The notes beneath the pieces are model-generated. The model had not been told where the DNA came from. It saw nothing but the letters and a program-made list of their open reading frames with translations, and did not search any database. Position numbers and translations under genes: made by a program. This document shows positions 1 through 64,000 of a stretch of 64,000 nucleotides of DNA, one piece after another (position 1 is the first letter of the stretch; each line of letters opens with the position of its first letter). Location of the stretch: the NCBI GenBank assembly GCA_030264375.1, contig JASCQW010000098.1, positions 52,096,901 through 52,160,900 on the forward strand, read 5' to 3'. Source of the DNA: Carcharhinus longimanus (taxonomy: Eukaryota).

Positions 1-60
1 GGGCAGGCTCGAAGGGCTAGATGGCCTACTCCTGCTCCTATTTCTTATGTTCTTATGTTC
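1..60 (+). mobile_element. CR1 LINE 3' tail
   Basis: gggcaggctcgaagggctagatggcctactcctgctcc followed by (tcttatgt)n. Confidence 0.8.
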
Positions 61-208
61 TCCTCCTGAAAACAATTGCTGTCCCCCTAACTGTTCTCAC
101 TGGAGACCTACACTGGGATCTACATTGTCCCTTCTCTTCTTCTCCTGAATCCCCTTCAGTGGAGATTCCTTCACTGGAACATACCCTGTCCCTTTCTTAA
201 AATAACAC

Positions 209-362
209 TAACTCAAACTTAATCACTAATGCCTAGACAGACCTCTGATTGGTTCTAACCTCACATTCTAGTGCACAACTCAAAATAACTCAAACTTAAT
301 CACTAATGCCCAGCCGAACCTTCAATTGGTTTCAGCCTCACGTTCTAGTGCACAACTCAAAT
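209..362. repeat. Two-copy 77-bp tandem repeat
   Basis: taactcaaacttaatcactaatgcc...ttctagtgcacaactcaaa starting at 209 and 286. Confidence 0.85.
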
Positions 363-2779
363 AGTCAATTCATCTAAAAAGAAATGCTTGCAATTTCTCT
401 TCACAGTGACAGAGCCTTCGCAACCTTTTCATTTGTTTGGATTGCCAGCTTACGGGGTCCAGCAACTAGACACGTTACTCCTGACAGATGATAATAAAGG
501 TTAATCACCCTTCCAAGGAGACATGTTTATCTGTCGGACTCCAGTGATTCGATCCCATCCCTCCATCGCCAAAAATGCTGTAAGCAGACTTTTATGAGTT
601 TGCAAATGTTCACTCAGGAAGCTAATGTCATTGGTATGAAATACATCTTTATTAAGAGCAGGGACCAATGGGAGAAATTATCTTGATGGTCACAAGTACA
701 GAATACCCAGACCCTATGGACAAATTCTGAAGTTATCAGTAAAAACAGAACAATTTTCTTTATCAGATTTCCCCACCCTAGTTTAAAATTAAATACTTGA
801 AATACATTTAGAATACCGGCCTTTATGTTTTAAAATCACAGTCACTAGTTTAATTCCCTTACTGTATTTACATGTGTGTCAGTTATCATATAATTCTTCA
901 CTGTTAGCTCTGCCAGTGCCTGTATACTGTCTAAAAACTAAGAAAAATGTAAAACAATCACTTTCAATATGACAAAGTGTTGCCTTTGTGCTAAACAAAA
1001 TGGTAATAAACTCTAATGTTTCATGACCAAGAGATTGGGGGCTTTATTTTATTAACGAAATGTGTGAGGACTGACAAAATGATGACAGACAATAACAATT
1101 TTTAACATAGCCATTTTGAATGAATTGCTCCAGCTGTCCTGCTGTTGTTTTGTTGATAATTGATGATGTATTTTTTGAAATGTTAATTGACAGATTTTAA
1201 TTTTCCTCAGTGGTGCTTGATTAACAATTTTTGTCCCCGTTTCCCATTTCTGCAACTGCTCAATTATGGTTCATATTGCATTTTGTGAATATAAATTCAA
1301 GCAATCAGGTGAAAAGTGGAATAGAAAGTTGCTTTGCATCCATGTGTTACCCTTAAGTTGTGATGAAAAGACACAAGGCTTTTGGTACGTAAGTTTATGT
1401 ACAGAGTAATTTATATACAAGCATAGAAACGGTGCTGACACTTCATCCATTATCAACCGCAAGAGATTTGAGCAGCTTCTTAGGTCTATATAACTCCATC
1501 TCAGCATGGGTTAATTCTTTAGAAAAGTAATGGGAGAAACTATGACAAAAATGATTATTTAATATCAAAGTGGCCTTCTTGGTACAGAGTGGAACAGAGG
1601 AATGGTTCCTTCCCACCCAAACCCTGGCTTGTGGATGAAATGGCTTTTACATCAGAAAACTATTTCATGACTTTGGTCATGGCAGAGTTGGACATCACAA
1701 GTGGAGGCATCTTGGTACTTGCATTGTGTTGCACACCCTCTGGGTGTTTAGGATCTTTAGTTTTAGCATTTTTGAATCTCGCAATTTTAAATCATTCTCT
1801 TTTCTAAGTTCCTCTGCTACATATACTATTTCCCAGCAGAGAGGAAGTGAGCAGAGATAGGAAATTGGTTCCCAGGCCTTTACTAATGCACCTCTGTACC
1901 CTACTACAAGGAGAACAGCCAAGCACTTGCTTACTTTCTTGTTTTTCTTTTCTGTCTGTGAATGAAGTTCCGATCTAATTTATTGTGTTTGGATCTTTGT
2001 TCCAATAACTTAAAAATTCCAGCATTGTTCAGAAATCCTTGATTATTGCACCATTTTAAAATTAATTGGTCAAACATCAGGGCCTAATCCTTAATCCCGA
2101 AGGTATGTAACATTTTTGTCACGTGATGGCACGCATTTGATGTGATTTTGCTTTAATAATGCCTGCCAATTCTGTGTAAGATTAGTAGCCACTGCTGGAG
2201 GAATGTTAAGATGATAAAGAAAAATTGGTGAACGATGTGACGAATGCATAGATTTAACTTTGATTCAATTATTTTTCATTCTTTTTGTTTGTGCAGCTGT
2301 TCATCTGCACCTGCATAGGATTAAACATTTGAAGTTTTTTTCCTGCTTCTGCACAATCAGTTTACAAATTGTGCCAACTGGTAGCATTTGTGTTACATTA
2401 AATTCTATTTACTGGTTTGTTTTTGTAATTCATTGCAGTTCCTTTTGAATTTAAATCATTCAAGCCATTATAAATGCCTCTACAAGTGAGAATGATCCAC
2501 AAGTCATTAATGACGTGATACGAATGGTCATGACATATTCAATTTACAATGTCATTAACATTTGTTATACGCCCCACGGAACTTTAATTAAAAATGTTAT
2601 CTTCAAGGCAAAGTGTGTTGTGTCTTATCTATCCATTAGCTCTCTAAGTCTTACTACAAATCTTATATTTACATGTTTGCATTCCCTAACTTGCTGTCAT
2701 CACGTTTTGGTCACTCATTTTGTGTCAGGTTTTCCCATTATAATTTCTCACTCTTTACAAATGTTTTCGTTTATGAAGC

Positions 2780-3680
2780 ACAGCATTGATTTCACAAGCA
2801 TGCTGATGACACTCAACTCCAACTCGCTACCACCTCTCTCAATTCCTCAACTGTTGCTTGTCTGACAACCAATACTAGATTAGCAGAAATTTCCTCCAAC
2901 TAACCACTGGTTGGAGCCACTGTTTTCAGTCCTGCTACAAACTGTATTTCCTAGCTATTGATTCTATTCCTCTGTCTGACAGAGGCCGAACCAGACTTTT
3001 GCAATGTTTAACCCAAGATGAATGTCCGAGCTCCTAACAGCACATCACTAAGGAAGTCCCTTTCTACGCATGATTCCGTCCCACTTCACCTCATTTGCTG
3101 TTGAAACCTCCATCCGTAGCTTAACTACCTCTAGACTTGATTCTTCCAACATACCCCTGGCGACTCATCCACATTCTATCATTGGCAAAACTGAGAGCAT
3201 CAAAAACCCTGCTGCCTGTGTTCTTACTCGCATCAAGCCCCATTCATCCATCACCTCTTGACCTTGCTGACCTCCAATGGCTCCCAGTCAAGCAACATCT
3301 AAATTTTAAAATGCGCACCCTTGTTTTCAAGTCCCTCCATGGTCTTGACCCCTAGCCGTCTCTGCAATTTCCTCTAACACCACCGATCTGCCAGATCTCT
3401 GCACTTATCTATTTCTGGCCTCTTCAGCTTCGGTGATTCTAATTGCTCAATCATTGGTGGCCGTGCATTCAGTTGCCCAGATCCAAAACTCTGGAATTCA
3501 CTCCCTAAATCTTTCCGCCTCTCTACCACCTTTTCGTTTTTTAAGGTTGTCCTTATGTCAACCTCCTTGGCCAAGTATTTAACCATTTGCCCCCATAGCC
3601 CGTCATGTGGCTCAGTGTCAAATTTTGCTTTGAGATACTTTATGACATTAAAGGTACTCCAAAAATGCAAACTGTTGTTA
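2780..3680 (+). mobile_element. L2-clade LINE 3' fragment
   Basis: YADDTQL-like segment, TSRLDSSN and LQWLPVKQHLNFK..LVFKSLHGL, plus an L2-type 3' end. Confidence 0.85.
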
Positions 3681-6319
3681 ACGAGCCATGCTTTAATTAC
3701 TCAATCTAGCCACCAGGTGGCTCTATGCTACTTTATACCAACCTTCACAGAAAGAATTTGGCAATGGAGTCATCAACCTGACTTAGCAGAGGGTTCATTT
3801 TTGCCAATGCATTTACTTTTTGTTTAATAAAAAAGAACTGAATAATCTTTGTTTTACTTATTTTGTCCTCTTGTTTGCTTTGTCAGCATTGAGATGGTGA
3901 GAGCAAGTAATCACAACCCCTTCTCTGTCATTTTGTCATATGCTGTAGTTCCCAGCCGATCAGACACAGAAAGTGTTATCCAGTTTCTGTATAGAGTTTA
4001 AAGAGAAAAAAACCATTGTTATTTTGCCAAGTGTAAATATTCACAGAGATTTGTTTATTTTTGAAACTACAATTTGTATGCCTGTAAATGGTTCATTACA
4101 CTTTAAATTTACATTTAAATTTTTAAAATGTCTTCACGTTACGAGCATGTTCAGTTTATGGTGATATGATGCAACTTGTGATGCAGCCATCTTGATCTCT
4201 CTTTCAGGGTGACCAACTCAGTGGGAAGAAATAAGGACTGGGGAGGCATTACTAGTAGGGCCATTGACCGGGATAAAGGGCACCCAACTGTCAGGCATCC
4301 CCCAGTTTTGCTGGATGCCCCCTTCAGGCTTGCCAGCTTTTCCACCCGGGGTTTGCTGGACTTCTTGCCAAGTTGCCTGATGCTGTACAGCAGCACTGTG
4401 TACTTGTGCAGACAAAGATCTCAGACAGTGATAAGACTCTCAGTAGTCAACTCATTACAATGCAACTATTGTTCCCTGCTTCCTGCTGGTGCCAGCAGGC
4501 AGGCACTTTGCAACTTCACCTCTGCCAAGAGTATAAGTCTAAAGAAGTACTGATAAATTAGTGGAAGAGATTCCAAAGATGGAATGGTGAGAAAATTTCG
4601 AGCAGTTTAAAAACAAGGATGAGAATTTCAAATTTAATTTGTCAGAGGATAGGAGTCCATGTACTTTAGTGAGATTTGGTTGAGAATTGTGGTGATTGTC
4701 CGTTAAAAGGGCAACAAACCAGATTAAAGGTCACCTGGCCTGAGTGATCAATCAGGATTCAGAATGGGGAATTACACCAGAGGAGGAGTTCTCCGAGGCA
4801 GAGGCATTTTAGACCTAGCTGCAAACATGCTGCTGCTCTCGAAGGTCACTGTAAATAAATCCCTTTTATTTTCATTAATGAAGTCTCTGAAATGCATTAT
4901 TGCAGGGAGTGCGAGGGGAGAGAGAGGTCAGCATTGACTTAGAGCAGGGCAGAATATGTACAGCAAAGTTGGACTTGACATAAAGGTACTAGACAGGACA
5001 CCAGCAAGGATAATTTTGAAATACTTGTCTGGAAGTGGCAAAAGCAGGCATAAGAGTTTCAGCTGTGTGGAATTAGCATCACGACTGGGTACTAATGGAG
5101 GTGAAAGCACGCTTCATAATGATAGTGACAGAATTGAGACTGGTCACCCTGGGAGGATGAGAGAGGGGTGGAATACGGAATCCAATTGCATCAGGAGCTC
5201 ACAATATGGCAGGAGATATTCACTAAGGGCAAATGACTGATGAAAGGAGGTTGAGGTGGTATTTCTTCCTCACCGGCAGTGTTCTGTTTTTCTGTGATGA
5301 ATCAACTAAGTTTGCAGAGATCTAATCAGGCTGTAAGAGGACATGCATCCCTGAAAAACACTGGAAATCACAGTCTACAGACATTGAGAGGGAAACTGTT
5401 ACTGCTGCCGAGATTTCAAAGTGAAACCTCTCAGGGACTGCTGGTTTGGGACGGAAACGCAGCTCCGGGGCTGCAGTGTGCCCTCAGCCCCCAGACCATA
5501 ATTTACAGAGCCTCAGAAACCAATGTTACTTGACATGAATGTTTTCCTCTACTTAAATACCTTCACAGAGAAAAGTTCTGCAGAGAGATTATGATTGTGC
5601 AAAAACAGCTTTAAACAGTGAGCTAATCACTGCGGACAGCCTGGTTTTGAACCCAGAATGCACCGCAGTAAAAATTGGCAGCTATATTTTATATAAAACT
5701 CAATAAATCCAAGAAGAGACATTTCCAACTAAAGGAACTCACACAGGTTTTCAAACACCACTGGTTGTTTTACTCTGAGTTGTGGTAATTGTAGCAGAAA
5801 ATGCCTTCAGAGAATTGCGATCAATCTAATGGTCGTAATACACCTCATTAACCTCGCCATATTTATATTTTTTCCAATGTGGACGACTTTGAACAGGAAG
5901 ATAATATGGAGACACACAACTGTGCCATCATTGACATAAATATTTAAATCAGGGAGTGCAGTGAGGGATTATTTAACTGCTGACAGCGTTTTTCCAAATT
6001 AAGTTTCTGTCATCCTTCACCTGTAAACCAGCAAGCCACTTCAGTGTTTTCACTTGCAATTAACCTACAAATGCAGTCATTGATGAAATAATTGCTGCCA
6101 GCACTTTCAGTTTTCAAAGAGTGGAACAGATGCCTCAGTAAATCAGGTGCAAAACTTTGCTGTTCTTAAAAATGTTGCAAAAACACAACGTATTTCTTAA
6201 ACATTAACTTACAGACATTTCTTGGCATGCTGCATCCAATTGTGGAATGTTTTATTGGGAAGTATTTGATTTTGTGCAGACTTTCATTTCATGAGGAAAT
6301 TCAGAATCCAAAACTAAAG

Positions 6320-6581
6320 TTTATTTATTAGTCACAAGTAAGGCTTACATTAACACAGCAATGAAATTACTGTGAAATTCCCCTAGTCGCTTGTTCGGGT
6401 CAATGCACATAACCAACACGTCTTTCAGACTGTGGGAGGAAACCAGAGCACCTGGAGGAAACCTATGCAGACACAGGGAGAATGTACAAACTCCACACAG
6501 ACAGACAGTGATCCAAGCCAGGAATCAAACCTGGGTCCCTAGCACTGTGAGTCAGCAGTGCTAACCACTCTGCCATCATGC
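6320..6581 (-). mobile_element. tRNA-derived V-SINE-like element
   Basis: A-box tggttagcac, B-box ggtttgattcc, V-domain gggtttcctcc..tttcctcccacag, and tail gtaagccttacttgtgac. Confidence 0.85.
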
Positions 6582-7074
6582 CAATATTAATTACATTAAA
6601 AAAAATGATGGTCATTTTGTGGAGCAAACAAGGTCTTTGGTAATGGTCACTTACTTTGAAAAGTAAAGTTGAATCACTGGTATAAGAATTCACTAAACCT
6701 TATTGCTTGAGCCCCAACTTTCTGCTGGGTGTTTAGTGGACCCTACAAATGTTTCTAATGCTGAGTCTCTCTAGGATGGTGCAGTGAGGTTTGTGGAAGA
6801 GTGGGTATCTCGATTGTCCAATTTACTTCATGAATAAGAAGAGCATTAAGCGTCTCACTGATATTCCAATCATATTTTTTGACCATTATTTCAGAACTCT
6901 GTTGTTGATGAATCTAGAAATTAATTACCTTTACAACTGGAGCCATGTGCCAATTTAACAACCTATATGAGAATTCACATCTCTTATTTTGACCACTTAT
7001 CTGTGATTATGTTTCAAAGGCTATGCTGTGAGCCAATGCTACTAGTTCTTCCTCCATTACACATTCTGTTTCAG

Positions 7075-7222
7075 CTCTAGACCCGAAATGGCATTCTTGG
7101 CAAGACTAAAGAAAGATGAGCCCAACAGCAAAAAGGAAACCAAAGCAATAAACTAGCTTTGACCTTCCAGTCAGATGAAAACTCTAAGCCAGTTAGACCA
7201 CCAGGAGACTTGTTCAACAAAG
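7075..7222 (+). other. Candidate upstream exon (ATG 7175: MKTLSQLDHQETCSTK, phase 0)
   Basis: Acceptor cattctgtttcag| and donor AAG|GTGGGA. The phase is compatible with exon 11869. Confidence 0.25.
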
Positions 7223-10200
7223 GTGGGATTATCTCTAAAAATATCAGTTTTTGTAACTAAGTTGAGCACTCTGGAACAAACAATGAGAACTGCAGAAAAG
7301 TTTCCACCTCTAATATGGTCAAGTACAGGGACTGACTTTTATTAGCAACAACTCAAGTAGTTACTGTCAGTAAAACAACCATTTATAGCCATATCTGATT
7401 GTACAGCATATCTGGCATTCACCAGTGGTAATGTACTGAAACAAAATATTTCCTTGGAAAATTTAGGAGGCATCTTTCAACATGGCCACATACAAGACAA
7501 CAGAAATAAAAACACAAAGGGCGGGATTTTCTGGCCCTTCCTGCCAGCGGGATCTTCCAGTCCTGCCAGATCTTCCGGTCCTGTCAAAGGTTCCCAGTGG
7601 CAGAATACTCTAGCCAAGCAAACTGTCATTAGCTTCAGCAAGACTGGAAGGCGCCATCAGCAGCCAATGGTGAGCTGCCTCTGCCGTGAGAAAACCCACT
7701 ATGGGTGGGGCTGGTAAATTCTGGCCCATGTTCTGGAAAATGGGTTCATCAGCAGCTGTAAAAGGAAGAGATTGCTTAATTTCTCAGATCTATACTCTTC
7801 TCCAGAGGTCTGAACCCAAGTTATAATCCCTTCCAATCTTTCAACATGAATACTTACAAAGAAAAAAATGAACGTGTTTGCATTTTCAGCAACACTATGT
7901 ACACTAATCAAGGCAGCTACGCAGATGTAATNNNNNNNNNNNNNNNNNNNNNNNNNNNNNNNNNNNNNNNNNNNNNNNNNNNNNNNNNNNNNNNNNNNNN
8001 NNNNNNNNNNNNNNNNNNNNNNNNNNNNNNNGGACCATAAGGACATAAAAAGTGGACAGTATTGGTTCACTAGGATGATTGAAGGTGGGAAATCACAGCT
8101 TTAAAGAGTTATGAGATTCAGAGACTACTTAAAATGAACAGAAAGAGTAGAAAAGTTAGACAAATCATCTTTATAATGAGAGCAATCAGAGCATGTTGGA
8201 GCATGCACTATTTCACCATGGGAAGAAATTGAATTAATCTCATTGCCTTTTTCCTCCCATTGCTGAATATCTCCCACTGCTTGAAATATTTATTGCTTTT
8301 TTTCCCCGAAAAGATTATTTGAAAATTAATTGAATGAATATTAAAAATAGCAAAATATTGAAAAGGGATGGAGAGAGTAGGGCAATGGGATTAGTTAGGG
8401 ATTGTTCTCGGAAAGTACTGGAAGAGGGGCGATGTGTTAATAGCTCTTTGTGCTGTAAATGTTTGAAGCGTATGTCCAAATCCTTTGGTGGAATTCTCCA
8501 ATCTGGGACTAAGCCACATGGTGAGTGTAAGGACGGGGAATGTTTCCCACTGCAGAGGCTGACAGACTGCACGCCATTTCTTCCAGCCCCAACCTCATTA
8601 ATTGTACCTCTGTTGGTTTGTGCCACCTTCTGTGGCAGGGTAGGCGTGATGGGATGCATCTCATCACCATATCCACCATATTTAAAAGGTGCTCAGAATC
8701 TTCACTGTCAGCTCTTACCATTGAGAGGGATGTCAGAAAGGGAAGCGAAGAGCGCTCAAGTTTAATGTCACTTCCTTGCGCATCCTCCATGACCGTGCCA
8801 AGGTCAGGAAGGATATTCTGTACCCGACTGATGGTAGAAGACCCAGCAGGGAAGCCAACGCGGCATGGGCACAGGTGGCTCTTGCCGTAAGTGCCCAGGG
8901 GGTGTCTGTCACATGGATGTGGATACATTTGCATTTGGAACAATGAGTATTGTGGCATTCTTCATCAGCTTCACTTTAATTTTTCTTTTTCCCTGATCAC
9001 CATAACCCCACACCCCTGCCAGACATCACCCCGACAACTTCTCCATCATCTTCCTTCCCTCCCGAACCCTTCTCCTTCGACAATGTACAGATAAACATGT
9101 ATATTGCTTCCCTCCCTGAATCCCACTGCCCCTTCCCTCCCCCTGCAAACCATCCACATTGACGTCTTGGACCTCCTTTTTCCCGCNNNNNNNNNNNNNN
9201 NNNNNNNNNNNNNNNNNNNNNNNNNNNNNNNNNNNNNNNNNNNNNNNNNNNNNACACCCTCCTCTGTCCGTTCCCCATGAGACAGACATTGGCTCCAGAA
9301 ACCCTCTCTTGCACAATCACTTACAGATTCCCCCGCCCCCTATACTCCTACCCTCCTTAATCCTTCACTCTCCATTACTCCTTCTCTCACTCCTTCCTAC
9401 TCTCCCCGAACACCTTCATCCCTACAAACTCCCGCCTTAACACCTTTCTCCCCCATGACATTAACTTTCACATTGCATCCTGCTCCCTTGCTGCCCCTGA
9501 ACATCTTACACCACCCCTCCCAGCCTCACCCGCCCCAACACCATCACCGCCCCTCCCAGCTCCACCTCTTCTTTCTAAGACCACCTCTCCTATCCAAATC
9601 TAACATTTCTCCCCCACCCACTTACCCCACTTTATTATGTCCCTGCCAGTGCTTGGTGAAGATGCTGAAGTACCGACATCAGTGAAGTCTAAGCTGCTGT
9701 GTGGAGGCCCACATCTTCTGAGAGCAGCCATGGACAAGAGGATTCATCCACCACTCCAGGTGATGAGTTTCTCGTGGATCTGGTAGCTGCAGCCTTGTGC
9801 CTTCTCTTCGGATCTCCATGATGTAAGACACTAAAGGTAAGTCCTGACTTCTGCACGCCATCTTGTTCCACATGTGTACAACACCAGTGTGTTTCCCGTT
9901 ATGGACAATCGGGACTAGGGTAAAACTGCTGTAGATATCTTTGCCATGTCATTCTCTCCAGGGTGTTCTGCACAATGTGCCAAATGGTCTCTTTCTTCAC
10001 CGTAACAATCCTGCGATGACCAAGATAAATTCTATGATGGTGTTGATGAACTGTGTCACTGAACAACTCTCACATTTCCATCATATTGATGGAATTAAAC
10101 TGTGCTGTATGACACTGAGCTCCTGAATTATGGTCATTTGGAAATAGATCCCTTGAGAGCTGAGGCCCTTGGCTCCTGTGCTGCCGAGGGGTATGGTTTC

Positions 10201-11408
10201 TGCACTCTCTACAGAACAGTAACAATTCCTCCTCACTTTCTGGTCCTTGGGCTCATTAATGCTCAGCATTTTACCAGCTGAATGAGCTTCTAACTCATTA
10301 ATTCAATCTTCTCAAGGAAGTGACTCTGTCCTGGCATGAACACAGATAGTTTAGAATGATAGAGTTTGTCCAAAAAAGGGCTGCTGTTCTTTTCAATATT
10401 CTTGTGGGTGTGCTTTCTGTTGCTCTAAAGGTGAAATTTTATTGATTAATTAATTAGCTGTGTTCTTTTTGAAGGCTGCCATTGAACTCAATTCTCTTTC
10501 TCCCACCAATGATAACCCAAGGCAGAGGCATATTACTTCATTGCAATGTTAATGTAAACCTACTTGTGGCACCAATAAATAAACTTTAAACTATTACTGC
10601 TCCTGAACTAACAGACATGGATGCTGGAGGGATGTCAGTGATGTTACACAACCAAAGAAGAATTCAGTCAGAGAAGAATTCAATCCAAGGGGCTTTATCT
10701 GGATGTTATTCACATTTAGGAAGGAGCTTGATGCTGTGAATAAGAACATTGCCTGAAAAAGGCACCAGAGATAGGTGAGAAGGAAATTCTTTAGACGGTG
10801 GTTTAGTGGAACACAGTAGAAATGTCCTAATTCGGATCAACAGGGGAAGTACAATCCAGAATGGGTCTGGAAAGGGATGTAGCTAAAGATAATTTTTAAA
10901 AGAAAATGCAAAAGGGCGCCAGAACGGAAGAATGATACTCTCCTCCTATGCTACATGTTTCTGTGATAAGGCAGAGAGATAAGCAATCAGTCTGGTACAT
11001 GAGACAGGGTAGATAAAACCGAGACAGCAAGGNNNNNNNNNNNNNNNNNNNNNNNNNNNNNNNNNNNNNNNNNNNNNNNNNNNNNNNNNNNNNNNNNNNN
11101 NNNNNNNNNNNNNNNNNNNNNNNNNNNNNNNNCTTTCTCCTGTTAACAATTGCAGCATTTCATGTAGGGTGAGGGAGGGTATAGATACAACTCAGCCAAC
11201 AGTCCAGAAAGAGGAGAAGCAGATCACAGATCCGGAGAAAGGGACTTTCTGTGAGTTACAACTCCAACAAGTGAAAGCCCCGAGAGGTTGCACTGACAGC
11301 AGAAAGGACTGCTGAAAGTGGAGTCTGGAAAGACTTGGTGTGAAGGTTGGACATTGTTACTGCTGAGCAGACATGTATCACATGTGTATGTCTTTTAATC
11401 TCCTGCAG

Positions 11409-11504
11409 TTGGTTCCTATAATAATTGCTTTGCGATGATTTTCACTGAGCGCTGCGCAACGGAATGGACTCTGCGAGTTTACAAAGAATGCGGATGGAAT
11501 GAAT
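11409..11504 (+). other. Candidate upstream exon, mostly 5'UTR, ending ATG AAT|gtgagc
   Basis: Acceptor tcttttaatctcctgcag| and donor AAT|GTGAGC. The ATG at 11499 is in frame with exon 11869. Confidence 0.35.
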
Positions 11505-11868
11505 GTGAGCGGCAGGGGAAAGAGAAAAAGAGAAAAGGAGAGAGTCAGAGTGAGGGATGGAGGGAGAAAGGGGAGAACAGAATGAACTGACAGGTAAACA
11601 GGCAAGCGGGAGATGCTCAGTACTTGTGATATTAGACAAGGCTTTGCAGAAATCTGAGAATAAATATACCTCAATAGGAAGTGGGCAGCTACTGGAGGGA
11701 AGGCTGGCAATGTGCAAACATGACATGAAACTGCATTCGAATTATAGTTGACAGTTGAATAAAGGCGTTAAGAAACCTTCTGGAATCAGGAGCAAAATCA
11801 TCATTTCGGATCGAAAAGTAGGATTTAAAAATATTGAAAGAACCAAAACAATCTTTCTATTTTCGCAG

Positions 11869-11959
11869 CTTGAGGAAGATGATGTGACTGAGGAGGACGT
11901 GGGCTTTACAGGCAACAAGACGGTGCTGGATTCATTCATTCTCCTGCTGTGTATCGCTG
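11869..11959 (+). CDS. Candidate exon (LEEDDVTEEDVGFTGNKTVLDSFILLLCIA-G), phase 0 to phase 1
   Basis: Strong acceptor tctttctattttcgcag| and strong donor CTG|GTAAGA. Open frame ends in a hydrophobic stretch and is in frame with 18135. Confidence 0.5.
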
Positions 11960-12380
11960 GTAAGAGCTCCCTTTAACACTTGTTGGCCACAGGGGTAACT
12001 GTCTTCAGGAGCTTTTCACTCCTGTCTACAGGACACATGAGTACCAAAATCTGAATTTATGTTCAGCGGTAAAGACAAGAAGCATTATCAGTGCTTAATG
12101 AGGCGCTGATTGGTTATAAAAGACTGTAAATTAACCTGGGTGGTGCTTTAGTGGTAACGTTACCAGATTAGTAATCGCTGAGACCCAGGCTAATGCCCTG
12201 GGAACATGGTACAGCTGATGGAATTTACATTTAATTGATAAATATTTAATATAAAGTTAGTTTGAGTAATAGCGAACACAAAATTGTCATTTTAAAAAAC
12301 CATCAGATTGACCAATGCCCTTTAGAGAAATTGTGGTCCTTATCTAGTCTGACTGCTACTCACAGCAACGTGTTGACTGA

Positions 12381-12464
12381 CTTGAGGAAGGAACAGTGCT
12401 CCGAAAGCTCATGATTTCAAATAAACCTGTTGGACTTTAACCTGGTGTTGTGAGACTTCTTACT
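12381..12464 (+). mobile_element. Penelope-type terminal repeat with a degenerate hammerhead core, nested in a SINE (about 12140-12540)
   Basis: TTGAGGA-aggaacagtgctcc-GAAAGCTC plus the same tail as 27061-27146; core position C3 is mutated. Confidence 0.65.
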
Positions 12465-14361
12465 ACAATGTGGTTAACTCTTAACTGCCCTCAGCCTAGC
12501 AAGCCACTCAAGGACAATTAAGGATGGACTACCAATGCTGACAGTAAGCAAAAATAACTTATACAGCAGATTGATTAGATGTATCAGGATTTTAAGGGGT
12601 ATTTCATTTGAGCATCTTATTTCATTTTTAACACCAAAACAAGCCCAGAAAGTAACTCTAAAGATTATTTGATGAAATTCTGGCATAGTGTTTTAACAGG
12701 AGTGACTAGCAAGGATTTTGGGCAGGCACCCAAAGTCCTGATGTGTGTTTATGGCAGTTTAATATCATTCCTCAGATGCTTGCATTCAGAAATGATTCCA
12801 TCTTGGATGTTGGTACAGCTATTACTAACATACATCTGAGCAGCAGATCACAACAAATCTAAAATAACATGCTGGATCGACCAGTAACCATCTGATTAAA
12901 CATGTTGGCACTGTAAATAATGCCAGGTTTATCAATCCATTTGAATGATCTAAAAAAGAGCAGAGATCCCAACAGATCTTTTCCATGGACGGTCTCTGCA
13001 GATCCTTCTAGAAACAATGAAATGCAATTTTCAGTAGTCTTGGAACAACAATTACTAAACATGGGGACCAGCAGGTGTTTCAAGTAAGAGGCAAATGACT
13101 TGACCACTTACACTTGGAGGGATGTGTGGAAAAAAGTGTCTAATTTTAAGGAAAAATATCAAACTATATAATAAATGCTACAAGGCATACATTGGTGTCA
13201 TAGTTACTGTAATCCAGAGTGGAGAGTCAATTAGCTCAGTTGGCTGGAAGGCTGGTTTGTGATGCAAAGTGCCACCAACAGTTGGGGGTTCAATTTCCCA
13301 TATTGGTTGAGATTGTTCATGAAGGCCCCACCTTCTCAACCTTGCTCCCTGTCTGAGGTGTGCTGAACCTCAGGTTAAAATCGCCACCAGTAAGCGGTCT
13401 CCCTTAAAGGCATGACTTTACCCTACTATAATCCAGAAACCTTCATCAGAGTTCAAAACCCGCCATGCAATTTGAGACAGTAAAATGTTCATGTTGCTGT
13501 TGGATTATTGGCAAACCCCAAGTGCCTTTTACGTGAGGAGACAGGCTGTTAAGATTATTCCATCCTGCATTTAACACATCAGCATGGTTCATTCCAGTGC
13601 CCCAGCAAATCATTCAGTTGTATCAAATTTCTACAAAGGTTTGCAGCGGTTCATGAAGCAGACCAATTTGAGATGTGCCACGAGTATCAAATATTCCTAG
13701 AAAATGCTATCCACCAAGTTGAAGAAACTTGCTCAAAATGTACATGAAAGAGATGTAAAATGTTATTGGAAAAATGTCACAAAGGGCTACTTCTAAGAGC
13801 TGAAGGAAAATGATTTTAGTCAAAGAAAGAACCGGCTAAATGAAACTTTGCCTTTGTTGGTGAGCAAGGTATTTCACATTAACTTCCACTAGACCTTATA
13901 ATTCTATCAGACCTTTCCTTCTCTACAAAAGAATCTCAAACAATGTGTACTGTTCTTTTCTTTGCAGAAAAAGATGACTTTCAATAAATGTAACCATGCA
14001 GCGATTGGTGATGGCACTCGATAGATAACCCCTATTTTTGTGACAAAGAGCCCATGGAAATTATAGGTTGGAATCTGATATTAGACACAGAGTATGCTGA
14101 AGTTTAAAGCGACAAAACATTCCTGGTTCGCACATTTATACGTTCGCTGTGCAAAATTTTTTTTAATCAGGCTGAAGGCATTTTTTGTGTTGCTCCATGG
14201 AACATCGTAGATAATGACACTGCTCAACAAATCTGTACCAAACAATTCCAATGTGCTTATCCCTGTGCTATATTTCTTTACAAAGAGGCCACAAATCCAG
14301 GAGGAAGAAATAGGTCCAGCAGGACTATCATGTGCACTTCATCACTCTGCATTATTCTCAG

Positions 14362-14404
14362 GTGATGCTATGTGTTCTTGTTGTCTTTTGGCTCCTGGAT
14401 GTTG
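14362..14404 (+). CDS. Candidate signal-peptide exon (MLCVLVVFWLLDV-G), phase 1
   Basis: Acceptor attattctcag|GTG, ATG at 14365, 13 mostly hydrophobic codons, donor G|GTAAAA. Joins in frame to 18135 to give an 89-aa protein. Confidence 0.45.
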
Positions 14405-15483
14405 GTAAAATCACACTTTTAGTAAAAGTGAGATCTGTTAATGTTTAATATTTGCCATGTTGCCTTGTATAAAAGAAGATCCAGTTTGAATTGGTTCTGT
14501 TATACATCACATGACTCTCCAGTGCAGCTGTGAAAAGTGGCCCTTGGAACACTTATGCTTAACAATTAGTTCCTAGCTCTTTACAGACACTTACTGATAA
14601 TACAATAAGTAACATCTCTCAGTCTTCAGAACACAATGTAGTTGTTCCAGTTACTAACTTCTGTAAACAAAAAAAAATTAACTTTTGGAAATTAACTGAA
14701 TGCCAACTTATAATCTTTTATAGCAGGTATTTTTTCGAAAAATATTATTCATGGTATTGCTTAGGTGGTAAGTTGATGGACAGAATTCTCAACCTTGTCC
14801 GTGGCTGGGATTTTCCAGTCCAGCTGCAGTGAAAGAAGATTTGGCTGAGGGTCAAATTGTCCATTCTCACTGACAATAGCAGCGTGCATAAGTTACCAGA
14901 GAATTCCAGCCAATGTTCTTCCAGCTTGCAACTCTGGCATTCATTGCTCTTAGTGGTAAGTTGGCATGCTGCACAGGCAATATTGTGCATGTTGTCCCTT
15001 GTGTTGCAGGAGTCACATGTGCTGTTGCTTAGATTGTGTCATTTACTGTCCATACTGTTAATGTTGTGTCCTTGGTCACTGATGTTTCTGATGTTGCTGA
15101 TGGTCCATTCTGTTTATTTCAGCTCAGTGTAGGTCAAATATGGACTCTGTTTCTTCTCACTTGTTTATAGTTTCAGTCTCAATTATGTATGAGCTTGGTG
15201 TGTCGGCTGCAGCAACAACTCTTGCTGGCTCCAGGTTTTCATGGATTCTTACATGCAGACTTTGTCCTTTCAAATGTTCAGTTTGAGATTAACCATGTTT
15301 GTTGAAGTGCTGATCACCGTTTTCTTGTGTTTCAATGAGTTGTGTTACGAAGTGGAGGGTAATCTCTCTGAGAACTAACACTCAACCACTCAAAGTACCT
15401 CCTTTTCATAATCATTCAAAGAGCATGTGAGAAATGGTACAATATGCCTACAGCAATACTTAGTGGTTAAATCAAGAACAATT

Positions 15484-16170
15484 ATAAGAACATAAGAACA
15501 TAAGAAATAGGAGCAGGAGTAGGCCATCTGGCCCTTCGAGCCTGCCCCGCCATTNNNNNNNNNNNNNNNNNNNNNNNNNNNNNNNNNNNNNNNNNNNNNN
15601 NNNNNNNNNNNNNNNNNNNNNNNNNNNNNNNNNNNNNNNNNNNNNNNNNNNNNNCCAGAACCAAGTCCAGTATAGCCCCCTCTCTGGTCGGGCTATCCAC
15701 ATACTGCTCCAGGGATCCTTCCATTACACACCGTACAAATTCCTCCCCGTCAGCACCCTCTGATCTCGGCACCTTTTCTCTGGAGTTTAGGTGACTTGAT
15801 TGAAGTAAATAAGATATAGAATGGTCTTGATGAGGTGGATGTGGAGAGGATGCTTCCTCTTATGGATGAGCTCAGAACTCAGAGCACGGTTTTAAAATTA
15901 GGAGTCACCCATTTTGGACAGAAGTGAGGAGAATTGTTTTCACTCAGAAGGTTGTGCGACTTGGGAACTCTGCCTCAGAAGGTGGTAGAGGCAGGGTCAC
16001 TGAATATTCTTAAGGCAGAAGTAGATAGCTTTGTGTTAGGGAAGGGAGTCAAAGGCTAAGGGAGGGTGGATAGAAACATTAAATTTGAAACACAAACAGA
16101 TCAGCCATGGTCCTATTAAAGGCAGAGCAGGCTCCAGACACCGAATGACCTACTTCTGCTCCTAATTTTT
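15484..16170. mobile_element. CR1 fragments (minus 15484-15770 across a gap, plus 15773-16170)
   Basis: Minus ORF contains LEQYVDSPTREGAILDLVL (CR1 APE); CR1 tails at both ends. Confidence 0.8.
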
Positions 16171-16237
16171 TTTGAATTCCTGGTTGTGCTTCTCAGGCCA
16201 CCCATGGATCACTTGTTGAGAGAAGATCTATAACTTG

Positions 16238-16537
16238 GCATGGTGGCACAGTGGTTAGCACTGCTGTCTCACACAGTGTCAGAGACCTGGGTTCAATTCT
16301 TGGTTTGGGTCACTGTCTGTGTGAAGTCTGCATGTTCTGCCCATGTCTGCGTGGGTTTCTTCTGGGTGGTCTGATTTCCTCCCAAAGTCTGAAAGATGTG
16401 CTGGTTAGGTGCATTGGCCATGCTAAATTCTCCCTCAGTGTACACAACAGGCGCCTGAGTGTGACGACTAGGGGATTTTCACAGTAACGTCATGCAGTGT
16501 TCGTGTAAGCCTACTTGTGATTTAATAAATAAATAAA
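16238..16537 (+). mobile_element. tRNA-derived V-SINE-like element
   Basis: Same head, core and tail; ends in (aata)n. Confidence 0.85.
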
Positions 16538-17711
16538 TACCTCATCGTTCCTGGCCTCATCTCTAATTTGACCCTGTTTCAATGGTGTTACATTCACTAG
16601 GTGATGGATTGTTTTACCTAAATTTTCCATGTTGTTTTTCTCATGTGGTGGTAACTGCGATAGGGTCTCTGTCAGCACCATTTCTCATCCTGGCTTGTAT
16701 TTCAGAGTGAAATTGAAATTGTGAGACCTCAGGCATTACCTCTATAGTCTTGTTGTTTTACACAGATTCCTCTTATAGATCTGCTCCAGTGGACAAAACT
16801 ACTTTCCACTATGAACTTTGTCCCAAAGAGATACGTGTGAAACTTCTCACATCCATGCACCACTATCAAAGCTCTCTTTCTATTTTGGCAAATCTGATCT
16901 CAGCTGAGGTTAGAGTTGCGGACATGAATGCTATTATTTTTCCCTCTTGGACCAGGGGCTGTTCCCAATCCTTTTGCAGAAGCATTCACTTGCAGAGTGA
17001 CAGTTTTCTTTCAGTTGTAGTATGATAGACTTGCAAATGCATTTAAATGGCCATTAGACCCATTTCGGATGTGGGCCCAATCGCGGCCATTTTTGGGCCT
17101 TGATAAAGGGGGAACTAGTCTGGAGGCGGGCTCGGATCACGCTACTTGCCTCATGCCTGACTTTACCAAGTTTTTGTGCCCGAAAATGGGCACAACCTGA
17201 TGGTAAAATCAGGCCCTATGTTTCTTTCTGTGTTTCTGTTAATATGTGTGGTTCTCATCATGTTTTGTTGAGAATATGTTCTCACAAACCTTGTACAAAT
17301 GGAAAAAGTCACTGCCAGAGCAGTAAGTATTAATAAAATAATTCCATTGGCTTTCCTTTCATTATTTGGCTACAAAATTTGGATGTGTCTATTTTTTTGG
17401 TGCCATTTTGACCCCAGGATGGTGTCTGTGATATTCAGGTGCTGGCTGTGCTGGGTGCCATTTTGTTGAGAATGTTAGCACATGGGCAGGGAGTGTCCAT
17501 TGGAGGTATGCGGAGAAGGCAGACTGTAACCTTAATTAACATGTAGCACTGATTTGACACCAACACTGCCATTTTAGAGTTCAGTGCTTCAGCTAACACC
17601 CTTCTAAATCTCATACAGCTGAATACACATTCAACAACAGGAAGGAGCTCTCTGGTATGTAATTATGCATCAAGCTAATAGCTTTAACTGGAGTTTATTA
17701 CAGAGATTTGC

Positions 17712-18006
17712 TTTATTTGATTTGATTTATTATTGTCACGAGTATTAATATACAGCAAAAGGTATTGTTTCTTGTGTGCTATACAGAAAAAGCATACCAT
17801 TCATAGAGAAGGAAAGGGGAGAGTGCAGATGTAGCATTACAGTCATAGCTAGAGCGTAGAAAAAGATCAACTGAATGCGAGGTAGGTCCATTTAGAAGTC
17901 TAATGGCAGCAGGGAAGAAGCTGTTCTTGAGTCGGTTGGTACGTGACCTCAGACTTTTGTATGTTTTTCCTGACGGAAGAAGGTGGAAGAGAGAATATCC
18001 AGAGTG
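17712..18006 (-). mobile_element. Non-LTR retrotransposon 3' end (Rex/Babar-like)
   Basis: H.GYSLFHLLPSGKTYKSLRSRTNRLKNSFFPAAIRLLN followed by an (aaatc)n-type tail. Confidence 0.7.
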
Positions 18007-18134
18007 CATACACATCCAAGGATAATACAGAATGGAATCTTCTGGACATAAGACAGATCACATTATCAAACTGACCTCAATTCACTTACCCTATTTTAAA
18101 TAATTTCATCATTTATGTTTTTTTTTATATCTAG

Positions 18135-18364
18135 GATACAACATTGAATCAACAACCTTTTCACCGGCTAAAGGATTAAGTTTCATTACTGAAGATACAA
18201 TGTCTCCTGCATTTGGGGCAACAATTATCATCATTGTTACTGTTTTAATATCAGGAAGTGCTTACCTGTATTTCTTGAAGTACATTTGCTCGGGGTGTTG
18301 TAGAAACACACAGGTTGTTCCTGCAGTGAGATTAGACCCAAGCAAATCGGAAGAGCAAGTATGA
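18135..18364 (+). CDS. Terminal coding exon of an unidentified small single-pass membrane protein
   Basis: Acceptor tttttttatatctag|GA. Open frame (G)YNIESTTFSPAKGLSFITEDTMSPAFGATIIIIVTVLISGSAYLYFLKYICSGCCRNTQVVPAVRLDPSKSEEQV*, with an S/T-rich stalk, a TM of about 23 aa, a Lys stop-transfer residue and a Cys cluster. AATAAA at 18649 and 18739, with a GT-rich tract at about 18826-18851. Confidence 0.6.
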
Positions 18365-18961
18365 ATATTTTATACACCAGAGAACAGCTAACTGTGACAT
18401 GGAACCTCATTATTACCTCTCCTCTGGAGCTGATTTGTAAGGAATGATTTGAAAGGTGTGACATTGAGAAGCATAGTTCTCATCGACACAAGTGTGACAG
18501 ATGAAAGATATAAATTATACAGACCAGTTGTGACCAATTCAGCTTTTAGGTTGCACTTGTAGTATGTCAAAGCATACTGACTTTCAGATTCAAGACGCCA
18601 ACTTGGGTTGTTCTATTTAGCAAGTGGAACAAAACATCTATATCAGAGAATAAAACAAAGACATGGACTAATCTAGATTCTAGATCAGCATGCTCTGTGG
18701 TCTTCCCAATAATACTGAGAAAACAAATGGCTTCTGTAAATAAAAAAATCGAGGTGGAAAAGTTAGATTAAAAAAATGAAAAAAATTACTTATGACCCAA
18801 AAAGTTACAGACTGTTTGAAACATATTGTTTGTGTTTTTGTGTTTTTTGTGAATCATGGATCTTTCAGCACAGAAGAGGGCCATTCTGCTTGCTGTGCCT
18901 GTATCACCTGCCAGATTAGGCTCACAGCCCAGCCTTTTCCTCATAACACTGAAAAATAGTA

Positions 18962-19205
18962 GGGCGGCACAGTGGTTAGTACTGCTGCCTTACAGCACCA
19001 GGGATCCAGGTTCAATTCTGGCTTGGGTCACTTTCTGTGTGGAGTTTGCACATTCTCCTCCATGTCTCTTCTGGTTTCCTCTCACAGTCTGAAAGATGTG
19101 CTGGTTAGATGCAATGACGCAAACAGGCACTGGATTGTGGCACTAGGGGAATTTTACAGTAACTTCTTTGCAGTGTTAATGTGACTCGTAAATAAGCCTT
19201 TAACT
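18962..19205 (+). mobile_element. tRNA-derived V-SINE-like element
   Basis: Same family with internal deletions. Confidence 0.8.
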
Positions 19206-19634
19206 TTAGTCTTCTTCATGCACTTGTCAAATTGCCTTTTGAAAAGTCCTACAGAATTTGCATGAACCACCCTTTTAGGTGGTTCATTACAGATCTTAAC
19301 AAAGTATGTGTGAAGAAATTTCTCCTCATTTACACTCAAGTAGTTTTGCCAATTATTTAAATTTCTGGAACACTTAGCAGTGGAATCAGTTTCTTCCAAT
19401 TGCCCTATCAAAAGGCTTGTAATTCTGAATGCCTCTCGTATGTCTTCCCTTAACCTTCTCCACAAAAGGGGAACCATCAGAGTTTCTGAGATCTCGCCAT
19501 ATAACCAATGGTCCTCATCCTTAATATCATTCTGGTAAACCTCCTCTGTACCCCCTCAAAGGCCTCGATACCCTCCCTAATGGGTTCTGCCCAAAATTGT
19601 ATATGATTCTCCAGCAGAGGCCTGACCAGATATT

Positions 19635-20678
19635 GGGGGTGATCTTACCAAAGAAATTCCAAGTCCAAGACGGGCGTCAAAACAGGAGAATTTCAGGTTT
19701 ATTTTCGGAGCAAGTTCAAATCTACTATTTGATGTACTCAGTGCATGAAAAATCAGCAGAAACAGTTTCTCGGCTGTCCAGGGGGCGGGACTTAAGTCAC
19801 CTGAATGCTGGCTGAAAGCAGCACAGTGTGCCATTGCGCATGTGCAGGTCTCCCGCAGCAAAGACTTGTTACTCAGCCTCTGCTACTCTCAGCTAGCCTC
19901 CATGTCTTAAAACAGCAACCCCTCCCCACGAGGGGATCGATCCTCCCTCCCGCAACACCCCCATGATCGGCCACTTGACAGCCCCCAGGACCGGCCGCTG
20001 GCCCCACGATGACCTGCCACCTGACCTTCACTCCAGTGATCGGCCACTGGACCTACTGTAGTCAGTTGCTTGACCCCCCTCATGATTTCCAGCCCAATCC
20101 CCTCCCACATGGCCAGCCCCAATTGTCCCCGTTCTTCCCCCCACCAATCCCTAATGCAGAGTATGTTGTGGGTCTCCCTTCCACTCATAGTTGCCCCCAC
20201 TTTGGCCCTACTGCAGAAAGCCATACCCCCTCTAGCCCCAATCCCTTGGCATTTGCTGGAGCCCAGTGAGTAGTGCCAGGGTGCCTGATGGGCAATGTCA
20301 GCCTGGCACCCTGGCACTGCCCACCATCTCCCCAGGGGGGCCTTAATGGTCTTAAGGTCTAGCAGCAAGGCCATCTGAATTGGTCCCCATTGCTGGGGGT
20401 CAGCTGTGATCCTTAGTGGAGTGAACCTCTCCCAGCAAACTCATACAGGCACATGAGCATGGATAATACTGTCCCGGATTTACTAAATCCATGTAAAATT
20501 GGATTTAAGTATATTTAAATAAATTATTTTGCCTCATGCTGGAAATGGGCATGAGGCTGATTGCGCCAGATATCTGATGCCAGTAAGATTGCGAGAGGTG
20601 AGAAATTGGGCATGAATTGCTTTCTTGGCTCTTATGCAATTGTATTGGCTCAGCGGGATGCAACAGCAAGATTGCCCC
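19635..20678. mobile_element. Non-autonomous GC-rich DNA transposon (PIF/Harbinger-like)
   Basis: Imperfect TIRs gggggtgatcttac / gcaagattgcccc. Internal segments recur at about 32290-33770 and 45332-45885. Confidence 0.55.
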
Positions 20679-20909
20679 TTTGAGTTGCTTGCTTTTGTAC
20701 CCAGTGCCTGACAAAGATTGATTCAAATGTGCTGTTACATATCTTTTGTGTATTGTAAGTTCTAACTCCTTACATACCAGAACAGTTTATATTAAGTTGA
20801 AAAGTTCAATAAAGGAAATGATAGTTTAATGGATGATACTTGACACAACAATAAAATATATATTCATTCACTGAGCTACCTCTCAATGTCTTTTACACAC
20901 AGGCACTTT

Positions 20910-21045
20910 CCTTCCCTGATGAAGGATCACCCAGATTTGAAGCATTGGCTCTATTCTCTCTCCACAGATGCTGTCAGACTTGTGGAGTTTCTCCTACATT
21001 TTCTGTTTTTGTTTCAGATTTCAGCATCCGCAGTATTTTGTCATT
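20910..21045 (+). mobile_element. Penelope-type terminal repeat fragment (family of the 42.6-kb element) with an eroded hammerhead core
   Basis: CTGATGA..GAAG followed by ctctctccacagatgctg..ttcagatttcagcatccgcag. A related minus-strand piece lies at about 53670-53740. Confidence 0.55.
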
Positions 21046-21699
21046 TCCCATCTCTTTGCGTGGTTATCCAATCTGCAGATTTACTGCATGCAATGAGAAA
21101 GAGAGCAGGGATGAAGGATTCGTTTTTTGATTGGCAGAGGTAACAAAATCCCCAGTGATATGTACATGGGTCTCAGCTTTGATGGAGCAGTGTGAGATTA
21201 TTTCTGTTACATCTGAGAAAAATAAAACAGAATTTTTTCTTAATGGTAAAAGACTAGAAGTGGGGAAGGAACAATTGATGTGCGGGTGCAGAAACCACTA
21301 AAAACCAATGCATAATGCAAAGATCAATTGAAAAGACTACCTTGTACATATTTGAGTAATGCATCCCAGAAAAGATAAATTAGCCTTGTAGAGGGCAAAA
21401 TGCTGATTTTGCCAGATTGATTCTAAGGCTTAAAGGGTTAAATTATGAGATTGTATAAATTTAAGTTAGAGTCTCTTGAGTTTAGAACATAATTTAAATG
21501 AATAAAGGGACCATGAGCTCTTTTTGCTCTCTGAGATAAATGTCATTTTTCTTTTTCTCCATGTTTTTTTCTTATTCTCCCTTCTCTTTGCTCCATTTGT
21601 TTCGAGATTTTCATTTTTACACTGATAAGCATTGCGGTGCCTTCACTAGTCTAACGAATGTCTTTCTCCTCCCATTTGGGGCAAATAAGACGTTCTCAT

Positions 21700-22400
21700 T
21701 CTGCTGTTGGTCCTCTGGATACTGTTGAACAGGATTCAAACTTTGAAATAGTTTGGAATCACCCACTTTGGTGTCATCTCCCATTTCTGATGAGTGCAAC
21801 CTTTCTGATCTCTGATTTTCACTCAGTTGCTATCAAAATTCTTCAGTTTCTTCTCTCTGTGCCTTGTCTCATCTGGCAAAGTAAGCTTTCTCCATTATTT
21901 CTTCAAATCTTGGTTGATCACTGATCCAAATCTGCTCTCTCTGTTGAAAATCTGATAATGTTCTTGCTCTGGGATGACTATCATTGTGTTTCATCTGTTT
22001 ATTTTGCAAAGTCTCCTCTTCTTTGTTGATGGGAACTTCTAGTACTGCCTGCCAGCAGGATATACTGGTGCTGCCAAAATCAATGGACATCTGGCTGAAT
22101 TATCCTGGGCTGGAAAATCCTGGCCTGTCTCTTTGACCCCTGGCATATATAGCATTGTCAGACATTCATAGCATCAACCCAACTGGTCAGGATCCAAACA
22201 TCTCCAGTCATAAGCACCTGAAATTGAAAAGATATGGAAGGAGTTGGGAAGTTGCTTTCGTCGTCTCCCAACCCAATAGTGCCCATAATAGCTGGCTGTA
22301 TTCCACGATGGAGCAGGTAGTATCATACTGAGATTCATGGAGAATTGAAAGGAGTAACCTCATTTTCTTGCTGATTCATTTACTCACAGTCTTCAATCTG
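21700..22400 (-). mobile_element. Gypsy-like LTR retrotransposon integrase remnant
   Basis: KQMKHNDSHPRARTLSDFQQREQIWISD...GTERRN resembles the Gypsy integrase C-terminal pattern (KQK.YYD..RAR.L..L.PG..VW..D...RRNR). A C-x2-C remnant lies near 22150. Confidence 0.5.
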
Positions 22401-22619
22401 CTTGCCCACCCACCACCAGTGGAAACATCTCTTTACTGAGTCTATCAAAATTCCTCATAATCATGGAAACCTCTAGTGCATCTACCCATCTCTGCTCTAA
22501 GGAGAACAATGTCATTTTCTGTATTAGTCTCTTCACATAACTAAAGACCCTCATCCCTAATATCATCCTAGTAAATCTCCTCTACATTCTCCCTGAAGTC
22601 TGTGCTCTTAATTAAAAAT

Positions 22620-23466
22620 GTAGAAACATAGAAAATAAGTGCAGGAGTAGACCATTCAGCCCTTCGAGCCTACACCATCATTCAATATGATCATGCACTC
22701 TCAGTATCCCACTCTCACTTTCTCTTCATCCCCCTTGATCCCTTTGAGCCACATTCAGCTTTCTCTTGAACATATCTAATGGATTTGCCCCAATGGTTTT
22801 CTGTGGTAAAGAATTCTACGTGTTCACAATTCTCTGAGTGAAGAAGTTTTTCCTCATTTCAGTCCTGTATGGCTTACCCCTTATTCTTAGGCTGTGACCC
22901 CTACTTCTGGACTTCTCCAACATTGGGAACATTCTTCCCACATCTAGCCTGTCCAGTCCCATCAGGGTTTTATATGCTTCTATTACATTCTTCTAAGTGA
23001 GTACAAGCCCAGTTGATCCAGTGTCTCTTCATATGTCAGCCCTGCCATTCCAGGAATCAATGTGGTAAACCTTCGCTGGACTCCTTCAATAGCAAGAATG
23101 TCCTTCCTCAAACTAGCTGACCAAAACTGCACACAATACCCAAGGTGTGCCCTCACCAAGGCCTTACATAAGCCTCAAGATAAGGGGGGGGGCAGTTTAG
23201 AACGGAGTTGAGGAGGAACTTCTTCATTCAAAGGGTGGTGAATCTCTGGAATTCTCTGCCCGTTGAAGTGGTGGAGGCTACCTCGCTAAATATATTTAAG
23301 ACACGGGTAGATAGGTTTTTGGCAGACAAGGGAATTAAGGGTTATGGGGAGAAAGCGGGAAAGTGGAACTGAGCCACTTCAGACCAGCCACGATCTTATT
23401 GAATGGCGGGGCAGGCTCGAAGGGCTAGATGGCCTACTCCTGCTCCTACCTCTTATGTTCCTATGT
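22620..23466. mobile_element. Two CR1 3' ends joined back to back (minus 22620-23170, plus 23172-23466)
   Basis: Both end in the CR1 tail (ggcctactcctgctcc..ttctatgt). The plus copy is nearly identical to the tails at 1-60 and 15484-15554. Confidence 0.8.
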
Positions 23467-25069
23467 AACCATTCCCGATCTGACGACAACTGGATAGATA
23501 AGAATGGAGCTAGGCGAGTGCAGCCCCACCTAATCCCAATGACAAGGGAAAGACACTGGAGGAGATTGCAGACAGGTTGAGAAGAATGAGGAGAGATACT
23601 TTAACATGGTCAGTCACATTAGATGTAATCTGTAACTTGATTAAGAGACATTTTTATACTATAGAAAGATTCAACCATAAAGGTCTGGAAGTGACAGGCA
23701 CTGGTTTAGGAGGTGATAGCACGTTCAATAGTTTTGTGAGGAAAGAGGAGTTTGAGGTGGGGCAGTGGTTTGTACTGAGGGTTCAAGGATTTTTTTTAAA
23801 GAAGGCTGATGACAACAGATTTGAAAAGGTGGGGCTGCCCTGAGGAGGGAGAGTACTTGAATGTCAGGAGTCTAGTGGGAATCAGATCAAGGATGCAGGA
23901 GCTGGCTTGCATGGACAAAATGAGGTTGGAGTGGACAGGAGGGGAGATAGATTGAAAAGGAGAAAACTTAGAGATAGGGTGGGAGGAGCACCTTAGAGAA
24001 TTTTTTTCCTGGTTGGCTAAGCGGAAGGAAGGGAAGCTGATGGTATAGTGCCTTAGAATGTTGCAAGAAGCCTAAGTGACACTGATGTATTGCTATGCAA
24101 CCCAAAAAGAACCTTGTATGAGTTGTTGCTATGGCACCTCATGAATCAGGAGACATACATACAGCGACATTGTTGCCTGGGAGAGTTACTAATATCAGTA
24201 TTTAGAAAATATTCAATGACATTTATTCCCAGGAGGAGTGACAGATGTAAATTACAACACAGCATTAGATAGAATGGAATATATTGATTTTTAAAAATCA
24301 TGCCATCAAAGTACACCATAGTTGTAAATTAATTTGAGTTATTATCACTCCTAATAAATTAGGTTGCCTGATCGCAAGTGATCCTACACATTCAGGGAAT
24401 ATTACTCAAATGTTCGGCTCTCATTTTTATTGTTTCAATTATCCTCCTCTTTTAAGATGCTCTTCATCAGGAGGACTGAACAAATTTTAAAATTTTAACT
24501 AAATAACATATGTATCTATAGATGTTCTATTAGGCACCAATATTGAATATTGATTAAGCCATTAGTTAATTATAACAGCAAGATAGAATTTACAAGCAAA
24601 GATTGATATATTTAATGCTGCTGTAGATACCATTGCTTAAAGCCTTAAAAAGATTATTCCTCTTTCTAACAATTTTGGGTTACATTAACTTCAAAGTAAT
24701 GTGAAAGAAACATTTTACAAAACTTATTTAACCCAAGTTTTTTATGGGACAATTTCAGTTCTGCAAATCCATGGACAGAATCTTTACTGACCCAACCTGT
24801 AGCAAGTAGTCAAGAGAGTTGGGTGGTGAGGGGCAGACACAATTCAGGATTCCTCCATGGTCCATGTTTCTGTCATTAGTGATTGCTTCCCCACTTGAAG
24901 GCCTAGCATGTTTGATAGATGGGCCTTCAGTCCAGGGTGGGAGGGTGCCATCCCTTCCAGTCAGCAGGGAAGCCTACACTGGCAACAGGGAGTGCATTAG
25001 TGGTTGGAAAGGATGCAGCTAGACATGCAGGGCATCAAGCTAACAGCGGGGATCAATCATTCCCCTGCC

Positions 25070-26855
25070 TTTTCCCATCTCCTGCACATTGTTTCTATTC
25101 AAGTATTCATTTAATGACCTTTTAAATGCTTCAATCGAACCTGCCTCCTCCATACTCCCAAGCAGCGCATTCCAGACCTGGACGACTCTTTATGTAATCT
25201 ATCTTTTTCTCACATCACATTTGCTTCTTTTACAAATCAAGCTAAATCTGTGCCCTCTTATTCTTGATCCTGTTACAATTGAGAACAGTTTCTTCCTATC
25301 TACTCTGTCTCGACCTCTCAAGATCTTGAACATTTCTATCAAATCTCCTCTTAGCCTTCTTCGCTCCTAGGGGAACAATCCCAATCTCTCTGATCTATCC
25401 TCATAACTGAATTTTCTCATCCCTGGAACCATTCTTGTAAATATTTTCTGCACTCTTTCCAATGCATTCACATCCTTTTTATAGTCTGGTGTCCAGGACT
25501 GTACACAATATTCCAGCTGAGATCCAACTAGTATCTTGTATAAGTTCAGGATAACCTATTGCTCATGTACACTACATCCCTATTAATAAAGCCCAGGATA
25601 CTATGTGCTCATTAACTGCTTTCTCCACCTATCCTGCTATCTTCAAGGACCTACGTGGAGATATTCCCGTGTCCCGTCTGTTCCAGCACCCCATTAAGGA
25701 TTTTACCCCTTATTTTATATTGTGTCTCCACATTCTTCCCACCAAAATGCATATCTCACACTTCTCAGCATTGAACTTCGTTTGCCACATTTCTACTACG
25801 CCACCAACATGTATATGTTCTACACTGTCCTCTGTACAGTTTGCAATGCTTCCAAGTTTTATATCATCCTCAAACTTTGAAACTGTGCCCTGGACATCAA
25901 GATCTAGGTTTTAATATATATAGGAAAAGCAAGGATCCCAATATAACCCCTACAAAACATTGCTTCCTCCAATCCAAAATATATTCATTTATAATTACAT
26001 TCTTATCATTCAGCCAATTTTATATCCATGTTGCTACTGTCCCTTTTATTCCATGGACTATGGTTTTTCTCACAAATTTGTGTGGCACCATGTCAAGTTC
26101 CTTTTGAAAGTCCATGTACACCACATCAACAGCACTAACCTCATTGACCCTTCCTGTTACCTCCTCAAAACCTCCAGCAAGTTAGTGAAATACAATTTCC
26201 CCTTTAGACATCTATGGTGTCTCTTCCTAATTGTAATGACTTTAACTTTTAGAATATGAATGCCCTGCTTAAGGCAGTAATGGCCCAAATAGGGAGCCCT
26301 GCCTGTATGTATAAAGTGGAGTTTACATAAACTCCACGTTTATAATTCGTATGAGGAAGTACCTTTCTGAGTGTTGCTGACCATGTAAATAAACCTAAGT
26401 TTGGTGAAGAGACTCTGGTTTTGAAGCAGTTATCTGGCTAACCAATCCTCATTTTTCCATGTGACTACTAATACTATCCCAAATAATTGTTTCTTGAAGC
26501 TCGCTCACCACTGATGTTAAACTGAGAGACCTATAATTGCTGGGGCTGTCCTTACACATTGTTCATACAAAGGCATAACATTTGTAATTCTCCAATCCTC
26601 TGGCACCCCCCTGAATCTAGNNNNNNNNNNNNNNNNNNNNNNNNNNNNNNNNNNNNNNNNNNNNNNNNNNNNNNNNNNNNNNNNNNNNNNNNNNNNNNNN
26701 NNNNNNNNNNNNNNNNNNNNTCCGCTTTTAATTTAACACTTTCCTTCACCTCCTTCGTTATCCACGGCTTATTACCTCTCCTCCTACTGTCCTTTTTAAC
26801 CATCGGAATAAATTTCTGCTGAGCACCAAGAAAGATCTCCTTAAAGATCCTCCAC
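25070..26855 (-). mobile_element. CR1 LINE fragments (RT C-terminal half and 3' end), with a nested LTR-like insert and a gap
   Basis: The reverse complement encodes CR1-type RT segments (YCVQ.W, RGDLIE.FKI); ORF 26552-26857 contains W..FK..KPWITKEVK. Confidence 0.8.
26232..26444 (+). mobile_element. Candidate short solo LTR inserted in CR1
   Basis: Starts with TG and ends with CA. Internal TATAAA (26310) is followed by AATAAA (26388). It interrupts otherwise contiguous CR1 sequence. Confidence 0.5.
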
Positions 26856-27020
26856 ACAAATTTACTGAGTGAATAAGCTCTACATTAAGTAAATTCATTC
26901 AAAGTATTTAGGATGGTGTGTCTTCTTGGATCAATGATGTGGACATGCCGGTATTGGACTGGTATGGGCACAGTAAGAAGCCTCACAACATCAGGTTAAA
27001 CTCCAACAGATTTATTTAGA

Positions 27021-27058
27021 ATCATGAGCTTTCAGAGTGCTGCTCCTTCATCAGATGA
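27021..27058 (-). ncRNA. Minimal hammerhead ribozyme motif (inverted copy)
   Basis: Minus strand: TCAT-CTGATGA-A-GGAGC(agc)ACTCT-GAAA-GC-TC^ATGA. The core is intact; stem II is weakened by a G-U closing pair and a C/A mismatch. Confidence 0.6.
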
Positions 27059-27097
27059 ATCACCTGATGATGGAGCAGTGCTCCGAAAGCTCGTGAT
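27059..27097 (+). ncRNA. Minimal type I hammerhead ribozyme motif
   Basis: ATCAC-CTGATGA-T-GGAGC(agt)GCTCC-GAAA-GC-TC^GTGAT. Stem I is ATCAC/GTGAT, stem II is 5 bp, stem III is the palindrome AGCT, and the core is complete. Confidence 0.75.
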
Positions 27098-28371
27098 CCC
27101 AGATAAACCTGTTGGAGTTTAATCTGGTGTTATGAGGCTTCTTACTATTCTTGGATCAAGGTTGAGACAACAATATCGCTCTTTGACATTTCAACTGTTC
27201 TGCAATTCTTCTCCCCACTGTCTTTGTCTTTCATTTTTCCACTTGAAATCTGGCCTGTTTGAAAATCTGATGAATCAGATTAGCTTAAAGAAGTGCTTTG
27301 ATAAATGCCAATAATCAGTTCCAGGTAATGTTTCTGTCAGTTATTTCCAAGGCACTAACTGTACTTTCTAACAAAACAATTAATCAGTGGTAGAGTAAAA
27401 ACCCTATACACCTCCACTCCTACTCATCACAAACTGAATTCACAGAAGTAAGTGTATGGAATCTGATCTTACAGCTCAGTAAAGGAGGCTTATATGTCCA
27501 GATGTCACCAGTGAGATTCTTTAGTTAACAAATATTCCTATAATCATGTCCAGGCTATTGACAGGTGCTTGAAAAGCCAGGCAGCATATGCCAAGCCATG
27601 TAAATTTATAAAAGTCATATCTAAAACAGGAGACAATAATATTGTCACTTTTGACTGCTCACTCTATACTGTTGCAATTGTGGTCTTAAATGGCAAAGGT
27701 TGGATGGAAGCCAAAATTCAAAAGGAAAATAAGAGACAAAGTTCCTATTTGACTGCCAGAAATCAAGATCTCACTGATTTCTAGAAGAGAGGAGAATATT
27801 TTGTAGACTTGCTTTTTTCCTCCTCTTAGCCTGAATTTCCTGGAGAGCAATTTTCATAATGATAGCATTTAAGAGGAGGACTGGGCCAGAATTTCTCCAG
27901 CTATTTGCGAGGGGCAGATTCTCCGGCCCAGTTGCAGCTCAACACCTTCTGTGGGTTTCCTGGTGGTGTGGGGTGGCTACAATGGGAAATCCCACTATCA
28001 ATGGCAAGACCAGGACATCCCACGGCAAGCGAACAACATGTTGCTCCTTGTTGCCAAGAAACCAACTGATTTGGGACCAGAGAATTCTGGTCCAGCTCAG
28101 TGAAGTTTCCTGCAGCGAAATGAATGGAACATTGATTTACACCCAGAATGGCCCAAATTCACCTGATATTTGTGTTACTCAGATTTTTTGAGTTTGATGC
28201 TGTAGGAGCAGTTTTCTGAGTTTCAACCCTTGGGACAAATAATTCTAGCCAGGAATTTCTGGAGTAAGTTCCTTTGACTTAACAAATCAGCAAATTATAA
28301 GTAAGCTTCCTACAGTACTGTTACATAGTAATTCCATACCCAGATCTATCCCTTTGCTTTAAGTTCAAGAG

Positions 28372-28689
28372 ACTATCAGAGAATTCCTACAATGTCGATG
28401 GGGCCTATCGAGCCTGCATCAACAACAATCTGACCCAGACCCTATCCCTGTAGTCCCGTGTATTTACCCTGCTAATCCTTCTGACTCAAAGGGGCAATTT
28501 AGCATGGCCAATCAACCCAACCTAATCAACATTTTCAGCATGTGGGAGGAAACCAGAGCACCTGGACGAAACCCACACAAACACACGGAGAACACGTAAA
28601 TTCCATACAGACAGTGACCCGAGGCCGGAATTGAACCTGGGTTCCTGGTACTGTGATGCAGCAGTGCTAACCACTGCGTCACCATGCCA
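28372..28689 (-). mobile_element. HE1-like V-SINE with CR1-derived tail
   Basis: tRNA head and V-domain, then taaattgcccct..gggatagggtctggg..gcaggctcgat tail. Confidence 0.8.
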
Positions 28690-31600
28690 ATACACTAAAC
28701 AAAACCTAATAGTGATGACACTGTAACACTGAAAGATCGGATCAGGAGTGACACAATGTAACTCTTAAGTCAGCAACTGACCAAGTTGCTCTCAAATGCA
28801 GGTCAAGTGTCTTTTTACAATATTTTTTCTACCTTCTTTTTACAGGGTTGAAACTGGTGTTATATTGACAAAGCATTATTGGCTGATAAAGGTTCCCCTT
28901 AACATGAAATGTTTAACAGAATATAGAATTCTATCTTTAAACCATGGAGAAAAAGCCTGCCTGACTGTTACCTACCTTTTGTGAGCCTTTACATAGGTCT
29001 TTGATCATTGATCAAATTTTTGTGTTCTCTTCCCTTATCTCATCCTATGTTGTTCTCATGTTTAGTTCCACAACCCCCATCACTGGCCTTCAAACTAATT
29101 TCCAGGGCCTTATCTGCTGCTAATGTTTAGAGCTGTTCATCAAGCCTGTTAACAGGGTGTTATCATAAATTATCCAGTTCAATTGTCTTCATTTCTTATA
29201 TACTATAATTAACTTTCATATTCTAGTGAGAATTGTTTCTAGCATCTCTTATCAGGAGTTTGATAATCATCTGTATATCTCAAAGCCTTTTATGCCATGG
29301 TCTTGAGATGCATTTGTTTTTCAGTAATGGCCCAGTGGTCCATTCTGGCCCAGGGTCTTACTCACTGGAGAAAAAAACCTTGTTCAGTGCATCATTCAGC
29401 AGTTTGATTTCACTTTGGTAATTCCTATTGTTGGTCATAAATTTGCAACTGGTGCTGGAAACAGAAAGGTCTCATCCCAGCTGTGGCTGAAACTCTCATT
29501 GAAAAGTCACGTCTGGACTTGACAAATATTTCATTTTGCTAACCTCCCATTTTTGGCATTCTATAAATTTCAGCTCATCTAAATTTCTGCTTCCATTTCT
29601 TATCCCACACCAAATCCTGCTCAATCAACACTCTATTGTAGCCTGATGAGTACCTATAAAGACACCAGCAATGCCAAATGGTTAAAAGGGCTAGCTCTGT
29701 ACCAGGCTAAGGACTGTGGGAACAACAAAGGTGTCAGCTATGGAATAAACATGGGAATTGATTGAACAGTGGATGTCATTATGCTATTGAATAGACAGGT
29801 GATTGGACATAGTTCCTTGTGAGTTATGTTTCTGAGAATTACAACCCCCGATAGGGGCACGGCTCAGTATTCATGACCAAAATGAGAGTGCGATTGATTA
29901 CTGGCTGTCCCTGGTGACTGGAAATATAACGAGTATCAGCAGGACCTCGATGAGAAGTTGAGACACAGACATCGTCAGCAATAATCCAGGATTAACCATT
30001 GTAGAGGCAAGGCCCTGAGACCTTGAAACAAAACCCATCTGCTGGGAATCTGATCAGTTTGCCACACCATGGGTGGTATCTTTAAGTTTAATTTATGAGT
30101 TTGAATATTTCATGAAGTTTTGATACTTTTTGAATACTTGTGTTTAGAACGGAGTGGGTCAAAGGTTAATTATTTTGTGTGTAATGAAGTCAGAAATTAA
30201 ATACTTCTTGTGTGTATTGAGGTTTGATACATGATGCAATTTTTTGGTAACTTGTAAAGAACAATAAAAGGAGTTGTTTTGTACAATAATGAGAGTTTGA
30301 GTGCCTTTATCCACAGCATCAGTTGACCAGGGTTTGAGGGCAACACTATTCTTCGGTTCCAAGCACTCAGATTCAAATTTCTCATCTTTGTGTCTTTCAT
30401 TTTTTTCATAGCTTTGCTCCTTCAATTCTATAACTCCTTCAGAGCTCTGCATTCCCAGCTATTAGTGTGTCCCTCAACACTTTTGCCCTAACATCATAAT
30501 TTCTGTAGTTGAGGCCCTAACCTCAGGAATCCATTCCTTACACCTCCCTCACTAAACCCAGCATTCAACCAAAGCTTTTGGTTTTTCTCTCCCTGCTTTA
30601 ACTCAGCATCTATTTTTGTCAGATAATGCCTCTGTGAAACGCTGTTCATTCTTCATGAAAAGAAATACAAATACAAGTTGTTGCTCTGGTTATCAGTGTG
30701 TTTCCACATAAAGACTTAATAGAATAATCTAAAATGAAACACAGTCAGTCACGCATTAAACACAGGAACAAGGGAAAGGGATAAAGGTAGAAAGCGTTAA
30801 TCTGAAGATGAGATGTAATGGGTGCAATGAGTTGATTGGCCCCCTCTTGTGCTGACATTTCTAACTCCTAATGCTATATGCAATCTAGAATCTGTAGTCT
30901 CCAGGGTGCGAGGCTTGCAATGAAGGTTGGCATTTATAAATTTTAAAGCATAATTCAAGCAATTGCCACACATACAAAAGGAAGTCACCTTTTTCATTAC
31001 TTTATTGATTAATATAGCAACATACAGTGCATTAGAAATTGTCTACATTCAAAGCCCACGACAAATTGAAAACATTGATGAATAGCCACTGAATATTAAA
31101 AATAATTTGCAGTGCAGCTTAGTACATTTGATCAATAAGGTATAAAAAGGTGTGTAGTATGAAAAAACCTTCGATCATTGTGCACAAAAATCAGTTCAGA
31201 AAAGTTTATAGATCTGTATAAATGTTATTGTAAGCACTGAAATAGTTCATCTGGCTGGCACTGTGAAAAACGGCAATACATTTCACCCTTTGTTAAATCT
31301 TGCTGTATAAAACTAGAAAGTTCAGACATTTTGCACAGCACATGCTATGATCATTTTCAGAGCTACCAAGCATTAAAACAAATCATTCTAAATTTTGACA
31401 CTGATTTTTACATTCATGTTAATTTTATGTAGACTGTTTCATTCAAAAGCAATTACATATGCATGATTATGTTTTGTGGCCAAATAATGTTTTTTTTGTC
31501 TTTGCTAGCCAACAGTAACTTGCTCATTTCCTTTTGAATAGATATTTACTTAATACAGCTGCAGAAAGGTCAGCTGGCGAAATATCAAGATGTTTAATTC

Positions 31601-32505
31601 ACGTTATTATCACTTTATGTTCAAGTTAAGGCAAGTGAGTAATCACATCTGGTGGGATAAGTAATTACAGTATCACTGATCTCACTGCAAGGATTTGAGA
31701 GTGCTGATACTCAAGTCACAAGTTGATCTGTGACGGTCAAATTACAAAGTTGAATCAGTTAGTACCATCATCTTTGCTCAGTTCAGATATGCTGACTGAC
31801 ATCAGTAAATTTAACTATGATAGCATTTCTTTGCACAAGGCTATAGTAATATTCATTAGTACTCATTGCTGCAATAGAGCCAAGGTTTTGCTGAAGCATA
31901 CTGACTAGTTTCAAATAACCTCAGTTGACATATTCCATCATGTTAAGAATAATTGCAGACAGATCACAGAACAACCGCCAAACATTATGATTCATTCATG
32001 AATGCAGCTGCTCATCCAGACAGGAAGTCTTAATTGCCAGTTCCAGATACTGAGTGACCTGCTCACAGTGCATGGATGTATTAAGAACTAGAGCAGGAGG
32101 AAACCATACCGCTGAGTCTGCTCTGGCATTCAATATGACCACTATGGATTTCATCTTGGCCTCAAAGACACTTTACTGCCTGTTTTCCATAAACCATTAC
32201 TAAATAAAAATCTGTCCATCTCCTTAAATTTACTCAATGTCCCAACATCCATCACACCCTGGCAGAGTGAATTCCTCAAATTCATATCTCAGATGTAGGC
32301 CGCGATGCGTCCAGTGCGGAATGTGTTAAAGCAGAACAGGGCTGGAGAATTACAGGCGAATGGTTTAGTGCATTCTGGTGCCAAACCTCGGCACTATCTT
32401 CCCACCCACTGTTCCCCAACATAATGAGCATTTAAATGTGCAGAGTCTGTTTGAGGCTGGATTTTGACCTTTAGGTGCAGTGAGAACCCAACAAGAATCA
32501 CTACT

Positions 32506-32618
32506 GGGCCAGAATTTTACCGCTTCACCTGCCTCGATTCTGGCAGGATGGCATTCTCCGTTGGCCATGGGCAGGATCTCACAAGCCTTGGGCGGGCAAG
32601 GCAGTAAAATTCTGGCAC
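32506..32618. mobile_element. MITE; related copies at 7519-7727, 14803-14911 and 27883-28093
   Basis: TIR gggccagaattttacc / gcagtaaaattctggc, non-coding, 110-210 bp, with similar GG(G)C-ended TIRs in the other copies. Confidence 0.7.
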
Positions 32619-33624
32619 TGGTCTCCATAGATGGCACTGTCAAATGGCACCCTGGGTGCCAGGGCCCGAGGGGGGCTTGATGGTTTAAAGGAGGAAGGGC
32701 AATTGGAAGGGCCCCAATCTTTGGGGGGGAGGGGGGGAAATTAGGTAAATTCTTTTCAATAGTGGAGGGTGGGACTGTGAAGGTGGGAGGAGAAAGTCTT
32801 CAATTTCCATCTGATTTCAGGGTACCCTTTCTCTGTCTCAATTGCCAGTTCCAGATACTGAGTGACCTGCTCACTGTGCAAGGGTGTATTAAGAACTAGG
32901 AGCAGGAGGGTTTAGACCCCATCTGTCTCAAAACCAATGCATAACTCACCACTCTTACAAAATATGACTAAGTGTGGGAAAATTGCAATCTGATTCTGAC
33001 ACGGATTCTTGAGGCACAATCTTACAACCTTGCTCTGTCCAGTGTGGTGAGGTGGTAAAATTGCAAAGGGGACAAAATTGCGTTTGCGCCATTTTTGTTC
33101 TGCACGTACAAACGTAATCAGTACTGTTCTGCCAGCAGGATCGGCTTCACGCCCAAGGGCACAAAGCTGATCAACATATGCACATCATGTTTTACATGAC
33201 ATTAAACGCACTCGGCGTGGCTGTTTACGGCATCACCAACACTTACATCCTCAGCAGTTGGATTTCACACTGGCAATAATCACAGCTGGTCATCACCAGT
33301 GGAGCCCAGGTGCAATGGCCATGTCAGGAGGGATCGGAGGCCATTGAAGCCCTGGGTGGTTGGGGACATGGTAGGGCAGTGCCAGCCTAGCAATGCCCAC
33401 CAGGAGCCATAACTGTGCCAGGGCAATGACAAATGGGTGGGGCCTGTGGGGGAAAGCTCTGCATATGGAGGGGGGGTGGGGGGCGGCGGTGATTGGCAAA
33501 TGGGGAGGGTGCTGTGGATACGGTACTCATTGCGAGGGTCTAGTTGCCAGCAACATGTGTTGCCAGGGGGGAGTAACACTGTTGCCAATGATGGGGGGGG
33601 GGGGGGGGGGCGGTNNNNNNNNNN

Positions 33625-33676
<52 letters not shown>

Positions 33677-33769
33677 CCCCCCCCCCCCAAGGTTTCACTG
33701 GAAAATCAGGGCACCTACGCAAATGGTGCCTTAAGTAGTCTGCAGCTGGCTTTACTGGTGAGCGTAGGC

Positions 33770-36450
33770 TCTGCACCCCATCTCAGTTTTAAATCCGATA
33801 TCCCTTATCCTAAAATCAGGACCTCTCGTACTAGATTGGCCCACAAGAGAAAACATCTTCTGTACTTCTAGTTTGTCAATACCTTTTATCTTATATACCT
33901 CAATTAGATCTCCTCTCATTGTTTTAAATTCCAAGGAGTAGAGGCCTAAACTGCTCAATCTCTCTTCGCAAGCCAAACCTCTGATCTCTGCAATCAATCA
34001 ATCTAGTGAACCTCCTCTGAACTTACTCAAATGCCAGTACATCCCTCCTCAAGGGGACCAAAAAAACTGCATACAATACTACATATTAATAATGAATTCA
34101 AACAATGACAGATGTTAAACTTACTGGTCTATAGTTTCCTACTTTCCACCTTCTTTCCTTTTTGAATAAGGTTATTTCATAGCATTTTTCCAATCCATTG
34201 GAACCTTTCCTACACCCAAGGAATTTTGGATTATTATGAATGGATGCACTAGCTCTGTTGTCACTTCCTAAGGTGTAGTTTCACTAATGCCTTGTAAGTT
34301 ACAGCAACAGTTCCCTAATTTTATATTCTGCTCCTTTAGCAATGAATATCAAAATTCCACGTGGCTTCCTTATTAGCTGTTGTATCTACATACTAGTTTT
34401 CTATAATTCATGCATGAGGATACCCAGATCCCTCTGCAGTGAAGCACTCTTTTTCTGTCCATTTAGATAATAAGTTGCTTTTCTATTTTTCTGACTAAGA
34501 TGGATAACTTCACACTCGGTCTGCCACATTTTGGCCCCACTCACCTAACTTAGCCATAACCATTTGTAAATTTCTTATTTCCTCATTGCAACTTACTATT
34601 CCACCTATTTTTGTGCCCTGTGCAAAGTTGGCTACAGTACATTCTTTGTGTCCAAAATTAATATAGATTGTAAATAGTTGGGGCCCAAGGACCGAACCCT
34701 GCGGCACCCCACTAGTTGCATATTCACCAGAAAAAGACCCATTTATCTTGCCTTTCTGTTCATTAGAGAGTCCTGTATCAAAGCTAATAAATTACCTCTA
34801 AGCCCATGTGATCTTACCTTGTGTATTAACCTTTTGTATGGCACCTGATCAAATGCCTTCTGGAAGTCTAGATACCTACATCTACTTCTGGTAATGAATT
34901 CCACAGGCTCACCACTCTTGGGAGACCAAAATTGCACACAATACTCTAGTTGTGACTTCACCAATGCCCTGTATAATTGCAACAGCACATCCCTGCTCCT
35001 GTAAAACTCAAAACCTCTCGCAATGAAAGCCAAAAAACCATTTGCCTTCTTTACCATCTGCATGCTTACCTTCAGTGACTGGTGCACAAGAGCACTCAGG
35101 TCCCAATGCACACTCCCCTCTTCCTATTACTTCCTTAATAGTGAATTCTAACAATGACAGATGTTAAACTTACTGGCCTATAGTTTCCTACTTTCTGCTT
35201 CCTTTCCTTTTTGAATAAGGTTATTTCATAGCATTTTTCCAATCTGTTGGAACCTTTCTTGCACCCAAGGAATATTACGAATGGATGCACTAGTTCTGTT
35301 GTCACTTCCTTTAGGTCCCTACAATGTAGGCCATCAGGCCCAGGGCACTTGTTGGCCTTCAATCCCAATAGTTTGCTCAGTACGTATAACCACTGCATTA
35401 CCTCTGAGTATTGGGGTGGTATTAGTGCCCTCCATCATAAAAACTGAAGCAAAATACTGATTTAATGTCTCTGCCATTTTTATGTTTCCCACTGTTAACT
35501 CCAGTCTCATCCTACAGGGGTTGGGGGGTGGGGGGAACATTCATTTTAGCCACTCTATCTTCTATAAACTGATAGAAACTTTGTGATCTTTCATTATATT
35601 TTGTGCTAGTTTTCTTCATAAATTTACCTTTACCCTTTTAGTAGCCCTTTGTTGATCTTTAAAAAAGTGTCCCAATTCTCCACATTTGACCTTTGCAATA
35701 TAGTATGCATCAGTTTTTGTTATCTTGAACTTCCTTGCTTTTCCTCATCTTACAATCTTCCTTCCTGTCAGGAATATATTTTAGTTGGGAGGATTTGAAT
35801 ATCTCCTTAAACATCTGCCACTGGTCATCAATTGTCCTAACTTTTAGTCTTTCCACCCAGTCCACTAGGGCCAAATCGGTCCTCATGTCTATGTAATTAC
35901 CTTTGTTCAACTCCAGAGCACTAGTGTAGGAGTCATTTCTTGCCCTCAAGCTGAATTTGAAATTCTAGCATGGTAACTCTTCCCCAGAAAATCATTAATT
36001 AATTTCTATTCACACAGTACCAAATCCAGAATAGCCTGCTCCCAGGTTGCATAAATTATTGCTCCAAGGAACAATCTTTAATACATTCAATGAACTTCCC
36101 CTTCAAGGCTTACCCATACCAATTTGATAAATCCAGTCTATGTGCAAAATAAAATCATCCACCATTATTAATGTACCTTTCTTACAAGCCCCCCCAGTAA
36201 TTTCTGGTTTAAATTGTGCCCTGCTGTGGAACTACTGTTTGGGGACCTATAGGTTATTCCCATCAGGGACCTGACATTTCTTATTTCTACCCAGACTGAT
36301 TTGACATCTTGACCTTCAGCGACAATATTATTTCTCACTACAGCACAGACCTCTTCCTTTACTAACAAAGCTACACCACCACCGCTTATTCCTTCCTGTC
36401 TATTCTTCCGAAACAGAGAACCCTTGGATATTCAATTCATAATGAGTTTA
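33770..36450 (-). mobile_element. CR1-clade LINE, long decayed and rearranged fragment (APE and RT)
   Basis: Frameshifted motifs SVWVEIRN, YRSPNS, KCPGPDGLH, GNYRPVSLTSV, YLDFQKAFDQVP, PQGSVLGPQLF, LEYCVQFWSP and RGDLIEVYKI. Confidence 0.92.
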
Positions 36451-37569
36451 CTGGTATCCACATCTCAAGATAACCACTGTGCCACCCCCAAATCATACCT
36501 TTTTGTCTCTATTTGCACTGTTTACTCAATTTTATTCTGAATACTCAGTACATATAGATACAAAGCCTTTAGATTTTGCCCTATTATATTTCTCTACTCG
36601 TGTAATTCCTTGTTGCAATATGGCATTTACATGCTCTTTCCATTCCTTTTATTTTCTGGTAACAGTGTCATCAGTAACCTGCATGCCTACCACGTCCTTT
36701 AATTTTCCATACAACTTAACCTTCCCTGCCCCTGCAACAGATCATTATTTAACCATGCATGAACAGAGTCCCTCTATCAGCAGTTAAAATGTTAACTAGT
36801 CTCAACAGTAGGACCCATTCTTCAAACAAAAATGCAGAAGACTAATTCCAGGTATTTTGAAAAAAGTCATATATGCAAAGAAATTTTAAACTTGGTTAGA
36901 TATTGAGCTGAAGTCACACTCTTTACATAAAATTGAAGAAACAAGGGATCTCCTGTTCTCAATCTGCTCCCTCCTGGATTCAGGCTGGTCTAGGCCTGGG
37001 ATTTCCACTACAGTTTTGAAATTGGTAAGACTGTTACACCACCAATGAAGTTTGTGTTTTAGTTAGCCCCTTTTTTAACAGAAAAGGAGGATAAAGGAAT
37101 GTAAGTGAACCCAAACTTTTTGATCAGTGGCCTATTATCATTGTGACCCAAACATTCAAATGATGACTGAGGTCTCAGGATTTAATGCCAGTATGGGATG
37201 GATAGCTAATTTTAGATTGAAAGAGTATAAAATACAAGAGATGCTAAATTTCATAGATGTGTTTTGTCCCTAAAGGGTGAGTTTCCAAGAAAACTAATCA
37301 CTGCTTAATGACTATTTCATTGAAACCAGTTGTTCAATCTTTCAGTTTGTTATACTGATGTCCATGGATGAACCTTGGTACTAATTTCAGGCAAGCTTAA
37401 ACTTGAAACATCATGTACTCTAAATCATAAACTTCACACAGCAAGTAGATACCGAGGTGTAACATTTTCTATGATCACGAGTGAACAATATGAAGGCGCA
37501 AGTTCAACTTTGCGAAGGATACATTTTAAAGTCATGTCTTCTTGCAAATATTGATCAGAAATTAGTTTT

Positions 37570-37939
37570 GTTTATTAGTGTCACAAGTAGGCTTACATAA
37601 ACACTACAATGAAATTACTGTGAAAATTCCCTTGTCGCCACACTCCGGCACCTGTTTGGGTACACTGAAGGAGAGTTTAGCATGACCAATGCACCTAACC
37701 GTTATGTCTTTTGGACTGTGGGAGGAAACCCACACAGATACGGGAATGTGCAAACTCTGCACAGTGACCCAAGCCAGGAATTGANNNNNNNNNNNNNNNN
37801 NNNNNNNNNNNNNNNNNNNNNNNNNNNNNNNNNNNNNNNNNNNNNNNNNNNNNNNNNNNNNNNNNNNNNNNNNNNNNNNNNNNNAATTGAACCCAGGTCC
37901 CTGTCTCTGTGAGGCAGGATTGCTAACCACTGTGCCACC
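37570..37939 (-). mobile_element. tRNA-derived V-SINE-like element spanning a gap
   Basis: Same family as 6320-6581. Confidence 0.8.
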
Positions 37940-38704
37940 TCTATTAATTATTTAATTAATTCCAGGTCAGGAGTGGGCACCAATGTCTTTGCAACTCCCC
38001 CATTTAAGTTTGGGGCAAGAAGGAATGAGGTCAGCCTTCCTACCCAGATCTCAGCTGACTTAACTGTCCAAAGACCCTGAAGTTCACTGCCACAGGTATA
38101 TCTCCCAGCGGTTGGAGGCGTGAGTGGGCTGTGCCATACATATCCTGGTAGGCTTGCCTGCAGCATCATCCGACCTGATTGCCTTCCCTCACTGCCTTGT
38201 GTTCAGGGATCCATAGCTGCTCCTCCTAGCAAGGACTGCTGTGGTAACCACTGCTTCTGGTGGCAGTACTCTATTGAAGAGTTATCAGTCTGCAATTGGC
38301 CAGCAGCCCAATATAAATCAGGTAGGTGACAGACTGTTCTTTTTAAATTATGCCCAAGTGCCTGGGAAGGTCCACAGTGAGGTAGTCACCAGCTGCTGGG
38401 TAGGTCCACTGCTGTATCCATTAAATTCAACCCATTGTGTGCATCTTGAAACCCTAGATTAAAAATCTTATGATCCAAAAAGATAACTGCTTAGGTCCAG
38501 TGTGCTTCCATAGTCAAGTTGTTCCAAATTGAATCACACCAAATTATTACACCAAATATTGCCTCAAAAGCACAACTTTCACATTTGCTTTATAAATCAA
38601 TGTACTGCAAAATTTATTGCTGTTAGTGAATTCAATGCAATTACAGACACTGTTTCATGATGTGAATTGCATTGATTAGCAATTGTTGTTAAACAATCTG
38701 GCAC

Positions 38705-39472
38705 CCAGTACTGAATGAGCAGAAATTTCCTCAATTCAACAATGTGAAGACAAGCCGAACTCACTCCAATCTCTGTTCCCGAATTACTAACTCCATCCCT
38801 TTTCTTGGCAACTGTCTGAGATCAAAACAGTCTGCTCACAATGATGCTGAGATAAGCTTCCAACTTCATATTTGTTTCATCACTATGACTATCTATTTCC
38901 ACCTCCGCAACGTTGCCTGACTTCACCCATCTCAGCTCATTTGCTGCTGGGACTCTTATTTCTGTCTTCATCACTTCTAGACTCGACTATTCCAATTTAC
39001 TATTGGATGATCACTCACAATCTACCTTTAATAAACTTGAGATCCTCAAAAACTCTGCTGCACATAGCCATAGCAAGTCTTGTTCAACTATCACCTTGGT
39101 ACTTGCTGACCTCTATCGATTCCTGGTCAAGGTCTTGGTTTTACAATTTTCAGATCTCTTCACACTCCTTTCCATCTCTGTAATCTCCTCCAGCCCCACA
39201 ACTCTCAGATCTATGCTCTAATTCTGGCCTATTATGCATCATCGTCCACCGTGCCTTCATTTGCCTCAGCTCCAAGGTCTGGAATGCCTCCCCTTACACA
39301 TTTTCACCTCTACTTTCTCTTCATTATGACATCTTAAAATCTACCTGAGGTCATGTGACCCAATACTTGCTGATGTGGTGTAGTGTCATACTTTGTTTGA
39401 GGATGTTCCAGTGAAGTGCATGGGGAAGTTTTACTGCATTGAAGGTGCTATACAAGTTATGTAGTTTGTTGC
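38705..39472 (+). mobile_element. L2-clade LINE 3' fragment
   Basis: LISVFITSRLDYSNLLL..KLEILKNSAA; similar to 2880-3680. Confidence 0.85.
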
Positions 39473-41293
39473 AATACACGGAATTACAAAACACTGTACA
39501 AATTTGGAGCATTAAGAAAATGTTGTAAATGAATAGCAATTAATGCAAGTTAATAATTCCATCATTAAATCAACAAATACCAGAATGGTCGAAGAAACAG
39601 TCATTCATCAAAATTGGAACACTTACTGTTGGAATTTATCATCAGCATCCTACAAGGACCTGGGATATTAGCTGCATAGTTATGGAAACAAAAAGTTATC
39701 AATAATCACAGGAAGTGCTAGGATGTGAGGTGCCCTTTATTTTTAATGTGCATCAGTAAACATTCCTTATCCTAGGAATATTACTGAAAAAAAAATAAAC
39801 CATATTGGGTGTCTAAATGAGATAGCCAATAATGAGAGTTACGTAAATAAATGATACTGCTTCTTCAAAATCACTACAAGAATGTCATTTGAAAGACTGG
39901 AAGAACCTACTGATACAAAAAACATGTCCCTTGAGGATAACCCAAATGGAAATTTGATTGGATGCCCATAAAACATCACCTTTTGGCAGATGTTTTCTTG
40001 CAAGAAAAAGCCCGAAAAAATTAATCTTGTATCACTAAGTACATAGTGAGATTTCAATGGGCAAATACAGGTGCAAGAACACTAATGTCTACACCATCCA
40101 GTTCAATTGTGTGACATCTCATGAGCTTGCTACAACATCCATATGATCAACAAGATGCAGAATCTTGACTAGACGTCTTCAGCAGCATCTCTCAAAACAG
40201 TTTTTACCATTTAGAAGAGCCAAGGGCTGTAAGTGCACAGGAACACCATCAGCTCTGAACTTTTCTCCACGTCAAATATTGTCCTGTCATAACATGTATT
40301 GTCATTTCCTCGTTAATCACTGGGTCAAAATCTTGCCACGCCCCATCTGGCAGCATTGTTGGAGTACTTGCACCATGTGGATGGCAGCTATGCAAAAAAA
40401 TGACCATCGCCTCCTCAGGGCAATAAATACTGACTTTACTCAGAATACTCACATTTCAGCAACAGATCAGAAAAGTAAACACCGCTTTGAAAAATGTGAC
40501 TGTTTAATATTAACTTCCCTGTTTTTCTTGATTTCCTGTTAATATTAAGCAAGCTTTCACTCATCCAACAAAAATAAAAGTTTAAAATGCTTAACTTGGT
40601 GAAGATAATGGAGTTAAGGACAGGTTCTGTTAAGATCTTAAATGTTGCTTTACACAATCCCACAATTGTCATCAATAGCTTGCTTTTGAATTCTAGTCCA
40701 TGCGAAAGCAAATAAACACACACAACATAATGTCAGGAAGTGGTTTTGACATTTACAAAACTGCATTAATTATAATAACTGTTTCTATACTAATGAAATC
40801 AAAATGGGTGGCCTTGCGGAGAGAAGTATCGCCACACTGTCTTGTAGGACTTGCTTTCCATATTTAATGCAGTGATTCATTTTGGATGAAAAATGGCCTT
40901 TTAAAAAAACTCGGCTCATTTAAAAACTCTCCAAGTGCTATAATATATATTTAGTAATCAAGACATCCAAAGGCATTTAACAGCATTTCATTAGACTAAA
41001 AGTTACTTAAAATATTTCAAACTGTGACATTATACATTTCTTAAGTGAGTTCCAAAATGCAGCAAAAAAAAAAAGCCATTAATGGGAGACTAATCCAAGA
41101 TGCCACCACAGTGAAGTTACAAGCATTTTAAAACCTTTTTACCCTATTTTTAATTTAGCGTGGTTACAATACTTCATTCTCTTGTGTTGCACTCCCAGTA
41201 AAGGAAGTTTCAGAATTGGATTTTTTTTTAAAATGTGATATAGGAGTTTGCTAGCTTGCACAATACAATTTTAACAAGAGCAAAAAAAAATCT

Positions 41294-42412
41294 TCATCCA
41301 TCTCTACAATCAGCATAATTTCCTTTGATCCAGAAACAAATCTGTGCATATTTCAGAGGGGTGATGCGAACCGCCACATTGTAATCCTGCTGCATACCAT
41401 TCTTATCCACCCATTGGTGTCCTGAAAATATTCCAATCACTTTTCGCTCCCATTTCCGACTGTGCCTTTTCCACATTCGGATGTAAACACCTGAGCCACT
41501 GGCTCCTGGCTGAGCATCACAGTGCTGATACAGGAGGTCAGAGGTTTCATCTTTAACCAAGCAGAAACGATAGACGAGATCTCCTGGTCGATCATTGTCA
41601 AATCCAGAAAAGTGAATCCTGCCACCAGGCAGTCTTCCCAGAGGAGGAGTAATTCCTATTTTCATGAAGGGTTTCTTGTGAGGTCTTTTTAGTTCCAGAA
41701 GTGCGTAGTCATAATCCATGCCAATATCGTTTGCTGAACCTTTAATCCATCCTTTTGGAACATGTGTCCGCTTTACTCGTATCCAATGGAACCTAGGTTT
41801 TTCTGGAGAAAGGAAGCTGGATTTATTCGTGGCTTTCCCAGTCTCCTTTTGTTTTGGTTTAAAAAATCCAACTTTCATCTTTTGGGCACCCTTCACATAG
41901 TTCTTGCCATCATGAATACAGTGAGCAGCAGTTAGGACATGCTTCTCAGCTACTAAAGTTCCAGTGCAACCTGTGGAGATTTTCACGGATGTTGAGAAAG
42001 GATAGTTGAATAGAAAGTTTTTTGCCAAGATGCTGAATCGGCCATCCAGGCCAAAGATTTGCCTTTTTGCTCTTCGACCACTCCCGTGATTCTGTTGGTT
42101 TATCAAATCGGCAGCATTGAAGCCATAGATGTCCACATTTGTGAGAGTCCTACTTCCGTTTAGGTATAGAGTTTCATAAGACAAATATTCTTTTAGGTCT
42201 TCGTATGTTGGTAGAGGTGCTCTTTTGTGGCACTCTAATTCACACGGAGATGTTACTTCTAGCTTTGCTTTGCCTTTAAAATGCGCTGTCTCCAGTGCCA
42301 CAGTCTCTTGAGGCAAAACAGCAGGTATGTAAGTTTTCTGCCATTCTGCCTTAAGCATTATCACATGCTTAATGGAACAAAGAAAAATGACTAGTGCTGG
42401 CGCTGTTACCAT
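41294..42412 (-). CDS. PRSS23: Serine protease 23 (trypsin-like S1 family), single coding exon, 372 aa
   Basis: Translation matches vertebrate PRSS23 as I recall it: LSYETLY, furin site RRAKR|QIFG, YPFSTSVK, catalytic His TAAHC, Asp DYALLEL, Ser GASGS, C-terminus YAQICFWIKGNYADCRDG. The likely start is Met37 of the 408-aa ORF (ctcaccATGg, strong Kozak), followed by the hydrophobic signal MVTAPALVIFLCSI. Confidence 0.96.
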   Translation of the reverse strand: MVTAPALVIFLCSIKHVIMLKAEWQKTYIPAVLPQETVALETAHFKGKAKLEVTSPCELECHKRAPLPTYEDLKEYLSYETLYLNGSRTLTNVDIYGFNAADLINQQNHGSGRRAKRQIFGLDGRFSILAKNFLFNYPFSTSVKISTGCTGTLVAEKHVLTAAHCIHDGKNYVKGAQKMKVGFFKPKQKETGKATNKSSFLSPEKPRFHWIRVKRTHVPKGWIKGSANDIGMDYDYALLELKRPHKKPFMKIGITPPLGRLPGGRIHFSGFDNDRPGDLVYRFCLVKDETSDLLYQHCDAQPGASGSGVYIRMWKRHSRKWERKVIGIFSGHQWVDKNGMQQDYNVAVRITPLKYAQICFWIKGNYADCRDG

Positions 42413-42428
42413 GGTGAGTGGCGATTTG

Positions 42429-42457
42429 CTGTTGAAAAAAAAGACTTTGGTTAGTGC
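42429..42457 (-). promoter_or_regulatory. PRSS23: Splice acceptor of the PRSS23 coding exon (branch point, polypyrimidine tract, AG)
   Basis: Minus strand reads CACTAAC-caaagtc-TTTTTTTTCAACAG|caaatcgccactcaccATG. The exon starts at 42428, 16 nt before the ATG. Confidence 0.85.
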
Positions 42458-42589
42458 TTTTAATAACTTCATTTCCTTGCGCCAGCTCCAAAAATTAACT
42501 CCTAAAGTGATAACATTCATGAAATACTAATGTGACAGCTGGATAGCACCACACTCTGCTGATTGTTAATGCAAGTTCTCTTTCTGCAT

Positions 42590-43700
42590 TGGGAAGCTAC
42601 ATACAAAGCATGTGGATGCTGGAATTTTAAAATGCTGCACACATTTAAAGCAGGTTACAGCAGCATCTGAAGAGAGGAACAGAGTTTGCGTTTCCAGTCT
42701 GTGGCCTTCCATCAGAATGGGGAAAAGTAATAGGTTTTGAGCAAGGGGTGAGCGTACAAGGACGAAAAGGATTTGTAATAGGGTGAAAGACAAGAGAGGG
42801 GAGAGTCAAAGAGAATGGAAATTGAGGTCAGAAAGAGGAACAAAGAAACAAAAGAGATTTGCCTAGAGCAGGTGTGCTGCTGACTGCAAGCAAAAATAGA
42901 AGGAAAAGCAAAACACACAAAAGGAAGGAAACAAAACTGGCACCGAGAGTTAATCCCAGGCTGTATAGTGCCTAACTGAAAGACAAGGTGCTGTTCCTTA
43001 AGCTTTACTGCAACAGTGCAGTAGACTGATACAGAAATGTCAGTGTGTGAGCAAGGTACAGAATTAAAACGACAGGCCACATCAAGCTCAGGGCCATGCT
43101 TACAGACTGAATGATGTTCCACAAAACAGTTGCCCATCTACATTGGGTCCCCACCACGTGTAGAGGAGAGTGCATTGTAAACAGCCAATGCAGTAGACTA
43201 GACTGACAGGAGCATACACAAATCACCGCTTCACCTGGAAGGAGTACATGAAGCTGTGGACAGTTAGGGAGGTGGAGAGAGAGAAGCAAAAGACCAGCTC
43301 CTGTTAGTGTGTGGAAAATAGTATTGCAGGAGTGAGAAGGGGTGACTGAAGAATAGACCAGGCAACATATAATTTACAGACCCTTTGGAAAGCTGAAAGG
43401 GGAAGGGATGGGTTTAGTGGCAGAAAATGATCTGTTGAATACTGGTAGGGTATGAGACAAGGGCAAGGGGAATCCTATGGTGGTTCCAGGAGGTAGTGGA
43501 AGGGGAAGGAGGTGCAGACAGCGTGGCAAACATTAGGTATATGTTTTCTGCAATTAGCTTCTGTGTGACAGACATGGTTGAGGGAAAGGGCCCAGTCAAC
43601 TAGTGTCTGGGTGGGTGGGAAGAAGAATAATCCTTGGTTGAGGAAATCAACACATCAAAAGCATTCTGATACAACACTGGATTAGAAACAGATGTGACAC
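42590..43700 (-). mobile_element. Decayed Penelope-like retroelement, 3' part (GIY-YIG endonuclease and terminal repeat)
   Basis: ORF fragments GTQCR / CFVEH..CKHGPELDVACRFNS...KLKEQHLVFQLGTIQPGIN resemble a PLE GIY-YIG C-terminus. The terminal repeat carries a CTGATGG..GAAA remnant at 42688-42715. Confidence 0.75.
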
Positions 43701-44613
43701 AAACTAGGGGTAAGCCTACTGTGCTATTTCCAGTTTCTGCAAGGTAGAGGAAATGCAAAAATTCCACCTACAAGTTTGCTGCCAGATACTTTGCTAAGGT
43801 GGCAGACATTTTAAGATAAAATACTTCCTTTTGTGTGGGGAAAGAAATTGAAAGTGGCATGTTTTTCTTTAGACTTTTCAGAGAAAACTAAATTTGCAGA
43901 CGAGAGTTGCATCTCAACCAGAATCATCTGAATTCAATGTGTGTTCCAGTTTTGTGAGATGACGCATTTTTAGCTTTAGCATTAGGCAATATCCGGGTGG
44001 GTGTTTCAAACATTTGGTATTTCAATAAAGGCAAACAAAAGGCATACTGTCCCTTCGAACTGTAAAAAACAATAGCTATACAGTATTATAAGCTNNNNNN
44101 NNNNNNNNNNNNNNNNNNNNNNNNNNNNNNNNNNNNNNNNNNNNNNNNNNNNNNNNNNNNNNNNNNNNNNAAAGTAAAGAACATCTTTTGATCTTCACAA
44201 TATCTTACCGTTACCCAATACTGAAGGAAGTCAATTGAAACACTTCTACAGCACTTAACCATTAAAGTGGCTACTGGAGCGGTCTCCATAGAAATCTTCA
44301 TAAATGTTAAGGTCAGCTGGAGGTATATTTTTAAATATATGGCAAGAGTTCTACCCATTCAACCATGAGCAGGACATGCAGTTTTTAAATACTGGTGGTA
44401 TTACTGATTGATTTTATTTTCAGCAAACTAAAAGAAAATCATCAATTGAGCCAATTATCTGGATTATCCTCCTGTTCCCAGTATTTCTCTCCCCACCTTC
44501 CCATTACTCTTGTGAGGATAGATATCTCCCAACAATCTGGCTGAAAGTATGAAAATAAATACTTTATATGCTGCAGCTAGATTTCTGGTTCAGGTTGACT
44601 TTCCTCAAGTGAT

Positions 44614-44903
44614 ATAGTGGTTAACACTGCTGCCTCACAGCACCAAGGACCCAGATTCAATTCCTAGCTTAGGTCACTGTCTGTGTGGAGTTTGCATATT
44701 CTCCCCTTTTCTGCGTGGGTTTCCTCCCACATCCCAAAGATGTGCGGGTTAGATGGACTGGCTATGCTAAATTGCCCCTTAGTGTCCCCTTGGGGGTGAG
44801 TTAGGGTAAATGCATAGGGTTATGGGGATAAAACCTGGGTGGGATTGTAGTCAGTGCAGACTCGATGGTCCAAATGGCCTCCTTCTGCACTGCAGGGATT
44901 CTT
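44614..44903 (+). mobile_element. HE1-like V-SINE with CR1-derived tail
   Basis: tRNA head, V-domain and gactcgatggtccaaatggcctccttctgcactg tail. Confidence 0.85.
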
Positions 44904-46429
44904 TGGCACTCCAGCTAAGATATGGATGTCATCAGCCAACTCAAATGGCATACCTCAGTGATAGGGACCAACATTCCTCAGACATGAAAATTGGCAGATG
45001 TTGCCCAAAAATAATGCACGTACTTGCAAAATATCCATTCATTGAATCTTGGCCTGACTAATTCAAACTCTATTTAAGATGGATTTTGGTAAACCATTGT
45101 CAAAACCAAAGGTTGTGGCACCTTTGCACCACCTCAAATTTAAAGCTAATTATACAAATGGAAAATATAAATTAAACATTCTCTGTCTTAGTTGCTCTTA
45201 TTCATACCTAACACACACCACATGGAAAATGTCTAAAATTATCTGTTGGCAATCCAAGGGGTATTCAACCTGAAGGGACTCACGAAGAAAGCAATGGTCT
45301 GATGACAAATGAGGAATAATTCCAACTCACCAGGCCCTATTTTACCATTTTGATTCTAAGTGCTGGGCGGATTTGAAACTGGGAGTGTTTCAGATCTGAT
45401 TTGCATTCTGCAGTGCCCCCATACGCACTCTACTTGCAAAAACATCAGTGATTTTGAATCAATGCACAAGCCTGTGGGCAGGGCTTAACGACCCAAAATC
45501 CTACAGCTCCAATCAGTGCCTCCAACTGCGCATACGCTGAAAAAAAAGGTAGAAGGTTGTTCCCCTACCACATCCCTCCCTCTGGCCCCTCACAGACATT
45601 GCCCCGCTCCCACATTACTGACCCATTATCATCCCACACTCTCGCCACTCAGACTGATTACGGGACCTCCCCCATTCCCACCCCTCCCCCACTGATCTCA
45701 GGCAGAGTGACAGCTGACCTCCCCCCCCCTCCACTGATCTCAAGCAGAGAGTCATTGGACGCTTGGTACCTACCTCCCTCACACTAACTGGAGTGCCCGA
45801 ATCGGATTTCTGTGGAGCATGTCTGTTTTGTGCCAATTCTGGATGGGCAAGCGTGGTGATAAAGGGTGAAGTGCTGGTAAGGTTCAGCAAAAACAGATAT
45901 ATGCCCAATATACAGAAATTAATGAAATATGATAGACAATCATGGCTGTCCATCTCAATTCCTTGTTAAGGTCTAGGAGCCAGCAATCTGGCCGACATTC
46001 ACTCATGTTGGAGGAGGCCCAACAACATAATGCAGAAAACCTTGAAGTAAAAACTTGTTCTTGTGTAATTGTTAGTTCTTAGGATGTACTGACAGCCGTT
46101 CTCCAGCAGCAATTAGAAAGCCCCAAAGTCCTATTCTACAGCTGCACTCCACTCTGATTTTCTAATGCAAGGTCCCTTCCAAGCCAACCCTGTGTGTCAA
46201 CACCGATAACTCCTGATCAGACATTAGCAATATGAATCACATTAGTTTAGTCTAACCAAGAATAAATACTCCACTAAGCAATTTAAATAACAGATATTTT
46301 GTCAAAAAACTGTTAATGTAATAGATATTAAGTGATATTTATTTTTTTTGTGGTTTGCATACCTCAAAAGGAGGTACAAATTAATTCTGATGATTATATG
46401 ATGTAAATACACACAAAAATTGATGGAAT

Positions 46430-48140
46430 TATTCTGCAGCACTGGCACCTGGAGAGAAAGAGTTAACATTTAAGATTTTTGTTTTAACTGGAAAAATCAT
46501 GTACTTGCTTGTTACGAAGGCAAGAAGTGTGGGTGGAGAGGAGAGAACAAAAGGCAAGGTCTGTGTTACAGTGGAAGGCAGGAGGGATTAAATGAATAAC
46601 AGAATCATTACCAACAGCTGTCAATTGAAAATAAGAAACTGGAGCAGTGGTTACAATCTGAAATTACTGAACTCAAAATATGGAGTTAGGAAGGTTGAAA
46701 AGTGCTTTTCATAGGTGAGCAGCTGTTTCTTCAGCTTTATTGAAGCAATGTTCCTTCTTTGTTCATTCAGGGGACATTGGCATCTCTAGCTGGCCACCAT
46801 TTATTGTCCATCCCTAGTTGCCCTTGGCTAGGCCATTTCGGAGGGCAGTTGAGAGTCAACCACATTACTGTAACTTTGGAGGCCAGACCAGGTAAGGATG
46901 GCAGATTTCTTTCCCTGAAGGACATTAGTGAACCAGGTGGGTTTTTTTCCAACAATCAGCAATGGTTTCATGATCATCAGTAGATTCTTAATTCCAGATT
47001 TTTTTTTATTGAATTCAAATCCCATCATCTGCCGTGGCAAGATTTGAACTCAGGTTCCCAGAACATTAGCTGAGTTTCTGGATTAATAGTTTAGCGATGA
47101 TACCACTAGGCCATTGTCACCAATGTTAGAAGCAAGAAGAGAAAAGTCAGTGTGATTAAGATGGAGTATTAAAATGGAAAGTGATAGTCGCACTTGTATG
47201 CTGAACACAGGGGTTCAGTAGAACAGTCACCTAATCTGCATTTGGTCTCTCCAACGTATAGGAGGTTGCACTGTAAGTAGTGAATACTGTTCAAAGTGTA
47301 CAGGTAAATCTCTATGTCACTCCAAATATTTGGGGCTCTCAAAAAGGGGAGGTCAAAAGGACAGATGGAAAATTGCCCAGGTATGTACTGTCCACAAAGC
47401 CGACCAAATCCAACCCAGGCAATTACTGGCAAGTCTAATCCCAGTCATCAGCATGGTGATAGAAAGCTGTTGTCAGTGCCATTGAACTGCAATTATCCAG
47501 CAATAACCTGCTCATCAATCCTCAATTAAGGTTCCACAAATGCCACTGAGCTCCTGATCTCATTACAGCCTTACAGCAAGCATGAATAAAAAGAGTTGTG
47601 CTCAAGAGGGGAGGGGAGATAAACTGACCTTGACACTAAAGGAGCCTGGCAAACTGGAGTCACATCCTGAGGGAAAGTGAAAAGCTGTTGCATTTCCTGC
47701 ACTAGATGGAAGGCACGATGGGAAAAAAGTGCTGCTAGGAGTGTGGTGATTAAGAAGTGGACCAGTCTGCAACTCTGGGAATGGTCCCTTTGAGATGCTG
47801 AAAAGGGACAGGATGGCAAGTTGTAATTAATATGAGTTCGTGCTCAAGCTGGAGGAAATGGCAAAGTTTTATGACTGGAAGGCNNNNNNNNNNNNNNNNN
47901 NNNNNNNNNNNNNNNNNNNNNNNNNNNNNNNNNNNNNNNNNNNNNNNNNNNNNNNNNNNNNNNNNNCAAGGGCTTTGTCAACCACAGTGGAGGAAATTCT
48001 CAGTTGAAGCAAAGGGACATATTGATGTGATACTGGGATAATGGAATGGAGGTTTTCAGGAAGTGTGGTGGGAGGGAGTATAATCAGGTCTGTGGAAGTC
48101 AGTGGGCATTTGGTAGGCTGTCAACCAATGCCTATCTCCC
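46430..48140 (-). mobile_element. Second decayed Penelope-like element, interrupted by a SINE (about 46755-47120) and a LINE fragment (about 47370-47640)
   Basis: GIY-YIG motif CNLLYVGETKCRLGD in ORF 47169-47432; DNA similarity to 42700-43500. Confidence 0.65.
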
Positions 48141-50074
48141 ATGCACACCAGGTGCCAAGCACATATTAGAAGTGCTATAGGCAGGAGTGACTTGCAGAAG
48201 TAGATGCACGTGTGGTATTTACCATCCGTGATGCATTACATATCAAACGTTCCACTGCTTCAGAGCTTCAACTAAATTTACACTGTAAAAGATAATATTC
48301 TGCAAACTGATTTATTATATAATAAATAACTGCCATCAGGTTTGGCCACATTTCCTATGAGTTGGAGGGTGGTGTTGATCAAAGAATTGGTCACAAAATG
48401 GCATCTTTACTGCTGTAAGTAAAGATATCAAAGATCAAGCAAGTCTGGCTGGATCTGGTGGAAGATTGAATTCTGTACTTGTTGCCACCTGAAAACGCTC
48501 AAACATGGGATATGCAGCGTTGATATGATTGAATTTTAACTACACAAAAGAGCTTTTTAAAAATAAAAATGGGCAAAATTGGCAGGAGAGGGGTACAACC
48601 TAAATGTTCAAACTCACGGTTAGTCAAATTTGAGAGTCTAACAGACTAAGAATAATTCTTTAACTAACCTTCATTAGTATTTTCACCATCAGGACTAAAA
48701 GAAAAATGTGAATGTGTCAAATTATATATATTTTTTTAAAACCACAAAGCTGTGTGCAACTAACCACTTAAGCCAGTTAGACATTGGGGAAAGAAAATGG
48801 GAATTAACATGAATCAGTTATTAAAATCTACAAAAAGCAGTTTTAGACTTCATTTATTGTAATTTAATTACACTCCTTAGATTGAACCAGTGAAACAACC
48901 CAAATGCAAAAAGTTGACATTGCTTTTTGCTTTACGGAATTGATGCTAAGAATAATGAACAAACTCCAGCTTAGCTGCAGAGAAAAAAAAATTAACTATA
49001 TACTTGGGGCTTCCAATTTTTTTAAAAAAGATCTACCTACATACCAGGAACTTGAGGTCTAATAATGCTTTTCAAGCCATCTGAAAACCAATCTTCTTCC
49101 ATCTAAGCAATACTTCCCTCTTCCCATAGATGGCAGTAGCAGATAAAGGATCTTTCTGCTTCACTTTTTGAAGCAAAGATGTCCATGTTCATCATTTGGA
49201 GGGGGTTGGGATAGGTGGAGGGGGTTGGGATAGGTGGGGGGGGGGGGGTTAGCGGTGCAGTTGTGATATGCTGGGCATTTGGGTGACTGACAAAGCCAAN
49301 NNNNNNNNNNNNNNNNNNNNNNNNNNNNNNNNNNNNNNNNNNNNNNNNNNNNNNNNNNNNNNNNNNNNNNNNNNNNNNNNNNNNNNNNNNNNNNNNNNNC
49401 ATTCTGTGTTTGGGCTTCAGCTGCTAACTTTACCAAAACTAAGTACAATTCAAAAGTAACCAGTGACTGTGTGAATTATCGGAGATGCAGGGCGCTAGAT
49501 GACGCATTAATCACAATAGCCAAGGTGCTGTGTCAGCGCTATAGTGTTAGTGTATGCCATCCCAGTGCTATAGGGCTGTAGATTCACCAGGATAAATGAC
49601 ATTGAGCTAAGTTAGAACAGAAATTGTCCAAACAAATAAAGAATGCATATAACATGAACTTTATATTGATTAGTTAAATGCCTATACTGACTAAACTGGA
49701 TGGTTTGAACATTGAAAAAACTTGTTGGGGGAGTCTGATGAAATCTATGTGATTGCTTTTCAATGCATTTTTCAGGGAGTGGCAGCAGGTGCAAGTATTT
49801 GATAACATACCACAGATGGGTGAGCTACATGAGCAATTCCTAAGGGAATTCAGTGCAAATGAATATAGAGCCAATCAAAAGTTTGTAGTGATAAAAAGGA
49901 ACAATAGAGATCACTCACACCCTTGCGGAGGTTGCATACACTAGGGTTCAAGGAGGGGTAGGAATGTATCCACTCCTCTGTCACAACTGCCACTCTGCTG
50001 GAAGGCCTCATCTTCCTTTCCCCACTGTAACTATCTTCTTCATCCCCTCTTCCCTCGTCCTCACATGTTCAAGA

Positions 50075-50245
50075 AGCTTATTTGACCTTTTGACTTTTAA
50101 GGGGCGTCTTGACAAATACATGAATAGGATGGGAATAGAGGGATATGGTCCCGTGGAGGGTAGGGGGTTTTAGTTCAGTCAGGCAGCATGGTCAGTGCAG
50201 GCTTGGAGGGCCGAAGGGCCTGTTCCTGTGCTGTAAATTTTCTTT
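50075..50245 (+). mobile_element. CR1 3' end
   Basis: FKGRLDKYM followed by the ggcttggagggccgaagggcctgttcctgtgctgt tail. Confidence 0.75.
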
Positions 50246-50299
50246 GTAATCTGCTGTTGGATTTCTGTGCTGTCTCTGACAGGAACGTAGAAAAGGAGG

Positions 50300-51200
50300 T
50301 TGCACCATTCTTTAAAATTTAGTTGCTCCAGGTGCCATGATCCTTGCTGAGCTTTGCCTGCACCTCAAAGTGGATATCAAAATGCCTGAAAGAAGCTTTG
50401 AGGATGTCCTTTGACTACCATGAGAGCATACCCCAGACTCAAGCTCAAAGATGAATTGCTTTAGTAAATGGGTGTCAGGCATTCTGACTACATGACCAAC
50501 CCAACTCCTGACTCAATATGATGTGAGTGCTTGGCATATCAGCTTGGGTGAGTACCTCTGTCTGGTATTTTGTTCTGTCTACCAATCTTCAGAAGTTTCC
50601 AAAGACAGCTTAAGTGAAAGTGGTTGAGCTTCTTGGCATAGTGCTGATGCATAGTCCAAGTTTTGCATTTGTAGAGCAGATTGGGCTGGTTGCTCTATTG
50701 ATTTTCACTTTGGTACGCAGGCTTACTCCTCTTCACTCCCAGACAGATGTCTGCCGAAGGCAACACTTGCTTTGACAATTCATGGGTGTGTCGTATAGAC
50801 AATTCAAGAGAGTGGGAAACCAAGATAGGTGAACCTTTTTCCTGTTGATAGGTTCAAATCTTGGGCTGATATATAAAAATTAGACTATGTCTACAGCTTG
50901 GGAGAGTGTACTGCTGAATATAGTGGACTTACACACTGCTGGCAGATTCTGTCATGGACTAAAATGTTAGGTTCAAGATAGAACTTCCCTAGAGTGGGCT
51001 GATACATTAAAATTAGCACAAAGAAAACTGGCCAAGGTGGTTGCATGCATTGGAGAACAAGTCCTTGCACATTCAGTTCTGAACCAGCAGCTAGTGCACA
51101 ATCATCAGCAAATAGGAAATTGCAAAGTATATCCTTAGGGTGTAAAGGAAGGGTGGCACCCTTCACAAGCAAGTCTCTACTCTCCTTGGAGTAACTCAGC
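50300..51200 (-). mobile_element. Decayed RTE-clade LINE RT fragment
   Basis: FLFADDCALAA RT motif in ORF 50891-51172, with downstream RTE-like segments. Confidence 0.65.
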
Positions 51201-52254
51201 CTGTATTAGTCTTTATCTTCATCCAGTTCTTGCCTGTGTCTCAAGTAACAGCAGGCAACAGCAGCCACACCCCAGTAAATAAAGAATACCACCTCTTTAA
51301 ACAGTGAGGTGTGCTGTCTTGCTCACTGCGTTCTGACACATTTAACATTGGCAGGATACTCACCCTTCAGCAACAGATCTTTACTTGTTGGCATCTACTG
51401 ACTTCACTCTATATTAAACAACTATCCTGTCTGCCACAGTTGTTTGTATTGAATTTCATCTGCTATTCTGCACATTTACAAATTCCACCCAACTTTTTGG
51501 AACCTCTGAACACTTCCATTGACTCACCACTAATGAATATCTGGGAAAGCAGTGAGTCAATTTGTACTGATATTCTACATTCAAATTGTTAGTGAGAACA
51601 AAAAGGCAGGAGCTTCAGTAAACGTGTTGGCAATAAATTTTATTTTTTATTTACAAATGTTGTCAAATCCTGCCTCTGACTAAGATGCAAAGGCAATGCT
51701 GACTCACAATGTTAAATATTTACATTAAAATGAAACAGGAATGAAATATTTCAAAAACATTTAGATTTATCCATATTAAATAGAACATCATACTACTGAA
51801 ATTTATCTCATCACTTCTATTCACAGCAACACTACTGGTGCAATCTTACTGGCTCGCTCAGGGGCAGGCCCAGGCAGTTCCCAAGGGGTAGTGCCCTCTT
51901 TGCATACTGGCAGTGCCCACCAGGTAAAAACTCTGCAAAGGGAGTGATCAGGGTTGGGGGGAGAGACAAGAGGAGACTGGCACAGGGAGCAATAAGCAGG
52001 TGCAATGGGGGAGGGGCAACAGGAGATCTTCATTCTCTCGCTCGTTCGGCACTTAAATTCTGCCCTATTTCTTTGCTACACTTATTACAATTGGTCCTGG
52101 CTACTAAGCCTGTTAAACAGTTACATTTTAACCTGGGGTAGGACTCTTGTACAGAAGTTAGAAATTTCCAATGAATACAAAACAAATAATTCATCACAAA
52201 GTAAAGTCATGCAGGATGCAAAAACTGTGGGAATGCAGGGCAAAATCTGACACA

Positions 52255-53540
52255 GCAGTGAACATAAGAAATAGGAGCAGGCATAGGACTAAAAAGCTGT
52301 CAAGCAGAGTTTGTGGTGTGCTTTCAAAAGAGTTTCAATATCTTTTAGAATGATCTTGGAATGAAGCTATCTTTGATCTAGTGATGCATAATGAACTAGG
52401 GTGAATTAGTGATGCCTTGGGAAATAATGATCATAACACCATTGAATTCCAGGTTAAAGCTGAAAGTGACATCCTCCAATCATAAAACAAGAATCTTAAA
52501 ATTAAACAAAGCCAAATATAGGTAGAAGGGGAGAACTGGCTAAGGTAAATAGACAAAAGGTTTGGCTGTAAATGAACAGTGAGAGACATTTAAATAATGC
52601 AAAATGTTTAACAAAAATACATTACATGGAAAAACAGAAACTCAGCAAGAAAATCCAATCCGTGTCTCACTCGGGAAATGAGAGAGCACGGAATTAAAAG
52701 TGGATTACAACACTGCAAAAAAAAAGTAACAAGTTTAAAGATTAGCAGTGTTTTAGAAAAGGGTGACCAACACGTTGATAAAAAAGAAAAACAAAATAGA
52801 ATGAAAGTAAACTAGCCAGTAATGCAAAAAAAAACAGACTGTAGGAGTTAAATGTATAAAAAGGAAGAAAGCAGCTAAAAATAATACTGGTGCATTAGAA
52901 GAATCAGAAAGAATTATAATGGGGAATGTGGAAATGATGGCAGTACTGAACAAGTCTGTTTTCTAAGACACAAGTTTCATTCCAGAAATAGACAATAAAG
53001 TAGAGGCTAAAAAGAGTGAGGAAGTTAATATCAGGAAAAAAGGTACAAGTTAAAAGACTAAAACGTGATAAATCTCCAGGACCTGATGCCCTTCCTCCTA
53101 GTGTCTCAAAGGAGATAGCTATGAATACAGCAGATGCATGGACTGTGATTTTACAGAATTCATTGGATTCAGGAGTGGTCTCATCCGATCAGAAAATGCT
53201 GGAATCTATTATTAAGGCACTTGAATGAGTCAACATGGTTTTACTAAAGGGAAATCCTGTTTAACAAATTTATTGCAAGTTCTTAAGGATGTAACTAGTA
53301 TGAGAGATTAAGGAAAACTGGTAGATGCTGAGAAATGATTTCCACTGGCCAGGGAACCTAAAACACGGAGTCACAGTCTCAGAATGAAGGAGTTGATCAT
53401 TTAGGACTGAGGTCAGGGCAAACTATTTTACTCAAAAGGACTATGAATCTTTGGAATTCTCTGCCCTAAAGAGTTGTGGACGGTCCATTATTAAATACAC
53501 TTAAGGCTTGGAAAGACAGATTTTTGTCTTCCAGGGAATC
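52255..53540 (+). mobile_element. Decayed CR1 LINE fragment
   Basis: KSPGPD motif and a QHGF.KGKSCLTNL-like segment at about 53230-53275, followed by 3' region similarity. Confidence 0.8.
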
Positions 53541-54134
53541 AACTGCATGTTATGACTCAATCAAATCCCCCTCCCACATTTCATAACAGCAGCCATCTCC
53601 ACCCAAAAAGTGGAAAGGAACAGGGGACCATCAGGACATGACCTAGTACTACCCCCATGTGAATAGAATACCGTGAGCACTGGAGATCTGAAATGAAAGC
53701 AGAAGTGCTGGGTAAACTCTAACAGGTATGGCAGCTTCAAAGCTTGATGAGCAGTTATGAAAACTTGAGCTTGTTGTGTGTTTATGTAACTTATGTACAT
53801 ATTGCCATCCTCCCGCTATAATCTACCAACTGAAAAAATTCTATCAATAGAATCTAGTCCTCTCATCGATTTGAAGACCTCAAATCTGTGCTTTTTTTTA
53901 AAGAAAAAGTGGAAAAAGCATTATGCTTTAACCTACGCTTAATGCTCTTTCCACTCACATTGTCAGCATCTTTAAGACTTGAATAGCAGGTTAGTTGTAA
54001 AGACTCGCATTCTNNNNNNNNNNNNNNNNNNNNNNNNNNNNNNNNNNNNNNNNNNNNNNNNNNNNNNNNNNNNNNNNNNNNNNNNNNNNNNNNNNNNNNN
54101 NNNNNNNNNNNNNTGTCTGAGGCCAGAACTCTCC

Positions 54135-54174
54135 ATTCACCTGATGAAGGGACAAACCCCGAAAGCTTGTGAGT
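54135..54174 (+). ncRNA. Minimal hammerhead ribozyme motif in a Penelope-type terminal repeat (repeat extends to about 54229)
   Basis: ATTCAC-CTGATGA-A-GGG(acaaac)CCC-GAAA-GC-TT^GTGAGT, followed by the same aataaa..gttggact..cctggtgttgt..gacttcttact tail as the 27-kb copy. Confidence 0.65.
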
Positions 54175-55384
54175 TTACTATCAAATAAATTGGTTGGACT
54201 TAAAACCTGGTGTTGTCAGACTTCTTACTTTTTTTAAGAGACTCAGTTAACTACTTCGGTTTTCCTTTTTAATCAAGGTTTTGGTCACCCTTTTCAAAAG
54301 CACTGCTAATCCTCAAACTTGTTGCTTTTTTTGTGCAATGTTGTAATCCTATTTTAATCCAGTGCTGTCTCTACTTTCTGGTGTGAGCTCCAGATTGGAT
54401 TTTCTGTTTTTCCATGGAATGTATTTTGGTTAAACATTTTGGATTGTTTATTAAAATCTCTCTCACTGTTCATTTACAGCCAAACCTTTTGGCTCTATTT
54501 ATTTAATTTGCCTTAGCCAGTTCTCCCCTCATTCCTATACCTCTAAGCCAGTGACATTAAAGGCACCATAAATTCAAACTGCTGTCAGTATCAGTTTAGT
54601 TGCTTTCCCCTGAACCTTTTTCTTGGCTTCCATAGTGCCACGAATACACCATTAAAAAGGAGCAAAACCCAAGTATTCTAGATGTGACCTAACCGAGATA
54701 TTACACAAGGAATGCATTTGGTTTTGTATTTGGACTGTCGTAACAATACATCCTAACGCTCAATTTACGTATAATGGAGTCATTCTTGTTCTTGGTCCTC
54801 CCTCCATTCTAGATGACATTCTTCCCTTTTGCTAGAGTTTATTCTGACATTTGACTTCATAACTCATATTTCCTCCCTCTCTCCAGTTGACTCCACTGCC
54901 TCCTGGCTCAGCACCTGCTGGGGCACTCAGTTCATACCAGCAATGTTGTAACCCTAGTCCGTTTGTTACTTTTTAAACTTCATGCAAACATTCCATCTCT
55001 CTCCTCCTACAAATCATTGACAAACTGCCAGATCCTCCCTTCTGAATTCACAATGCCATCTTTCCATAACCTTCATGCCAGGATCTTTCAACTACCTCCT
55101 ATTTGCACACTCTTCCACGCATAGATCCCTACCCCCATGGTACCAAAGTGCAATGTGGGTGTGAATTCTAGTTTCTTCAAACTCCTTGCAGGAATTCTGA
55201 CCCAAAGCAGCACTGCAGCTCTCTGGATGAGGAGATTGGACTGTGAATGGTTCTAAATGAAAAAGTAAGTTAAACATGTACACCAAGTCCATATACCACA
55301 TACCCAGATACTCCTGGGGTCACTTAATTTAGCTCCATTCACAACAATCATTCTCAATATGGACATAATTTTTTTCCCATTGGA

Positions 55385-55675
55385 AAATTTACAGAGCAGA
55401 AAGAGGCCATTTGACTGATCAAGTTTGCACCGACCCTCCAAAAGAATATTCTACCTAGGCCCATTCCCTCGTCCCATCCCTGTCACCTCATGTATTTCCC
55501 ATGGTTAATCTACCTAATTACATATCTTTCGGACTGTGGGAGGAAACTGGAAGGCCCGAAGAAAACTCATGCAAACACAGGGAATGTGCAAACTCCACAT
55601 AGACAGTCATCAAAGCACGGAATTGAGCCAGATCCGTGGTGCTGTGAACCAACGGTGCTAACCACTGTGCTGCCC
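55385..55675 (-). mobile_element. HE1-like V-SINE
   Basis: Reverse complement of the head, V-domain and CR1-type tail. Confidence 0.75.
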
Positions 55676-56740
55676 AATTTTATTTCTGTATGTATGGAAT
55701 TAGACTACTGTTCCAGTGGAGGATAAGCACTGACATGGACTTGGAACAACCATCTGTTCTCATGCTTATTCTTCTCTATCATTTCAGGTATATCTAGATT
55801 TTACTATGAATTTCCATATTTTCCATTTTAATAACAACATTTCATAGACAACCTTACTGAACCCTTTCTGGAAATCAAGATATGTGACTTGGTTTGCCCC
55901 AGCCCTCTGGAACATGCTTCCCTCAAAATGTCAGTTGGTCAAGCAAAAATCTTTCTTCTGAAGGCAAATATGCTATGGAATTTTTCCAACTTATTCCCTA
56001 GCCAGACATTAAAACTTGTGGCTGGTTGGGAACCAAAAAGATGAAGGAGCAGGTTTTGCCCTGGGGGTTGGGATAACATGCTGGATTTGTCAAAAGGATG
56101 AATTTATAAATAAAAGTACTTCAGCAAGGATTACAATAGCTTAACTGGATGTAGTATTTTGATACTGCAGCAATCACGTTAAGAGGGAGGAAACTTGGGA
56201 AAATCCCTCTTCCAGTCTCACTATTACTAGAGGTCCTACTTTGGACTGAGCTCCCACCCCCACTCCCAGACAGGAGGAAGATGATGGCTTTCTCAACCAA
56301 ATGGGTGACCATGGATGTGGCCAAGAGAGTCAACAGTACAACTGTGCATCCTTCAGCATGGAGACAGTGCATCAAGATTATGCAGGGGGACAGGAAGGGC
56401 AGGTAACAGAACAGTTTCAGATGCCAAGCCCCGCACTCTGACTTGCCCAACCTTCTCCTACTCCACAAAATGGATCTTGCCACTCCACTCATTCCTCCCT
56501 CTTCATTCCAAACCACTCAACTTATTGCCCTTGTCTCATTCTTCCGGCTCTCTGTGCTGCTCGAGTAGCGCAGCAGGCTGAGATATCAGTGGGGGATCTA
56601 TAGTGGGACTTGCGACCAACCAATCGCTAGTCGTCCAGACAATCTTTTCTGACGTAATCAGCCATGGACCGGAAATGGGCGTGGGGTGATTACTATATTG
56701 AAATGGTCATTTCAATACAATTAGTGAACCTGGGACGGTA

Positions 56741-57133
56741 NNNNNNNNNNNNNNNNNNNNNNNNNNNNNNNNNNNNNNNNNNNNNNNNNNNNNNNNNNNN
56801 NNNNNNNNNNNNNNNNNNNNNNNNNNNNNNNNNNNNNNNNNNNNNNNNNNNNNNNNNNNNNNNNNNNNNNNNNNNNNNNNNNNNNNNNNNNNNNNNNNNN
56901 NNNNNNNNNNNNNNNNNNNNNNNNNNNNNNNNNNNNNNNNNNNNNNNNNNNNNNNNNNNNNNNNNNNNNNNNNNNNNNNNNNNNNNNNNNNNNNNNNNNN
57001 NNNNNNNNNNNNNNNNNNNNNNNNNNNNNNNNNNNNNNNNNNNNNNNNNNNNNNNNNNNNNNNNNNNNNNNNNNNNNNNNNNNNNNNNNNNNNNNNNNNN
57101 NNNNNNNNNNNNNNNNNNNNNNNNNNNNNNNNN
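56741..57133. other. Assembly gap (one of 13 N-runs; the longest is 58732-59144)
   Basis: Run of N. Several other gaps are exactly 100 N, probably a placeholder size. Confidence 0.99.
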
Positions 57134-57429
57134 GGCCCGCTCAGTGTGCTGACTCCAGCAGGATGAGGCCCTGCCCTCCATTTACAAGCATGAATCCCCC
57201 AAGACACTCCTTGCTTCACAGAATGCTGGAGATTCATGAAACTAAGTAGTCCCAAAAAAAAAAACAGGCAGCATAATCTCCCATTTCCCCACCTGTTGAG
57301 TATTTAGTTTTTTTTAGGAGAATCCCGGTCATTGTCTTTTTTTCCCTCTCCACCAAAACCCTTATAAACACTCACCTATTTGCTTCTGCTCCTTGTAGAA
57401 AGACAGCACCTGATCTTTTTTTGAGCAGG

Positions 57430-57940
57430 GAGTTATCATTCCAGTGACAGGCATCTTATTGGCCACAGGCAATGCATGTCCACCTCACCCACTGGAGAGG
57501 AGATCTTGTTCTGAAAGGTTACAGGTGTCAATGACTTCCATGAGAACCTGCGTCATTAGCATTCAGACATATCAAAAGAGGTCATCATTTGCCTTGAGAT
57601 CCTCATTTAGAAATTTGCCTCCTTCTGTGTCCATCCCCTCTGTCAGAGAACACAGCTAGCATCGCTGCTGCTGGCCTTGTTTCTTGTTCCTTGTTCCTCC
57701 TCAAGAGGCGTAGGGAGGAACAGCAAAAGCTGCTCCCATGCTGTGGTGATGTTTGGCAGCAAGGAAGTGTAGCTGGAGGTGAGTGAAATTTTAAACAGAT
57801 GAAGTACTTTCCAAAAAGTTAATAACCATCTTTCAAGCAGTAAAAACATTCTCTCAGAGAAGTTTGTTGAAAGACAGCCTCTCACCTGGCCATGATTGAA
57901 GCTCTTTGGTTTCAGTGAAGAAGCTCTCACCAATGTGCAC
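57430..57940. mobile_element. Possible internally deleted Harbinger remnant
   Basis: Plus strand has a frameshifted FRLSKEVII-like segment (transposase N-terminus). Minus strand has NFSER..LLLE...TTAWEQL (Myb/SANT-like). The convergent arrangement is as in Harbinger. Confidence 0.35.
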
Positions 57941-60900
57941 TCACTTTGGGGACTCTGGTGAATTGCTTACATATCAGGAAACAGATGCCCTTAATGGGCC
58001 ATTAAGGGTTAAAACAGTACTTAATTACCTATTATAACTCACCCAACAGCTGCACACCTTCAAACTTGCTGAGATGAAACCCAAAAATACGTACAGTAGT
58101 TCAGGGATTCTAACCAGACATTATATTTGTGGGTTTTAAGTGCCTCCCTTTGCCAGGGAAAACTCCCTTCTGGTGCTACCAAATAATTATTATACTCATC
58201 AAGACTCTTTAGACAGTATCTTTCAAACCTATCTGGTCTACAACAGTAAGGGCAGCAGACACATGGGAGCACCACTAACCAAAAGTTCACGCCAAGCCAC
58301 TCACCATCCTAACTTGGAAATATGCCACTGTTTTTTCCACTGTCACAGGGTCAAAGTCATGAAATTCCTTCCCCAACAGCACTGTAGGCGTACCTACTCC
58401 ACATGGACTGCAGCAGTTCAAGATAGCAGCTCATCACCCCCTTTTCAAAGGGCAATTCAGGAGGGCAATAAATGCTGGCCTACTCAGCACTACCCACACT
58501 TCATAAATGAATTAATTGAAACATTCCTCGAACGTACTTCTGGTAATTGATCCTAATTATTTAGAAGTGAAATCATTTGAAGTACTGGAAAATGCATTCT
58601 TTTCACAGCTTAAAAATCCTATTTGGTCATGCCAAATATGCTGGTATATATTACAATTATCTTCCTCAATAACACCAGTTGTCAAACATTGCGTGTGCAA
58701 TTGACATTACAAGTAGTGATTCATAGTTTCCNNNNNNNNNNNNNNNNNNNNNNNNNNNNNNNNNNNNNNNNNNNNNNNNNNNNNNNNNNNNNNNNNNNNN
58801 NNNNNNNNNNNNNNNNNNNNNNNNNNNNNNNNNNNNNNNNNNNNNNNNNNNNNNNNNNNNNNNNNNNNNNNNNNNNNNNNNNNNNNNNNNNNNNNNNNNN
58901 NNNNNNNNNNNNNNNNNNNNNNNNNNNNNNNNNNNNNNNNNNNNNNNNNNNNNNNNNNNNNNNNNNNNNNNNNNNNNNNNNNNNNNNNNNNNNNNNNNNN
59001 NNNNNNNNNNNNNNNNNNNNNNNNNNNNNNNNNNNNNNNNNNNNNNNNNNNNNNNNNNNNNNNNNNNNNNNNNNNNNNNNNNNNNNNNNNNNNNNNNNNN
59101 NNNNNNNNNNNNNNNNNNNNNNNNNNNNNNNNNNNNNNNNNNNNTTCACTCTGTACTCCCCCCCACCACCCCCCCCCAACTCCTCCTCCTCCTACCGCTA
59201 CTGCCGCCCCCCCACCCCCACCCCCACCCCCACCAAAAACGTTACAACAGTTATACTGTTGCAGATGCTAACATTTAAATATTTACCTGTTCAAGTGGTT
59301 GTTAAAGATCCCATGGCTGTATGGAGACTTTCTTGATTTCCTCAATGTTCCCCAACTGACACCACTAATAATTGCAAAAACTTTCTTTTTAATTCTCTAG
59401 GAGTATCCCACATTACTGAGCAAATATCTTTTGTTTTCTGTGCATTCATTTTAAAACATCCCCAAAGGTATTTACAAATAACTTTATTCAGAAATCATTA
59501 AAATGAAGAACTCTAACCACCAGAATGTAAAAGTGGCCATTAAAAATATATCAGCGATGAAGCTGAACTGTTATCTTTTATCAGTGTTAGATTTCTACTA
59601 CAAAACAAATGGGAAATTTGCAGCAAATTTGGAATTCCTAATTATAGAATGTCAATCTATAAACATCAAGCTTCAAACTCCGCTCTCCTTAAACATCTTC
59701 AGAGCTGCGAGTTCATTTGTTTACCAGAAACCTCAATCAGGGTTATACTGAAAGGTTAACGTCAATCCCATAGCAGCCTCATTTGTTTTTGTTAAATACA
59801 AGTTTCACATCCTGTTACCATCACAAGTGGGATGTCAACATAATCTCATCCAATTGCATTTCCCAGTGACACTGTGGCTGGTCAGTGGACTGGGGGATGT
59901 TGATTCATGTGCAGCTGGTCTTCATGACTTCTAGTTCCACTCTTTCCAAGTCCACTGACTAAAGCAGCAGACAGGCCCAGCTCTCTTCTCAATGCACTCG
60001 AGCAGCAATGACAAAGAATGCCACCTCTCTATTTTGTTGACAGGAACACTTCTGAAAACACGAGTTCTCATCCACAATAGTCAGAGACCGAAATTTCAAC
60101 CATTAGCACTGTGAGCATGCGGAGAGGATAGCAGGATTTGACTACTGCATTAGCACATAACTCAGATTAAAGTGGACAAACAGACAGCATAGAAAGGGGG
60201 CTAAGAGATGGCAGTGAAAGCATGGCACGGGACTGGATGACAATGAAAGGGGAGACTGAGTGACAGTGAGGCGAGGGTGTGCTGACACTAAGGAAAAGGG
60301 AGGGAGAAGTTCAAAATGGTGCTTTATAATGGTTAGAGGAGAGTGGCAACATTAACAAAGATGAATAGAGTTGGGTAAGTACTAGAATGAACTCAGGGCA
60401 GAGCAGAGAATATGAACTTGAATAGATAAAGTGGAACGTGAGTATCAGTTCAAGTGGACTAGAGAATGCCAACTTGAATTGATGAGGAGGGAGGTGGGTG
60501 GTGGTACAAACCAAGGGGCTGAGAGAGATTGGATGGCTTGTGGTGCCTCTGTGAGGATTGTAGTGAGGGAATAGAGTACCTTTGTGAATGGAGCATGGAT
60601 AGGGAAAATAGGGTGCAAGAGAGGGGCAGTTAAAGTTTTGAGTCAGTAACAATCTGGTCAGACGAGCAAAAGTACAAATGTATTTCTCTTTTGCAGTTAA
60701 AAATCTATTCAACTGTGAAATGCAAGAGATACTTATAGAACATATTATTTTAATGCAAAATTATCAATGAATGTTCCCCAAAACATTGGCAAGTAGCAAG
60801 TATAAGTGGCAAGTAATATTTGTGCCACAGAAGTGTCAGCTGCACAATTATAGAGTAGAAACACTCAGTGTCTCAATCTTTACCTCGCCCTAAACCCCAG

Positions 60901-61081
60901 GAATGTGAGACCTGCCTCACAGCTCGGGACCATTTTCAACAAGATGGAACCTAGTGATGCCCCCTTGGCATTTAATAGCATTTTTAATCACCAAAAACCC
61001 TACTGTCAACCAATTCCCTGCCTCCATTATTTGGATTTCACTATTAACTTTTTATGAACTTTATTTTTTCTTTCTTTCTAT

Positions 61082-61475
61082 GGGCGGAATGTGGTACTTA
61101 GCACTGCTGCCTCACAGCGCCAGCGACCTGGGTTCAATTCCCAGCTTGGGTCACTGTCTGTGCAGAGTCTGCACGTAGCATAGTGGTTAGCACTGCTGCC
61201 TCACAGCGCCAGGGATGTGGGTTTGATTCCCGGCTTGGGTCACTGTTTGTGCAGAGTCTGAACGTTCTCCTCATGTCTGCGTGGGTTTCCTTTGGGTGCT
61301 CTGATTTCCTCCCACAGTCCGAAAGGCGTGCTGGTTGGGTGCATTGGCCATGCTAAATTCTCCCTCAGTGTACCAGATCAGGGGCTGGAGTGTGGCAAGT
61401 AGGGGATTTTCACAGTAACTTCATTGCAGTGTTAATGTAAGCCTACTTGCGACACTATTCAATAAACTTTAAACT
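61082..61475 (+). mobile_element. V-SINE-like element with a tandemly duplicated tRNA-like head
   Basis: The head occurs twice (about 61098-61175 and 61188-61265), followed by a full body and tail. Confidence 0.85.
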
Positions 61476-63317
61476 TCAATATGTGGAGCAGCATTTCGTA
61501 AACATTTCACTTCAGTCATGAGCCAGTGTAACACGATTTCACTGTCAATATTGTTCTTGTGTTATCAGATTTTTGAGGCTGTCTCTGTCAGTTTGAAGCA
61601 ACTGGTCGGATTTTCCTAATATTCTGAGATGGCAGGTATTCGCTAAACATCTCAGCTTTCCCAACCACCACTACACTTGTACTTTACTCCAGTTCTTCTC
61701 ATAGAAGGATAAAGCACAGATGGGGAATATTAAACCATCATGCCTGGGCTCGGAATTATCCAATTTGTTCCATCCTCTGCAGCAAATACAAGTATAAATC
61801 CACTTGCCCTTTGAAACTTACTGTTGAATCACCTTCACTGTCCAATCAGACAAAACGTCCCAGATTATAACCATTTACTGTGTAAAAATAATTCACCACA
61901 TCGCCCCCGGCCTTTTTTCAGAAATTTTTGAGCTGAGTACTTAGGCGACAGACCCACTGCAGTGGAAACAGTTTCTCATTATCTAAGCTATCAAAATTCT
62001 TCATCACTTTGAATTATTGGTAATAAAATCTCCGAAATATCCTTCAAAAGGAGAACAATTCATCTTGCCACTGAGCTGAGGCCATGGAGATAGTGATGGC
62101 AATTTATGACAAATTACAGACACAGTTTGGTCTGGTCAGAGCTGAACCCAGATCTAGGTGGTGGGATGAGCAACGAAAACTGGGTAACCACAACAAAGCA
62201 ACCTCTGAATCAATGAGCTCAGGATCAGAAAGTGGAATCAACCAGGGCTGTCAGCGCTTCAGAAAGTGGCAAAAGATTAACACAATTTTTTCTGTAGTTC
62301 GAAACAATCACACTATATTGTCACCATCACACGTGTAAAAGGAAGTGATTACCCTGACGTGATATGAAAAAGAAATGTTTTGAAAGCTGAACAGATTTTT
62401 CAGTGATCGAAACTGACTGCGAAATGGAAAATTGTGATGGGGGAGCTCCAGTGGTCACATCTAAGCTCTATTCTTCTGTGGAAGCGGGTTCCCTTTTAGG
62501 GGCGAGTCCCACTCGTCTCTGGCTGGTCACGTACAGCATTTCGCGGCAGTTCTGCACTTGCCCAGGTGGGAAGAGAATGAACCGAGTGCCCTCACTGACA
62601 GGTCACCAAACAAATTACACCAACAGCCAAGAGCTGGAGGAAGGAGTGGAGGAAATGGACTTCTATCTCATTTAAGAACATCGATTTATGATCTTCTATC
62701 AGAGGAAGGTCTCCTGCAGTCTAGGGCAGCTCCCTTACCAGCTGGTACCTTCATCTTAGTTGCATTCAAACCTCACCCTTCAAAGACCCCCTGTGTATAA
62801 AACGAGCAACCCACTCTAACTCCTGGCAAACTGCACCACGTGCTTTCTCTCTACATTCAGCATAACTGAGTGTAATAGAATGGAAATAGTTAATTCTCAG
62901 TGAGATTTACCGAGCATGAACAGCACAATTATAGAATAGAAACACTCAGTCTCTCGATCTTTACCTCACCCTAACCCCGGGAATGTGAGACCTGCCTCAC
63001 AGAAGGGGGCACATTGTAGATTAATCGCTTCAGAATTGTAACTAAAACATATTTAAAATTCGGCTATCCAACGCTGCGCCTTCAAACTGCCAGAAAAGGG
63101 ACGTCAGGTCGTTCTATTTTATCACAAATTGCGGTATTTTTCCAGTTTATTTATCAATACTAACTTTCTTTTGCGACTGTGTAAGTAAAAATCAAAAATG
63201 GTTTAAGAAGTTGCTGTTACTGCAACTTTACTGCAGCTCTTTTCCACACGCCCCTCTTGAATTAATACAAAAAAAACTAAAGGGACTAAATCCAGAAGCT
63301 GATATCAGAAAGCTCAC

Positions 63318-63482
63318 CTCCCGCTCCAGGAGTCTGTTCACACTGTGGTATAACTGCTGCTATTGTTCAGTCAGAGGCTGGCAGGTGCACAGACCTTCAT
63401 TCTCTCCTCTCTGCCCCTGTAATATTCCCAGCCGGGATGTTTAGCTCTTTTTATGCAGCTCGGGGAATCCGGGCCTTTTATA
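63318..63482 (-). promoter_or_regulatory. PRSS23: Candidate PRSS23 core promoter and non-coding exon 1
   Basis: Minus-strand TATAAAAG at 63475-63482 and donor GGGAG|GTGAGC (GT at 63317-63316). The surroundings are CpG-enriched and repeat-free. This implies an intron of about 20.9 kb to the 42429 acceptor. Confidence 0.5.
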
Positions 63483-63881
63483 TCCCATCAATATGAATTG
63501 GCCCGTTTTATTTACCCCTTGGAGGGATGTTTGTTTTCGTGTCGCTGTGAGAACTGCTCTGCACAGCTGTCAGCACCTCTGCGCACCAACCCCTCGGCAG
63601 AAGTTCCTGGGAAAGTGCCTTTTCCTTTCCTGAACTTGCTCTCTCACTCTCGCCGTGCTGTGCTTGGTTATCACGTGGCTCCTGGCAACGCCCACATCAG
63701 AGACCATCTCACCGAACAAATCGAGTAAAATAACTCTAATGTGGCAGTGTGTATCATACAGGCTCTCCAAATGTTTCATTAATAAATCGATTTTCAGCAC
63801 TTGGATCATCCCCAGTTGTTTGCAGATCCAGTTAAAAATGCAATGTGTTTTAATAATACTTAGTAAAGAAAGCTGGTCAGA

Positions 63882-64000
63882 TGGGCAGAACAGTGGTTAG
63901 CACTGCTGGTCACATAGCAACAGGAACCTGGCTTCGATTCCAGGCTTGGGTCTCTGTGTGGAGTCTGAACATTCTCCTTGTGTCTCTGTGGCTTTCCTCC
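63882..64000 (+). mobile_element. V-SINE-like 5' head (runs off the window)
   Basis: cagtggttagcactgctg..ttcgattcc..gtctctgtgtggagtctg. Confidence 0.75.

Follow-up and report, generated by a model that had tools for sequence, protein, structure and literature searches.

Background

FXYD proteins carry an extracellular F-x-Y-D motif ahead of the helix, the adaptors DAP10, DAP12 and FcR-gamma combine an acidic residue in the helix with a tail that bears a tyrosine signalling motif, and SMAGP and glycophorin C exemplify mini-glycoproteins and adaptors. MAP17 (PDZK1IP1) is small, crosses the membrane once and acts in the service of larger membrane proteins; its C-terminal end binds PDZ domains (PMC13465602). 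c-Answer is a single-pass protein with a signal peptide and two Ig-like domains, which cold-blooded vertebrates reportedly have and warm-blooded ones have lost (PMC6871517).

We have analysed a stretch of 64,000 nucleotides from the shark Carcharhinus longimanus (contig JASCQW010000098.1; hereafter ‘the window’), which contains an old vertebrate gene, single copy in most sampled species, for a type I membrane microprotein. LOC100497538-like models are homologous to its product from the helix through the cysteine cluster to the tail, share its end and appear to have the same phase-1 intron. MAP17, which is represented in Pfam and among solved structures, is the closest working analogy. The MAP17/PDZK1IP1-SMIM24 Pfam family was listed for none of 30 family members at E values up to 10 (HMMER filters discard most matches above E 0.1), and sequence searches of solved structures gave no match and then, with a profile against PDB sequences, a single chance match (E 0.84). 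The acidic E-E-Q-V end and the C-x-x-C-C cluster belong to the shark protein and set it apart from MAP17. The F-x-Y-D motif of FXYD proteins is absent from the alignment of relatives, and their Pfam family was not matched; neither an acidic helix residue nor a tyrosine motif in the tail, as in DAP10, DAP12 and FcR-gamma, occurs in the alignment (ESM Atlas feature score for DAP10, 0.84). TMEM213, TMIE and SMIM5/18/22 are alike in size and single-pass layout, with ESM Atlas scores of 0.86–0.88; since all scores lie below 0.9, these look-alikes are leads only. Their families PF15192, PF16038 and PF15831 were matched by 0 of 30 members, and fold comparison with a three-helix model of mean pLDDT 67 cannot separate them. 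The two Ig-like domains of c-Answer are absent from the alignment and from the Xenopus model, and the nine genes listed by the c-Answer screen, judged by their descriptions, do not match the shark gene (PMC6871517). The Xenopus identifier is absent from the supplements of PMC10416458 (eight files) and PMC6871517 (one file).

Conserved exon and distribution of its relatives

18135–18364, + strand: conserved last coding exon (split codon, 75 codons and stop), starting at the relatives’ predicted signal-peptide cleavage point

The original prediction, in which a hidden spliced gene encodes a small type I membrane protein from an unrecognised family, was supported by homology search. Against 5.8 billion proteins, the exon scored well outside chance expectation (E values of 4e-25 to 9e-19). 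Of 71 matches, 34 are named relatives, comprising 27 teleost, one frog and six reptile models. The 64-residue core is 61–75% identical to the named relatives, gap-free and with a common end column, and in 22 of its 64 columns the window and 29 named relatives all have the same residue. No Pfam family matched the exon; searches with 7 and 30 members returned weak, scattered matches only (best E 0.011, at most two members per family).

With named relatives in teleosts, Xenopus, squamates and turtles, the gene is not lineage-restricted, contrary to what had been proposed. Neither is it strictly unannotated: no model bears a functional name, but automatic ‘uncharacterized’ or ‘hypothetical’ models exist, among them Xenopus tropicalis LOC100497538 (XP_002936588.2), Anolis LOC103278447, Podarcis LOC114595446 and Chaetodon LOC143330528. 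One 99-residue model, from Varanus, goes under the name ‘Adhesion G protein-coupled receptor E1’, which its sequence does not support. The kind of protein is thus familiar and gene models already exist, while we found no family model, functional name or, in literature searches by gene identifiers, motifs, synteny, loss and microproteins, any paper on the gene or family. Named records from cartilaginous fishes, birds and mammals were absent among the 34 named relatives of the 71 matches, and for the last two groups this suggests, without proving, a loss in warm-blooded animals. Cluster P0045, labelled ‘Mustela’, was rejected as mammalian: its first name is Oreochromis and it falls within a 100/100 group of perch-like fishes and cods.

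Homology to the Varanus and Podarcis proteins begins, by tblastn, at 18134, i.e. at the 18135 acceptor. Relatives with differing predicted N-termini converge at the same point, where the preceding residue is C, S or G, as from a split codon; read from their protein models, the mis-predicted relatives would imply a phase-1 intron at the boundary of leader and mature protein, as in the window. Self-BLAST placed the exon as single copy in the window, outside detected repeats, which rules out within the window the multi-copy repeat that had been considered as a refutation. An Rfam search of the window returned no matches.

First exon, promoter region and 3' end

11251–12000, + strand: CpG-enriched stretch, with 17 CpG per 750 nt against a mean of 7.4 (sd 4.0) for the window; a donor follows 11593
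11869–11959, + strand: top-scoring upstream exon, 91 nt long and ending in phase 1; its frame is hydrophobic and leader-like but lacks an ATG
14362–14404, + strand: originally predicted exon, with ATG at 14365, a 14-codon hydrophobic leader, a good acceptor and a weak donor
14913–14955, + strand: third candidate, with an ATG in weak start context, a 15-codon hydrophobic leader and a strong donor, lacking a good acceptor
18365–18851, + strand: probable 3' untranslated region, with AATAAA at 18649 and 18739, ATTAAA at 18767 and a GT-rich tract downstream (about 18826–18851)

As originally proposed, 14365–14404 joins 18135–18364 at a GT (14405) and an AG (18133–18134), both in phase 1, and the resulting 270 nt have their sole stop at codon 90, giving 89 residues. 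The status of this segment as the coding first exon is less secure, as its donor is weak and 11869–11959 scores better. By splice scores built on approximate frequency tables rather than a trained model, the shared acceptor ranks 37 of 1158 AG sites, and the donor of 14362–14404 ranks 151 of 957 GT sites. In a test combining a profile of the relatives’ leaders with the donor score, 14362–14404 ranked 20 of 280, and about four Met-bearing exons as good would be expected per 18 kb. With the acceptor included it ranked 3 of 500 and was equalled by no Met-bearing exon among 2842 null sites, so it is still plausible as the first exon.

The upstream exon 11869–11959 came first in both rankings (1 of 280 and 1 of 500), with its donor ranking 8 of 957 and its acceptor 23 of 1158, and its purine-rich, enhancer-like words place it in the top 0.6% of windows. 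It has an ACG at 11920 in strong start context (A at -3, G at +4) and, close to the 5' end, an ATG-ATG-TGA that is out of frame; it may be either a leader-coding exon or 5' untranslated region. Chaining it to 14362–14404 and the last exon in its own frame meets a stop after 48 codons; therefore the two are not both coding. The CpG-enriched stretch around it is possibly the promoter and first exon; an assembly gap (11033–11132) lies directly upstream. Tblastn with 25 relatives detected no homology at any candidate first exon. The ATG-bearing candidates encode leaders of 14–15 residues, where those of the relatives mostly have 22–27. At the 3' end, both predicted AATAAA signals and the GT-rich tract are present, the two AATAAA comparing with 0.85 expected by composition, a count that alone is not significant.

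The missing in-frame ATG of 11869–11959 raises the question of whether the family is real but the window’s copy is decaying, its start codon lost, or whether the conserved block is non-coding. The three candidate leaders score at most 4.2 on the relatives’ leader profile, against a relatives’ median of 12.1 (range -1.5 to 16.0), and the window has Tyr at one column where Cys fills 31 of 32 rows. Nevertheless, we regard either possibility as very improbable: the open frame, length and stop position are conserved. Substitutions relative to the family are conservative beyond neutral expectation, with a mean BLOSUM of 0.03 where neutral runs gave -0.55 (sd 0.35 per run), and a stop arose in 75% of neutral simulations at the same divergence. 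Moreover, the relatives’ own leaders keep their hydrophobicity though unrelated in sequence, and a leader could come from either of two ATG-bearing candidates or from two assembly gaps (11033–11132 and 15555–15654). The gene, encoding a membrane protein of roughly 90–110 residues, is real.

Protein architecture and proposed function

18170–18205, + strand: short helix on the outer membrane side (exon residues 12–23), closing at an invariant Ser-Pro break (column counts)
18206–18283, + strand: transmembrane helix (exon residues 24–49; best 19-mer hydropathy 2.15, from residue 29)
18287–18301, + strand: juxtamembrane C-x-x-C-C cluster (C51, C54 and C55 in 32 of 32 rows)
18350–18361, + strand: C-terminal E-E-Q-V (E-E-Q/H-V end in 30 of 32 rows)

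The relatives share a layout of signal peptide, short variable stalk, transmembrane helix, C-x-x-C-C cluster and E-E-Q-V end. The stalk is rich in S, T, P and G, differs in length and sequence, and is short and disordered. The AlphaFold2 model of the Xenopus protein (mean pLDDT 67) consists of three helices and nothing else; those at 43–50 and 53–83 match the outer and transmembrane helices, and no catalytic or folded ligand-binding domain is present. Structural searches with this model were uninformative: Foldseek, proposed earlier for remote homologues, gave a best E of 6.2, and VIA-align a best Z of 6.0 with an rmsd of 6.8 over 84 residues, reflecting generic long helices. The internal-Met ORF (18200–18364) does encode 54 residues, as stated originally; its start Met was dismissed as a family feature, the position being Val in 28 of 32 rows.

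Conservation is concentrated in the membrane segment. Between residues 23 and 49, 12 of the 27 columns show no variation among 32 rows, polar T, S and Y included, and T29, T35, S39, S41, Y43, F46 and Y49 of the helix are identical in all. A helical period of variability, which would mark a one-face binding surface, was sought in the helix and not found (100-degree moment, p 0.44); the helix is conserved on every face. The cysteine cluster is likely to be palmitoylated. Tail length is fixed, the two rows without the E-E-Q/H-V end being one truncated and one extended model. Class I PDZ ligands have Ser/Thr at position -2, which the E-E-Q-V tail lacks; its end is a putative C-terminal valine export signal and/or a non-class-I PDZ ligand.

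Tentatively, and with confidence a little below the midpoint, we propose by analogy with MAP17 that the protein is a palmitoylated accessory subunit whose helix binds a transporter, channel or receptor and whose C-terminal valine or PDZ-type tail steers that partner. The upstream exon would encode a signal peptide cleaved at the exon junction, the helix would pack in the membrane against the larger partner, palmitates on the cysteine cluster would stabilise the complex, and the tail would drive export from the ER or tie the complex to a scaffold. In this way the microprotein could set the surface level or activity of its partner, as MAP17 does for SGLT2. Because conservation lies in the membrane segment and not in the ectodomain, the helix appears to be more than a plain lipid anchor, and the lack of a helical period is what a helix with several buried sides would show. 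The absence of a catalytic or folded ligand domain and the fixed E-E-Q/H-V tail were also counted for an accessory role. A C-terminal valine directs CD8, Kit ligand and HLA-F out of the ER and binds the PDZ domains of GRASP proteins (PMC11470877). Neither Pfam nor the solved-structure sequence searches connected the protein by sequence with a family of accessory subunits.

A helix conserved on all its faces could equally belong to a homo-oligomer or to the substrate of a protease. Rather unlikely is a mini-glycoprotein or raft adaptor acting on its own, in which homo-oligomers anchor scaffolds at junctions through palmitoylated cysteines and the PDZ-type tail. It would account for the S/T/P/G-rich stalk, the invariant cysteines and the fixed C-terminus, and small residues spaced along the helix could allow helix-on-helix packing; yet the tail beyond residue 49 has neither a signalling tyrosine nor a basic cluster of the type that binds protein 4.1, and helix conservation seems to exceed what such anchors usually need. 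Homodimer prediction returned a score of 0.02 with the verdict ‘no answer’, which bears neither for nor against a dimer. We consider improbable a membrane-bound precursor whose stalk is shed and whose helix is cut within the membrane, so that either the tail or the outer helix is released to act as a signal. Although the invariant Ser-Pro break before the helix and the S-G-S-A stretch inside it resemble helix-destabilising features of intramembrane-protease substrates, and the short outer helix is conserved, a dibasic cleavage site is absent, the stalk is poorly conserved and palmitoylated cysteines would keep the tail at the membrane.

The accessory-subunit reading has a wider form, which is possible though doubtful: an ancient subunit of jawed vertebrates, about 60–75% identical from cartilaginous fish to lizards and turtles and gone from birds and mammals through separate losses, would adjust a channel, transporter or receptor to the needs of a cold-blooded trait (temperature compensation, chromatophores or regeneration), starting in the shark perhaps at the near-cognate ACG. 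If so, annotation-dependent screens such as the c-Answer screen would have overlooked it and, should the gap in birds and mammals hold, it would be one of the few genes linked to cold-blooded physiology. In any case this is a strongly conserved vertebrate membrane microprotein, directly testable in Xenopus or fish, and proteins of such layout have often been identified as the missing subunit of a transporter or channel.

Genomic neighbourhood

41294–42526, - strand: convergent neighbour, trypsin-family serine protease (ORF and family match)

The predicted convergence with a neighbour named PRSS23 was confirmed in that a trypsin-family ORF, presumably PRSS23, lies on the minus strand. The original prediction also hinted at FZD4, and a protein that is co-regulated with FZD4 and modulates signalling by Frizzled-4/Wnt or Norrin would be in keeping with human patient deletions that join ME3, PRSS23 and TMEM135 with FZD4 (PMC8306649), and with Frizzled-4 itself, which likewise ends in valine and uses GRASP65 (PMC11470877). 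We hold this to be highly unlikely: FZD4 is absent from the window, which has no Frizzled-sized ORF, and adjacency is not function. Outside the shark, the sole hint of a neighbour comes from a catfish model that fuses the gene to TMEM50B, and the downstream neighbour there is therefore a different one.

Conservation of the last exon

On the plus strand, joining 14365–14404 to 18135–18364, as originally predicted, gives 270 nt with a sole, terminal stop and 89 aa, so the proposed splice signals and frame hold. The frame 18137–18361 (+) is open over 75 codons, and the ATG-only ORF within it is, as had been stated, 54 aa long. With the last exon alone as the query of a protein search, all 11 candidates (11/11) matched at E values of 4e-25 to 9e-19, and profile searches matched 66 and 71 proteins, each among 8000 candidates scored. 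Source names were attached to 34 of the latter 71: 27 teleost models, Xenopus tropicalis, four squamates and two turtles. An exhaustive phmmer search over 1.84 billion representatives returned 18 matches, 14 of them shared with the profile or first-search lists and three of the other four weak and to long repetitive proteins; no diverged paralogue family surfaced in the exon, profile or phmmer searches at that scale.

In a 64-residue core, aligned ungapped with a common end column, the window is 61–75% identical to 29 full-length named relatives, and 22 columns are invariant throughout; the comparison omits five named models that were shortened, extended, chimeric or duplicate. Mean BLOSUM of the substitutions was 0.03 versus −0.55 in a neutral simulation (sd 0.35 per run), a margin modest on its own, and 75% of the neutral runs at the same divergence acquired a stop. 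Self-BLAST showed one copy of the exon in the window, lying clear of the repeats it found. Beside these results, a decaying gene copy is a highly improbable account; judged from sequence comparison, the exon 18135–18364 codes for protein and is conserved. A tree of 31 named proteins plus the window places the window on a long branch with the tetrapods (96/92), separate from all teleosts. Since relatives are named across teleosts, frog, squamates and turtles and the core is conserved, the original suggestion of a lineage-restricted gene was wrong.

The description as a small membrane protein of unrecognised family fared better: none of 30 members reached the cut-off of any Pfam family and no chain among solved structures matched by sequence, yet the protein is conserved. 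The locus is thus a genuine gene for a membrane microprotein that is conserved and has no name. It adds a member to a family known solely from automatic predictions, and the kind of protein is familiar; the Atlas look-alikes are TMEM213, TMIE and SMIM5/18/22, with scores below 0.9. A literature search by identifiers, peptide motifs, synteny and gene loss, with most subscription journals outside its coverage, found no paper on the gene. Two source labels looked erroneous. A 99-aa member from Varanus komodoensis (P0034) bears the label 'Adhesion G protein-coupled receptor E1' and lacks such a Pfam domain, hence a probable mis-annotation; a cluster labelled both Oreochromis niloticus and Mustela (P0045) falls among perch-like fishes and cods, which makes the ferret label an apparent database error.

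Probably conserved intron and candidate first exons

The tblastn matches of the Varanus and Podarcis proteins begin at 18134, the acceptor, and gene models of relatives with differing predicted N-termini meet at the equivalent point. In cods, sole and gecko the junction is preceded by C, S or G, the residues to be expected where the exon after the intron starts with G and finishes a split codon. From these protein models we infer that the intron position is conserved among relatives. Their upstream part is a leader, mostly of 22–27 aa, with a hydrophobic core and G/A/C/S/D at the junction. A second Solea senegalensis model (P0076) has a retrotransposon-gag-like stretch (E 0.028) ahead of the conserved exon, with the join at this junction.

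Three candidate first exons, each phase 1 and each ending in G, were found in the window; splice scores came from approximate frequency tables and are good for ranking only.

11869–11959 (+), candidate one: best exon marks; donor rank 8/957, acceptor rank 23/1158
14362–14404 (+), candidate two, as originally predicted: ATG, most hydrophobic core, good acceptor, weak donor
14913–14955 (+), candidate three: ATG, strong donor, without a good acceptor

Candidate one falls in the top 0.6% of windows for enhancer-like words, lies in CpG-enriched surroundings, and ranked 1/280 by leader profile plus donor and 1/500 by donor, acceptor and hydrophobicity, equalled by one of 2842 null sites. It lacks an in-frame ATG; the ACG at 11920 is flanked by A at −3 and G at +4. 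On the same two rankings candidate three stood at 2/280 and 4/500, and candidate two at 20/280 and 3/500. All fit the leader profile poorly (4.2, −3.5 and 3.1 for candidates one to three; relatives' median 12.1). The originally predicted exon thus retains its ATG, core and acceptor and is weakened by its donor, profile fit and first ranking. As rough judgements, 11869–11959 may be the first coding exon, at somewhat below an even chance; that 14362–14404 is, with 11869–11959 as 5' UTR, is appreciably less probable; a first exon elsewhere is less probable again, and 14913–14955 is the most doubtful. The true exon could be hidden in an assembly gap, at 11033–11132 or 15555–15654.

3' end and genomic neighbours

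Downstream, AATAAA at 18649 and 18739 and a GT-rich tract near 18826–18851 lie where they had been reported, with an ATTAAA at 18767. As composition alone predicts 0.85 AATAAA here, against the two present, these signals fit a gene end and are no proof on their own. Interspersed repeats with further copies within the window (self-BLAST) are:

12374–12540, 15487–15554, 15912–16164 and 16235–16533: in introns
18948–19182: just beyond the 3' end

The predicted convergent serine-protease neighbour is present as a trypsin-family ORF of 410 codons at 41294–42526 (−), which we take to be PRSS23; three in-frame Met codons precede its hydrophobic leader. CpG density in the window peaks at 62001–63750 (up to 24 CpG per 750 nt), where a promoter may lie, either of the protease gene or of a neighbour transcribed divergently. 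FZD4 is absent from the window, where the longest gap-free ORF, the protease aside, has 177 codons; that the protein modulates Frizzled-4 is very unlikely. In a Clarias magur model (P0026) the N-terminal part of this family runs into the beginning of TMEM50B (Pfam UPF0220, E 0.13), which places TMEM50B just downstream, in the same orientation, in this catfish.

Protein anatomy and proposed function

Behind the leader, a stalk variable in length and sequence leads to a short conserved helix, and an invariant Ser-Pro separates this from the membrane helix. In the AlphaFold2 model of the Xenopus protein (LOC100497538), helices span 3–28, 43–50 and 53–83 (mean pLDDT 67). Across 32 rows (the window and named relatives, numbered by last-exon residue), S23, P24, F26, A28, T29, I32, T35, S39, S41, Y43, F46, Y49, C51, C54, C55 and Q59 are invariant, and 30 of 32 end in E-E-Q/H-V. 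As read from the alignment, the targets of selection are the membrane helix, the cysteines and the four C-terminal residues rather than the outside portion; a cleaved precursor is an improbable reading. Conserved residues did not fall on one helix face (p 0.44). The protein may be an accessory subunit that would bind a larger membrane protein inside the bilayer, be palmitoylated and rely on its C-terminus for export from the ER or for PDZ binding, a combination we hold tentatively, a little short of an even prospect; a stand-alone adaptor or oligomer seems distinctly less probable. Our analogy for the accessory subunit is MAP17, described in the available text of PMC13465602 as single-pass, needed for SGLT2 and binding PDZK1 through its last three residues. 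A terminal valine is an export signal in CD8, Kit ligand and HLA-F, but it is also the last residue of some 10% of type I proteins in humans (available text of PMC11470877).

No bird or mammal protein was among the 34 named of 71 matches (from 8000 candidates scored), nor were crocodilians, cartilaginous fish, non-teleost bony fish or carps. Loss in warm-blooded animals is a lead rather than a finding, and that the protein is an accessory subunit found solely in cold-blooded vertebrates is doubtful. Exon residue 45 (18269–18271, +) is Cys in 31 of 32 rows and Tyr in the window alone: a lineage change, a variant or a sequencing error. The eel Synaphobranchus kaupii has two gene copies (P0008 and P0055) with distant locus tags, which may be a legacy of the teleost genome duplication.

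Follow-up and report, generated by a model that had tools for sequence, protein, structure and literature searches.

Two head-to-head Penelope-like element ends in Carcharhinus longimanus, likely built at insertion by priming from both nicked target strands

The window analysed here, a stretch of 64,000 nucleotides of Carcharhinus longimanus DNA (contig JASCQW010000098.1 of assembly GCA_030264375.1), contains an insertion flanked by an exact 12-bp target site duplication (TSD), TTCTTGGATCAA, at positions 26923-26934 and 27148-27159 of the forward strand, as had been proposed in the original prediction. The two copies enclose an interval of 213 bp, and the base A26934 is common to the left copy and the element end. 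The insert consists of two 5'-truncated copies of the 3' end (pLTR) of a Penelope-like element (PLE) alone, with no ORF. The left arm (26972-27058, reverse strand) is an inverted copy, extended outwards by a PLE tail (26934-26971, reverse strand; family positions ~+84 to +121) that is present on this arm only and brings it to the distal, or long, 3' end of the family at +121; tail included, it differs from the family reference at 12 of 121 nt. The right arm (27060-27147, forward strand) is a sense copy without a tail, which stops at the proximal, or short, 3' end at +83/84 and shows 9 differences from the reference over 84 nt. The tail was called from the descriptions of PLE tails in PMC11167929 and PMC8557442. 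The locus is one old, decaying insertion that is now dead.

The insertion had been described as palindromic over all of its 213 bp. The inverted repeat is real, with arms of 87 nt each (26972-27058 and 27060-27146) that are 85% complementary and separated by 1 nt, but the palindromic part measures only 175 bp, and positions 26935-26971 (37-38 bp) lie outside it, as the single-copy PLE tail. At the head-to-head junction (27055-27063, unstranded) both arms stop at about -4 to -6, and thus terminate at the RNA start predicted from TATA-like and Inr-like motifs. The 237-nt stretch has a minimum free energy (MFE) of -140.4 kcal/mol (z -16.8), and none of 200 shuffled sequences was as stable.

Contigs from organism D bridged both insertion junctions and organism E the left one, indicating that the insertion predates those splits. 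At the right junction, the element side in organisms B and E spans only 29 and 24 letters, below our bridging rule; organism C has no cover of the junctions, and no empty site was seen in any of the 8 runs compared. An unrelated locus (L010:1501-1738) carries a 12-bp TSD one base off that of the window, and the left TSD copy of organism E has that base; this near-match is likely due to BLAST selection among many copies, or else to target preference. A fragment of a very high-copy repeat lies just left of the insertion (26730-26855). In Pfam searches of 120 of the 138 window frames of at least 75 aa, the only matches were a trypsin-like ORF at a distance of 14 kb and a short reverse transcriptase (RT) piece. 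The former (41297-42526, reverse strand) is a single-exon frame of 410 aa for a trypsin-like serine protease (Pfam Trypsin, E 8.6e-10), presumably of the PRSS23/PRSS35 type. PRSS23/PRSS35 genes sit within or beside malic-enzyme genes, and the window may thus be intronic.

Within the palindrome, we identified the two divergent hammerhead cores that had been predicted, at 27064-27091 (forward strand) and 27027-27054 (reverse strand); the core pattern has 3 matches in the window, against 0.00 expected. The motif is, as previously suggested, that of minimal type I hammerheads with a palindromic AGCU stem III, as defined in PMC4209133. The forward motif (27059-27097) is complete, with the core, an extra nucleotide after A9, a stem II of 5 bp and the AGCU stem III, and its predicted cut after C27092 falls on the correct H17 position in canonical numbering, as anticipated. 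The reverse motif (27022-27058, predicted cut between 27026 and 27025) is damaged in stem II by a G-U closing pair (10.1-11.1) and a C-A mismatch, and has an MFE of -4.5 versus -11.7 for the forward arm. The 5-bp stem I originally given for one of the cores needs correction: stem I of the family has 4 bp (TCAC/GTGA), and a fifth pair in the forward arm relies on the junction base A27059. An Rfam scan of positions 25000-29000 matched no hammerhead model, and three miRNA-precursor matches, far under the gathering score, were read as generic hairpin matches. The expected competition between hairpin and ribozyme was recovered in the predicted fold, which leaves the core at most 5% unpaired, with predicted costs of opening it of 18.6 and 24.1 kcal/mol, one per strand; a transcript from either direction encounters the antisense arm first. 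Cleavage at the window locus is predicted to be unlikely, with the ribozyme buried in a long hairpin, and the ribozyme is a property of the parent element, not of the palindrome.

Both arms represent the pLTR of a PLE with an RT, a GIY-YIG endonuclease (EN) and a Neptune/Nematis-type Cys linker. The PLE origin originally put forward was confirmed by longer copies, in which the arms are collinear with an RT-EN ORF: upstream of the arm lie ~300 nt of shared non-coding sequence, then a GIY-YIG frame and then an RT frame, both on the strand of the arm, and the order RT, EN, pLTR body and arm is found in L122, L127, L130, L138, L147, L167 and others. Of 50 loci anchored on the RT, many had it upstream of the repeat in the same orientation, and Pfam RVT_1 matched three of three RT frames (E 3.7e-10 to 1.9e-6). 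The GIY-YIG motif is legible after the RT in L122, and there were 31 tblastn matches; the Pfam endonuclease match was weak (E 0.012, under the cut-off), and two other EN fragments had none. The linker form CX4CxxC, or one close to it, was kept in 20 of the 31 matches (two loci counted twice). CX2-5CxxC in the RT-EN linker is a mark of the Neptune and Nematis clades (PMC8557442), and the motif accordingly points to an element of Neptune/Nematis type, the two not being separated. No intact autonomous copy was found in 20 regions picked mainly for their long reported frames; these frames were mostly runs of N, and the longest genuine stop-free frame had 498 aa. One read run presumed to be RNA contained the family as short pieces only.

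Exact matches in the genome (2.68 Gb) numbered 17,351 for an arm 31-mer, 11,614 for the core 16-mer and 5,095 for the core plus upstream pLTR sequence. In 256 kb picked by place, the window included, we counted 18 arms, suggesting a family size in the region of 10^5 arms. The window holds another, single and tail-less arm that begins just before the core (12376-12464, forward strand), and a pLTR copy from another subfamily that is longer and older (53926-54229, forward strand), has a different stem II loop and is broken by an N gap. With C3 of the core set to 0, a TATA-like box lies at -38, the ribozyme extends to +32 and the predicted cut falls at +28/+29. The family has two 3' ends, at ~+84 and ~+121, and the 37-38 nt between them match a PLE tail; over 94 arms, the 3' ends cluster at +75-90 and +115-122. 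An AATAAA lies in the family reference at +37 to +43 (window 27101-27107, decayed), 9 nt past the predicted cut.

We identified 580 exact head-to-head centres genome-wide, of which 50 listed palindromes were used for statistics. Their central spacers have 19 different lengths from 2 to 29 nt, with recurring lengths of 15 nt (8 of 50), 11 nt (6 of 50, the class of the window) and 6 nt (6 of 50). TSDs of 9-13 bp rose above threshold in 13 of the 50, versus none of 50 shifted controls, and 37 palindromes had none. Both arms belonged to an identical subfamily class in 32 of the 50; mismatches comprised two single-base discordances between main classes, the remaining palindromes being gapped or decayed, and several subfamilies yielded the identical palindrome shape. 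In a palindrome-enriched sample, pairs within 400 nt were head-to-head in 98 cases and same-strand in 5. No tandem retrozyme arrays were seen, and the window holds a single head-to-head pair. Among 136 arms from sets without a ribozyme anchor, the catalytic G12 was lost in 29 and the CpG guanines +16 and +29 were changed in 33 and 38, in a search whose pattern capped core mismatches and so favours conservation. The core decays neutrally, G12 behaving like other CpG guanines, and a search for covariation in the hammerhead stems of these arms turned up largely CpG decay and few double changes.

The arms combine in a recurrent manner at their 3' ends. In the centre-anchored set (n=50), we found 28 pairs of one long and one short end, 3 of two short ends and 1 of two long ends, with 18 unclassified (p = 9.7e-6 versus 0.5). 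Similarly, 90 loci anchored by one 3' 31-mer had an inverted partner within 120 nt in 36 cases and none detected in 54, by a partner search that misses some visible remnants; of 33 classifiable pairs, 31 were long and short, 2 short and short and none long and long, with the proviso that tail loss could turn a long end into a short one. No long-anchored pair (0 of 14) had two long ends. The +84 end additionally closes arms without a detected partner and ORF-bearing copies. The tail-less arm extends further 5' than the tailed arm in L184, L198, L267, L273, L285 and L286, and also in the ORF-bearing L161, L164 and L168, with the opposite polarity in L146; neither arm is thus a plain copy of the other, and a single folded-back cDNA would need a later deletion. 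Arms of one locus have 46 non-CpG variants in common, where 2000 shuffles gave 19.4 on average and 33 at most; rare shared variants alone number 10, which stays within the range of the shuffles (mean 3.7, maximum 11). In the window, +53G is present on both arms, and on none of 100 other arms. Centres often contain junction inserts repeating nearby element sequence (L328, L338 and L349), and such inserts resemble the templated insertions of polymerase theta end-joining. The one-long-one-short ends suggest that the two sides of the DNA cut likely serve simultaneously for copying one and the same RNA of the element.

At the opposite side of the arms, we mapped 206 5' ends, leaving out 22 arms with Ns: 67 lie 3' of +2, 78 at -8 to +2, 15 at -20 to -9, 17 at -59 to -21 and 29 beyond. 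This peak spans 11 nt, at a distance of ~30-32 nt from the TATA-like box, and falls on a motif that we take to be Inr-like by its consensus, indicating that run-off at the RNA 5' end is likely in the window's subfamily; judged by these motifs, the RNA likely starts at ~-6. The peak accounts for 13 of 32 arms in the window's subfamily and 14 of 93 in its sister, in which 58 of 93 run beyond. Arms retain the whole core, indicating that they were copied from uncleaved templates.

Of 93 arms in the sister subfamily, which is marked by GTGGC past the cut, 8 terminate at most 2 nt from the predicted cut, while the adjoining 21 nt contain 13 ends (post hoc Poisson p 0.004), in a sample of 90 of the first 100 places listed (loci L365-L394 and L425-L514). 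Two palindromes, L430 and L435, are centred exactly on the predicted cut. A genome pattern for cut-site ends gave 76 matches, some of which are short deletions. The subfamily of the window itself showed no peak at the cut site (0 of 32 arms). The sister ends are a possible fossil sign of cleaved RNA as template, and a lead only; they bear on cleavage by PLE hammerheads in vivo, which the RNA-seq analysis described in PMC11167929 did not detect.

We consider that the locus consists of two head-to-head pLTR ends that were probably built at insertion by priming from both nicked target strands. Starting from what is observed (the pLTR identity of the arms, the TSD, the tail on one arm, the recurrence with varied centres and TSDs and the neutral decay), we infer four steps. 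The endonuclease would cut the target with a stagger of ~12 nt, and each 3' OH would prime a cDNA, both copied from one RNA or one source element, with one distal start (+121, with tail) and one proximal start (+84). In the window's subfamily, both cDNAs would often reach ~-6, where an uncleaved RNA from the pLTR promoter with its TATA/Inr-like motifs likely begins, and host end-joining would unite the two cDNA 3' ends via microhomology or short inserts. For an anole PLE in vitro, both strands were cleaved and extended, two RT start sites bounded the tail, unprocessed RNA was used and the protein was predicted to be a dimer (PMC11167929). No strand difference in start site was observed there, and inverted products are not discussed in the text available from that study, which counts against coordinated starts. 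The more specific reading is evenly balanced in our judgement: that these mini-palindromes are an integration record, in which one dimeric RT-EN complex with one RNA primes both strands, always with one cDNA per start site, arm ends marking the RNA start and a fraction of the sister subfamily marking the hammerhead cut.

The original prediction had raised the possibility of a non-autonomous, retrozyme-like mobile unit. That the palindrome itself is such a unit, of retrozyme or MITE type, and is copied in its entirety from master loci, would accommodate the 580 exact centres, the few spacer lengths that repeat (15, 11 and 6 nt) and the fairly uniform size of the best BLAST matches, which are biased by the query; yet there are 19 spacer lengths, centres are mostly unique, the shape arises in several subfamilies whose arms agree with each other, both outer ends fall on the two 3' ends of the parent, same-strand pairs are as rare as 5 versus 98 in the palindrome-enriched sample and the core is not conserved, so that we regard it as very improbable. 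Centres, TSDs and subfamilies differ between copies, and two of the three observations that the prediction itself had named as speaking against a unit were made, namely differing junctions and a decaying core. A MITE of DNA-transposon type was rejected, since the tail makes the ends asymmetric, the TSD varies from 9 to 13 bp and the parent is an RT element. The main rival keeps the PLE origin and has the mirror half made by fold-back or self-priming of the tailed cDNA or of an antisense template, with unequal arms arising by later central deletions. Provided that the tailed arm is the primary one, it accounts just as well for the long and short pairing and for the variants in common, and palindromic junctions underlay the self-priming proposal of PMC3846280; the asymmetric arms could come from later deletion in a fold-back palindrome, and the shared variants from gene conversion. 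Against it, each longer tail-less arm, some reaching whole ORFs, requires a second event, the +84 end is also found on partnerless arms and ORF-bearing copies, and the inserts that centres often carry look more like two ends joined. We therefore consider fold-back an improbable origin, though the least so of the alternatives.

Priming from both strands could also hold while the 5' pile-up reflects a polymerase stop, or an end-joining preference, at hammerhead stems I and II. The 11-nt peak does overlap the 5' strand of stem I, 67 of the 206 ends lie 3' of the peak and another 61 run past it, and the peak is weak in the sister subfamily, which has the same upstream motifs. However, the distance to the TATA-like box and the Inr-like motif fit an RNA start, and an RT, which travels 3' to 5', would be expected to stall at its entry into stem II (+21), a position without a comparable peak; a stop at the stems is thus unlikely.

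The preferred reading, priming from both nicked strands, has a precedent in the twin priming of L1 elements, where cDNA synthesis likewise begins on both target strands and an inversion results when the products are joined. The second L1 primer anneals at an internal site and another part of the RNA is copied from it, whereas here the two strands would yield copies of one 3' segment, and hence a palindrome. We found neither twin priming in PLEs nor this shark family in the literature, although subscription journals, Repbase and supplements may hold both, and the available text of PMC6155905 added nothing on sharks. The architecture of an inverted pLTR, a tail and a TSD is already published. 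Pen2a_Av of Adineta vaga has an inverted pLTR, a tail, a TSD and TATA/Inr motifs, with self-priming on an antisense template proposed (PMC3846280), and a general insertion scheme exists for EN+ PLEs (PMC8557442). The shark insertions resemble these EN+ PLE insertions in the inverted, 5'-truncated pLTR, the tail of 30-40 bp at one end, the variable TSD of ~8-13 bp, the TATA and Inr-like pLTR motif and the palindromic junction, and differ in that the insert consists of two pLTR ends only and, with ~10^5 arms, the pairing of ends can be counted.

Similarly, Poseidon of Anolis carolinensis (PAc) has two internal RT starts bounding the tail, cleaves and extends both strands, carries its hammerhead upstream of the start sites and uses uncleaved RNA as main template (PMC11167929). 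In contrast, the shark family has the Neptune/Nematis Cys linker and probably belongs to another clade, and the text available for PAc reports neither coordination of starts nor inverted products. The ribozyme shares with the minimal type I hammerheads of metazoan PLEs the core, the nucleotide between 9 and 10.1, the G10.1-C11.1 pair and the palindromic 15.2-16.2, and in vitro cleavage by related motifs is weak (PMC4209133). Schistosoma is known to have pairs of motifs, one per strand, at 100-700 bp from each other (PMC4209133), whereas here they lie ~10 nt apart and are fully paired in one hairpin. Non-LTR retrozymes are likewise non-coding, derived from PLE pLTRs and equipped with a type I hammerhead, but are defined as tandem, head-to-tail units with a ribozyme each (bioRxiv 10.64898/2026.07.22.740005); the shark loci are head-to-head pairs with no sign of unit amplification.

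The formation of inverted pLTRs and tails has been named as in need of mechanistic study (PMC8557442), and the value of this locus lies in the data that it provides on how PLEs form inverted pLTRs and a one-sided tail. The pairing of one long with one short end is a sharp prediction, testable in the existing in vitro system for the anole PAc element. If the reading as an integration record is true, the inverted pLTR and the one-sided tail would be explained together, and the cut-site ends of the sister subfamily would provide fossil evidence that PLE ribozymes cleave in germline cells.
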